This document shows, piece after piece, positions 1 through 64,000 of a stretch of DNA of 64,000 nt (the first letter of the stretch is position 1; each line of letters begins with the position of its first letter). The notes under the pieces were generated by a model. It was not told where the DNA came from and ran no database searches. It saw only the letters and a list, made by a program, of their open reading frames with translations. Made by a program: the position numbers and the translations under genes. The DNA is from Ylistrum balloti (taxonomy: Eukaryota). The stretch spans positions 1,364,001 through 1,428,000 of the forward strand of contig NW_026781965.1 of assembly GCF_031769215.1 (NCBI RefSeq), read 5' to 3'.

Positions 1-11500: not shown

Positions 11501-14500
11501 GGAGCATTGAAAGGTGAGTAGCATATAAAATAGGATTAACCCTATATATATGTGTGTAAACATATAAAATCTACAGTTATCACACAGTAAATAACTGGCA
11601 TCACAGAGTAAATAAACCAGCTATCACACAGCAAATAACTGGTATCACACAATAAATAAACCAGTTATCACAGCAAATAAACCAGTTATCACACAGTAAA
11701 TAAACCAGTTATCACAGTGCAAATGAACCACTTAAATTATCACACAGCAAATAAACCAGTTATCAAAGAGTAAATAAACCAGTTGTACAGCTAATAAACC
11801 ACTTATCACACAACAAATAATCCAGTTATTATACAGTACTAGGTATCATACAGTACTAGGTATCACACAGCAAATAAACCATTCAAAGTGTTACAGCCCT
11901 TTTTAAACCTAACTGTTATGGACACACACAGTATTGTTGGACATTCATGTACAGATTTATTCAGTACCTATATGAATAGCAAAAACATACAAACATTGAT
12001 GGTTCTGGGTTGCGTGATAACCACAGGTCGATAGAAATACTGATACCTGAACTGCCTTGCAATGATTTATCACTGAACAAAATTAGGAAGTATCTATCCA
12101 GAAATTAGTGAATGCTGGCAATTATATTGACCTACTGACCCAACTATATTGATTTTCAGTTGAAATATAAGCCAATGTTATTTCACCATTATATTGTGCT
12201 TTAATAAGCCCACCTCCTGAATTTGAGTAAGAATTGGTATATTTTGGTCCCATTTGATTATTGCGAAGAAAATATGGTATACAATTTGTTAGTATGCAAT
12301 TGTTGAGTGATTTGATACCATTAGTAATAGGTTATGGTAAGCACATAGTTAATTAGTTCTTGCAGACATTAATGTCAAGTTTCAAGCCTGATATGGTGCT
12401 CCAACTAACATTTTGCATTTATTATGTAAACATTAGTTCTGGAAACATTTTTATTAATAGGTGGAAAGAAAACACCTCTGAAGAAAGCACAAACTCCAAA
12501 TCCTAAGGCGAAAACACCCAAGATGGAAGCAGCCGACCTGAAGACAAAAACTCCAGTTCTTAATCAGAATGGAAAACCTACTACAAAGCAACAAACTCCA
12601 CGTTCAAAAGTGAAAACTCCTGCTAAAGTAGAAACTTCATCCCTGAAGGCAAAAACTCCAAACCCAAACGTAAATACACCTACAGTGCAAACTCCAGCTC
12701 TGAAGACAAAAACACCAGCTAAAAAAACTCCTGCTAAAGTAGAAACTTCATCCCAGAAGGCAAAAACCCCAAACCCAAACGTAAATACACCTACAGTGCA
12801 AACTCCAGCTCTGAAGTCAAAAACACCAGCTAAAAAAACTCCTGCTAAAGTAGAAACTTCATCCCTGAAGGCAAAAACACCAGCTAAAAAAACTCCTGCT
12901 AAAGTGCAAACTCCAGTCCCTACCACAAATGCTCCTGCTAATGTAAAAACTCCAACATTGAAAGGCAAAACGAGTGCAAAAGTGCAAACCCCAATTTCAA
13001 AGACAAAAACACTGGCAACTAAAATGTCAACGAAAGGCAGGACCATGTCTTCAAAACAGAAAATGGAAGTGGAAGATTCTGATGAAAGTGAAGAAAGTGA
13101 TGCAGATATCGATTTGGAAAATATAGGTAAGCTTTGAGGGACACATAAATACATTTTCTCTGATTTTTTTTCTTTGTGAAAGCCAAACTTTGTACAAAGA
13201 ATATTTGGTAATTAGAAACAGCACTTCATTGAAATGAAATATTGTCTTTAAAAATCTACCAGAAGTAAAAAAATTGAAAAAATAAGAGACTTAACCTCCA
13301 TGTTAAGACCAGTTTGATGGTGGTGTCCAGTAGATGAAGGTCTTCCTGAATTGTAGTTCCTCTTTATGAGCAATTGATAAAAAGAAAAAGATTACTGCTA
13401 GACAAAAAATATGTCCTCATTCAAAGTGAATTTAAAATATCCTTCAAATTTATGTTTTGATATGTGTACAGTATAATTCATGACAAGGACATGTAACAGT
13501 AAGTATTTCTCAAGTTTTTGTTGAAAAAAGGAACAAATTTTCAACGAATAATCTTTAAGGATTTTTAAAAGATTAAATTCAGAATTGAAAAAAAAAAACA
13601 CACACACATTATGAGAGTTGTTTTTGCTGGATTTGTAGGATTTAAGTGATCTGTATGAATGAGTACTATGATACATTGACCTGAATGTAGAATGGTACTA
13701 TTTACTTCCCAACAAGACGATAAGTTGATGCCAAATGAAATTGATGTTTCTGCTCTGAATCCTGACTTTGACTAGAGATACCACAATAATTTTATTTTAT
13801 TACAGATTCTGAATGTGATAAGCAGAAGCATAACCTCAAAGTTTGAACTATTTAACAAAAGATTAAAAAGATAAAACATTCTAATTAGATGCATTCCTCC
13901 ATTTACTTTTTTAAAGGCAAAGCAAGACTAGAAGAAGACAATAGTGAAGAAGAGGAAGATGATATAGGTATGTACCACAGATATTAAAACCCTCTTATCT
14001 GTTAGTTTATATTAGTGTCCAATTACTTACCTCAACTAAACCTGAGGACTAAGGTAATCTAAGCACTATCTGTTGGTTCACAAAGGTTTTTTACTTTTGA
14101 CAACTCTTTCAATATACAATATCTACATACCTTCTGGTCTGACACTGGTATTCAACTCTCAGATGTGGGTCTAAAGGACTATTTGGCCTTATTTGGACAA
14201 TGTTGAAAATTTTACCCTTGATCTCTATAGAATGAGATATACATCCAGATATTGAGTGCATGTGTCTTGAAGCTCTAATTGATTAGCTCTACTTTGATTA
14301 TTGCTTTACAGTCTAATAAAACTGCAAGATATAAGAAATACTAGATATAAGTGTATCAATATTTTAATAGGAGTTTCTGAATATCTGCCTCAGCTTGAAA
14401 GTTCCACTTTGATAGTACTAAAATGAAATCGAAATGATAACCCACCTTTTATAGAGATTATATCCGTTCTGTCGGTATGAAGTAAACAGTATCGAGGTCC

Positions 14501-14607
14501 AATTGTTTCATTTTACAATATCGTTCTTTCAAATACAACATAATCAAGGATCAACTAATTTATAAAATTTCTCTTCAAATTAGACATGGAAGATGATGAC
14601 TCCCTCG

Positions 14608-14638
<31 letters not shown>

Positions 14639-17600
14639 AGAGGAGGAAGATGATGATGACGATGATGAAGAGGAGGAGGAAGAAGAAGATGATGATGAAA
14701 AAGAGAAAGATGAAAAGGAAGAGGACAAAGAAAACACAGGTGAAATTAACAGCATCTGCTCATTAAAAAAAAAAGAGCTAGATTGCAGCATATTCCATGG
14801 AAATAGAATGGATACCCAAATCTATAGGGTATTTCCTGAACATATAATAGATATATCCTGACAACGAATTGTCTGTTTTCCCATTAATAAAGTTGCTTTG
14901 TTGTCCATCTTTTCAATAATGCAAACATTTCTGTTCTGTATTAAAGTGTAAATATATGCCCAAGACGAGAGCAGTTAGCATATATCAGCATCGTGATGTA
15001 TCGTGATTAGAAAAGCAGGACAAGGATATTGCGGAAAATTTTAAGATTGGCGATATCGCCACAGACAAAAAGAAGTAAGGACGTGGCTTTTAGATGTATT
15101 AGATTTCTTAATATATTAAATATTATTTTGTCTTTCAGTGCAAGGAAATTCATCTATGAAAAAACAGGATGTGGAAGGGAATGGTAATGGTTTTTGTCAA
15201 ATTGTGATATCACAAAAACAGAAGTCTAAGTGTAAGGTTGTTGATATGTTAGATTTCAAGTCAGTTTGATAGAATTTAGCTGTCACAAATGTCTTCAAGA
15301 CTTAAATGTATCTTGATAGTGTGTTAAACAGAATCTTTTCTTCCCAGATTTCAACATTCTAAGACATGTTTTCTAAATCTCAGCAGAAAGTGAAACTTAA
15401 ATGATATTATGATAATTATCAGCACATCGTGACACGCATATATATATATATATTTTTGTACATTAACTAAATTCACAGTTTGCATTTGATCTGGTGCAAA
15501 CATTAGCTTTTGACCCCTCACTCCCAACAGTATAGATTGACAAGTCTAATTTGTAAGAAAATGTTTTAATTTGTTTTTCAGTTGGGACAAATATGTCTCT
15601 TAAGAAACAGGACATGGATTGGAAAGGTAAATTATTATAGATTGAAAATCTGCTGATACACTGTCATACGTTTTTCTACATGTAATGAATATTTCGCAAA
15701 GATATAAGTAAAAAGTAGAAAATAATCCAGCTCTGTCATAGGTTAAGAAATTGCTTTGTTACAAACTAGTTCTTGGAAATAACTTCTTTTTTTTTCATTT
15801 TCATTTCATTCGATATGTTAACTTTTCCATTACAGTATACTTTCTATGCAACTCATAATAAAATTTGGCTATTTTTAGAGGATCTTGACAATAGGTCATT
15901 GTTTGTGAGAGATTTCCCAACAAAAACAAAGGTGGAAGATCTAAAAATGTTGACAAAAGATGTTTTAGAAGTTTATCCTAAACCACATCTTGGCTGCAAA
16001 AAAGGAAGTTTAAAGTAAGTAAATTATGGTGTCACATATAAATATAACCCTATTACATCAGTGATATGATTGTGTGTGTGTGTGTGTGTGTGCGTGTGTG
16101 TTATGGTTTGCATGTAAATTGTTGTAGTCACAACCCGTCCCTTGCCATGCACTATTTTGAGCCTACAATGACCTCAAACTTGTTATTGTGGGTCAAGCAA
16201 TAGTGCTACATCAATACCGACTCTGATTTTGTAGACATTTTCATGGTGTTTACAAATGAAAGTCAGGTGACAGATGAATTATCGAATGAATTTTCTGATC
16301 CATGGCTGATTCTAAATAGATCATTGACACACAACTGAAAAGTTTCAGAATAAAAGAAGACCTGGGATATTTTATCAACAACTTTAATAATGAATTAATA
16401 CATGGTGATTCGATTCTGAAACATTTAGCATAAATCATAATTATAAATGTATTTGACATGAACACAATGCCATACAACACACCCTCCACACATACACAGT
16501 TGTATGGCACAGTTTTATTATAATGATATGATGAAATTACATCCTTGTACACACACATTGGATACGTATTATTTACAGAGATTGTATGGCACACAGACAT
16601 ATCTATATATGGATCAGTATTTACATATGTTTACCTCCAACATTTTCAGGAAACGAAAATTTTGTGTCAGCATGCCTATTGAAATTTATATAAGGTCATC
16701 AGAACATTTGTAAAAGAGAATTGCTTGAATCTGATGTCATGTGTCATGTTGTCAGTTTTGGTATAATAGAGATGCATCAGTATGTTGATGTGTGTGTGTG
16801 TTTGTGTGTGCGTGCGTGTGTGCGTGCGCGCGCGCACGTTGTAGTCACAGCCCGTCCCTTGCCATGCACTATTTTGAGCCTACAATGACCTCAAACTTGT
16901 TATTGTGGGTCAAGCAATAGTGCTACATCAATACCGACTCTGATTTTGTAGACATTTTCATAGTGTTTACAAATGAAAGTCAGGTGACATACATGTTATA
17001 TGTATATTTCAATTAGGGACATTGAGTAACATATACTCTGTTTTGGTGAAAAATAAGAAAATCCATTTGTTTAACAAAAATATAGTTTCAGACTGTTATA
17101 CAGATCATATGGTATAAAAGACGTGCACATTTTTATTAGGCAATTTAGATAGCTGATTATCTGAAAATGGTGCCTAGACTTATTAAATGGTTTGGATAAG
17201 CAGTTATCTGTATGATAATGTGATTGGATGAGGTGCAACTGATGAGCAGTTAGAATTTGAGTGGCTAATGCACAAAGGTGTGATGTATCTGGTCTCCTAT
17301 CCTGTCAGATAGGTTTACCATAATAACTAGTCAGTGGTGTAATTGTCTTTCTATCAAGACAATATGCAAATGGTAATTTTTGATGTTTAGCTAATGTAAA
17401 GCTTTGTGCTGACATTTCCATTTAAAGTACTGTGTCTTTCCTGAAACGGATGCATCAGTATGTTAATATGATCAAAGTTGCACTATTTTGAGCCTACAGT
17501 GACCTCAAACTTGTTATTGTGGGTCAAGCAATAGTGCTACATCAATACCGACTCTGATTTTGTAGACATTTTCATAGTGTTTACAAATGAAAGTCCGGTA

Positions 17601-20600
17601 ACAGATAGCTGGCATACTCCTTAGCGTACATACAAATTTTCAAGGAGGTACTAAATATTTTCTCTTCATCTGATGCTTCAGTACTTATTAAAATCGTTTT
17701 TCATGTTATGATGTTAATTAATCTTTGCTATTGTCACTTCATGATGTCAAGCAGATGAAAAGTAATAAAGGAAAAAATATGAATATATTTGAAACTTTTG
17801 CAAAACTGTCTGTAGAAAGATACCGCAATCTGTCTGTATTTTTGTGAATATTATTGTGGCATCATGTTGAGAACCAAAGTTAGTCATCTTACAAATATTT
17901 GGCGTTTACACTCTCTCACCACAGCTAAGTCTGTTCTGATAAAGAACAAGGTTTAGACATCTGGTCCTACAATCTTTTGCTTTAATGTATAGTTGTGTTG
18001 TAATGATGTATTGTGAAAGTTGACTGGTTTTCATTGTTAGTGATTGTACCCCACTGTTCCTCAGCTTAGGGGCAGTAAGGTGACAAATATAAGGGCAGTA
18101 AGGTGGCATATATAGGGGCAGTAAGGTGACAAATATAGGGGCAGTAAAGAGACACATATAGGGGCAGTAAGGTGACATATATAGGGACAGTATGGTGACA
18201 TATGTAGGGGCAGTATGGTGACATATATAGGGGCAGTAAGGTGACACATATCGGGGCAGTAAGGTGACATATATAAGGACAGTATGGTGACACATATCGG
18301 GGCAGTAAGGTGACATATATAAAGACATTATGGTGACATATATAGGGGCAGTAAGGTGACACATATAGGGGCAGTAAGGTGATATATATAAGGACATTAT
18401 GGTGACATATATAGGGGCAGTAAGGTGACATATATAGAGGCAGTATGGTGACATATTGTAGCAGTTCAAATCAGAAATGACCTTGGCCCTTATTTATAGT
18501 CACTAGACTAAATTGATTGAATAAAAATGTGGTAGAAACTGTTTCCATTTTGTTGATTATGTTTAGTCTGGAATATTGGCAAGATTATCAAACAATTTGT
18601 TTAAATGAATTTGAATTACCATAGCTCCACATTGAAAATCAGTTCAGTATAGGAGAAAGAAAATGAATGCCAAGTCAATGATACAGTCCTCTTTGGTCTC
18701 TTGTTTATGGTTAATTGTGTTGTAATGCACATGTACATGGAGGAAAATGCCTGTTTTGGTTGAATTTTCTTTTTCCAGATTCTATTAAAGTCACATTTCT
18801 TCTTTCAAACCTTAAATCAGCAGTGTGATTTCTGATCAAACTATTTCCATTTTTTTGAAATTACAGATGGGCCATTTTGCGGTTCAAGAATGAAGAAACT
18901 GCAATAAAAAACCATAAGTTGCTGAATGGAATGAAAATTGAGAATAACAAATTATATGCTGACTTTGTTGGCGCAAAGAGCAAGCATGCCACTAGAACAT
19001 ATAAAAATGGTAAATATTACATGTATGATTAAATTTCTTTCATATTATCAACATTGACTTGCTTCAAACTTGTAAACTATGTTTAAGTGAAAAAATGACA
19101 TGAACTTGTACATAAATTTCTGCGTATGTGTATCCTTGAGGCAAAACTTTTATTTATTGTTTTATAATTTATCAACATTTAACATGATAACAGTATACCT
19201 GTAGTGTTTACTTATCATTAATTAAAAATCAAATTGTATCCTTGAGGCAAAACCTTTTTTTGATTCATCTTATACAAATTTGCTTTAGCCATGAAAACAT
19301 TTCAATGAAGTGTAGATAATTTATGGAAATTTATTAGAGATATTCTACTTTGATATTAAGTATTCATAGTTATACATAGTTGTTGTGTGTTCTTCTATTC
19401 CAGATCCTGTGGATCCTTTATCGTTGTTTATAACTGGATTACCACTTACATGGAAAGAACTTGATCTCAGTAGATTATTTCCAAAAGCGAAATCTGTGCG
19501 TTTTCCTGCAACTAAAAAGCATAAGAAAGGAAAGCGAGATATAACAAATGCTGTAGGGTAAGTGGACATGTTAGTCCTGGAATTTCTATAAACACCATAC
19601 AATTCATGTTTGTAAACTTTAAAAACTACTCTTTAATAAATGTGTTAACTCTCTATGCCATGTGATACATTACTATATAGAATACCTTAGGTATATCGTG
19701 CATGTCGAAAGTTCTTGTTCTGATGAGCACATTATAAGTAATTAGATGGTGGGCAGTTCACATTACCCAGCATTAGAAGGCACTGTGTCTATTCTGAAAA
19801 AAGTTATCACTATTTTTGAGAGATACTTAATGGAACTTTCCTAAATTTCTTGTGAAAGTTCCCGTTGGCCCCTTCTTGTATCCTTTTCATTTTGAGTGTG
19901 ATCATAAAAACAAAATGGATGACAGGTGGCCATCTTGGATGTTGACTATGGAGATTGTTATTGCTGTATCTTGAGAAGCACAGAATGGATCATTCTCAAA
20001 TTTTGATTTGTAGCCTCCTCTTGATCTCTAGTTTTACTCTCTTGATTTTGAGACCATCTGAAAACCAAAATGGCCAAGAGATTGCCTTCTTACATTTTTC
20101 ACGATATTGATATCTTGAAGTATTGGAAGTATTTTTCTTTAATTTTTATTTTGTGGGTTTCACTTGGTCCCTAACGGAGGCGTATAAGGTCAATTTGGAA
20201 ATTTGATCAGGAAAACAAAAAAAGGTCCTAGAGGCCACTATCTTGGCTTCGAGTGTTTAAGATTATTATTGCTATTTCTTCAGAGATATTCTTGAATTTC
20301 ATATAAGGAGCGAAAAGTAGACAAGAACAGAAAAGAAATAACGAGTTTCAATTAATAAAGAAAAAATGGTGGATGCTGAGATCCCTCTGGGATCACTGTT
20401 TGTAAGACAAATCCATGATTACTGACTTAATGTTGGGATCACTGTTTGTAAGACAAATCCATGATTACTGACTAATTGTTGGGATCACTGTTTGTAAGAC
20501 AAATCCATGATTACTGACTAATTGTTGGGGTCACTGTTTGTAAGACAAATCCATGATTACTGACTTAATGTTAGGATCACTGTTTGTAAGACAAATCCAT

Positions 20601-22834
20601 GATTACTGACTTAATGTTGGGATCACTGTTTGTAAGACAAATCCATGATTACTGACTAATTGTTGGGGTCACTGTTTGTAAGACAAATCCATGATTACTG
20701 ACTTAATGTTTGGATCACTGTTTGTAAGACAAATCCATGATTACTGACTTAATGTTAGGATCACTGTTTGTAAGACAAATCCATGATTACTGACTAATTG
20801 TTGGGGTCACTGTTTGTAAGACAAATCCATGATTACTGACTTTTTGTAAGACAAATAATTGTTGGGATCACTGTTTGTAAGACAAATCCATGATTACTGA
20901 CTTAATGTTAGGATCACTGTTTGTAAGACAAATCCATGATTACTGACTAATTGTTGGGATCACTGTTTGTAAGACAAATCCATGATTACTGACTTAATGT
21001 TAGGATCACTGTTTGTAAGACAAATCCATGATTACTGACTTAATGTTAGGATCACTGTTTGTAAGACAAATCCATGATTACTGACTAATTGTTGGGATCA
21101 CTGTTTGTAAGACAAATCCATGATTACTGACTTAATGTTGGGATCACTGTTTGTAAGACAAATCCATGATTACTGACTAATTGTTGGGGTCACTGTTTGT
21201 AAGACAAATCCATGATTACTGACTTAATGTTGGTGTGATTGTGTTCCAGGTATGGATTTGCTGACTTTGCAAGTGAAGCTGAAGCTAAAGCTGCACACGA
21301 TAAAATGCAAGGAAAATCAGTAGAGGGTAAAACACTAGTGATTATGTATGCCTTCAAGAGAGATCCCAAGACTACCAATAAAAGGAACAAAGAGGTGGAC
21401 AGCAGCTTGGATGGTGAGAACAATAATCGCATAATAGTCTAGGGCCACATAGCACACTGACTTACGTTTAGTCAAGGACACTTTCTATAAATAGAATATT
21501 GATATTGTTACTTTCGATAGAAGGTGACATGTAATGGAGTTACTGGGACCTCTATCAGGCCTTTTACTTTTGACGTCAAGTGCCGACTTCGAATGAAACA
21601 CTGATTTCTGAACAGCATATTTATCATAAGATTTGTTTTCAGTCCTTAGACATGAGTATAATTGGTATAAGTAACTGTATTATGACTGGAGTAGAGGGAG
21701 CATTTAGGGGTTAAATCTATGATTATCATATAAACAAGTTTTAATCGCAATATTAGGTGTAATGGTAATACAATAATTTTACGAGATGTGATGCCTACTT
21801 ACTACTTAGCCTTCAACTACTGAGTTGGAGTATAACTTTTAAATCACACCTGAGTGCTGTAGCTTAGATATTTGAATGTAAATGAAGGAAACTGATGAGA
21901 TCAAACTTAGGTCGAATTTTTTAAGTTCAACTGGGTACTGCATTGATACAGGGTTAAATTATGTCTTCATATGTGGGATAGCAAGTGTGTTAAATGTTTA
22001 TATGAGAGACTCATACTGTTTGAAGTAGGTCAAACTTTCTGTATATTGAGGATATGTAAGTTGAAAAGCTTATTGGAGGGAACAAGAGTAATGAACTTGT
22101 CTATATCATATGAAATAACCTACTAATTACGCTGCAAAGTATGAATTTACTGACTTATGATCTTGATCCTCTGAATAGAAATAGGAATAGGGGTAGGGAA
22201 TAGGGAAAGGTCTCCAAATATACAAACATTGTTTAACATCCAAAAAAAAAAATCAAAATCCTGCTGATGGATTCAAAAATATGAATATCATAGTAATTCT
22301 GTAATACAGTCTGTAGCCTGCTTGCAAGTAAGTCAAATATCTCTTGTAATAAGCAACTTACAAAATCGTCAAGATTGAACTAAACACAATAAAATTGATG
22401 GTTTTTTGCATAACAGACTTGAGTATATTGGAACCAAACATCAGTAATGTGAATGCCATTTAGATTGGAGTGCAGTGACCAAATACAAGATATAAATTTA
22501 CTGTCACATACCTGAATGTATTGTAAGTAAGTTATATGAATTTTTCACCAGTTGAGGACTTATTTTTAACAGAAGTACTTTCTTTATTCCTCATTGAAAT
22601 TTCTCCTGAATAAATATTTTATGATTGATCCCAATTTATGAGTGTATGAATCTAGGTTATCATTCAAAGACGAGTTATTCTTGTTCTATACAGCTCCAGC
22701 TGCAAAGAAGGCTAAGTTATCAAAACAGGTAGAAAATGAAGATGATGATGACGACGACGACGATGATGATGATGATGATGATGGTCCAGCAGCCAAGAAA
22801 GCTAAGTTATCAACAAAGCAGGGAGAAAGCGATG
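8598..22834 (+). CDS. Divergent nucleolin-like RNA-binding protein (TP/TPAK repeat region, acidic tracts, 2 RRMs, acidic C-terminal repeats); 3' end lost in the N gap
   Basis: 14 phase-consistent exons: 8598-8627 (MVPKKNSRAK), 10437-10541, 10778-10819, 11483-11513, 12461-13126, 13917-13967, 14584-14739, 15139-15183, 15582-15626, 15879-16014, 18867-19009, 19404-19557, 21250-21413, 22694-22834+, about 636 codons. RRM1: SLFVRDF...KWAILRF...LYADFVGAKS. RRM2: SLFITGL...GYGFADFASE...VEGKTLVIMY. Confidence 0.8.
10080..10248 (-). mobile_element. tRNA-derived SINE with a conserved central domain
   Basis: The minus strand reads an A-box-like AGGCGCAGCAGT, a B box GGGTTCAATTCCTGG (10183-10197), then GGGTTTTCCCTGGGTACTCCACTTTCCTCC, which is the conserved core motif of V/Meta-type SINE superfamilies. 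Confidence 0.75.
11572..11880. repeat. Degenerate minisatellite of about 23 bp (tatcacacagtaaataaaccagt)
   Basis: About 13 diverged tandem units, read directly. Confidence 0.8.
16147..16275 (+). ncRNA. Box H/ACA snoRNA, SNORA50/SNORA76-like, copy 1
   Basis: Hairpin GCACTATT/AATAGTGC with a 12-bp upper stem, H box ACATCA, a second hairpin, and ACA 3 nt from the end. Both pockets lie 14 nt from their box. The 5' pocket pairs with 18S GCTTG-UC-TCAAA. Sense and intronic in a ribosome-biogenesis gene. Confidence 0.85.
16864..16992 (+). ncRNA. Box H/ACA snoRNA, SNORA50/SNORA76-like, copy 2
   Basis: Near-identical to copy 1, with one loop substitution; boxes and pockets intact. Confidence 0.85.
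17478..17606 (+). ncRNA. Box H/ACA snoRNA, SNORA50/SNORA76-like, copy 3
   Basis: Same 129-nt element. Differences are an A-U to G-U stem change, a loop base, the bulged base and the base before ACA; flanks have diverged. Confidence 0.85.
18066..18458. repeat. 23-bp minisatellite (ggggcagtaaggtgacatatata)
   Basis: About 17 tandem units; source of the SPYCPY ORFs in the track. Confidence 0.9.
19900..20260. mobile_element. Interspersed repeat fragment carrying ggccatcttg motifs
   Basis: Shares ggtggccatcttggat-type motifs with 30030-30560; family not identified. Confidence 0.4.
20389..21232. repeat. 46-bp tandem array (gggatcactgtttgtaagacaaatccatgattactgacttaatgtt)
   Basis: About 18 near-identical units ending 17 bp before the splice acceptor of the exon at 21250. 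Confidence 0.95.
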
Positions 22835-23006
22835 NNNNNNNNNNNNNNNNNNNNNNNNNNNNNNNNNNNNNNNNNNNNNNNNNNNNNNNNNNNNNNNNNN
22901 NNNNNNNNNNNNNNNNNNNNNNNNNNNNNNNNNNNNNNNNNNNNNNNNNNNNNNNNNNNNNNNNNNNNNNNNNNNNNNNNNNNNNNNNNNNNNNNNNNNN
23001 NNNNNG
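22835..23006. other. Assembly gap (172 N)
   Basis: A run of n between a low-complexity acidic coding exon and a satellite array. Confidence 1.
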
Positions 23007-23055
23007 AATTGAAAAAAACTGTGATATGGATAGAATGTTTCTATAGGAAGTCATA

Positions 23056-25728
23056 GATTGTTGACAGAGTACAGGAAGGATATATATATGTATGGTAGAT
23101 CTGTTGACAGAGTACAGGAAGGATATATATATGTATGGTAGATCTGTTGTCAGAGTACAGGAAGGATATATGTATGTCTATTGGTAGATCTGTTGACAGA
23201 GTACAGGAAGGATATATATATGTCTATTGGTAGATCTGTTGACAGAGTACAGGAAGGATATATATATGTCTATTGGTAGATCTGTTGACAGAGTACAGGA
23301 AGGATATATATATGTCTATTGGTAGATCTGTTGACAGAGTACAGGAAGGATATATATATGTCTATTGGTAGATCTGTTGACAGAGTACAGGAAGGATATA
23401 TATATGTCTATTGGTAGATTGGTAGATATATATATATTGGTAGACAGAGTACAGGAAGGATATATATATATATGTCAGGAAGGATATATATATTGGTAGA
23501 TCTGTTGACAGAGTACAGGAAGGATATATATATGTCTATTGGTAGATCTGTTGACAGAGTACAGGAAGGATATATATATGTCAGGAAGGATATATATATT
23601 GGTAGATCTGTTGACAGAGTACAGGAAGGATATATGTATGTCTATTGGTAGATCTGTTGACAGAGTACAGGAAGGATATATATATGTCTATTGGTAGATC
23701 TGTTGACAGAGTACAGGAAGACAGAGTACAGGAAGGATATATATATGTCTATTGGTAGATCTGTTGTCAGAGTACAGGAAGGATATATATATGTCTATTG
23801 GTAGATCTGTTGACAGAGTACAGGAAGGATATATATATGTCTATTGGTAGATCTGTTGACAGAGTACAGGAAGGATATATATATGTATGGTAGATCTGTT
23901 GACAGAGTACAGGAAGGATATATATATGTCTATTGGTAGATCTGTTGTCAGAGTACAGGAAGGATATATATATGTATGGTAGATCTGTTGACAGAGTACA
24001 GGAAGGATATATATATGTCTATTGGTAGATCTGTTGACAGAGTACAGGAAGGATATATATATGTCTATTGGTAGATCTGTTGACAGAGTACAGGAAGGAT
24101 ATATATATGTCTATTGGTAGATCTGTTGACAGAGTACAGGAAGGATATATATATGTCTATTGGTAGATCTGTTGTCAGAGTACAGGAAGGATATATATAT
24201 GTCTATTGGTAGATCTGTTGACAGAGTACAGGAAGGATATATATATGTCTATTGGTAGATCTGTTGACAGAGTACAGGAAGGATATATATATGTATGGTA
24301 GATCTGTTGTCAGGGTACAGGAAGGATATATATATGTATGGTAGATCTGTTGACAGAGTACAGGAAGGATATATATATGTATGGTAGATCTGTTGTCAGA
24401 GTACAGGAAGGATATATATATGTATGGTAGATCTGTTGTCAGAGTACAGGAAGGATATATATATGTATGGTAGATCTGTTGACAGAGTACAGGAAGGATA
24501 TATATATGTATGGTAGATCTGTTGACAGAGTACAGGAAGGATATATATATGTATGGTAGATCTGTTGTCAGAGTACAGGAAGGATATATGTATGTCTATT
24601 GGTAGATCTGTTGACAGAGTACAGGAAGGATATATATATGTATGGTAGATCTGTTGACAGAGTACAGGAAGGATATATATATGTATGGTAGATCTGTTGT
24701 CAGAGTACAGGAAGGATATATGTATGTCTATTGGTAGATCTGTTGACAGAGTACAGGAAGGATATATATATGTCTATTGGTAGATCTGTTGTCAGAGTAC
24801 AGGAAGGATATATATATGTCTATTGGTAGATCTGTTGACAGAGTACAGGAAGGATATATATATGTATGGTAGATCTGTTGACAGAGTACAGGAAGGATAT
24901 ATGTATGTCTATTGGTAGATCTGTTGACAGAGTACAGGAAGGATATATATATGTATGGTAGATCTGTTGTCAGAGTACAGGAAGGATATATGTATGTCTA
25001 TTGGTAGATCTGTTGACAGAGTACAGGAAGGATATATATATGTATGGTAGATCTGTTGTCAGAGTACAGGAAGGATATATGTATGTCTATTGGTAGATCT
25101 GTTGACAGAGTACAGGAAGGATATATGTATGTCTATTGGTAGATCTGTTGTCAGAGTACAGGAAGGATATATATATGTCTATTGGTAGATCTGTTGACAG
25201 AGTACAGGAAGGATATATATATGTATGGTAGATCTGTTGTCAGAGTACAGGAAGGATATATATATGTCTATTGGTAGATCTGTTGACAGAGTACAGGAAG
25301 GATATATATATGTCTATTGGTAGATCTGTTGTCAGAGTACAGGAAGGATATATGTATGTCTATTGGTAGATCTGTTGACAGAGTACAGGAAGGATATATG
25401 TATGTCTATTGGTAGATCTGTTGACAGAGTACAGGAAGGATATATATATGTCTATTGGTAGATCTGTTGTCAGAGTACAGGAAGGATATATGTATATATG
25501 ACAGAGTACAGGAAGGATATATATATGTATGGTAGATCTGTTGTCAGAGTACAGGAAGGATATATATATGTCTATTGGTAGATCTGTTGACAGAGTACAG
25601 GAAGGATATATATATGTCTATTGGTAGATCTGTTGTCAGAGTACAGGAAGGATATATATATGTCTATTGGTAGATCTGTTGACAGAGTACAGGAAGAATA
25701 TATATATATGTCTATTGGTAGATCTGTT
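23056..25728. repeat. 46/43-bp satellite array (agatctgttgacagagtacaggaaggatatatatatgtctattggt)
   Basis: About 58-60 units over 2.7 kb with interspersed 43-bp and gtc/gac variants. Confidence 0.97.
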
Positions 25729-26505
25729 TCAGCTCACGATTTTATACTAATAACGATGCATTGTGTCATTATTCAGTTATTATGTAATAAAGTGAAGTGA
25801 TATCTATGGTCTGATTTGAAGAGTGTCAGGTTGATACCTTTTGAAGAATTGAATGAAGTTTGAACAAAAATTACATACAAGATATTTACCACCATTATGT
25901 CCCATCTGAAGTGAATTGCCATCCTGCAGCTATCATTCTACATAAGCTATCATTTCTTATTGTTAACATTTGTATCATTCTAGTACATTTTCAGTTCTGA
26001 TAATTTATAGATAAGAAAGAAAACTAATGAAATACTGATAATTGTCAGGAGATGAAGTACAGGTAATACATCACACACCATTAGACAGCAGCTAAGTGTT
26101 GTAATACTGAATAAGTGTCATTGTTTAGATTATGTGTTAATAATTGTCTTCATTTATTGATCAGGTGTCAGTTATTTAAAGCTCATTAACAATGGGTTAT
26201 GCATATTAGAAAATAATGATGTAAAAGGGATGTGTGTAGAGCCCCGTCATACTCCCTGAATGAAATGAGTTTTGTCAGTCATACAACTTTTGCCCATTAC
26301 TGTTTCTGGATATTAAGTGGGGAAACAAATTTGTATATCAGTCACCACTTTGTCATTTTTTTTGTAAACTGGTACATTATACACAAAATACTAAATGTGC
26401 CTCTGCTTTGTATAATATTTCATAAATTTCCTCTCTCTACTTGTTGTCTTTTTAGGTCAGAAAAAGGTTTTTTTTTATATAATTAAACTAAGAAGAGGAA
26501 ACTCT

Positions 26506-27045
26506 TTGTTTGTTTATTATCAACAATTATATTTCATCGAGTGGGGTGGAAATACGCAAGTTTCCGTCCTACAATATGAAATATATACATTATTCATAGA
26601 GATACCAGGAATATTGTTTGTTTATTATCAACAATTATATTTCATCGAGTGGGGTGGAAATACGCAAGTTTCCGTCCTACAATATGAAATATATACATTA
26701 TTCATAGAGATACCAGGAATATTGTTTGTTTATTATCAACAATTGTATTTCATCGAGTGGGGTGGAAATACGCAAGTTTCCGTCCTACAATATGAAATAT
26801 ATACATTATTCATAGAGATACCAGGAATATTGTTTGTTTATTATCAACAATTATATTTCATCATGTGGGGTGGAAATACGCAAGTTTCCGTCCTACAATA
26901 TGAAATATATACATTATTCATAGAGATACCAGGAATATTGTTTGTTTATTATCAACAATTGTATTTCATCGAGTGGGGTGGAAATATGCAAGTTTCCGTC
27001 CTACAATATGAAATATATACATTATTTATAGAGATACCAAGAATA
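26506..27045. repeat. 108-bp tandem repeat, about 5 copies
   Basis: ttgtttgtttattatcaac recurs every 108 bp (26506, 26614, ...). It explains the 203-aa repeated ORF. Confidence 0.95.
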
Positions 27046-27886
27046 TTCTATTTATTATACTTTCCTCACACATTTATGCTATTTTTGAATTCCTTAATTC
27101 CAACCAGTTGTTTCTAGTTGTAAAATTGGGAAAAAAATATACATTTTTACTGCAAATACTGTTAACTGATGTCAAAAATTAGTGAAAATATTAAAACTAA
27201 TTTTTATTCAGTGAAAATATCAGTTGAAATATCATATTTTTACTGTGAAACTTTTAACACTGTTTCACAGCAAAACATTAAAATATATTTTTAAAATGTT
27301 TGTGATTAGCAAATACATGAAATCACAGACTTAAATATATCAAATTGTGTGATGAAATTGTTCTTTTACACAGCAAGTTTATGTTAATATGATAGTTAAT
27401 ACAGGTCTCGTTTTATGATGCTGTTCTTGATGGTTAAAGCAGTATCATTGCAGTTTTATTGGTTACTTGTTATCAGATGTTGTACATACAAATGTAATTG
27501 AAAATAAAGAGAATAAAACATCAACATGTAGTTTAATTAATTATAGGTATGCAGTGAACTATATATAGGTGTAATATCAAGAGCCCAGAGGTTTATTTTG
27601 GGGGAGAATTTTGATGTGTAAGATGATAATACTGTATTTCATTACTATTTTATCATGTTGCTTTTACACAAACTAGAAAAATTGTCAACTTTCAACGGCC
27701 ATTTCAGCAACATAAGTTTTTCACTTGCGTTGATGGTAAGATACTTATTGACGTGATGTAGGACTCATTACATTTAAAAGTGTCTTAGAAACAGACATTT
27801 GGTTGTGTGTTTGGTTTGACTGAATGTCAGAAGTCACTTTACACCAGTAATTGCATATAGGTGCAATTTAGTTATAATATCTAAAC

Positions 27887-28389
27887 CTAATGACAAGTGT
27901 CTTGACACGTGTGGCCTTGGGATCTCTCATGATCTTTGCTAAGTCTTCTTTGGGAAGGACCACAGCGACCTGTAATGACAATTTACATGCAACAATTATT
28001 TAATCCACATTAAGCCTTGATTGCTTACCTGACTCGACCATGTGAACGGCATGAGATTTCAAATGTCTCCCACGCCTGTATCCATTTGCATAGGCTTTAG
28101 TGTAAAGACCATGAGATCGAGAACTGGAAATACTCTCAGGTAAGATATAGCAGTATTTATAAGGAATGGTGATTGCGAACTTGCCAAAACGTTTGTAAAG
28201 TTTTGCTGTAAAGTGTTGTTACAAGGAGGTAATTTCTTTGTTTATTTTGTGTTCTGCATGAAATCAAACGGAACTCATATTCCAAGTCATGAATGATTGT
28301 TGAGAAGAAATCCTCGGTTGTGTGGTAAAAAAATATAAATACCAGTGATTATACACATACATACCTGGGCTGTTTTCACATACTTTCAT
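27887..28389 (-). CDS. Candidate unannotated spliced small basic protein (94 aa)
   Basis: Exons 28365-28389 (from the ATG; acceptor at 28401), 28029-28205 and 27887-27969 have strong GT-AG sites and join in phase without stops. AATAAA on the minus strand at 27592-27597. No homologue recognised. Confidence 0.35.
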
Positions 28390-29059
28390 CCTTAGAGCTC
28401 GCTGTGAATTTGCGCGGGTATGTAAAAATGAAAATAGTTCATAATCCTAAAACCATACACGACACCCACCCACAATCACAATCGCACACATATATTCAAC
28501 AGCAAGTTATTTATAAATCTGTTCGACTTGCTTTCATTTACCTCCTGCAGTTTTATCCACTTTCAATGTAACTTTCTCTTTGTTGAACAAGATGACAAGC
28601 TAATTGTTTCACAGATTCTGAGATATTAACACGTTAATTTACTACCTTAGAAACACTGTGAATTCGAGATTTTGTTCAAGAGTCGATAGTCAAAAAGCTT
28701 GGTTTTAAGTTGCATATGGTAAACAATAGAACATCAACACTAGTGCTATTATTGCGACAACCCGACATAAGTATAAAACATTGCATTCTATACACAATAA
28801 CGTTCACTCCGTATGTAATGAAAAAATATCACAGACACCCAAGAGTTATCTAAGATTAACACGATTAATAATGGGCATTTGTATGTCACAAAAGAAAAAG
28901 TTAAAATCACTATCAAAGTGTAATAAACATATATGCTAATATAGCAAATTATGAACATTGACAAAATGCACACTAATAAAGTGTGCATCAAAATTAGACC
29001 ACGATGTAAGGAGAAATTAAAAAACAGAAAACAATCGGATGATTCATGATGAATATTAT

Positions 29060-29745
29060 CAGTTGTGAAAATACTATAGGTGTAGACTTCCGAAGGGCAA
29101 TAACTCGCACAGCATGGTGTGAGCAAATTACTCGAGAACAGACCTGGATATCCCAGGTACGGAGCAGTCGCCGGACAGACTCATCATTCTGAGCTAACAT
29201 AATCTCGTTCGACAGACTGTTCCATACCTGGGATACCTAAAACGAAAAGATTTCTTCCCATAATTGGAGGTATTCACCTTAGGGACTCTAACAAGACTGT
29301 TTTGTCTAAAATTATAAAAAAAAAACCAACTTCTTTCCTATCAATAAGGCCTTGTAAAATAAACGGCGAAATACCATTTAAGATCTTGAAAAACCTCAGT
29401 GTCCATGTACTGAATATGGTTTACATGTAGAAAATCAAGTTTAAATCCACCTAAAATGTCGGTAACTGGGGAAACATGGTCATGTCCGATAAAACGAAGT
29501 GTCCGCTCTTGCACTTTTTCCATATTCCTAGTGTTTGTAAAGGTACAAAAAATGCCAGGCTAATTGACAATAATCAAAATTTGACAAAATAAAAGACATA
29601 AGAATTATTTTCTTCCCTTTCTTGGCAAGATTTTTCACCAGTCGTTTTAAAACAGCAAGTTGTTCCGAGGCATTTCTACAAAGGCGAGAAATGTGAAAAT
29701 CAAATTTATGCAAAACGTCAATATCGACACCTAATAATTTCACTA
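29060..29745 (-). mobile_element. Decayed, 5'-truncated CR1/L2-type LINE (C-terminal end of ORF2 reverse transcriptase)
   Basis: Frameshifted fragments KLLGVDID...HISRLCRNASEQLAVLKRL...SFILSNFDYC, MEKVQERTLRFI and VWNSLSNEI...RLLRTWD are typical post-RT motifs of the CR1/L2 clades. Confidence 0.85.
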
Positions 29746-30029
29746 CACTTAATCTCTAAGCCTTCTATACTGAGATACTAGGAGATTTTTTACGAAAACA
29801 AATTGCCTGTTGTACCATATTTTATGTTTGTCGCTTGTATATTCTATTCTCCGAGTTCCAGAGGTTACGGTCACGACGACTCCAGAGAGATAGATCGTTA
29901 GTGATCGTAATATGGAATAGTCTTCCTTTTGTTTTTGTGTCTCATTGGTTGCCTGTCTTTCTTGTTATGTGGGTTTATGGCGTTTTATCTCATATATTGT
30001 CCGTATGTCCGTCTTTTCACAATTCTTGT

Positions 30030-30560
30030 TATCGTTATTTTTAGATAAGTACCAGATGGGCCATCTTGGTCCTTAGCTGTGCATTGGTAATTTTTATAGA
30101 CAGATAAGAATATCAGTATGGCCGACAAGCGGCCATCTTGGATTTTGACAATTATACAAATATGGTTTGTTACTGTTATTTCTTGACAAGTAAATTTCAT
30201 GCATATGTTCTTTTTGTCCTTTATTGTTTATTCAGTATTTTTGAAGCTGGCAGCAAATTAAATTGACCAACAGGCGGCCATCTTGGATTTAAACAGTTAT
30301 AGATTGGTAATGCTATTTCGTGAAACATACCAGGTTGCCCTTGAACCTTTGTGCGTTCTCCGCTTTGAGAATGATCAGAAATTTGCCGACAGGCGTCCAT
30401 CTTGAATAAAAGCATTTCTTAAGACGTACTGCAGCCGTTCATAATTTATCTGGTGGCCGCCCTTGGTTCACAGTTGTGCATTGTCCGTTTGGAAATTTAT
30501 CGGAAAATATAATGGCCAACAGGAGGCTTTTGTGATCATTCTCAAAGTCTGATATCTAGG
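30030..30560. mobile_element. Interspersed repeat with an array of (gg)cggccatcttg motifs
   Basis: Motif variants near 30056, 30128, 30271, 30389 and 30452; related to 19900-20260. Confidence 0.45.
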
Positions 30561-30962
30561 TTGACCTTCGTCCCTACTTGTGCATTGTCCAATTCATAGA
30601 TAATAATACCAAAAACAAAAACAACAAAAAAATGGTTACGATTTTGACACATATTTTGTTATCGCTATTTCTGAGCAATACTAAATGAATAATACTCAAG
30701 TTTCATCATTAGACTGACCTTGTTTTGCATGTTCCTTCTGGTACTTATCATGAAAACAAAACTTATGTATATACATCCAGTTGTGATATCTGATTGTTTG
30801 TAAACCTGAGCAATGAAAGGCGTATTTTCTTTAGTTAACGCAAAAAAACCGACAAAAATATTGTGTTTTTGCTTGTTTAAGTCTACTTGAATTAGAACAG
30901 GGACAATCTTAATGTGGTACATTGTGGTTATATATATATATATATAACTACCTCCGCTAGGC

Positions 30963-31149
30963 GTTGCTATAGTAAATGTGAATTTGCAACAGCATATGCC
31001 TAATCACAACATACCGTCAAAAATTTCAAACAGCTACAAAATGTAGGGTACATTATCCCGTATATGATAATAGTAATAACTTAAGAAGTCTTTTAAACGC
31101 TCGTTTGATTTTATTTACACCTGGCAAAGCATTGAATTTGCCGACAAAA

Positions 31150-31188
<39 letters not shown>

Positions 31189-31480
31189 ACAGTATGGACA
31201 AGCGAATTTTCAAAGTTTTATATATATAATAAAGAGAGAGATGTTTAGTTATGTATAAAATATATCTTTGGTCATATAATTTTTTGCATACTTCTTGAAA
31301 AAATTTAACTTGTGGTTGCCTTCCCAAAACAATACAGGTATTTTTTCTCCGCAATTTAGACTTTAAAAACACTAATGTCGAATTCAGCTGCTTTATGTAG
31401 CAGGAAATGCATGCATGTGCTTTTATTCGAACGCACCGGAAATGACGTCCTTAGTTCCCGAAATTGTTTCAAAATGGCGG
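30963..31480. promoter_or_regulatory. EVG1 promoter: RFX X-box-like site, ETS/CRE composite and a YY1 motif over the ATG
   Basis: GTTGCTATAGTAAA at 30963-30976, CCGGAAATGACGT at 31436-31448 and AAAATGGCGG at 31471-31480. Motif matches only. Confidence 0.45.
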
Positions 31481-34400
31481 ATGGCGTACAGTCTCGAGTG
31501 GCAGGAGGTGGCTTTTGGAGCCAGCCACAAGTTCAATACAGCAAACAAACTCACGATTTGCTGAAAGGTTAGTTCGGGCCATTTTGATGTTAACTCTCTC
31601 TGTAAAATTGTATTCGTATATTTAGTATTTGCGAGGTAATTACGACTTCAAAATTACGCTTCTAGCAGGCTGTGTACTGACACCATTTTAGGCAATTTCA
31701 TGTGAAGGGCCGACCACAGGAATGCCTGAACCCTTTAAATACACTTGCTTTGAATTAAATTAGTGCTAATAGAAATATCACATTCGACTAATGATAAAAT
31801 AACAGATTGGTGCGAGCAGGGACGTATATAGGTCCCTGGTGCGAGTTAAAATTAAGTAGGCAATATAACATATCGCTGTTTATTTTTTCAGGTATGATGA
31901 AAGAATCAAAACTTACAAATTTTCAACAAAGGCATCTAGAGAAAACATTGAGAGGTATGCATAAACTAATCATTTATATATATATATTTCTTTTAGTCTT
32001 CCAACAGACAATGACTTCCTATACAACATATATACATTACATCTTGTGTATAATATACATAGACTGTTTGAGACATCCTTTGCTTTTAAACTAAATGTTT
32101 TGTCACCACTCAGTTACACTGAAGTGATTATGATATAACATAAACTGTATCTGAAATATTTTTGACATTAAGTACATTTACTAATACAGCAGTTTTATCC
32201 TAACATTAGTGTCATCTGTCTTGTAACTTCAGACATACAGGAAAGATTTCAGCAATATACTACATTGCATGTTTATATTGTACAAAAATATATGTTCTTG
32301 TACATGTGTAATAAATCATGATATGTGCAGATATTATTTTACAAGATTGGCATTCCTAGTCTGGGATCTGGTATAAATTCACGATTGTCTTTCGGTTTTG
32401 AGAAGCCAATAAATTTTTATGTGTTTTTAGTGTTGACATGTTTATGATTCCTCATAGTGCTTTATCAACTCTGGAATGAATCATATCCTACATAATTCAC
32501 TACCCCTAAGATTCATCTGAAATGTTTGTTGTGGTGATTGGATTATAGTATTCATGCACTTACTCAAATTTCATGCCGATTATTTACAGGTGGTGGGTCG
32601 CTTCCAGCTAATTGTCCTCCCACACACAGTGCCCAGAGGAAAAAAGCACCAGTTTCTGCTCCTGCTCCCAGTAAAGTGCTCAATCCAAGGTTAATAAAAT
32701 ATTGGCTTCTAGTTTTTGTTGACAGTGTTAAGTTTGCTTAGACCTATGAAGCAATTTGAAAATCAAGATGTATGTTTTAGACTGCATCATTTATGGTTTT
32801 TGATAGTTGTTGACATGAAGTTTTCAAAATTTTCTGAAATGTAGTTTGATTCCAGGTTTTTTTTATTTGGCAGTGTGTGATTAACCAGATCAATAACCTG
32901 GAGTGAAATTAAATTCAAAGATACATTTGCTGTCTTGCTGTTTACTTTTGTGCTAAGGATAACAAGCATATTTTAAATGAAACTTGTATTATTAGTAGAA
33001 GCTGAATCAAGATATACATACATTGTATATAAAATTTGAAAAACACATGTACCCCTAAATTTCATCTTTTTTTATTATTGGTTTATGATGCTTCCAAAGT
33101 GATATTTCTAGATTTTCTTATGCCCATGAAAAGATGGTTCTTATTACGTTATCATATGGTCTTTGTAAGATTGACGGAACAATAGCCTGATTATTTTTCA
33201 CAGATCACCATTACACACCTTGCAATGTCTGTAGAGACCTTAATGTGTTGATTAGGCACTTAACATCACTTTCCTTCCCTTTGCTGCTGCAAAATGCTCA
33301 TTTGGCCTATGATAAGCATATCATGTACCTCCTCACAGAACTCTTGTTGAAGATGTATTTATAATCTTCTATGTATTTATCAGATATATTGAGAATGATT
33401 TACATGGTAGTTCAAAAAGTTTAGGTAGGCAAGCACATGAGTAGGCCTGGTGTAGCCACTCATTACCTTCTGCTCTTGGATTCAGAGTGACCTTCTTTTG
33501 ATACATGACAAAACCTCCTCACCTAGGTGAGCAGATGAACTAAGTATGAAATTAAAGAGAGGGTAGGAGATAGCTTGAAGCACACACAATCTTTTACTTT
33601 GATCTTAGTCATAGGTCAAAACATTTGATACATAACACACCACCTTACTATGGGAAACTTATACATAACACACCACCTTACTATGGGAAACTTATATGTG
33701 AAGTTTTTAGTTCCAGTGACATAGTGTAGGTTGAATATTTTATTTGATCTAGATCAAAGGTAAAAAAGAAGGTCAAAGTGACCTACTTTTGATGCATGAC
33801 ACACCATCTCACTGAGGTGAATTACCGATACCTAAAGTGTGAAGTTCCATTGACAAGAAGTGTAGGAGATAAAGCCCAGACAAGATACTGAAACTTATTA
33901 CAGACAGAAGGAAGGAGGGTGGATGGACACAATACAACACTGCATTCCCCTCTCCCCTCCCCAACCCCCACCCCCTCTTTTTTATAACAATTTTCAATTT
34001 TTTAATGATGATATATCAGAAACAGATTTGTGTCAGTTGAAATGATATTTTCGCGTCATCTTAAGTAATGACTTTAAGATTTCAGGATTCAATCATAGGT
34101 GATACCTATCTATTCCTATCATGGTATATAAGTTAGAAACAATTCTTTTCAATGCCATTGTAATATTATTTGTATATGCAACGTGTATATTAGGTTCAAG
34201 GGAGTCATTTATGCAAATGACTATTTGAACACCCTATCTGGATCGCTGAAAATCAAACTAGTCTTTACTCTTATTGATATAGTTTACACAATTCTTTTAC
34301 TGCAGAAATTACAAAACTACTATAAGAACAAAAGAACAAATGGAAAATATGGGAGCTTTTGAAAAACCAGACTACAGACCAGCATACAATAGTAAGTTTA

Positions 34401-35891
34401 ATGACAATTGCAACAAGTTTAAATGGATCATAATGTGTTTTTGGAAATTTATCTTTTAATGAATCTAAAATAAATATTTCAAGAATGTATACATGGACTT
34501 TGAAATGGTTTTGTGGAATGCTGTGTATACCAATGGAAAATTGTAATATATTTTCTTGACCTGTAATTTTCTTTGAGCATTAAATTAATGGCAACATTCT
34601 ATTTAATGTTGATGAGGAGCAGCTACAACAATTTTAATCAATGCAATGTGATTCTATCTTTAACAGAATATGTATCTAAAGCAAAGGAGAAGATCAGACT
34701 AGCCAATATTATGGAATTTGGTACAGATATCCCACCTGTTAATAAAAAGAAACAGGTTATAGTCAGAGAACCAGAACCAGAGGTGGACAGATTTGAGGAA
34801 TGTGAGTTTCCATTTACATGTATAGTCAGTCTGAGTAATTTTCAGTCAGTCTTTACAACCTGTGGTCAGTTTGTACAGTCTATGATCAGTCAGTACAATT
34901 TATGGTCAGTTTGTACCGTCTATGATCAGTCAGTACAATTTGTGGTCAGTCTTTCCGTACAATCTGTGGTTATTCTGTATAATGTGTAATACAAGACTAC
35001 TGGAATGCTTTCATTCGGGACTGATCCTGTATTAAACTGGCCCTGTACTGTAGATTAATCTTCATACATTAACCATAATCATAACATCTAATTAATGAAT
35101 ACTTGTCATAATTGATAATGTCATGAATACTACTTGCTTTTGGCATGCTATTTGAAACACTTCATGTAGCAAAATTCAGATTACGACTCATTCATATATT
35201 TTCTGATCCCAGGGCACTACAATAAAAGAATTGTTCTTTTTTTTACTTAAGTGGGCATGTAAAATTTTTATTCGCCTTGCATACATGTATTGCTGGATTA
35301 CTATCCTGGTTATAATACACTTTTATTTTATTTTCTATTTTAGTAGCCCAAGTGGTATTTCAGTTTTATATAGGTACCAAGAATTCCCAATTTTTTGTTG
35401 TTTCAAGTTGTAAATGTGACTTGTTATTTTACAGTACAAAGTGAGATTGAAGAGAGAAGGTCTTTCCTCAGAGAAATGGAAGGTTTGGGCAAAGGTGCTC
35501 AGTTCAGGCCAATCATAGCAACTGAAATATCACAGGTAATTCTCTACTGATGTTTTCTAGATGTTACATCCAAATAAATAGCATTTTACCGAAATATTAC
35601 AAAGATAATGATAAATATGTCTTACAATGGTATGTTTAGAGGTAATAATAATGCTATTTTGATGTTAAACCCTATATCGTCCTGTGAGCAAGATTTCTGG
35701 TTAGATATAAACATTTTGTTCTGGTTGAATTAAGTGTCAGTATATATTGTTTCTGTCAGTTTTCCTGAACCGTCCATTTTGTAATGTTGTAGCTTATTCG
35801 AGAAATGGAGGTGATAGACAATAAGAAATCAGCAGAACTGGAGAGACTGATAGAGGCAGAGAACAGACGAGCATCAAAGGAGACATCCTGA
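31474..35891 (+). CDS. C22orf23: UPF0193 protein EVG1 homologue (225 aa, complete)
   Basis: 7 exons: 31474-31567, 31892-31954, 32590-32689, 34306-34391, 34667-34801, 35435-35535, 35793-35891. Motifs LLKGMMKESKLTNFQQRHL, EVDRFEELQSEIEERRSFLREMEGLGKG and TEISQLIREMEVID match the EVG1 family as I recall it. Confidence 0.93.
34825..34975. repeat. About 40-bp degenerate tandem repeat in EVG1 intron 5
   Basis: tggtcagtttgtac(a/c)gtctatgatcagtcagtacaattt twice, plus partial units. Confidence 0.7.
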
Positions 35892-38800
35892 TTAAGTGAT
35901 GACCCTGAGATAAATATCTACTCTCATCTACTGCACAAGGACAATAGTCACATTTGGGAAGGTTATAAACATTCTACATTTGTGACTCAGAGATTCTGCA
36001 GAGCTTCAGATCATATATTGCAGCACAAAAAATATTTTTGTCATAAAGTAAAGTGTGGTGTAGACAGCTAGAAACTTTTTATGGCTGACTTGCATCCATG
36101 GTTTTTGAACAATGTATTTGATTTGGAAATGTTGTCTATTCTGAAGAGATTGATTGACTTGAATTTGGGGAAACAGATATCCATCAGTTTGTTTCTATCA
36201 TAACTGAATTTTGACCAAATTTAGACAAAATCTTTATTTTCTATTTTGAAGTATAATTGGAATGTCTTATCAGGTAATATTTATATTTAAACATTAAAGC
36301 CATGATATAAATTAACTGGAAAGATTTGTAATATTGAGAACTTTAAGACATATAAAGAAACATCAGAAAGATTACACTGTATGTAATGAATAATCATTAC
36401 AGTCAAAGTAAAATAAAGATCTACATATGACAGCAGAAAGAATAGATAAATAATTAAAGTCTGCTTGTGTTAGTGTAAGACATAACGCTACAGAAATGTG
36501 ATAAATGTAATGAGATTGATAATTTTTTTCCTTTCATTTGGTTTGCTTGCACATACTAGTGTGGTAAAATTGGCCCGGTCAGTAAATATTTAGCCTGATA
36601 CATTTATTTGTTCACTGAACCATTGTCACCAAGGTACCCTAAAGACAGTGTGGTCTCCTTACAGTGATATTTTGGTTATATGTAGGTCACATACAGTTCA
36701 TACTTGAGTAGTTCTGTAAACAAGTTTCATAAAATAAGGAAATGTAACCTGGGCAAATTTTCAAAAATTAATCGCATTTGACTATGTTCACATTAAATCT
36801 CATTCCATGAAAAATGCTCAACATTCCTTTGCAAGTATAACATTCCATGTTTTAGATAGTTGATAATTTCATAAGAAGTTAAGCTGATAATTTTATGTTC
36901 AATAGCTGTATTCTTCTTGGAACATACATTCAAGGTATGACAACACATAAAATACTCCACATTAGATATATACAAAGGTGGTACTTATACTAGTCATTGG
37001 TTCTTGCATGTGTTATGAAATCAATGGATTCACCTTTCCTTGTTAGGAAGTGGTAGAATATATTACCTCTTCTCAATCTGCTGAAGAGTTACAGGAAGAA
37101 TGAGCAAGTTAGTTGTAGAAATATCTTGTTTGATACAAGTTGATTTTTTTACACCATATTTATTATGTATCTTTCTCCGTCCATGTCATGAGTTAATCAT
37201 TATTTGTTGTTAAAATCAATTTCACTGTATATTATATTTCTGTTATTTGAAGAGGGACTTTCAATCTTATGATGTTACAACCAAGTAACTGACAAGGAAG
37301 GACGTTATGATAATTATCATCTTTGTTCTAAAATATTGATCAATAGAATCATCATTTGCTTACATTTAACAGTATTTCAACCAGTGGATTTTTAATACTT
37401 AGAACTTAATTCCAGGTCTAGTGAATGATTTAGCATTGATGAACATAACATAATCAAAGTGTAAGAAAAAAGGTTAAAATCAGTTCTTTTTTCTTTATCA
37501 CTTTAACATATTTCTAAAATGAGTTATCTAGATTAATCACCTCATACTTTAAATGCTGAAGGAACTGTTGACACTTTATTTCTCTTAGAGGTAGCAGTGT
37601 GTGTGACAGCAATTTTATCACTTATATGTCCTATATGGTTTAAAAATTTGATGTTTGCAAGTATGTATGTATTTTGATGTAAAATGTTTCTTGAATATGT
37701 CTATGTATTGGTATGTTTAATTTCTAGAATGCAAATTGCCTACATCTTGTTAAGTCCATACACAGATCAGACTTGGTATGGTGTATTGTCAATTATGTAC
37801 ATCAAGTGCATTGAGTTTAGGCATGAAGCTGTTGTTGTTAAATGTGACAGCCTGGATCAGTGGATCCAATAGTATTACATTGTTGACAAACGTGTTCACT
37901 ACACAATTGCAGTTAATATTCTCTGCATATGTATCAGTATATGTGTGCTTGTAAATCATGTTTTGAAATTTCTTAAGGTAAATAAAATATTCATTTTTAG
38001 ATTTCTTTTACTGATAGATAGACATGTGTTTATGTGTTTATTTTCTCTGAAAATAGACTCAGAGTAATTTAGTATTACCACAGACACTTTATATTCTATA
38101 GAAGTTATTCCATCAGACTTTTCTATCCTGGTACTGGAATTATCATCATTTTTGTTATAATATGTCTCTATTGTTTGAACGTAAATATTCATGAGTTCAC
38201 CTTCCTAATGTTCATGAACGAAATAAAGCTTTATTTACAAGGTACACTTCCGGTATAGAATATTGTTTCTGTCCATACTCAAAAGTGATAATTCAGTAAT
38301 TATGTCTACTCTGTGCAGTTAAGTAGACTCACAGTTTTGTATTTGAGTAGGAAGATTATGACAGGTTGGTTCTCTCTGAAATGGAAAGTTTGAAACAGAC
38401 ATCTAACCCATAATCTTCAGGTAATATTCTGTGGGAGTTGTTTTGTAAGATGTTAAAACACTAGTGAAAATGAATATCAACATTCTAAATGACTTTAAAG
38501 ATCAGCAGAATATATAAAAATAAAATATTGTCGAAGTCTATACTGTGCATTTTGAACCTTTTCTCCCTTGAAAACACCATTTTACAACAAATTCGCATCA
38601 TCACTTAATATGAATAATAACTATACTTATATGACCACATCATTCATTTTTGTAACAAATATTAAGTACAATATACCATTCTTTATAATGTAGTACACTG
38701 TGTTCACTGTCATAACATTGAGTCCTTTTTTTAGATAATAAATAAGGATCGAAAGTGATCACCCCCGAAAACCTTGTAATTAACTGATGTGGATGGTTGT

Positions 38801-39679
38801 GATTTCTCCGTCATTATATCTCCTATATATAACGGGAGTGGAGATTTGTATAAATTGTATTTTTATCCATAAGCACATAAGGAGCATCTTTATTTGCTTA
38901 AATGCAAACTTACATATATGTTGATAGTGTTGTGTCTTTTGGACAGCTCTTTAAAAATGAAGCTGGTTTTGTTTTACTTGCCATTGTAACATTGTAAAAC
39001 ATTAAGAAAATGTGATACTTTGCACAATAAATATATCAACATTAACGATGTGTTTTTTTATATCGCCCACAACAATCTTGGTAAGGGGTGGGAATGGGGT
39101 ATACTAGAATCATTTAGGTGTATGTATTTTGTATACAAAGGTCAAAGGTACTCAGTGATAGAGTTCTGAGTGTCATTACAGTCAAAGGTCAAATGTCACA
39201 GAAATAGTACCAGGACAATGATTGACATTCTGAAGTCAGCTGGTCTGTTGGAAATGTAAACCGTCGCTGGTGTAATAAACAGGCTACAGTGTTCCTTCTT
39301 TTTATACTACTTGACAAATAAAATTAAAAGTGTAGGGTAGAAAGAGTAGAAGTTTTTGTTTATGTAAATTGATTTTCAAAATTCATATCCCATCAGATTT
39401 GTTTCTTAAATAGAATTGTAGAACACAGTTAAAATAGAGTTTATAACTTTTCAAAGATCAAGCTTGTTCCGATAGCAGTATTACATTGAAAATTATGTAT
39501 ATATATGTACATATATGAATTGCGAAAAGTCGGTTGGCACACGTTTGACATCAAGATACATTAGTACAATAATATCGAATAAACTTGCGATAACACGGGT
39601 TATTACGAGTATGATGTAAGTTTGAATGCAGAGTCCATTTTCGTGTGTCGAGAACCAGATTTACGTGTAATATAATGTG

Positions 39680-42600
39680 TCAGGGTGGCAACTCGTAACC
39701 GTGGGATATTTCGGAAACAGGACCGATCACGTTGGGAGTAATGTCAATGGACGCTGAATGTTGAATCAGGGAACTCCTTTCGTTTACACTGAGAATAAGC
39801 TTCTTGCTTCTGAATTGCGAGAGTCCTGGGTTTAGCAGATTACCCTAAAAAGGAAAAAAATGGTTGACTTATAATATAATACATTTGTTTTCTTCTTTGT
39901 ATCTAAATAAAAACCTTAAATATCCGTGGTGGCATTTTGATACCTTCATAAAACCCGGTCGATTGATTGTAATACTTTTAAATCATTAGCACGAGAGATA
40001 ATTCTATTTTCCTTGATGTACATATGTACGTAGATGGGGGAGGGGGAAGGGTAACAGAACCAGCAGTTTGAGGGAAATTACAAATTATATCTACCATAAT
40101 AAAATCACAAAATTAAAGTCATTCCCCACTGCTCCTGGATTGTCAGCGGTAATGACTCAGTGGTTACCTGTTTCATATCGAGTATATTGACGACAATGCT
40201 GCATACTGCCGACATGATACAGAGACTTAACAGGACCCAGAACATGATACTGTAGTTGGCTAGTCGCTCTTCCTTGTCTAGACTGAATATATAGATGGTA
40301 GGAGAAAGTCAGCAAAAAGAAAAACTTGAGAAAGTAAGAAGTGATTGAACATTTTTGATGTAATATATGACGACCTTCCTTTTAATGTACATCCTACTGA
40401 TATAAAGCTTTAAGAACGATGTACTGTGGACAATTATCGAATAAGTCTTTACAGTACAATAGAAGTAATACCGTTTCAGTACTTATAATAATCGCTACTT
40501 TCTATTTATGACAAACAAATTTATCACGATATAAAACCTTAAGAATGAACGAGTATAGCAATCAGTAGGTAGAACATTGGTTTACGCAACGTCAGAGGAA
40601 CGATGTCATACGACGGTCCTCCCGTATGTTGTTGAGTAAAGTTACCACAAACTTCTAAAAGAAGACACCGCCTTGAAATAACATTGACTACTTACAGGGT
40701 GATTAAACCTAGAAAAACCGTCATGGTATGACAGGTATAATTGCCATTTAACATTAACGATGACAAGAATTGCGACTCTGGCAGTTTTGTATTGTTACTG
40801 GCAAATTTATTAATGAGAGAGTTGGCTAGGGAATTAAGTCGTCTTTATTATCAATGATTACCTTTCAGTAGTCCCAAGAATCTTTCCTATTCCCAGGTTT
40901 GTCAATCCCACTCCCAATCCCTGTGTAAAAATGGTAATTCCTTGAGCAGTTCCAAATATGTCCGCCGGCACGAGCACAGACACAGACGGCCACAGACAAA
41001 TCTTTAAAAAGACGGAATAGTACACGATGTGTTGATCTATTAATTATAATATGGGTAGCGTTCATATTTTTTACTCATAATCTCGACTGGGTGATCAAGT
41101 GAAAAATAAGATTTGATAAGTTTATTAAGGCACTTTGAAGACAGATAATATACTTACTGCAAAAACAGTGTATGTGATTCCCAGAAACACTGTTAATATA
41201 AGTGGGTGTATCTGTGGACAGAAAGATAGTAGTGGAAACACTGGAATAGTCAGCGCCGCACAACACGACATCACGATCCCCGTCACGTTCATCTTTCTCT
41301 ATAAATAACATTAATACATCAATATGTTTTCTTTTCCATGCATCTTTTAATGTTTATAAAATCAAGCATTGTCTGAATGTTAGAATGATAATGAAGGGTT
41401 TGTGAATGTACCTTACGTAGAAAGCAACATTCTATATATATGACCTCCAATTAAGTTTCCTTCACAACCTCTCCATGGGATTGTCAAAGTGCAGTAGATA
41501 TTTAATGAACCGAAACGTATGATGAAGTTCCATCATCTTTAAGAAAGTGAAAGTATTTTGTGATTTTATTTTTTAAATTCCAAGCACAGACTCTTGAAGG
41601 CTCAACATGAATACTGGAAATATATCTTTCTATTAATGAAAATGTTCAGCTTGTGGATATTGTAACAATCTTTGAATACTGGTATATTGATTTTCTAGGT
41701 GCAACTTGTATCAGGCGGCAGAATGCATTCCTTTCTGTTCTTGAAATAAATTCGAGTTAACATATTCATCAATTATTTTTGTTTTGACCGTCTTAAGCTT
41801 TAGTTAAATCTGATGTCTTGAAACAAAACTGTTTGCTTCTCTACTTGAATTACATTAATTATACATTGTTTGTTTTATTAATATCAAAACAACAGAAAGA
41901 CCCAATAATCCTAAGTTACCTTTGGCTGTCTGAAAAGCGGCTGTCCAATGAGAGAGCCTCTAATAAGACATCTACAGGCAACATATAGGTTAAATCACTG
42001 AAAGAACAGTGAATGACATCACAAGACTATTTTAATACTGGTAATATAGAAATCACTTACCAAGATGATCCCAGCCAATGGCGATATCAGAACGGATACA
42101 TCATACACAGCCCCGTTATAGTAGGATGCCGTTGTTTTTGAGTAACCATACCGGTCTTGTATATATTTACTAGAAACGACAAAACGAGTACACAACAGGT
42201 ATAACTCATTTTACACAGCCTTCATGAATTGTTTAACAGATACGTTTCATTTCACGATGATTTCCCGTCATGGAGTTAAGCTATACAACATTCGTGTTAT
42301 GGCACTCAATTTATTATCAAGCTCTTTAAGTCAAATAATTTAACTGACTATGCAGCATAGTTTTAAATAAAAAGTCCAACAATGTCAAAATAGTACGCAC
42401 CTACCGTTTCCAATTAAAGGTAGATAACACGCGTAGAATGACATGATGGCAAGGCAGTGAAGCCAGAATGATTTAGGGAGTAATCGGATTTCTCTGAACG
42501 TCTGAATCAATGAAAATAAGTCGTTTTTATCAGTTGTATAAATATGTTTGGTTTAAATTCGATACTGATACATGATGCGTTTGACTTTTTTTCATTTTAA

Positions 42601-45222
42601 CGTATTGCTTAGATGAAGCAGCCAGTACAAGAAATCCATATACCTAAAATATCAGAATAAGCACAACTGCGCAAGCTCAATATTAACTTTTGATTTTGAA
42701 AAGTTTTGTTTTATTGTTTATATGAATTCATATTTAAGTTATTTTCAATTTTAGAAATAAAGAGACTCCACAGTAGCTTGCATAATGCGATCCGTACTGA
42801 TATAACAAGGAATTTGGATTGCTGCTGAAAACTTGAAAACTTGTTAAATAATCTTTTAAACACTTACGAATGTGCACATTTCTAAAACAAAAATATAAGC
42901 AACATATACGCCAGATGAAGTATTTCTAGAGTCAGTGTAGAAGAAAATTTCAAAATCTTCATTCTAATACTATTCTTGAATAAAATTCAGATGTCGAATA
43001 GAAATGAACACGCATCCGAAGAATTTTAATGGTTTAACACGTGAGATATACTTACAACATATTTGGACCTCTGGGCCACTTTCACTTCAACTTTCACCCG
43101 AGTTTGTCCATAGTAATCCAACAATGATACGAATATCGCACAAACAATGCTTAAGCAGCATATACCTGCAACTAGATGGAAAATACCGACATTTCAATAA
43201 AATCATGCTCGATATCAAACAAGTACAATATGTTCACATAGTAAAGGTGAGTACGACATGGGGCGCCGGAATGGTAAGCGTCTTCTGCTTCCCTGACGAC
43301 ACCAATTCTGAGTATATTACCGAGTATAATCAATGAGTAGCTTGTGTGATCTACAAGAAAATAAATTATTTTTGTCTATGTTTTGTCTCCTATATACCGA
43401 TTAAGCGAATTTTTTGGTAAATATACAACATTCATCAAATTTTCGCTACATTTATTCAATATTGAATACCATCATGAAAATAGTGAATACTACTCCAGAT
43501 ACAGTAAATGTGTATTTCAGGGACAAAAAGATAAATATACCTATCCATAGAGTTGTTGATAAGCCGATCCAGTTGGCAAGGTTGGCAGTAAGGAAAAAAT
43601 TGGAAACATTACCAAGGCGCAGAACAACTACCATTAGGCTAAAGACTACCAATATGTTGTCTGGGAACCAGGAAGCAAGAATTCTGTTCTGAACAACTGA
43701 AAATTTAAACGATTGAAGTTCATTAATTTAATTGATAGAATAATCTCTTTTTTCAATCTACCGAAAGAAGATATATTTTAGAATTTCTATCTGCTATTCA
43801 GATCAGCAAAGGATTTTACCTTATGAAGAACATCTCATCACTAACTACCTTCTGTACGTACTGAGAGCAGGACTTGTTCCTGCCCCAAGGAGTAAACGCC
43901 CACAGAACATAATCGGAAACATAGCTGATGTGAACCTGATCGAATCAATGGTAGACACTGCGAACAAAAGTGTTCCTAAAGACGCTACTGTCGTTGTCAG
44001 GATGGCTGAACCTAAAAGAAAAAGCTCGTTTTTATTAAAGACATAAATTATGTTGATCATGGATTTTTTTTGATATGTTATTAGTAAAAAGTTTTCTTAC
44101 CCCTGTTTCCAATTTTGTCGATGAAATATCCCCCAGGCAAAGCGTTTACTGCATTCCTACAAAAAATCCACATGGCATTTACGTTGTAAGGTATACAGTC
44201 ATAAGAAAATACTTCACATAATACCTGTGTACCAGTATCTTAAGATTCAATCGAATTAAAAACAAATATTTTGTTTGGAGATATCGCTGGATTACTTACA
44301 TCCACGAGTAGGCAGCGTAAAGCTGATTATAGCGATCTGGTCCTAGTCCTAGACAGTCAGGACAGCACGTCATGTTGGCCGTCAGGTTCCTACAATTTTC
44401 AGTCTGTCGGGGAAAAAACCGGATTTCATTGTGTGACGATTATATATTAATATGGTGGTATGTTTTGGTTTAACAAATCCACATCTTTCGTGATCATGGA
44501 CGATTATTGTTATTTAATTAATATCTTTATTTGTAAATAATTATAAATGTTGATGTATCTGGGGAAACAATTATAATGTTTAGAACTTTTAACGGGTCTA
44601 AGGATTGGGTCTAAGGATTGGATAATATCAACTTTTATAAACTTTTACATATCATCTCACTTACGTGAACCCCTTGTAGGTCTTTCTGCAATGCACCTAG
44701 GACATCAATATTGAAGTAGCAGCCAAAGGGAAGAAAACAGGCGAAGACAAGCAGCAAATATCGTGTTTTCCCTACGGTAGGTCAAATCAAAAGTTATTGA
44801 CTTTACTAACATATAAGATTTTATATTATATATTATTCATATTTCATGCCAAAAAACATATCATCTGATATCATTCACGAATTTCCTTCGTGTCAATGAT
44901 ATCAAACTTGTTTTCAAATATTCTAACTGGTTTGATAATTGAATGTTTAAAATGATAATAAAGGTGGAAATTAAAGACATTGTGTTAACACCAGGAACAA
45001 AACATGTGTTATTCTTTGGCATGGAGTCAAAAAGCATCAATTGGAGCACCGTACCTTTAGAAGAAATTTCCAAAAAATTAAACTGGACAAGTTGGACTTA
45101 TTATTCGCACACGGAAGTTTTCACATAGAAAAAAAGTTAATTATAAGTTCATAGGTTTTTTCTTTAGAGGTAGGGTATGAAACACAAGAACTATTCAGAT
45201 ACTTACATTCTGTGACATCCAT
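39680..45222 (-). CDS. MFSD1: MFSD1-like major facilitator superfamily transporter, paralogue A (489 aa, complete)
   Basis: 13 phase-consistent exons: 45207-45222, 44665-44771, 44300-44403, 44101-44156, 43862-44011, 43541-43696, 43056-43165, 42401-42501, 42061-42169, 41158-41298, 40862-41001, 40168-40282, 39680-39844. Motifs RYLLLVFACFLPFGCYFNID, GGYFIDKIGNR, GRLLLGAG and YNGAVYDVSVLISP. Confidence 0.85.
43245..43305 (+). repeat. Copy of an interspersed repeat family (also at about 60900-60965)
   Basis: Exact 18-nt match gtaagcgtcttctgcttc at 43274-43291 and 60933-60950, followed by gacacc in both copies. Confidence 0.6.
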
Positions 45223-45350
45223 AGTTTAAAACTGGTCTGAAAGAAAACATGCAGGAAAAATGCAACGATTGGTTTTATCTTTATCGATTAACTTTTTCCG
45301 TGGTTGATGCAACAGCTAATGGAAACAATTTCCAACACTGGATGAGGTTC

Positions 45351-45437
45351 AAAAAAAAAAAAAAAAACAAAAAACAAAAACAAAAACAAAAAAAAGAAAT
45401 TAAAAAAAAAATAATGATAAATATAAAAAAAACCAAC
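45351..45437. repeat. A-rich low-complexity tract
   Basis: Poly-A and (caaaaa)n. Confidence 0.9.
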
Positions 45438-48400
45438 ACATGAATAGAAACATAATCCAACCTCAAATTCAATAAAACTAAGGCAAAATATTAACAAAAG
45501 AAAGATTTATGAGGGGACTCCTGAAAAAAGTACAAGAAGAACAAGACCAGGTGTTCCTGAAAATAAGCATCTTCCACTTTATCCACGACATCCGCCATGT
45601 TAAATTCTTGGTCAATCCAAGTAAGTTAAGTCAAGTTCTCAAACGAAAACAAAGTATACCACTTCAGGCAAACAAATGAGCAACAGACATATCACTTATA
45701 AATCTCTCCGTAATTTCCATCAATCTGCATCTCGGGAAACTATGTGTTGTGAACTCATCTATCAGTTGTCAAAATTTTGCAAGAAAATCGTGATATTAGG
45801 AACAGGCCCTCGAAGATCGAATCAATTGCGACGTGTAAACACCATAGATCAGGGATATAAAATTAATTGTTATTTTCGTTCTGATGAAAAAAATTAAAAT
45901 GACAATAATAAATATATGGTAACTGTGCATGTGTATGGTTGACACTACACCGTCGTTGGTGTCGGTAATGTTTTAAATATTCGACAAACAATGGCGACAG
46001 TCCATTGAATTGTAGATTACACATGGACGTTAGATACTATACCTGATAGTGTTTTTTGAGTTCCCGATGGCCGGTATTATGACCTAATTGTGGATGTCAT
46101 AACAATCGCTATCATAGCATGAAGAGACATATTTGTATTGTTGATCAGGAAGGAAATTCTTATAAAACATACCTTGTATGATATGGATGTCCTGGGATGT
46201 ATGTGGTGTTTCATGTTGTGCATGACCTTGTTATATCTTTATACAGGTCATTTAAAAGTATGAGCATACCTATGTCGTTAAAAGAAACTATAAGCGGTTG
46301 TAATGTAAATAAGGTACTGATCTACTATGAATCAAAGGAAACAAAATTAACATTATATATTAAATAAGTATTAAATCTATAACTTTGTGATATTGCAATA
46401 ACATTGATGCAACGAAAATAGTATTGCATAAAATACTGTCTTTCTATTCATGTGAGTGTTTTAAGGTGTATGCGTGTAGGTGTTTTCGAACCCGTTTATC
46501 AGATATTAAATCAGATGCGTTCTACTATCGTGTAAGTAGTGAAACCCGTGCATGATTTGCTTTTTGTAGAAGTCAACATGTTTGAATATAACAGGCACTT
46601 TCTAAATAAAGTAACAATGTTATCAGTCGCACAAGGTAACTGTAAAGCAACACCAGTGTAATCACATGTTTGCTCTGATATCTTTATATATCGAGCCATG
46701 GTGGTATTAATGACTCTTTAACCTCTTTTATCTGTTTCTGACCCACTTATTCCCTTGAGGTGTCATCTCAATTAACTTAATATTGTCATCCTTAATGGGA
46801 TCAGTCACAATTTATTATTTATAATTTACCAATTTATTCAATACATTTAGATCTTGAAATTAGAAATCTTAGAAATTGTATAGTATATCTTTACGATATA
46901 TCAGACATATGATATTTTCATGGTTGGTAAGATATATAAAGCTTATGGAATTGTTTAGTTACCTTCTAAAAGTCCTTTTTGTGAGCATCTTCTCTAATAT
47001 GAAATTGCAGTGTTCATTAACATGATCATGACTATTTTACTTATTGTGCATAAGTAATCCTATATAAATGTGAGATTATGAAGAAAACACATATCCGACG
47101 TCAATAAGATAGCAACACTCAAGTACTTGTTGGCACATTTAAGAGAAGAAATTGCTTATCAGTTTTAACAGAGATAAGCCTAGATTCATGTCATTGTCTA
47201 AGCACCAATGATTCTTTTGAATATCGAAATATTAGTTTTGATAATTACATTGTGACATGCTTATCAAAGAATCCGGCTGCAATAGATTATCACTTTTTAT
47301 TTGAGGGACGTCTTGAGAAGCTTTGATTGCACTCCTTGCAGGTGAGAATAGCAATTAAAAACAATCTAAATGCATTCATCTACATATAAGTAAACCAATT
47401 ATTATTTTTTTATCAAACTGTACTTAATGTTTTAGCACTTTTCAAAAATATCGTGACGTTGCAACTTTACATTGAAGCTTACGAACTGTCCTTTATGCAT
47501 TTTATTCAACACAGTCATATTTCTTTAATGCTATTTAAATCAAATTATATTTCAAGTCTAGTACTTGAACGCATGTGTTGACCATGTAGCTCGTTGTGAT
47601 GTTCTCTGTAAGTATTCAAACAATATTTGTTGTCTTTGTTTATTTTTATGCCGACATTCTTACCTTGCGTTTAGGTCTGATACAGATGCACACAAATACA
47701 AAAAACACGTGATAACAATTAATAGATTATACTTCCTATAGCAAGGTGTAATACACAGATAAATTACATAACTACATAGAGTACAAGGTCACCTCTTGAT
47801 CCTATCAGCTGGACAAGAATCACATGACAATGATAACACATACTGTTACTCAGAACCTTCCACTGATTCATATCTTAAATCACTTTATCTGAAATAGCTA
47901 TTTCGCATTTGGATCTCATACACTTTCATAGAAACAACATCAAAACTTACATTTCAGATATAGCTCGTCGAATGGCCCCTTGTGCGTAAAAAAATCAACA
48001 CATAAAATATTTATCTGTCTACCTATGATGACACACATATGAACTGTTATAATAAATTACTGTGCATACAACTATTTGTAAAAACAATAAACACATACAG
48101 TAATGTGCGTACACAGTCTGTTTTGATATACTTCACCAATTGTTCAGTTATATCAAATACGTTTGAAACCTTAAAAGTGAGTGACAATACCGACATCACC
48201 ATGGACGTATCATACGCTCCTAACATCACTACGTTTACAATCTACCGGAACGTATTTTTAAAAGAATTTTATCTGAAATATATAAAAGTTTGATAGCTTG
48301 TTGCAGTTTTATGTACTGGCAGTTATATTATCTAAATATGGCTGATGTAAGGAATATATAATGTGGTATACTACGTATTTTGTTATTGTGAGAATTTCCG

Positions 48401-49264
48401 TGCATTGTCATTACGTTGGTGATATTGAAATATTGTATTAAACTATTAGAAGTGAGAAATAGTGGTATGTTGAAACTTGCATGAACTTAGCAATTCCACA
48501 TAGGTACAGTCACCCGCACACTTCAAGAAACTCATTTCATACTTAGCATGACCGTACTATATAGAGTAAAATATATTGTACAAAGTTCATATTTGTTATA
48601 TAAATTCAATTCAAATAGTTTGCTATGATTAAAACAATATAACATGCATTATCGCACAGGTTAAACTGAAATAGAATATCATTGAAATATAAACAAAAAA
48701 TAGGATGTCCCACATATGAAAAATTCAAAACGCTTTTGAGTGCTAATCCAAGAGTGTGTCATTGGTATTTTGCAATTGTAAACATCTATATTCAGATCTT
48801 TACTGGACATCCGCTGCTGTGTGGAATATCCATCATGTTTTACAATCACACAACATATTATATATTTCAATCGTCGTTCAACATCGGTTTTTCTGTACAT
48901 CTGGATTATAGAAGCGTGCTATGAAGTAAAATGGTTGATGTGTCATAATAGATTTACAACTGTATGTACCTGGAATCAGTACATCATCCGATACCCAATA
49001 TCACACAAGGTAATCACAGTACTTTTGTAGTTAGTCGAAGTATGTGTGTATATGCAAGTGTCAAACATTACAATGTTAATATCACTTGTTTTCCTGGTTT
49101 GATTTCATTACTCTCGCGTAAAACATTAGCTCCAATATCACTCTATTCCTGAAGTGAGCTCCGTTTCAGTTTGGCTCGGTGCCAAACACTGGGTTAAAGT
49201 CATAGTTCCAGAGTTGGTTCCATTTTAATTGAGCTTGGTGCCCGTGTCAAATATTCAAGCCATA

Positions 49265-52200
49265 TCATTGTATTCCTGGAGCGAGGTCCACATTACTAGC
49301 GTCTATGGATACATAACTCTGTATACTAGGAGCATCTGTCATAAGAGGAGATTTTTCATCAGCGAAGTTTTTCATTTCTTTGACACTCTTCTTTGCTAGT
49401 CGTCTGTTTAATTTTCTTTCCTGAAAGATATAATACAATAAAATAATTCATTCCATAGGCTCATTTTACAGTCACAACGTTCACATGTCAGAGCTAAAAC
49501 TTTGGGATTATTCTTTTGACAGTTGCATTCTGACATTTCTTCCATAGTAGCTATAATAGTTCTATTCTTCAAAAGTTTCGATTCTCAATGATACGTGTAT
49601 CAAGTTTGGAAACTCTTCATTATTTTTGTTTATGATATATATGTAAGACAACTGTACCTTTGTGAGGTCGAGAATGTTGAGGACTACAGAACAGAGTGTA
49701 CAGAAAAGACACATGCTCAGTAACAACCAAAACATCTTTTGGTATTTGTGTATTAGGGACTCCTTATTGGGGCTGTAAAGATAAGAAAAAGTAATCCTGA
49801 AGTGATCTCATCGATTAATTCATATATTACATGCATTACATGTTCCTTAATATATAATCAATATTAATATACATCACTTTCATTTCAAGTGATATGATTG
49901 GATTGAATGATACATGACAATATATAATAATAAATAAGATATTTCACGGTAATTGGACTCCTCTGGGGGAAATAACCCCGGGGGAAATCATTCTCCCGAA
50001 CCCCATAATTACCTAGTTTGAACGCAACCTGAAGTTAGAGTGTCATCTGCTGCAACAATAACATGACAAGATTTGACGGATCAACAGACAACGATGTTTC
50101 TAAAATTCTGATGACAACGATGCTGTCAATAAGAAAAAAGCAACTATATGTGCCATGCAATCGTTGATGACTTATATAATCTAATCGGAGAGAGATGTTG
50201 ATGTCGGTAACTGTAGTGACCTACAGTGCAAAAGTCTTATTGGTGGTGGAGTTGTCAATGTCAAGGTGAATTTCTACGAAACGTTGGCAAAAGAAGACAC
50301 GAGTGTTAACAAGCTTGATTATGATGTTCGTGTGCCTCAGAGAGTTTAGGGATTTACACAATTTATCACTGGATGTGTAGTAATAGTAAACTTCATGTGT
50401 TATTGTGCTTTGCACTGGGAAAATAACCCTCCCAAGACAGACGATTTCCCGAGGAAAAACAACCCTTCCCAGGAAGACAATTATGGATGTATCAATCCAT
50501 GGAGAGCCATAATGATATATTATTTACATTTGAAGAACATTTAACTTTTACGCCCACAATTATTGAACAATAGTAGAGACATGTAGATGTAGAAGCACTG
50601 TTAAACGTTCACCACGATACAGATATTTACACTTACTCTTCCGTGAAGCCGAGGAGTTTGCCCGTTACCAGGTTTGTCAAGCCAATACCCATTCCCTGGA
50701 TAAAGGTTGCAATTCCTATAGCAGTACCAATGGCCTTCTTAGGAACGACAATTATTATACATGGCCACAGGCACACCTGCAAGACGGTACATATAGCAAA
50801 ACGCAAGAGTAAAAGTAGTGCTGGTAGACAAAAAGGACACCCGTGGGGATGGGATCCACAATTGTGCACTAGATGTTACGTAAAGTTAATCAGTATTCAA
50901 CCTTGTAGCAATCTTGGACATCAAAATATATTCACAGGCAAATATTTACTAATATATACACATTTCTAAGGGTTAAACAATCATTTTTTAAAACAATCTG
51001 TTTTGTACAGTCCGACTTTTAAAGTATGCATATTTTGTTGCATTGAGTCCCCTCTAAAAACGGATTACTATATATGTTTGGTTTACAATTATTCGTTCTA
51101 AATTTAAAAACAATCTCTGTAATTCTTACCCCGGCGAATGTGTAGGAGATGCCAATCCAGATAGTGAGTACTAGTGGGTGTATTTCTGGACAGTAGGAAA
51201 GTAATGGGAAGATCGGAAGAGTGAATGCAAAGATTGAAGTAAGAACGATTCCGTGGCAGTCTATTGCGCCCTACAACAGAACATTATTACAACAAATGTA
51301 AAACTGAGATGAGATATGACAGATGCTCGAACGCCGATACTTCCCCCCGTTAATCCCTCAGTTTATCTGCCTCTAATATTTCTGTCTTTACCGCTGATTG
51401 ACTTTCAGTGTTTTATTGCTATTGCACATCTTTCTTCTCTTCGGATATATAAGACGCAGGGAGGTAGGACACTGGATAAATAAATTGCATACCGAGGCAA
51501 TATAACTGCGCTTGAACGCAAATTTATCAAACGCAATATTTTCGTATGTAAACATAGTGGTTCATTACCTCGAGCAGAGCAAACTCAGTGAATAGAACTT
51601 TTTTCTTTAATCAACTTTTAAAATGGAAATGTTTAGAGTGAAATAAGACAGTAGTACTAGCTATTTTTTTTTTTTAATTTTTGTTGCAAAATATTCTAAT
51701 CACTTTATGGACAAATGTTGACGATGACGTCAATATTCAGTTCCTTCGCAATATTTTTTTTGTTCAAAAACAGAATGATATTGCGTTAAACGCTATATGA
51801 GGGCTCACGAAATGATATTCAACTGTGTTACCTCGCGTGACATTTTATAAATCAATTATCACTTGTCGGCCATTTATGAATTTAGATTTTAAAAAAAAAC
51901 TAAAATCGGTTCAACAGTATATGACTGTTTTCACTATAACCAGTTTTTGTGTCATTGTTTCGTTTTCGTTAACTTTTCGGGACCAAAGGACGCTTGAACG
52001 GTAAAACTGCAGACTGCATCATCAACTATGTTGAATTAAGAAAAGTTGGAATACTTGCTGCAAGAGTAACACGCGCATCATGTGCAGATTATTTTCTGTC
52101 TACAAGGAATTATTTTAGCTGGCGATCAAAACGGAAATTGAAACGAAATACGAAGTACTAATTTGCATTGAGAAACCATACCATGAATCTTCGGATAACA

Positions 52201-55200
52201 AAATTGTCAACATTGACAGCAATAGGTTATGCACTTCCAAAATCACGTTATTACTATTTGATGTATATGTTTAAATAACAGAAAAAACACTCTGGCGTTC
52301 GTTTCTAAATATAGGTACAATAAGATCAACAAAAAAGTGTTCACTATTATCAATGTTATAAACTTACCAGTATGCTACCAACCAGTGGTGATATGACAAC
52401 TGATGTGTCGTATATAGCTCCATTATAGTAAGAGGAAGTTGTTTTAGAGTATCCGTATCTATCCTGAATATACTTCCTGTAATAATGTGTTATAGTTATA
52501 CTTCAATACAAGGTAAATGTTATACTTCCTGTAACATTGTGTTATAGTTATACTTCAATACAACATAAATGTTATACTTCCTGTAACATTGTGTTATAGT
52601 TATACTTCAATACAACATAAATGTCATACTTCCTGTAACATTGTGTTATAGTTATACTTCAATACAACATAAATGTTATACTTCCTGTAACATTGTGTTA
52701 TAGTTATACTTCAATACAACATAAATGTTATACTTCCTGTAAATATTATACTTCCTGTAACATTGTGTTATAGTTATAAACTTCAATACTTCCTGTAACA
52801 TTGTGTTATAGTTATACTTCAATACAACATAAATGTTATACTTCCTGTAACATTGTGTTATAGTTATACTTCAATACAACATAAATATTATACATCCTGT
52901 AACATTGTGTTATAGTTATACTTCAATACAAGGTAAATATTATACATCCTGTAACATTGTGTTATAGTTATACTTCAATACAACATAAATGTCATACTTC
53001 CTGTAACATTGTGTTAGAGTTATACTTCAATACAGCATAAATATTATACATCCTGTAACATTGTGTTATAGTTATACTTCAATACAAGGTAAATGTTATA
53101 CTTCCTGTAACATTGTGTTATAGTTATACTTCAATACAACATAAATGTCATACTTCCTGTAACATTGTGTTATAGTTATACTTCAATACAACATAAATGT
53201 TATACGTCCTGTAACATTGTGTTATAGTTATACTTCAATACAACATAAATGTTATACTTTCTGTAACATTGTGTTATAGTTATACTTCAATACAACATAA
53301 ATATTATACTTCCTGTAACATTGTGTTATAGTTATACTTCAATACAAGGTAAATATTATACTTTCTGTAACATTGTGTTATAGTTATACTTCAATACAAC
53401 ATAAATGTTATACTTTCTGTAACATTGTGTTATAGTTATACTTCAATACAACATAAATATTATACTTCCTGTAACATTGCGTTATAGTTATACTTCAATA
53501 CAACATAAATGTTATACTTTCTGTAACATTGTGTTATAGTTATACTTCAATACAACATAAATGTTATACTTTCTGTAACATTGTGTTATAGTTATACTTC
53601 AATACAACATAAATGTTATACTTTCTGTAACATTGTGTTATAGTTATACTTCAATACAACATAAATGTTATACTTTCTGTAACATTGTGTTATAGTTATA
53701 CTTCAATACAACATAAATGTTATACGTCCTGTAACATTGTGTTATAGTTATACTTCAATACAAGGTAAATGTTATACTTCCTGTAACATTGTGTTAGAGT
53801 TATACTTCAATACAACATAAATGTTATACGTTCTGTAACATTGTGTTATAGTTATACTTCAATACAGCATAATTGTTATACTTCCTGTAACTTTTTAATA
53901 TCTCATAAAATATATGTTCTGCACTTAGCAAATTGATAATATATTTAATCGGTTATTTTTTAATACTTACGTTCCGTTTGAAACGAAAGGTAAATAACTG
54001 GCATAGTAGGACATGATCATCAGACAAATCATCCAGTAAATAGCAGGAAATTCTCTGATATCCTTACGGGACTATATGGGGAAGACAAAACAGTAAATGT
54101 ATACACTAAAAATCACTGGTTAACCGATTAACACACGTATTAAATGTTCATTCAACGTTTTGAAAATCATCATTTTTCACATCATCTATGCAACGATTAG
54201 AATCGGTGGTTTGCGATTGAAATGTATTAATATTAGAAATGAAAACTGCAACTTACCACTGGCAGGGCTTTCATATTTATTTTACAGTCATCATCCAGCT
54301 GCAGAGTACCGTAATAGTCTACTATAGCGAGGCTGATAGCGGATAAAACTCCTATCACACAGGCTACAGTTCCTTTTAAAATTCAAATATTTAAAGCTTA
54401 GCGGCTGAAAAATCTGTTTTAAACATTTTTTCCTACACATTTCCCCTATTTTATTATATCTATAAGTCAAACAGCTATTGACAACGTCCTTTGACTACCG
54501 CTTTTGATTAATTAATTCAATTCAAGTATTACAAAGATATAATATGGCACTCTTTATTCATTTCAGGGGGTGGGGGTGGAAATGAGGCTTGGTAGTGACG
54601 AGGGTTATACATATAAAGACAAAACGTAGATGGTTGACTTGAATAACTCACCCATCCAAAATGCCCATTGGATTCCATAATGTTTTGCGATGTTAGCAGT
54701 AAGAAGAAAATTTGAAACGTTTCCCACACGTAATGCGAATATCACAAATCCATAAACAAAAGAGATTCTGTCCTTGAACCAAAACGCGACGACGCGATCT
54801 TGAACAACTACAAAAAAATAAGAAAAGAAAACTTAACGTTTGATCAAGTACATGCTACTCTGTGGTGTTAAATAGTGATGTCGTCTTGTTTGATTGAATT
54901 ACATAAGTGATGAGCATAACGATCAATAGAAAAGGTGTCGATAAAACATGAAGGCAAACATACTGAGTGACGACCCAGTTCCCGCTCCTATTAGTACACG
55001 CCCACATATCATCAAAGGAAACATGGCGGTCGTCCCCTGTATCCCATCCATAGTGGCAACAGCAAACAGGATGGTACCGAAAGTAGCCATCGTTGTTACC
55101 ATGATCGCAGATACTGAACAGACAATATTTGGGGCGAAAGTAAGTATACATTGTAGTTAAGAATGGCATATTTACAAAATAATAATGAAACCCAAACATA

Positions 55201-57650
55201 TTTTGGAACAATAGGACAATTCATCATGCTGTTTGGTTCACATTCATAAGAATATTCAAATAAGTGGCAGAAATCATTGGTGATAATTTATCCCGAAGAC
55301 ACACCGAAAATGTTCCAAAGAAATGCCATGTCATAATATATATACATCCGTATCAGCTTTCCTTTGGAGATGAATATTCCCTCGAACTACTGAGGGCGCC
55401 AAATAATAAACATACGTCCTTTATAGAAAAAAAGTCGATAAAATGTTATATTTGCCTGTGTGTTCATTGTACCTACACTAGAAGTGAATGTTCCATGCAA
55501 CTTTAATTAACAAAAATAGTTTTACCTCGATTTCCGATTCTGTCGATGAGATATCCTCCTGGTAAGGCAAAGAGTGCGTTCCTGTTTTAAATACAATTCA
55601 ACATCATTCAATATAACATAAACTGTTACGTATATAGTATAAATAATCAGATATAACATAAACTGTTACCGTATATAGTATAAATAATCAGATATAACAT
55701 AAACTGTTACCGTATATAGTATAAATAATCAGATATAACATAAACTGTTACCGTATATAGTATAAATTATCAGATATAACATAAACTGTTACGTATATAG
55801 TATAAATAATCAGATATAACATAAACTGTTACCGTATATAGTATAAATATCAAATTCTCTCTAATGACATGATCCCAAAGAAAAATAGCATTTTTGTATT
55901 TATTTGTTTATATTGATACAGTTTAATTCATTAATTGACTTTATCTATCTTACAATCCTTTTAAACATTTTGTTAGCATTAAGATGTTGTTGGGTGTGAG
56001 CACCAATATTTGTTCTATGACTCAGATATACTTACATCCAGGAGAAAGCGGTGTACAACTGGTTGTACCTATCGGGGCCCAGTCCAAGACACCCATCACA
56101 ACACGTGGCATTCGTTATATTTGCGCAGGTTCCAGTCTGAAGATGACATATTTAATCACATCTTGTTATATTTTAAACTGTATGCCAACATGAAACAAAA
56201 ATGTTAATGTTGGAATAAAAACAATCCTGGAATCATATAATAACGAAGAGTTTATCTAGAATACAGCTACAACTATTTCACTTAAGTTGGTGCTGCATAT
56301 TCAATCGTGTACTTTGTACATGTGTATTTTGTGGATTTATCTTAAAAAGCCTAGATACCAATAAAAGTATTTAAAATAATACACAAAATAAACCACTAAA
56401 TAAAACAAAACATCTCCCAAAAATAGATAAATACAAAGAAGAACAAAACAAAACAAAACAAACAAATAAATTAACTCAAAAATACAATATATATTATTTT
56501 TCTGTTTGTTTATTTCTGCGTAAACGTGCAGAATAGACATTCATATTACTATGTCTCTCGACTTTTCATGTTCCTTGTCACACATGGTTTTATTTGGGAG
56601 ATTTGCATTGTAAATATCTAATTGTTATATATAGATAATTTTCATTGCTGTATTCTTTATTGAAGACATACAAGTACATATGTGTCATTGTATTCTACAC
56701 ATCCAGTTAAACTGTTATTTTACATTTTATTTTACAATATTTACTATATTTGTAGCAGGAGAGGCACTTTTATAGGAGGAAACTACAAAGAAGAAGTGTG
56801 GTAAGTGACTGACCTACTGTAAAAGGCGATCATTTAAGAGGTTTGAACGAATATGATTGTTTACATGCTTATAATAATTCTAAAAGAGATGAATGCTCTT
56901 TGGTGTACGGTTTGATCTGTGTCCAAGATGACTACAATAGAATGATTGTGTTACTCACGTCTTGACCCTGTATATCTGCCTGAACGGCGCTGATGATGTC
57001 GATGTTGAAGTAACACCCGAACGTCATAGAGCAGTCGAACACGAGGATCAGATATCGCCATTTCCCTATAGAATTACACAAAGGCCAATATGATATACTT
57101 ACGTTAAACAACTCGGTTGTTCTGTGATATTACGTATGCATAACCAATTGAGCATAATTGAAAAAACCACAAGAAATAATAAAACAACATTTTGGGAAGG
57201 CTGCTTTTACAAAAATGGGTATTATTAATATTTTTAATGTAATTAAATACCGCACAAGCATATTCCTTGTGTGTATATATAGTATTGAAAAATCTGTAGC
57301 AAGTAATGATTAGTTGCCGCATAAGCTGAACGGAAAAAACTAGAAACAACCCATAAAAAGGTCACATCTCTACAAAGTCTAGGCAGACCAATAAAAGATA
57401 CAGACAACGATTTGATACATTTAAAAACACCTAGAGCAAACAGTAATATTATAGTATTCACAGCGTTAGATATATCCAAATCATCTATAAACAATAACGC
57501 ATGTTACGTAGTTTATATATGAAAGACTAAGATCAACCTCACAACATCGTTACAAAATCATTTTAGTTAACTCGCCGCGAAGTCAACTGACATCCCCATA
57601 TAAAAAACAAAAACAAGATATTACCAATACTTACAATCTTCGACTTTCAT
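49265..57650 (-). CDS. MFSD1: MFSD1-like major facilitator superfamily transporter, paralogue B (487 aa, complete)
   Basis: 13 exons in the same phases as paralogue A: 57635-57650, 56959-57065, 56036-56136, 55526-55581, 54964-55113, 54652-54807, 54257-54372, 53971-54071, 52368-52476, 51130-51270, 50637-50776, 49658-49772, 49265-49420. Ten of the 13 exons have the same length as in A. Confidence 0.85.
52469..53892. repeat. 52-bp satellite array, about 27 units, starting inside exon 9 of MFSD1-like B
   Basis: Unit tatacttcctgtaacattgtgttatagttatacttcaatacaacataaatgt at 52469, 52521, 52573 and onward. Confidence 0.97.
55613..55848. repeat. 41-bp tandem repeat, about 6 copies
   Basis: Unit atataacataaactgttaccgtatatagtataaataatcag. 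Confidence 0.92.
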
Positions 57651-58387
57651 TGCGGTCTACAAGAACACTACCAGGCACTGAAGACATTATCCTTGAAAAA
57701 AAAATATATATGTTTCTTTACAAAACGGAAAACGGGAACCAATATCCTTTACATTCTTTGTCACACACTTTATATGTCATAGGAATTTTCATTTTATATG
57801 CAAATCGTACTAAAATGCCGGTGGTGATTTTTGTTTCTCAGGAAGCAGAGAAATTGACCGGACTGTGCAGACATATTCGTTGACACGACACTTTACCCTA
57901 ATTTTTCTGTGGATGGCATGCGACTGGCCTCACGATTATTGTTCAGTGAGATAGCCAGCAGCTGCTACAAGGAGATCCGCCTCAAAATGGCACCGGTTGT
58001 TCACAGGGCATTGAACTAACGAAGAAACAAGTTAGAGATATCAAAGATAGTACAAAGGATACACGTTGAATAATAACTTTAAATAATAACTTTTTATTTT
58101 TATGGCGTTGAAAGATACAGGATGATGGACACTGGTCTTCATAATAATCCCATTGGGAATTTCCTTGTGTGATAATGTCTCCTGATTCCGTTCTTATTTA
58201 CCTTGCTCTCATTTGGGAACATGGTATTAGTTACAAGTTCAAGATTGACATGACGGGTGTCGGTGATGAGACAGAATATATTTATTTCTAGAACACCAAC
58301 TTCTTTCCCTTGTATTTTTTCAGGAGTTTCCTTATACATGTTTCATTTGTTATACTCAGGAAGGGCGTGGTCTGTGTTGAAATTGAG

Positions 58388-58524
58388 GTATCCTTGGGCA
58401 AAGACATTTTACCCTTATTGCTAAAGATGGCATGTAACGGGTTTCCTGTATGTTTTTCAGCGAGGTAGCCACTAGCTACTACAAAGATCGTAGCTGTTCA
58501 TTGGGCGATAAACCCAACAATAAA
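58388..58524 (+). mobile_element. SINE 3' fragment
   Basis: gtatccttgggcaaagacattttaccct resembles a conserved SINE core; the fragment ends in gggcgataaacccaacaataaa. Confidence 0.5.
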
Positions 58525-58932
58525 ACTACTTGTACTTTCCCTAGTTTCATCAAATTTTAATTTGGGCTTTAATTTAGATTCTGTAACATGTCAGTTTTTT
58601 TCTATATAACTTTACACAAGATATAAGCGCATATATAGATTGTTTCTCCAAAACTCTCCAGGCTAGTTTTAATCTTTCTCCTTCTCAGTAATAAAGCGCA
58701 ATATCAACTACAACAGTTATGCATGTATATTGTATGATAAATTAGAGTAAATAATCTGATAATATTCGATGCTTATGTATTTATATGCTAAAAATGGAGA
58801 CAGCAACTGAACTTGAAGCGATACCAAAAGGGGGGAAATTTCAGGAACATGTGAGACATTTAAACAAAATAAAAGGGGGAAAACGAGAAAAAAAATAAAA
58901 ATACAAACAAAACGTATATGATGATAATTAGG

Positions 58933-58964
58933 AGGAGGAGGAGGAGGAGGAGGAGGAGGAGGAA
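58933..58964. repeat. (GGA)n microsatellite
   Basis: About 11 units; source of the poly-P ORF. Confidence 0.95.
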
Positions 58965-59982
58965 TGTAGTGAAATTCGAAAATAGTGGCATAGATTGTTG
59001 CTAGTAGGTTTTTCAAACAGTTTTTCACTGCTCAATGTATTGATAAAGCTCGCTTCGAAATCTTCCTTGCAGAATCTCGATTTGAAATTTCACAAGAGTG
59101 AAAGTTTAAATTTAAACTCATGTATATTATGTACATTACTGAAGTAGGGTCACATTTAATAAATTTTGCGTTCAAGGTAAATGTTTTTCACGAGAGTTTA
59201 TTGAAAATATCTTAGAATTATTTGCTTAAAACAAGAAATAAAAAATTGAAATAGAATAGAAATTTAAAAAATGGTTTGAATATAAGTGGTAATTTAAAGG
59301 TAGTTGGTGTCGTCAGAATAAGACACATTGTCTTAATCATTAGAATATAAACAAACATAGCACTATGAACAAATGTCTCACTTGTCAGTAATATAAACAG
59401 ATCAGACCAAGTAAAATATTTTTGATGTCAAACATTTCTCTCGGCACTTTCATAGGAAGATGGCGGTCGCCAGGCCATCAAAAGTGAATGAAACGTTAGT
59501 TCAGTTGTGTCTGATTGTCTGATTCTACTTCTCCATAAATTAGGAAAGATATTTTCAACAATCAAGAAAGTCACATTTATATTGGCTGCCACTATAACAA
59601 ATCTCTCTGGAGTTGTCCGTTTAAACCTGCCAAAAAATAGACTCTCGCGAAATTCGGGGAAACAGTAGGTTTACAATGACAAATCTAGAGAGAATCGATC
59701 TAGTGGCGTCGATTGCAATTATGCTTGAATGTAAAGATGTTGGTGAAATTAAGTTATGTGAAAAAATATCTTAGCTTTCCATCGACGTATCGTTCTTAAC
59801 TATGGTTCTGTTGTAAACTATATAAAACATTACCTGACTGTCAATCTATACACTTCGTGTTTTATATATTCTGTCAATCGTGGATCGATATTCATAATCT
59901 GGAGGCCTAATCACGTTCTGTTTAAATTATTAAAACGGATTATCATCTCTAAATAAAGATACAATTAAGCCAGATTATACTT

Positions 59983-60425
59983 CATCATACAGCTATTTCG
60001 CCCTTTTAGAACTTGTCAGCGATGCTACATCATACAGCTATTTCGCCCTTCTAGACCTCGTCAGTGTTGCTACATCAGATAGCTATTTCGTCTCTCTAAA
60101 ACTCGTCAGTGATTCTACATCATGCAGCTACTTCGTCCTTCTAGAACTCGACAGTGTTGCTACATTATACGGTTATTTCATCTCTCTAGAACTCGTCTGT
60201 GATGCTAAATCATGCAGCTATTTCTTCCTTCTAGAATTCGTCAGTGTTGCTACATCAAGCAGCTGTTTTTTTCCTCTAGAACTCGTCTGTGATATCATAT
60301 CATGCAGCTATTTCGTCCTTCTAGTACTCGTTAGTGTTGTTTCATCACGTAGCTGTTTCTTTGCTCTAGAACATTTGTACATTTGTGCATCATGCAGCTC
60401 TTATGTCCCTCTAGAACTCGTCAAT
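59983..60425. repeat. 45-bp degenerate tandem repeat, about 10 copies
   Basis: Consensus catcatgcagctatttcgtccttctagaactcgtcagtgttgcta. Confidence 0.9.
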
Positions 60426-62103
60426 GTTTCTATTGTCATAACTTGATAAAACTTAGGAGGCGACCGAATTTGATCAAATAAATTGATCGAAATACATGTT
60501 AAAAAGCAGATGGGAAGGTAACTTTCAATACTGAATGATTTCAAAACAACGTCAAATAGACGTGTGAACCCACTCTACTTACCATTACTGTGAAGACAAC
60601 TCCGTTAGAGATTTCAAGCATCTTCACTGAAAGTATACACATTATTTGTTTGCATTTCGTAGATGATTAACATGTATACTATCAGGCAGACAATAGCAGG
60701 ATGTAGATCACATGCTTGATAAATAGCTATCTGCTGAACGACGTCTATCATGTAGATATGTCCACTCATCATATCGAGCCCAGACATGGCCGGACCACGG
60801 TTATCTACTCATATACACAAAGGCCTTACTAGACACAACATTTGCAATAACAACAAGAAAATACGAAGAAAACAAATTTTACACGGACACCCTGAAAGTT
60901 ATTATGAGAGTATGACCACGTGCTCGGGAAGAGTAAGCGTCTTCTGCTTCACCGGTGACACCAGCAATGAAAGTCTTGGTAAATCCAAGTAACCAACGAT
61001 AAGTTGTCAAATGAGAAACATATTTTTGATAAAGTCAACAAACAGTTAAGGAACGTCAAATAAATATAATTCATAAAGTACAAGGATATACTTCCTATTG
61101 ATATCGTCAAGGCAACCATTAAACTAACTCCATTCTTCACTAATTTGCATCACTCGAAAACCTGGGAATTAAGTTTATCTAACAACTGTCGACATCTTTC
61201 CCGAAAATCGTTATATTTGGGACATTACCTTGAATATTTATCAACTACGACATGTAAACATCGCATATTTTCCCCGGAGACAACCTCATTTATCTGCATG
61301 GTCCTCATATCGAATTCGTGATCGCTTTCTCAAAGTGGCAGAAACAAAAGTTAAAAAAACGATAATTGAATCTAATTAACAGTTGTTTAATTCAATTTTA
61401 CTGTTAAGATAATTCATATCTTAATACATATCTCGATTCGGAAACAAACCATATCTGCCTTTCAATCAATATGCTTATACATAGATTAGATAGAGTTAAC
61501 TCGGTGACGTGGACTTCAGCCATGTACTCATTGATGAATGCATTGCAGACATGTAAAAGGTCACAGCTTTATCGCCTCGTAGGTAATATTATACTAGAGT
61601 CAGCTTCACAATGATACAAAGCTTACTTAGTGTTGTGGTTACTATACATCTGAATTAGACTACATTGCGTATGTATTTATAGTGTAGAGAAAAATCACAG
61701 TACATTTGTACCCTTTTTCAAGTTGTTGATGACTAGGTAGCTCCTTCCAGTGTCAGGTTGTACAGCTTATGCAAAAATATGGGCATTTGAATCAAACTTG
61801 GAAAACTTTCAAACTTATGTTGATGTGTATCAAATTATGGCACATGCTGATAGAATTTATATTTCAGTAAAAGTTTACATCACACACTATCGTTTGGTTC
61901 TATGAAAATTGAATCGACACAAAGGTAAAATGTGGAAAACAATAATTTACAATCTAGAAAAACCAAATTGTTATAGGATGCAGTTTAAGTCATTATTTTT
62001 CTCTACTGTGTCTAGTTTTAACTTTTTATCGAAATGAACTATTTACATCTGCCTTTTGTACAATGTTGTTGTAGTAACACAGCTAACATGAATTGAAGCA
62101 GGC

Positions 62104-62935
62104 AAAAACAGTGGGGTGTTGATGCAGACGATTCCATAATAAAGAGGATCAATGAGAGGGGTTGGGTTGTTGAGGCACATGATTCCATGATGATGAGGTT
62201 CAATGAGAGGGGTTGGGTTGTTGAGGCACATGATTCCATGATGATGAGGTTCAATGAGAGGGGTTGGGTTGTTGAGGCACATGATTCCATGATGATGAGG
62301 TTCAATGAGAGGGGTTGGGTTGTTGAGGCACATGATTTCATGATGAAGAGGTTCAATGAGAGGGGTTGGGTTGTTGAGGCACAGTTTCATGATGAAGAGG
62401 TTCAATGAGAGGGGTTGAGGTTTGATGAGTGGATTAGGGATGTTGAGGCAGATGATTTCATAATGAAGAGGATCAATGAGAGGGGTTTGGGTTGTTGAGG
62501 CAGAATAATTCATGTTGAAGAGGTTCGCTGAGAGGGGTTGGTGTGTTAAGGCAGATGATTTCATGATGCAGAGGTTCGATGAGAGGGGTTGGGGTGTTGA
62601 GGCAGATGAATTCATGTTGAAGAGGTTCAATAAGAGGGGTTGGGATGTTGAGTTACATGATGATGAGGATGTTGAAGGGTTGTTGAGGCAGTTGATTCCA
62701 TGATGATGAGGTTTGATGAGGATGTTGAAGGTGGGTTGAGGTAGACGACTCCATGATGAAGATGTTTGATGAGGATGTTGAAGGGGTGTTAATGCAGACG
62801 ATTTCATGATGATGAGGTTTGATGAGGATGTTGAAGGTGGGTTGAGGTAGACGACTCCATGATGAAGATGTTTGATGAGGATGTTGAAGGGGTGTTGAGG
62901 CACACGATTTTATGATGATGAGGTTTGACTTGGTC
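62104..62935. repeat. Compound tandem repeat (51-bp units grading into shorter gatgagg/ttgaagg units)
   Basis: gatgaggttcaatgagaggggttgggttgttgaggcacatgattccatgat has four or five near-perfect copies plus diverged flanking units. It explains all ORFs at 62039-62937. Confidence 0.9.
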
Positions 62936-64000
62936 ATGTTATTTCATTAATACTTTCAAGGTGCAATGCAAAATTTGAAGCTTGCATTGGTTTTAAGTAC
63001 AATTACTACATTGCTGAAACTTTCATTTTGATGAATTCCTTAAAAATCATTTACTTACGATAATAATTCAATTCTAATTCTTTGTTTTCTGTTCAGCTCG
63101 AACAAATCATGTTAAAAATGCATGGTGTTATAACCTCGTGTTGCTGTACCACATATACAGTTCACGATAAAAATATCAGATTACTCCTGATAATGGCCAG
63201 AGGTTTTTCGAATGCCCCTTGCTTCGTTCAACCTCTGCTGTGACGAACTTCCACCTACATCTGTTATTACTTTGAGAAGCAATGTCGCGCCTTCATTCCT
63301 TAAAGTTTATGTCTGTAATCGTAGCTTCCTAGTATACATTATAAGTTATGTATATTGCCTAGTGACAAAATAATATATTACAACATCATCGATCTCAGGA
63401 CTTCTATAAAAGATATTGTGTGCGATATAATTTTATTCAATACAGAATAGGACATTTTCTCTGGGAGTAAAAAGTGTTTTTTGTCAGAATTGTACAATCT
63501 TTTGTAATTGCATGTCTCCCATAGGTTTGCTTTCACGTGAATATTGGCACAGAATACACATATGTACTTGAAATTATTTCAATACCAACTAATATTTATA
63601 AAATATATGGAAATCATGATGAAATCATTGCACTATTCATTTCTCTAGCTCGCCTTTTAATTTCAACTTTTAAGTCCCAAAAATTTATTGACGAGTCCTA
63701 GCAGAAGTATATGTGCTGTATCTCTTGGCAAATTTGAATTTTAATATCCTATTTACTCGATTCCTAATGTTCAATATTTTCGAGTACGATCCGCATACTG
63801 GGAGTCATTACGTCCATCAGTAACCAGCTTGTTTTCTTTACCCCAAATATTAATTTGATAGCGATAACTGATGAAAGTTTATACCAAGATATCAATATGT
63901 ATCAACACAATTATATCAGACTAAGACTATGACAGAGGTAAACATTAAAAAAAAAAAGACCCAAGAGGTCTCAGCATCGCAATCGTGTGATCTAAAAATC

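Follow-up and report, generated by a model that had tools for sequence, protein, structure and literature searches.

Box H/ACA RNAs are stable molecules of about 130 nt, bound by dyskerin, Nop10, Nhp2 and Gar1. They have a hairpin-hinge-hairpin-tail architecture with an H box (ANANNA) in the hinge and an ACA located 3 nt before the 3' end, and their pockets, placed about 14-16 nt from the box, are bipartite guides in which the target U and the nucleotide following it stay unpaired. Nucleolin-family proteins carry basic/acidic repeats N-terminal to their RRMs, and canonical members possess four RRMs and a GAR tail. The 5' hairpin of ACA50/ACA62 and of chicken GGgACA3 guides position 34 of 18S rRNA (PMC2653536), and vertebrate nucleolin (NCL) hosts U23/SNORA75 and U20/SNORD20 (PMC3035437). 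Intronic snoRNA clusters have been described in rice and Drosophila (PMC2780460; 2004, J Mol Biol 341:669, cited in PMC5932544). A first-pass annotation of the locus considered here had described the snoRNAs of vertebrate nucleolin as usually one per intron, a pattern that holds for vertebrates only and not for rice and Drosophila with their intron clusters.

In a 64 kb window of the Ylistrum balloti genome (64,000 nucleotides of contig NW_026781965.1), three tandemly duplicated box H/ACA genes, the molluscan counterpart of SNORA50/SNORA76, are very probably transcribed within one intron of a nucleolin-like gene. The first-pass annotation had likewise read three intact box H/ACA snoRNA copies in one such intron, and sequence, fold, boxes and orthologues all agree with this. 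The features are as follows:

10443-22900 (approximate), + strand: host gene, encoding a nucleolin-like protein in which basic TPAKK repeats and acidic runs accompany two RRMs and an acidic tail; N stretch in the 3' part
15879-16014, + strand: upstream exon, first half of RRM1 (...RSLFVRDFP...KKGSLK)
16015-18866, + strand: host intron, GT...AG, splitting RRM1 just before RNP1; same position in the chiton orthologue
16147-16275, + strand: snoRNA copy 1, 129 nt; H box ACATCA at 16208-16213, ACA at 16270-16272; 162.5 bits with model R1
16770-16863, + strand: upstream flank of copy 2, also present ahead of copy 1 (16054-16146); made up of a short motif, a GT/GC microsatellite and 26 nt
16864-16992, + strand: snoRNA copy 2, 129 nt; H box at 16925-16930, ACA at 16987-16989
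16866-16872/16917-16923, + strand: lower stem of the copy 2 5' hairpin, with guide strands UUUGA (16873-16877) and CAAGCA (16911-16916)
16932-16986, + strand: 3' hairpin of copy 2
17478-17606, + strand: snoRNA copy 3, 129 nt; H box at 17539-17544, ACA at 17601-17603
18867-19009, + strand: downstream exon, second half of RRM1 (WAILRFKNEETAIKNHKLL...)

Direct repeats were found exactly at 16147, 16864 and 17478, where the 129-nt element had been annotated, and the repeat search delimited the family (D2) to 16121-16272, 16838-16989 and 17452-17603. The annotated intron limits were also recovered, with GT at 16015, AG at 18865-18866 and a reading frame that joins ...KKGSLK to WAILRFKNEE. All three copies lie within this intron on the host strand and are separated by spacers of 588 nt and 485 nt.

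The host protein contains two RRM_1 domains and an acidic tail, with no GAR seen in a 3' end that is interrupted by Ns. Its best solved-structure match is nucleolin (46.9 bits; 32.8 bits for the next protein), and its relatives are annotated as 'nucleolin-like', followed by fish nucleolins. A word search with the exon-bearing ORF 15773-16015 gave no match, no bivalve appeared among the matches of word searches with protein P0050 and with the P0083 RRM region, and an exhaustive protein search with the RRM2 exon yielded neither a relative with more than 50% identity nor an orthologue from a bivalve. A Lingula protein (P0087) was rejected as a relative, being an unrelated Ran_BP1 gene matched only via its acidic stretch. 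A canonical four-RRM nucleolin adjoins the host gene, which is a short two-RRM paralogue.

Every copy displays the layout proposed for it at first pass, that is hairpin, H box ACAUCA, hairpin and ACA plus 3 nt. With ends as read from the sequence, the H box occupies positions 62-67 and the ACA positions 124-126, immediately after the 3' stem, in 3/3 scallop copies. For the + strand, folding gives about -44.5 kcal/mol and z-scores of -5.8 to -6.6, compared with -2.3 to -3.1 on the - strand. Fold, boxes and 5' guide pocket, three marks of the box H/ACA class, are all legible in the sequence. In an alignment of the three lineages compared (scallop, chiton and limpet), which was fitted to the model's structure, 98.9% of cells in 38 stem pairs were paired and 19/38 pairs had changed on both sides in a compensatory manner, as against 1-4 in slid controls.

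Alignment of the 129-nt cores revealed seven variable positions among the three copies: position 1, position 22 (A/G opposite U40), position 99 (G/A opposite U93), position 119 (A/C, bulged), position 123 (G/A, facing U69) and, downstream of the ACA, two bases of the tail. The differences either keep pairing or fall into bulge or tail, the copy 3 variants G22, C119 and A123 are each compatible with the structure, and boxes and guide strands do not vary among the scallop copies. From the earlier list of changes, the bulge and the stem position stand; the supposed loop base (position 99) is rather part of the closing pair of the apical loop, and the base before ACA (position 123) does vary but pairs with U69.

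The two strands of the 5' pocket (UUUGA / CAAGCA) form 6+5 Watson-Crick pairs flanking U34-C35 of 18S rRNA, and in all three lineages a stretch of 13 nt separates the first base of the guide from the H box. When 23 full rDNA units from eukaryotes other than the scallop were scanned, UGCUUG-UC-UCAAA was the only 11-bp all-Watson-Crick site in 23/23 units, and such a result was reached by 0.05% of shuffles. This target segment is present in about 112/116 retrieved 18S sequences, and top target and spacing are alike in scallop, chiton and limpet, whose 5' guide strands are identical. The proposal that the pocket is a SNORA50/76-type guide for the U34 site is therefore borne out by the unique target, by the orthologues with identical guides and by the SNORA50 matches described below. 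The mature RNA of about 129 nt would direct pseudouridylation of 18S rRNA at the position equivalent to U34.

At Rfam gathering thresholds, nothing was found in the window. The cmscan comparison suggested at first pass thus returned no family at gathering score, but full-length sub-threshold matches to SNORA50 (RF00407; gathering score 90 bits) were obtained for all three copies, at 31.6-34.7 bits and E values of 6e-4 to 3e-3 (1.8 kb scanned). The 5' guide letters UUUGA and CAAGCAA equal the SNORA50 family consensus letter for letter. SNORA46 (RF00404) also aligned over the full length of the three copies, at 35-40 bits and hence slightly above SNORA50, and with the best Rfam score in scallop the element might be taken as SNORA46-type, guiding the 18S-649 site. 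We consider this highly improbable. The SNORA46 alignment is based on the lower stem and general shape, with many pairs flagged as non-standard, and its guide letters (UUUAAaCC / GGuUACGC) are unmatched in the scallop element; moreover, the limpet sequence scores 49 bits with SNORA50 versus 30.4 bits with SNORA46, only SNORA50 is reported for the chiton, and the unbiased target scan leads to the U34 site only. Membership in SNORA46 was rejected on the basis of guide sequence.

The resemblance to SNORA50 does not extend to the second guide. While the 3' hairpin of SNORA50 guides 18S-105 with the strands AUAACU / UUUAAA, the scallop 3' pocket reads CUGAUU / AUGA and cannot pair around U105. Its candidate targets are ambiguous, namely about U100/101 and two other 18S sites, UUUAU-U-AGAUCA and UUUCAU-U-AAUCA; to our knowledge, no pseudouridine is known at about U100/101 in vertebrates or yeast. 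The 3' pockets of chiton and limpet differ again from that of scallop, and a 3'-pocket target common to the three was looked for and not found. As the structure of the 3' hairpin is conserved but its guide is not, any target it has is likely to be lineage-specific.

A new result is that a chiton and a limpet each carry a single-copy orthologue within the same host gene. In the chiton, the orthologue (L123:11893-12031; boxes ACAUUA and ACA) lies in the same RRM1-splitting intron and scores 35 bits with R1 (E 2e-6) and 34.4 bits with Rfam SNORA50. In the limpet (L125:8005-8132; box ACAUCA, but AUA) it lies in the RRM2 intron and scores 50.4 bits with R1 (E 4e-10) and 49 bits with SNORA50 (E 3e-6). 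No homologue was detected with model R1, R2 or Rfam in the fetched loci of the heterobranch snails Candidula (partial gene) and Elysia. Judging from these loci, the residence of the snoRNA in this host gene goes back to early molluscs.

The repeats end sharply and their flanks diverge right after ACA+3, as might be expected of a short mobile element (SINE, MITE or snoRNA-derived retroposon) that happens to fold well and inserted three times into one intron by chance, and H/ACA snoRNA retroposons do exist in mammals (PMC1687206). We nevertheless assign this explanation practically no probability. Probes of 20 and 32 nt found only the three sites in the 64 kb window (chance expectation 0.02 and 0), so that further copies are absent there. 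In four resequenced animals from two studies, contigs join each copy to its own flank, the depth of collapsed repeat contigs is just about 2-3 times that of the flanks, and none of the contigs runs from the element into foreign sequence. The search of sequencing runs for this stretch returned DNA-type contig runs only, with no RNA run among them. The contig depths suggest about three copies per genome, too few for a SINE or MITE. Neither a poly-A tail nor terminal inverted repeats nor a target-site duplication is visible, and the single orthologues with covariation in the same gene of chiton and limpet likewise contradict a mobile origin. The many dispersed copies that the first-pass annotation had named as evidence of a MITE or SINE were hence not encountered in the 64 kb, and SINE/MITE identity was rejected in view of copy number and orthology.

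The flanks had been described as diverged, which is accurate downstream, where similarity is not above chance, but not upstream, where pairs of copies have stretches in common: about 93 nt, with a GT microsatellite among them, recur in front of both copy 1 and copy 2, and a 22-nt motif precedes both copy 2 and copy 3. The flank common to copies 1 and 2 points to local segmental duplication, again at odds with independent insertion. It also bears on whether all three tandem genes work. The 26 nt and microsatellite upstream of copies 1 and 2 are highly similar, resembling a recent duplication or a conversion tract, and one copy suffices in chiton and in limpet; only one or two scallop copies might accordingly function, the rest being young duplicates or homogenised by conversion and either not individually selected or not processed. 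We regard this as rather unlikely, though it deserves more weight than the preceding alternatives, given that 3/3 copies retain the two boxes, the two guide strands and all stems, that the internal differences are all pairing-neutral or in a bulge, and that four animals from two studies carry all three copies. Furthermore, the RNA is 97-99% identical among copies although the downstream flanks retain no similarity. Part of this high identity could stem from gene conversion instead of selection acting on the individual copies.

Our preferred reading remains that of three working tandem genes, for which we posit the following route. Dyskerin, Nop10, Nhp2 and Gar1 would bind each copy on the nascent intron, and after splicing the RNP ends would protect each copy from exonucleases. 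Because three RNPs sit on one intron, all of them would be released only by cleavage within the spacers of 588 and 485 nt; otherwise, each transcript would give rise to just a subset of mature copies. The triplication would represent a dosage expansion in the scallop lineage, the element being single-copy in chiton and limpet. The old host association is compatible with, but does not establish, the earlier idea that snoRNA hosting may be one reason for retention of the gene. A more far-reaching scenario, which we consider improbable as a whole, joins these points: the short nucleolin-like paralogue and its guide would have formed a unit since before the chiton/gastropod/bivalve split, and the snoRNA would have switched between the two equivalent introns that split an RRM and increased in number in scallops. 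Retention of the gene may then be due at least in part to its role as a snoRNA host whose expression is linked to ribosome biogenesis, an animal spacer-cleaving endonuclease would release the three RNPs, and the 3' pocket in scallop may direct pseudouridylation of 18S at about U100/101.

Compared with the known systems, the triplicated guide does not overturn current understanding. With vertebrate SNORA50/SNORA76 (ACA50/ACA62; chicken GGgACA3; RF00407) the element shares an H/ACA architecture some 130 nt long, the 5' pocket UUUGA...CAAGCA, the lower stem core GCAC...GUGC and a full-length cmscan alignment. It differs in that molluscan scores are 32-49 bits versus the gathering score of 90 bits, in the 3' pocket, which is not an 18S-105 guide in scallop, and in the host, which is CNOT1 or non-coding in vertebrates and a nucleolin-like gene with three copies in one intron in scallop. 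The range of the SNORA50 guide for the 18S U34 site is thereby extended from vertebrates to molluscs, implying an origin in early bilaterians for the guide and probably for the modification too. SNORA46 resembles the element in its lower stem and general outline, but in form only, and its guide strands do not match. Vertebrate NCL is similarly a nucleolin-family, ribosome-biogenesis gene with intronic rRNA-modification guides, of which U23 acts on the 18S 5' domain (U93), but it carries different snoRNAs, one per intron, whereas the scallop host is a two-RRM paralogue. Several snoRNA copies in one intron are an arrangement already known from flies and plants: as in the rice and Drosophila clusters, where several snoRNA genes, often tandem isoforms, lie in one host intron on the sense strand, the scallop intron holds at least two snoRNA genes in host sense. 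Unlike those clusters, it belongs to a mollusc and contains one ancient, identifiable guide in triplicate, with single-copy orthologues in the same gene of other classes. The guide provides a clean case of fidelity to one host gene across roughly half a billion years, accompanied by a change of intron and by tandem expansion in a single lineage.

The three snoRNA copies lie within a single intron of a gene for which "nucleolin-like paralogue" is a fair label. The first-pass annotation had placed them in an intron splitting RRM1 of such a gene, and this is borne out by the exon joins and RRM scores: the joined flanking exons encode an RRM above the Pfam cutoff (23.6 bits), and a second RRM reaches 36.8 bits. 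The top solved-structure match of RRM2 is nucleolin (46.9 bits; next protein 32.8), and the nearest full-length relatives are labelled "nucleolin-like" (Lingula-type and chiton), followed by fish nucleolins. Further upstream, the exons code for basic repeats of TPAKK type and for acidic runs, and a second, longer RRM gene lies upstream in head-to-head orientation. Two RRMs and no GAR tail were seen in the host gene, the 3' end of which is broken by an N stretch (~22840-23000) within the acidic C-terminal exon.

Host intron and snoRNA copies (copies from repeat finder and alignment)
15879-16014, exon 5' of the host intron
16015-18866, host intron
16147-16275, + strand, snoRNA copy 1
16864-16992, + strand, snoRNA copy 2
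17478-17606, + strand, snoRNA copy 3
18867-19009, exon 3' of the host intron

The copies, whose positions agree with those read by eye, make up one family of three, spaced 717 and 614 nt apart. Within the 64 kb window, two element-derived probes matched the three copies alone (expectation from shuffles, 0.02 and 0 matches), and a scan of the window with R2, a broad covariance model, gave no further copies. Each copy folds on the + strand with about -44.5 kcal/mol (z -5.8 to -6.6; 0 of 200 shuffles equally stable), the opposite strand being weaker (z -2.3 to -3.1 only), and shows the previously described layout of hairpin, H box, hairpin and ACA followed by three bases.

Anatomy of the element from the fold (+ strand, positions 1-129 of the element)
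3-9/54-60 and 16-26/36-46, lower and upper stem of the 5' hairpin
62-67, hinge with ACAUCA (H box)
69-123, 3' hairpin
124-126, ACA, then three bases

Seven positions vary among the copies: one before the first stem, two after ACA, one in a bulge (position 119, A/A/C across copies 1/2/3) and three in stems, while boxes and guide strands are invariant. All three stem variants retain standard pairs (A22-U40 to G-U, A99-U93 to G-U, G123-U69 to A-U). The earlier view of structure-compatible changes thus holds, except that the supposed "loop base" 99 pairs with U93 and the "base before ACA" 123 pairs with U69. One solid within-copy polymorphism was seen in resequenced animals, A to T at 16265 (4/4 runs), the bulge base of copy 1 that is C in copy 3. 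A 13-nt deletion in run X3 (16990-17002) starts right behind the ACA of copy 2, replacing three tail bases and sparing the box.

The 5' pocket was compared with the 18S rRNA of eukaryotes other than the scallop, using 120 loci retrieved from metagenome contigs with a sequence pattern. None of the contigs was taken as human; mammals are not known to match this pattern. The segment AUGCUUGUCUCAAAG was found in ~112/116 of the retrieved loci. An unbiased scan of 23 full rDNA units for the form [pairs with 3' strand]-U-N-[pairs with 5' strand] returned a sole 11-bp all-Watson-Crick site, UGCUUG-UC-UCAAA, present in 23/23 units; a match of this kind turned up in 0.05% of rDNA shuffles. The pairing with the 18S Psi34 segment noted in the first-pass annotation is thereby recovered. 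The first guide base is separated from the H box by 13 nt, in agreement with the usual H/ACA spacing rule. The pocket is closed in the energy-minimal fold: the 18S target is close to a palindrome, so the two guide strands can partly pair with each other. The Rfam family consensus strands share this property, and the pocket is drawn open there. The 5' hairpins of ACA50/ACA62 and of chicken GGgACA3 have been assigned to 18S-34 (PMC2653536).

No Rfam family matched the window at gathering thresholds, so the SNORA50/76 match that had been expected appears only below them. When 16000-17800 was scanned permissively, 3/3 copies matched two models over their full length, SNORA46 at 35.1-39.9 bits (E 6e-5 to 6e-4) and SNORA50 at 31.6-34.7 bits (E 6e-4 to 3e-3); a whole-window scan added no other snoRNA match. 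The SNORA46 alignment is carried by the lower stem, its guide is unmatched in scallop, and we reject this identity. In the SNORA50 alignment the guide letters of the consensus, UUUGA and CAAGCAA, fall on identical scallop letters, and among Rfam models SNORA50 is the clearly better match, or the sole one, for the orthologues in limpet and chiton. By sequence, the scallop RNA adds a new member, scoring below threshold, to this known guide family. Elsewhere in the window, the model of the type III hammerhead ribozyme matched 60035-60085 (- strand) weakly over its full length (30.8 bits against a gathering score of 48.5; E 0.014 whole-window).

A dispersed mobile family, such as the SINE or MITE considered previously, should show a depth excess far larger than the one seen. 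When contigs of four DNA-type runs (two studies, two organism labels) were placed on 15700-19100, contigs in every sample bridged the copies to their own flanks (16215-16771, 16956-17529, 17570 onward), and none in the four runs led from the element into foreign sequence. Collapsed short repeat contigs had ~2-3 times the flanking depth; contig depth is a crude measure, and the modest excess speaks for a low copy number and against a mobile element.

Contig depth by resequencing run
X1, repeat contig 27.6, flanks 11.5-19
X2, repeat contig 68.4, flanks 24-37
X3, repeat contig 33.3, flanks 15.6-18.5
X5, repeat contig 20.3, flanks ~10

No poly-A tails or terminal repeats surround the copies. Their flanks, described earlier as divergent, have zero similarity downstream; upstream, remnants of ~93 nt are common to copies 1 and 2 and of 22 nt to copies 2 and 3, which would fit an old local segmental duplication. 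The common flank includes GT/GC microsatellites directly 5' of copies 1 and 2 (16070-16113 and 16786-16838), with sample-dependent length and loose contig ends at 16121. Copies 2 and 3 are each preceded by a conserved 22-nt motif, GATGCATCAGTATGTT(G/A)AT, which includes GTATGT (16770-16791 and 17449-17470, with a weaker version at 16058-16075); it may be a mere duplication remnant, or possibly a processing or cryptic-splice signal. In the same intron, 3' of copy 3, resequencing contigs break and vary at a 23-nt minisatellite of at least 16 units (17998-18525). Some contigs of X1 and X3 depart from the reference at 15806 and 18537 into 255 nt of unlike sequence, a departure that points to a structural variant or an alternative haplotype in the region of the intron.

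Loci of host-gene relatives were searched with R1, a covariance model derived from all three scallop copies. The chiton Liolophura sinensis has one match (L123:11893-12031, 35 bits, E 2e-6; Rfam SNORA50 34.4 bits; fold z -5.6) in an intron (11201-12131) between exon ends ...GKKGCRG and FGFLEFADEK, the same RRM1-splitting point as in scallop. The limpet Lottia gigantea also has one (L125:8005-8132, 50.4 bits, E 4e-10; Rfam SNORA50 49 bits, E 3e-6), in the same gene but in an intron that interrupts RRM2 at the corresponding place (...KKGALHG / FAFVFF), and with AUA for ACA as its 3' box. Neither R1 nor R2 found a homologue in loci of two heterobranch snails, one holding a partial gene only. Chiton (L123:1-14201) and limpet (L125:1-8932) both carry a head-to-head pair of a long, nucleolin-type RRM gene and a short two-RRM nucleolin-like gene, so this pair of paralogues has a long history within molluscs. 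In the five-sequence alignment from these three lineages, 98.9% of cells are paired and two-sided changes occur in 19/38 pairs, compared with only 1-4 pairs when partners are slid by 1-3 columns; fitting to the model biases the alignment towards structure, and the margin over controls is large. The 5' guide strands, H box and lower-stem core are conserved in all three lineages, as is the 5' pocket target.

The 3' pockets of chiton and limpet differ from that of scallop. Vertebrate SNORA50 carries the 3' guide AUAACU/UUUAAA for 18S-105 (Rfam alignment; PMC2653536), whereas scallop has CUGAUU/AUGA. Scallop candidates are UCAU-UA-AAUCAG at ~U100/101 (10 Watson-Crick pairs, P ~0.004 for one register), UUUUAU-UA-GAUCA at ~U206-229 (11 pairs including two G-U, P ~0.015) and UUUCAU-UA-AUCA at ~U970-990 of the retrieved loci. 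Since there are several, and no target common to scallop, chiton and limpet was found, ~U100/101 is only one reasonable candidate by complementarity. The chiton pocket (L123:11960-12031) pairs with 18S UAACCA-UA-AAC in 8/10 rDNA units, a target other than that of scallop.

Intronic H/ACA snoRNAs assemble into RNPs during transcription, are released after splicing and debranching, and are trimmed by exonucleases. By analogy, RNPs would assemble co-transcriptionally on the host intron copies, splicing and debranching of the intron would release them, exonucleases would trim to the RNP borders, and the mature RNA would direct pseudouridylation at the U34-equivalent of 18S. Exonucleases from the intron ends would halt at the outer edges of the first and third copies, and we therefore infer that full yield of three copies would need spacer cleavage; alternatively, only some copies may mature per transcript. 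The simplest reading of the triplication is a gain in dosage that arose within the scallop lineage. The multi-copy intronic arrangement is of a kind already known from rice and Drosophila (PMC2780460), and the modest novelty lies in how old the association with the host gene is, in the change of intron and in the divergence of the 3' guide. In mammals, nucleolin hosts U23 in one intron and U20 in another (PMC3035437); the scallop nucleolin-like gene carries three copies in one.

What the first reader, a model, noticed from the sequence alone, without database searches (positions are those of the whole stretch)
16215..16275. Second guide pocket predicts pseudouridylation of 18S U101 instead of U105
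Seen: hairpin 2 has lower stem ACC-GACT/AGTC-GGT, upper stem TTGTAGACA/TGTTTACAA and pocket strands CTGATT and ATGA, exactly 14 nt from ACA. These pair with 18S TCAT-[U-A]-AATCAG in the conserved GGCTCATTAAATCAGTT segment, placing the target at the equivalent of human U101. Established (from memory of snoRNA databases): human SNORA50/76 use this hairpin for Psi105. Inference: the guide has shifted about 4 nt along the same rRNA helix, predicting a lineage-specific rRNA modification. All three copies keep the shifted pocket.
Basis: partly seen in the sequence, partly recalled or inferred. Interest (0 to 1): 0.7.

Follow-up and report, generated by a model that had tools for sequence, protein, structure and literature searches.

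The report
Scallop snoRNA with shifted 18S guide
A scallop intron carries three copies of a small guide RNA whose second guide pocket matches 18S ribosomal RNA four bases upstream of the site its vertebrate relatives modify; this predicts, but does not show, a pseudouridine that humans and yeast lack.

Summary
All three copies (16147-16275, 16864-16992, 17478-17606) keep them.

Hairpin 1 carries the SNORA50-type guide for the 18S Psi34-equivalent. In three complete metazoan rDNA units from metagenomes, the hairpin-2 pocket pairs best with UCAU[UA]AAUCAG (6+4 Watson-Crick pairs). That site lies exactly 4 nt 5' of the one hit by the Rfam SNORA50 consensus pocket, the Psi105-equivalent. Shuffled pockets reach the same score in 0.05-0.3% of trials. 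Four resequencing runs from two studies hold the same array with unchanged pockets.

Several things remain unshown:
- The scallop's own rRNA was never seen.
- No RNA run holds the locus, so expression is unknown.
- No other mollusc could be compared, so "shifted" and "lineage-specific" are inferences.
- The free RNA's lowest-energy fold closes one pocket base on each side.
- Vertebrates also guide Psi105 with ACA36, so "instead of U105" applies only to this snoRNA.

Verdict: an unannotated H/ACA snoRNA, a new member of a known kind, with a sound but untested target prediction. Interest is modest.

The parts
16147..16275 (+). H/ACA snoRNA copy 1 (hairpin-H-hairpin-ACA, about 129 nt)
   Evidence: Sub-threshold Rfam hits to SNORA46 (38.4 bits) and SNORA50 (34.7 bits). 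Fold z = -5.8.
16864..16992 (+). H/ACA snoRNA copy 2
   Evidence: Within the RNA it differs from copy 1 only at G16245-equivalent, which is A (G.U becomes A-U). The flanks are unalignable beyond about 27 nt upstream.
17478..17606 (+). H/ACA snoRNA copy 3
   Evidence: It has four internal changes. Three are in stems and all preserve pairing; one is in the bulge.
16149..16207 (+). Hairpin 1: lower stem GCACUAU/AUAGUGC and pocket UUUGA / CAAGCA. CAAGCA starts 14 nt before the H box. It guides the 18S Psi34-equivalent.
   Evidence: It gives a single 5+6 hit, UAUGCUUG[UC]UCAAAGAU, in each of three rDNA units. The pocket letters match the SNORA50 consensus.
16208..16213 (+). H box ACAUCA (ANANNA)
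   Evidence: invariant in the three copies.
16216..16222 (+). Hairpin 2 lower stem, 5' strand ACCGACU
16223..16228 (+). Hairpin 2 5' pocket strand CUGAUU; pairs with 18S AAUCAG
   Evidence: Invariant in the copies and in 4 DNA runs.
16229..16255 (+). Hairpin 2 upper stem (9 bp; 12 bp in the lowest-energy fold) and apical loop
   Evidence: Apical positions 16245-16247 vary between copies and runs.
16256..16260 (+). Hairpin 2 3' pocket strand AUGA(A); AUGA pairs with 18S UCAU. The first base lies 14 nt before ACA.
   Evidence: Invariant.
16261..16268 (+). Hairpin 2 lower stem, 3' strand AGUC(A)GGU with bulged 16265
   Evidence: The bulge is A in the assembly, C in copy 3 and T in copy 1 of all four runs.
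16270..16272 (+). ACA box
   Evidence: invariant.
16015..18866 (+). Host intron (GTAAGT ... ACAG). It splits the first RRM of a nucleolin-like gene and holds all three copies in sense orientation.
   Evidence: The reading frame continues across the junction (..KKGSLK|WAILRFKNEE..). RRM_1 hits fall on the downstream half-exons.

Best explanation
These are three functional copies of a box H/ACA snoRNA, made from one intron of a nucleolin-like gene. Once assembled with the dyskerin complex, each hairpin would hold a stretch of pre-18S rRNA in its internal loop. That places one unpaired uridine about 14 nt from the H or ACA box for conversion to pseudouridine.

Hairpin 1 is the SNORA50-type guide for the Psi34-equivalent. 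In hairpin 2, CUGAUU pairs with AAUCAG and AUGA pairs with UCAU. This leaves U-A unpaired, so the target is the uridine 4 nt 5' of the conserved Psi105 site (the human U101 equivalent).

Shown here: the anatomy, the conservation among the copies, and the uniqueness of the match on proxy rRNAs. Inferred: expression, the modification itself, the scallop's 18S sequence, and the evolutionary origin of the pocket.
For: - Canonical architecture and spacing.
- Sub-threshold but repeated Rfam hits to H/ACA families on all copies.
- The copies are 97-99% identical inside 129 nt, while their flanks are at random-level identity (0.20-0.33).
- All three stem substitutions preserve pairing, and the fourth change is in a bulge.
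- Four DNA runs from two studies hold the array with unchanged pockets.
- The U101-equivalent site ranks first in three complete metazoan rDNA units: score 23 against 19 or less, and -4.5 kcal/mol against -1.4 or worse.
- Shuffled pockets reach that score in 1-6 of 2000 trials.
- The controls behave as expected: hairpin 1 selects the Psi34 site and the SNORA50 consensus pocket selects the Psi105 site.
- 6+4 pairing is within the range accepted for vertebrate guides; the chicken ACA50 homologue is listed with 6+3 for 18S-105 (PMC2653536).
Against: - The 3' arm has only 4 bp, and the whole duplex is AU-rich (3 G-C of 10).
- The lowest-energy fold closes U16228-A16256, which would have to open for the canonical 2-nt gap.
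- No run on record as RNA holds the locus.
- The scallop's own 18S and 28S were never examined; the rDNA units used are unidentified metazoans, selected with a pattern that contains the target.
- No pseudouridine at this position is known to me in human or yeast, and the literature searches found none in any organism.
- A weaker second candidate exists (18S about position 214).
Confidence: 0.5

Rival explanations
1. The snoRNA is real and hairpin 1 works, but hairpin 2 is an orphan or relaxed pocket that modifies nothing. The 10-bp match to 18S would then be a remnant or a coincidence.
For: The arms are short and AU-rich, with a 4-bp 3' arm. The free RNA partly closes the pocket. Many H/ACA snoRNAs have one non-guiding hairpin (established knowledge). 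No Psi is known at this site.
Against: The pocket letters are invariant in three copies and four runs, while the bulge and the apical loop vary. A perfect 6+4 match is reached by only 0.05-0.3% of shuffled pockets, and it lies beside the family's usual target.
Confidence: 0.25
2. Hairpin 2 guides a different uridine. One candidate is the 18S site UUUAU[UA]GAUCA at about position 214 of invertebrate-type 18S. Others would be a site in an snRNA or another RNA not scanned here.
For: That site is the runner-up in two of three rDNA units: 5+5 pairs with two G.U, at -1.0 kcal/mol. Its sequence is common among the 18S loci fetched. snRNAs and the scallop's own expansion segments could not be scanned.
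Against: It is 3.5 kcal/mol weaker than the top site and absent in the third unit. Whether the scallop has this sequence is unknown.
Confidence: 0.15
3. The three copies are decaying or silent duplicates (snoRNA pseudogenes) that are not processed into stable RNA.
For: There is no RNA evidence. All copies lie far (more than 1.2 kb) from the 3' splice site, unlike single vertebrate intronic snoRNAs.
Against: Boxes and pockets are intact in all three, only pairing-preserving changes are seen, and the flanks have fully diverged. Multi-copy intronic arrays are the usual layout noted elsewhere in this genome and are known from flies and plants.
Confidence: 0.07
4. Hairpin 2 still guides the Psi105-equivalent through a non-canonical register.
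For: None, beyond its family relationship with SNORA50 through hairpin 1.
Against: U105 lies inside the 6-bp duplex with CUGAUU. No register of the pocket leaves it unpaired, and the variant registers tested gave no hit there.
Confidence: 0.03

Closest known systems
SNORA50 / SNORA76 (ACA50 / ACA62; Rfam RF00407, clan CL00034); chicken GGgACA3
   Same: Two-hairpin H/ACA snoRNA of about 130 nt. Hairpin 1 has the same lower-stem letters (GCACU../..AGUGC) and the same pocket (UUUGA / CAAGCA) for 18S Psi34. It is intronic and in sense orientation. Its second hairpin addresses the same short 18S segment.
   Different: The hairpin-2 pocket is CUGAUU / AUGA rather than AUAACU / UUUAAA, which puts the target 4 nt further 5'. 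The Rfam score is 34.7 bits against a gathering score of 90. The host is a nucleolin-like gene, not CNOT1. There are three copies in one intron.
SNORA46 (ACA46; RF00404)
   Same: Best-scoring Rfam family (39.9 bits), with similar hairpin-1 stems and overall layout. In vertebrates it shares its host gene (CNOT1) with ACA50.
   Different: Its guide pocket differs (AUUUAAA / UUACGC in the consensus, for 18S-649/610). The scallop pocket letters match SNORA50, not SNORA46. The score is far below the gathering score of 80.
Yeast snR44 and vertebrate ACA36 (other guides for the Psi105/Psi106 site)
   Same: They guide pseudouridylation in the same conserved 18S segment (PMC2653536; yeast numbering from established knowledge).
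   Different: They target the Psi105-equivalent itself.
Multi-copy intronic snoRNA arrays of Drosophila and plants, and other arrays noted in this scallop genome
   Same: Several near-identical snoRNA copies lie in one intron of a housekeeping gene.
   Different: The layout is the same but the guide is different.

Membership tests
Box H/ACA snoRNA | Hairpin - hinge (H box ANANNA) - hairpin - ACA layout | tested here: met
   H box ACAUCA at 16208-16213 and ACA at 16270-16272, with two stable hairpins.
Box H/ACA snoRNA | Internal loop (pseudouridylation pocket) whose top lies 14-16 nt from the H or ACA box | tested here: met
   The distance is 14 nt for both hairpins. The lowest-energy fold gives 13 nt for hairpin 2 if U16228-A16256 stays closed.
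Box H/ACA snoRNA | Bipartite complementarity to rRNA that leaves U-N unpaired | tested here: met
   Hairpin 1 pairs 5+6 and hairpin 2 pairs 6+4 on three proxy metazoan rDNA units. The scallop's own rRNA was not available.
Box H/ACA snoRNA | ACA exactly 3 nt from the mature 3' end; a stable ~130-nt RNA | not testable with these tools
   No run on record as RNA holds the locus. Contigs cannot show RNA ends.
Box H/ACA snoRNA | Association with dyskerin/Cbf5, Nop10, Nhp2 and Gar1 | not testable with these tools
   This needs an experiment.
Box H/ACA snoRNA | Conservation of boxes and pockets with pairing-preserving change in the stems | tested here: met
   Tested only among three paralogous copies and four runs. 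There are 3 of 3 pairing-preserving stem changes, and the pockets are invariant.
SNORA50 family (RF00407) | Score at or above Rfam's gathering threshold (90 bits) | tested here: not met
   34.7 and 34.4 bits.
SNORA50 family (RF00407) | 5' hairpin guides 18S Psi34 | tested here: met
   The pocket letters are identical to the consensus, and the site is the only hit in each rDNA unit.
SNORA50 family (RF00407) | 3' hairpin guides 18S Psi105 | tested here: not met
   The pocket selects the U 4 nt upstream. U105 is inside the guide duplex.
SNORA50 family (RF00407) | Orthology by synteny (CNOT1 intron in vertebrates) | tested here: not met
   The host here is a nucleolin-like RRM gene. The CNOT1 host comes from PMC2653536.

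The most novel reading that the evidence does not exclude
A SNORA50-family guide whose second pocket has slid 4 nt along the same 18S segment, creating a pseudouridine at the U101-equivalent that is absent from human and yeast. This could have been allowed by a redundant guide (ACA36-like) that kept Psi105. It would be a clean natural example of a new rRNA modification site arising by guide sliding rather than by a new snoRNA.
Probability: 0.25. Interest if true: 0.45.

Novelty: new member of a known kind. Interest (0 to 1): 0.3.

Why it matters
If the predicted pseudouridine exists, it adds a mollusc-specific modification to a universally conserved 18S segment. It would also illustrate how guide RNAs move to neighbouring targets. 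Species-specific snoRNA targets are, however, routinely predicted in every new genome, and no mollusc has a published rRNA pseudouridine map to compare with. The practical value is a precise, cheaply testable prediction, plus the annotation of a snoRNA that Rfam's thresholds miss.

Tried and rejected
1. Rfam at gathering thresholds found nothing in the window. The family hits appear only in the E-value mode.

2. Orthologous host introns in other molluscs could not be reached:
- An exon-level word search with 15773-16015 found nothing.
- The full HMMER search with the RRM exon 21239-21439 gave only generic multi-RRM proteins, not orthologues.

3. A 44-nt exact pattern of the snoRNA had no match in the metagenome contigs.

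4. Sequencing runs: only five DNA-type holders were listed and none is on record as RNA, so expression could not be examined.

5. Literature searches found nothing useful on mollusc H/ACA snoRNAs, on a Psi at this 18S position, or on the target string. The Drosophila Psi-seq paper reports 228 18S sites and does not discriminate.

6. One Rfam call on ten loci failed internally and was repeated on three loci.

7. Alternative pocket registers (one more pair open, or the lowest-energy fold's closed pair) gave no hit in the 18S 97-108 segment and only weak hits elsewhere, so they were rejected.

8. A Psi109 guide was considered, because CUGAUUU is complementary to the bases just 5' of U109. It was rejected because that strand lies on the 5' side of the pocket, not the 3' side.

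9. On human sequence: the 18S search pattern was chosen to carry the invertebrate-type continuation. I took none of the fetched contigs for human, including three from gut metagenomes. Only L036, L048 and L056 were analysed in detail.

Full report
**What is there**

The sequence at 16147-16275 (+) has the layout of a box H/ACA snoRNA.

Hairpin 1:
- Lower stem GCACUAU/AUAGUGC (16149-16155 with 16201-16207).
- Pocket strands UUUGA and CAAGCA.
- An 8-11 bp upper stem.

The H box ACAUCA follows at 16208-16213.

| Element | Sequence | Coordinates |
|---|---|---|
| Lower stem, 5' strand | ACCGACU | 16216-16222 |
| 5' pocket strand | CUGAUU | 16223-16228 |
| Upper stem, 5' strand | UUGUAGACA | 16229-16237 |
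| Upper stem, 3' strand | UGUUUACAA | 16247-16255 |
| 3' pocket strand | AUGA(A) | 16256-16260 |
| Lower stem, 3' strand | AGUC(A)GGU, A16265 bulged | 16261-16268 |
| ACA box | ACA | 16270-16272 |

Fourteen bases (16256-16269) separate the top of the pocket from ACA. The same count separates CAAGCA from the H box in hairpin 1.

The whole RNA folds at -48 kcal/mol with z = -5.8, and hairpin 2 alone gives z = -4.0. No shuffle folds as well. One caveat: the lowest-energy fold adds a U16228-A16256 pair. The free RNA's loop is therefore CUGAU/UGAA, and that pair must open for the canonical arrangement.

**Copies and constraint**

Exactly three copies exist in the window: 16147-16275, 16864-16992 and 17478-17606. 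All lie in sense orientation in one intron (16015-18866, GTAAGT...ACAG). This intron splits the first RRM of a nucleolin-like gene. The reading frame runs on across the junction, and the downstream half-exons hit Pfam RRM_1.

Inside the 129 nt the copies are 97-99% identical. The 100-nt flanks are at random-level identity, 0.20-0.33. The internal differences are:
- A to G at position 22 (A-U becomes G.U).
- G to A at 16245 (G.U becomes A-U).
- G to A at 16269 (G.U becomes A-U).
- A to C at the bulge, 16265.

So all three stem changes keep pairing, and no box or pocket letter changes.

Contigs of four public DNA runs from two studies were laid on copy 1. They show the same array, including a joint to the next copy. 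Differences occur only at the bulge (A16265T in every run) and, in one run, at apical positions 16246/16247. The pocket strands are unchanged. This is the pattern expected of a functional snoRNA. Gene conversion among the copies could contribute to it.

**Family**

Rfam's gathering thresholds give nothing. In E-value mode all copies hit SNORA46 (35-40 bits; gathering score 80). Two copies also hit SNORA50 (34-35 bits; gathering score 90).

The alignment to SNORA50 is carried by hairpin 1, whose pocket letters (UUUGA, CAAGCA) equal the consensus. In hairpin 2 the consensus pocket is AUAACU/UUUAAA, whereas the scallop has CUGAUU/AUGA.

The chicken snoRNA survey lists GGgACA3 (= ACA50/ACA62) with 18S-34 on the 5' hairpin and 18S-105 (6+3 nt) on the 3' hairpin. 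It is hosted in CNOT1 intron 16, and ACA36 is named as a further guide of 18S-105 (PMC2653536).

**Target test**

The scallop's rRNA is not in the window, so I searched metagenome contigs. It matched at least 95 contigs, which confirms the segment is real. Rfam delimited complete 18S-5.8S-28S units in L036, L048 and L056.

A register-fixed scan of every U in these rRNAs gave the following:

| Pocket tested | Top site | Pairs |
|---|---|---|
| Hairpin 1 | UAUGCUUG[UC]UCAAAGAU, the only hit with arms this long (L056 also gave a weak 3+4 hit) | 5+6 |
| SNORA50 consensus, hairpin 2 | UCAUUAAA[UC]AGUUAUGG | 6+5 |
| Scallop hairpin 2 | GGCUCAU[UA]AAUCAGU | 6+4, all Watson-Crick |

The scallop site lies exactly 4 nt 5' of the SNORA50 consensus site in each unit.

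By nearest-neighbour energy the scallop site scores -4.5 kcal/mol, against -1.4 or worse for any other site. Shuffling the ten pocket letters reached the observed score in 3, 6 and 1 of 2000 trials.

The runner-up is UUUAU[UA]GAUCA near 18S position 214, with 5+5 pairs including two G.U, at -1.0 kcal/mol. It is present in two of the three units and is common among the fetched loci.

The equivalence to 'human U101' rests on two things. One is the 4-nt offset from the Psi105-equivalent, which is a tool result. The other is my recollection of human numbering, which is consistent with the known sites 34, 36, 93, 105, 109 and 119.

**Mechanism proposed**

The mechanism follows the established H/ACA model. 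The intron-derived RNA assembles with dyskerin, Nop10, Nhp2 and Gar1. Each pocket then clamps pre-18S rRNA on both sides of an unpaired U-N and isomerises the U. Hairpin 1 would make the Psi34-equivalent, and hairpin 2 the U101-equivalent.

Shown here: the anatomy, the constraint on the copies, and the uniqueness of the match. Inferred: expression, the modification itself, and that scallop 18S has the canonical segment. That segment is among the most conserved in eukaryotic 18S (established knowledge).

**What is not supported**

'Shifted' implies homology of hairpin 2 with the Psi105 guide. No sequence similarity beyond the general layout supports this, so replacement of the hairpin or an independent origin are equally open.

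'Lineage-specific' could not be tested. Exon-level protein searches did not retrieve host orthologues. The snoRNA itself has no match in the metagenome contigs.

No run on record as RNA holds the locus.

'Instead of U105' applies to this snoRNA only, since vertebrates have a redundant guide for that site.

Literature searches found no pseudouridine at this position and no description of mollusc H/ACA snoRNAs.

**Verdict**

This is a genuine, unannotated H/ACA snoRNA: SNORA50-like in hairpin 1 and different in hairpin 2. Its in-silico target prediction is specific and statistically sound but experimentally untested.

My estimates:
- About 0.9 that it is a real snoRNA.
- About 0.8 that hairpin 1 guides the Psi34-equivalent.
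- About 0.5 that hairpin 2 makes a pseudouridine at the U101-equivalent.

It is a new member of a known kind, and interest is modest. Earlier notes of this scan show that multi-copy intronic snoRNA arrays are common in this scallop genome. One note (s1-258807) records the same three copies on this window.

Noticed in passing
window 60035-60085 (-): Sub-threshold match to the type III hammerhead ribozyme model (RF00008): 30.8 bits against a gathering score of 48.5, E = 0.014, covering the full model length.
   Followed up: no
window 17998-18525: An array of more than 20 tandem 23-nt units lies in the same intron as the snoRNAs, downstream of copy 3.
   Followed up: no
window 20296-21000 and about 23065-25800: Long tandem arrays with a 46-nt period. 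The second spans about 2.7 kb just after an assembly gap at 22835-23005.
   Followed up: no
window 12430-13134 and 14586-14740 (+): The host gene's N-terminal exons encode TPAKK-type basic repeats and a long D/E run. This is the nucleolin-like arrangement ahead of the RRMs. A second acidic/KK-rich stretch at 22690-22834 suggests a further nucleolin-like gene or exon downstream.
   Followed up: partly
window 16265: The assembly has A at the hairpin-2 bulge of copy 1. The copy-1 contig of all four resequencing runs has T, and copy 3 has C, so three different bases occur at one unpaired position.
   Followed up: yes
window 16121-16146 and 16838-16863: Copies 1 and 2 share about 27 nt of upstream flank (GUUGUAGUCACA.CCCGUCCCUUGCC) preceded by (TG)n/(GC)n microsatellites. 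Copy 3 lacks it. This suggests the duplication unit was once longer than the snoRNA.
   Followed up: no
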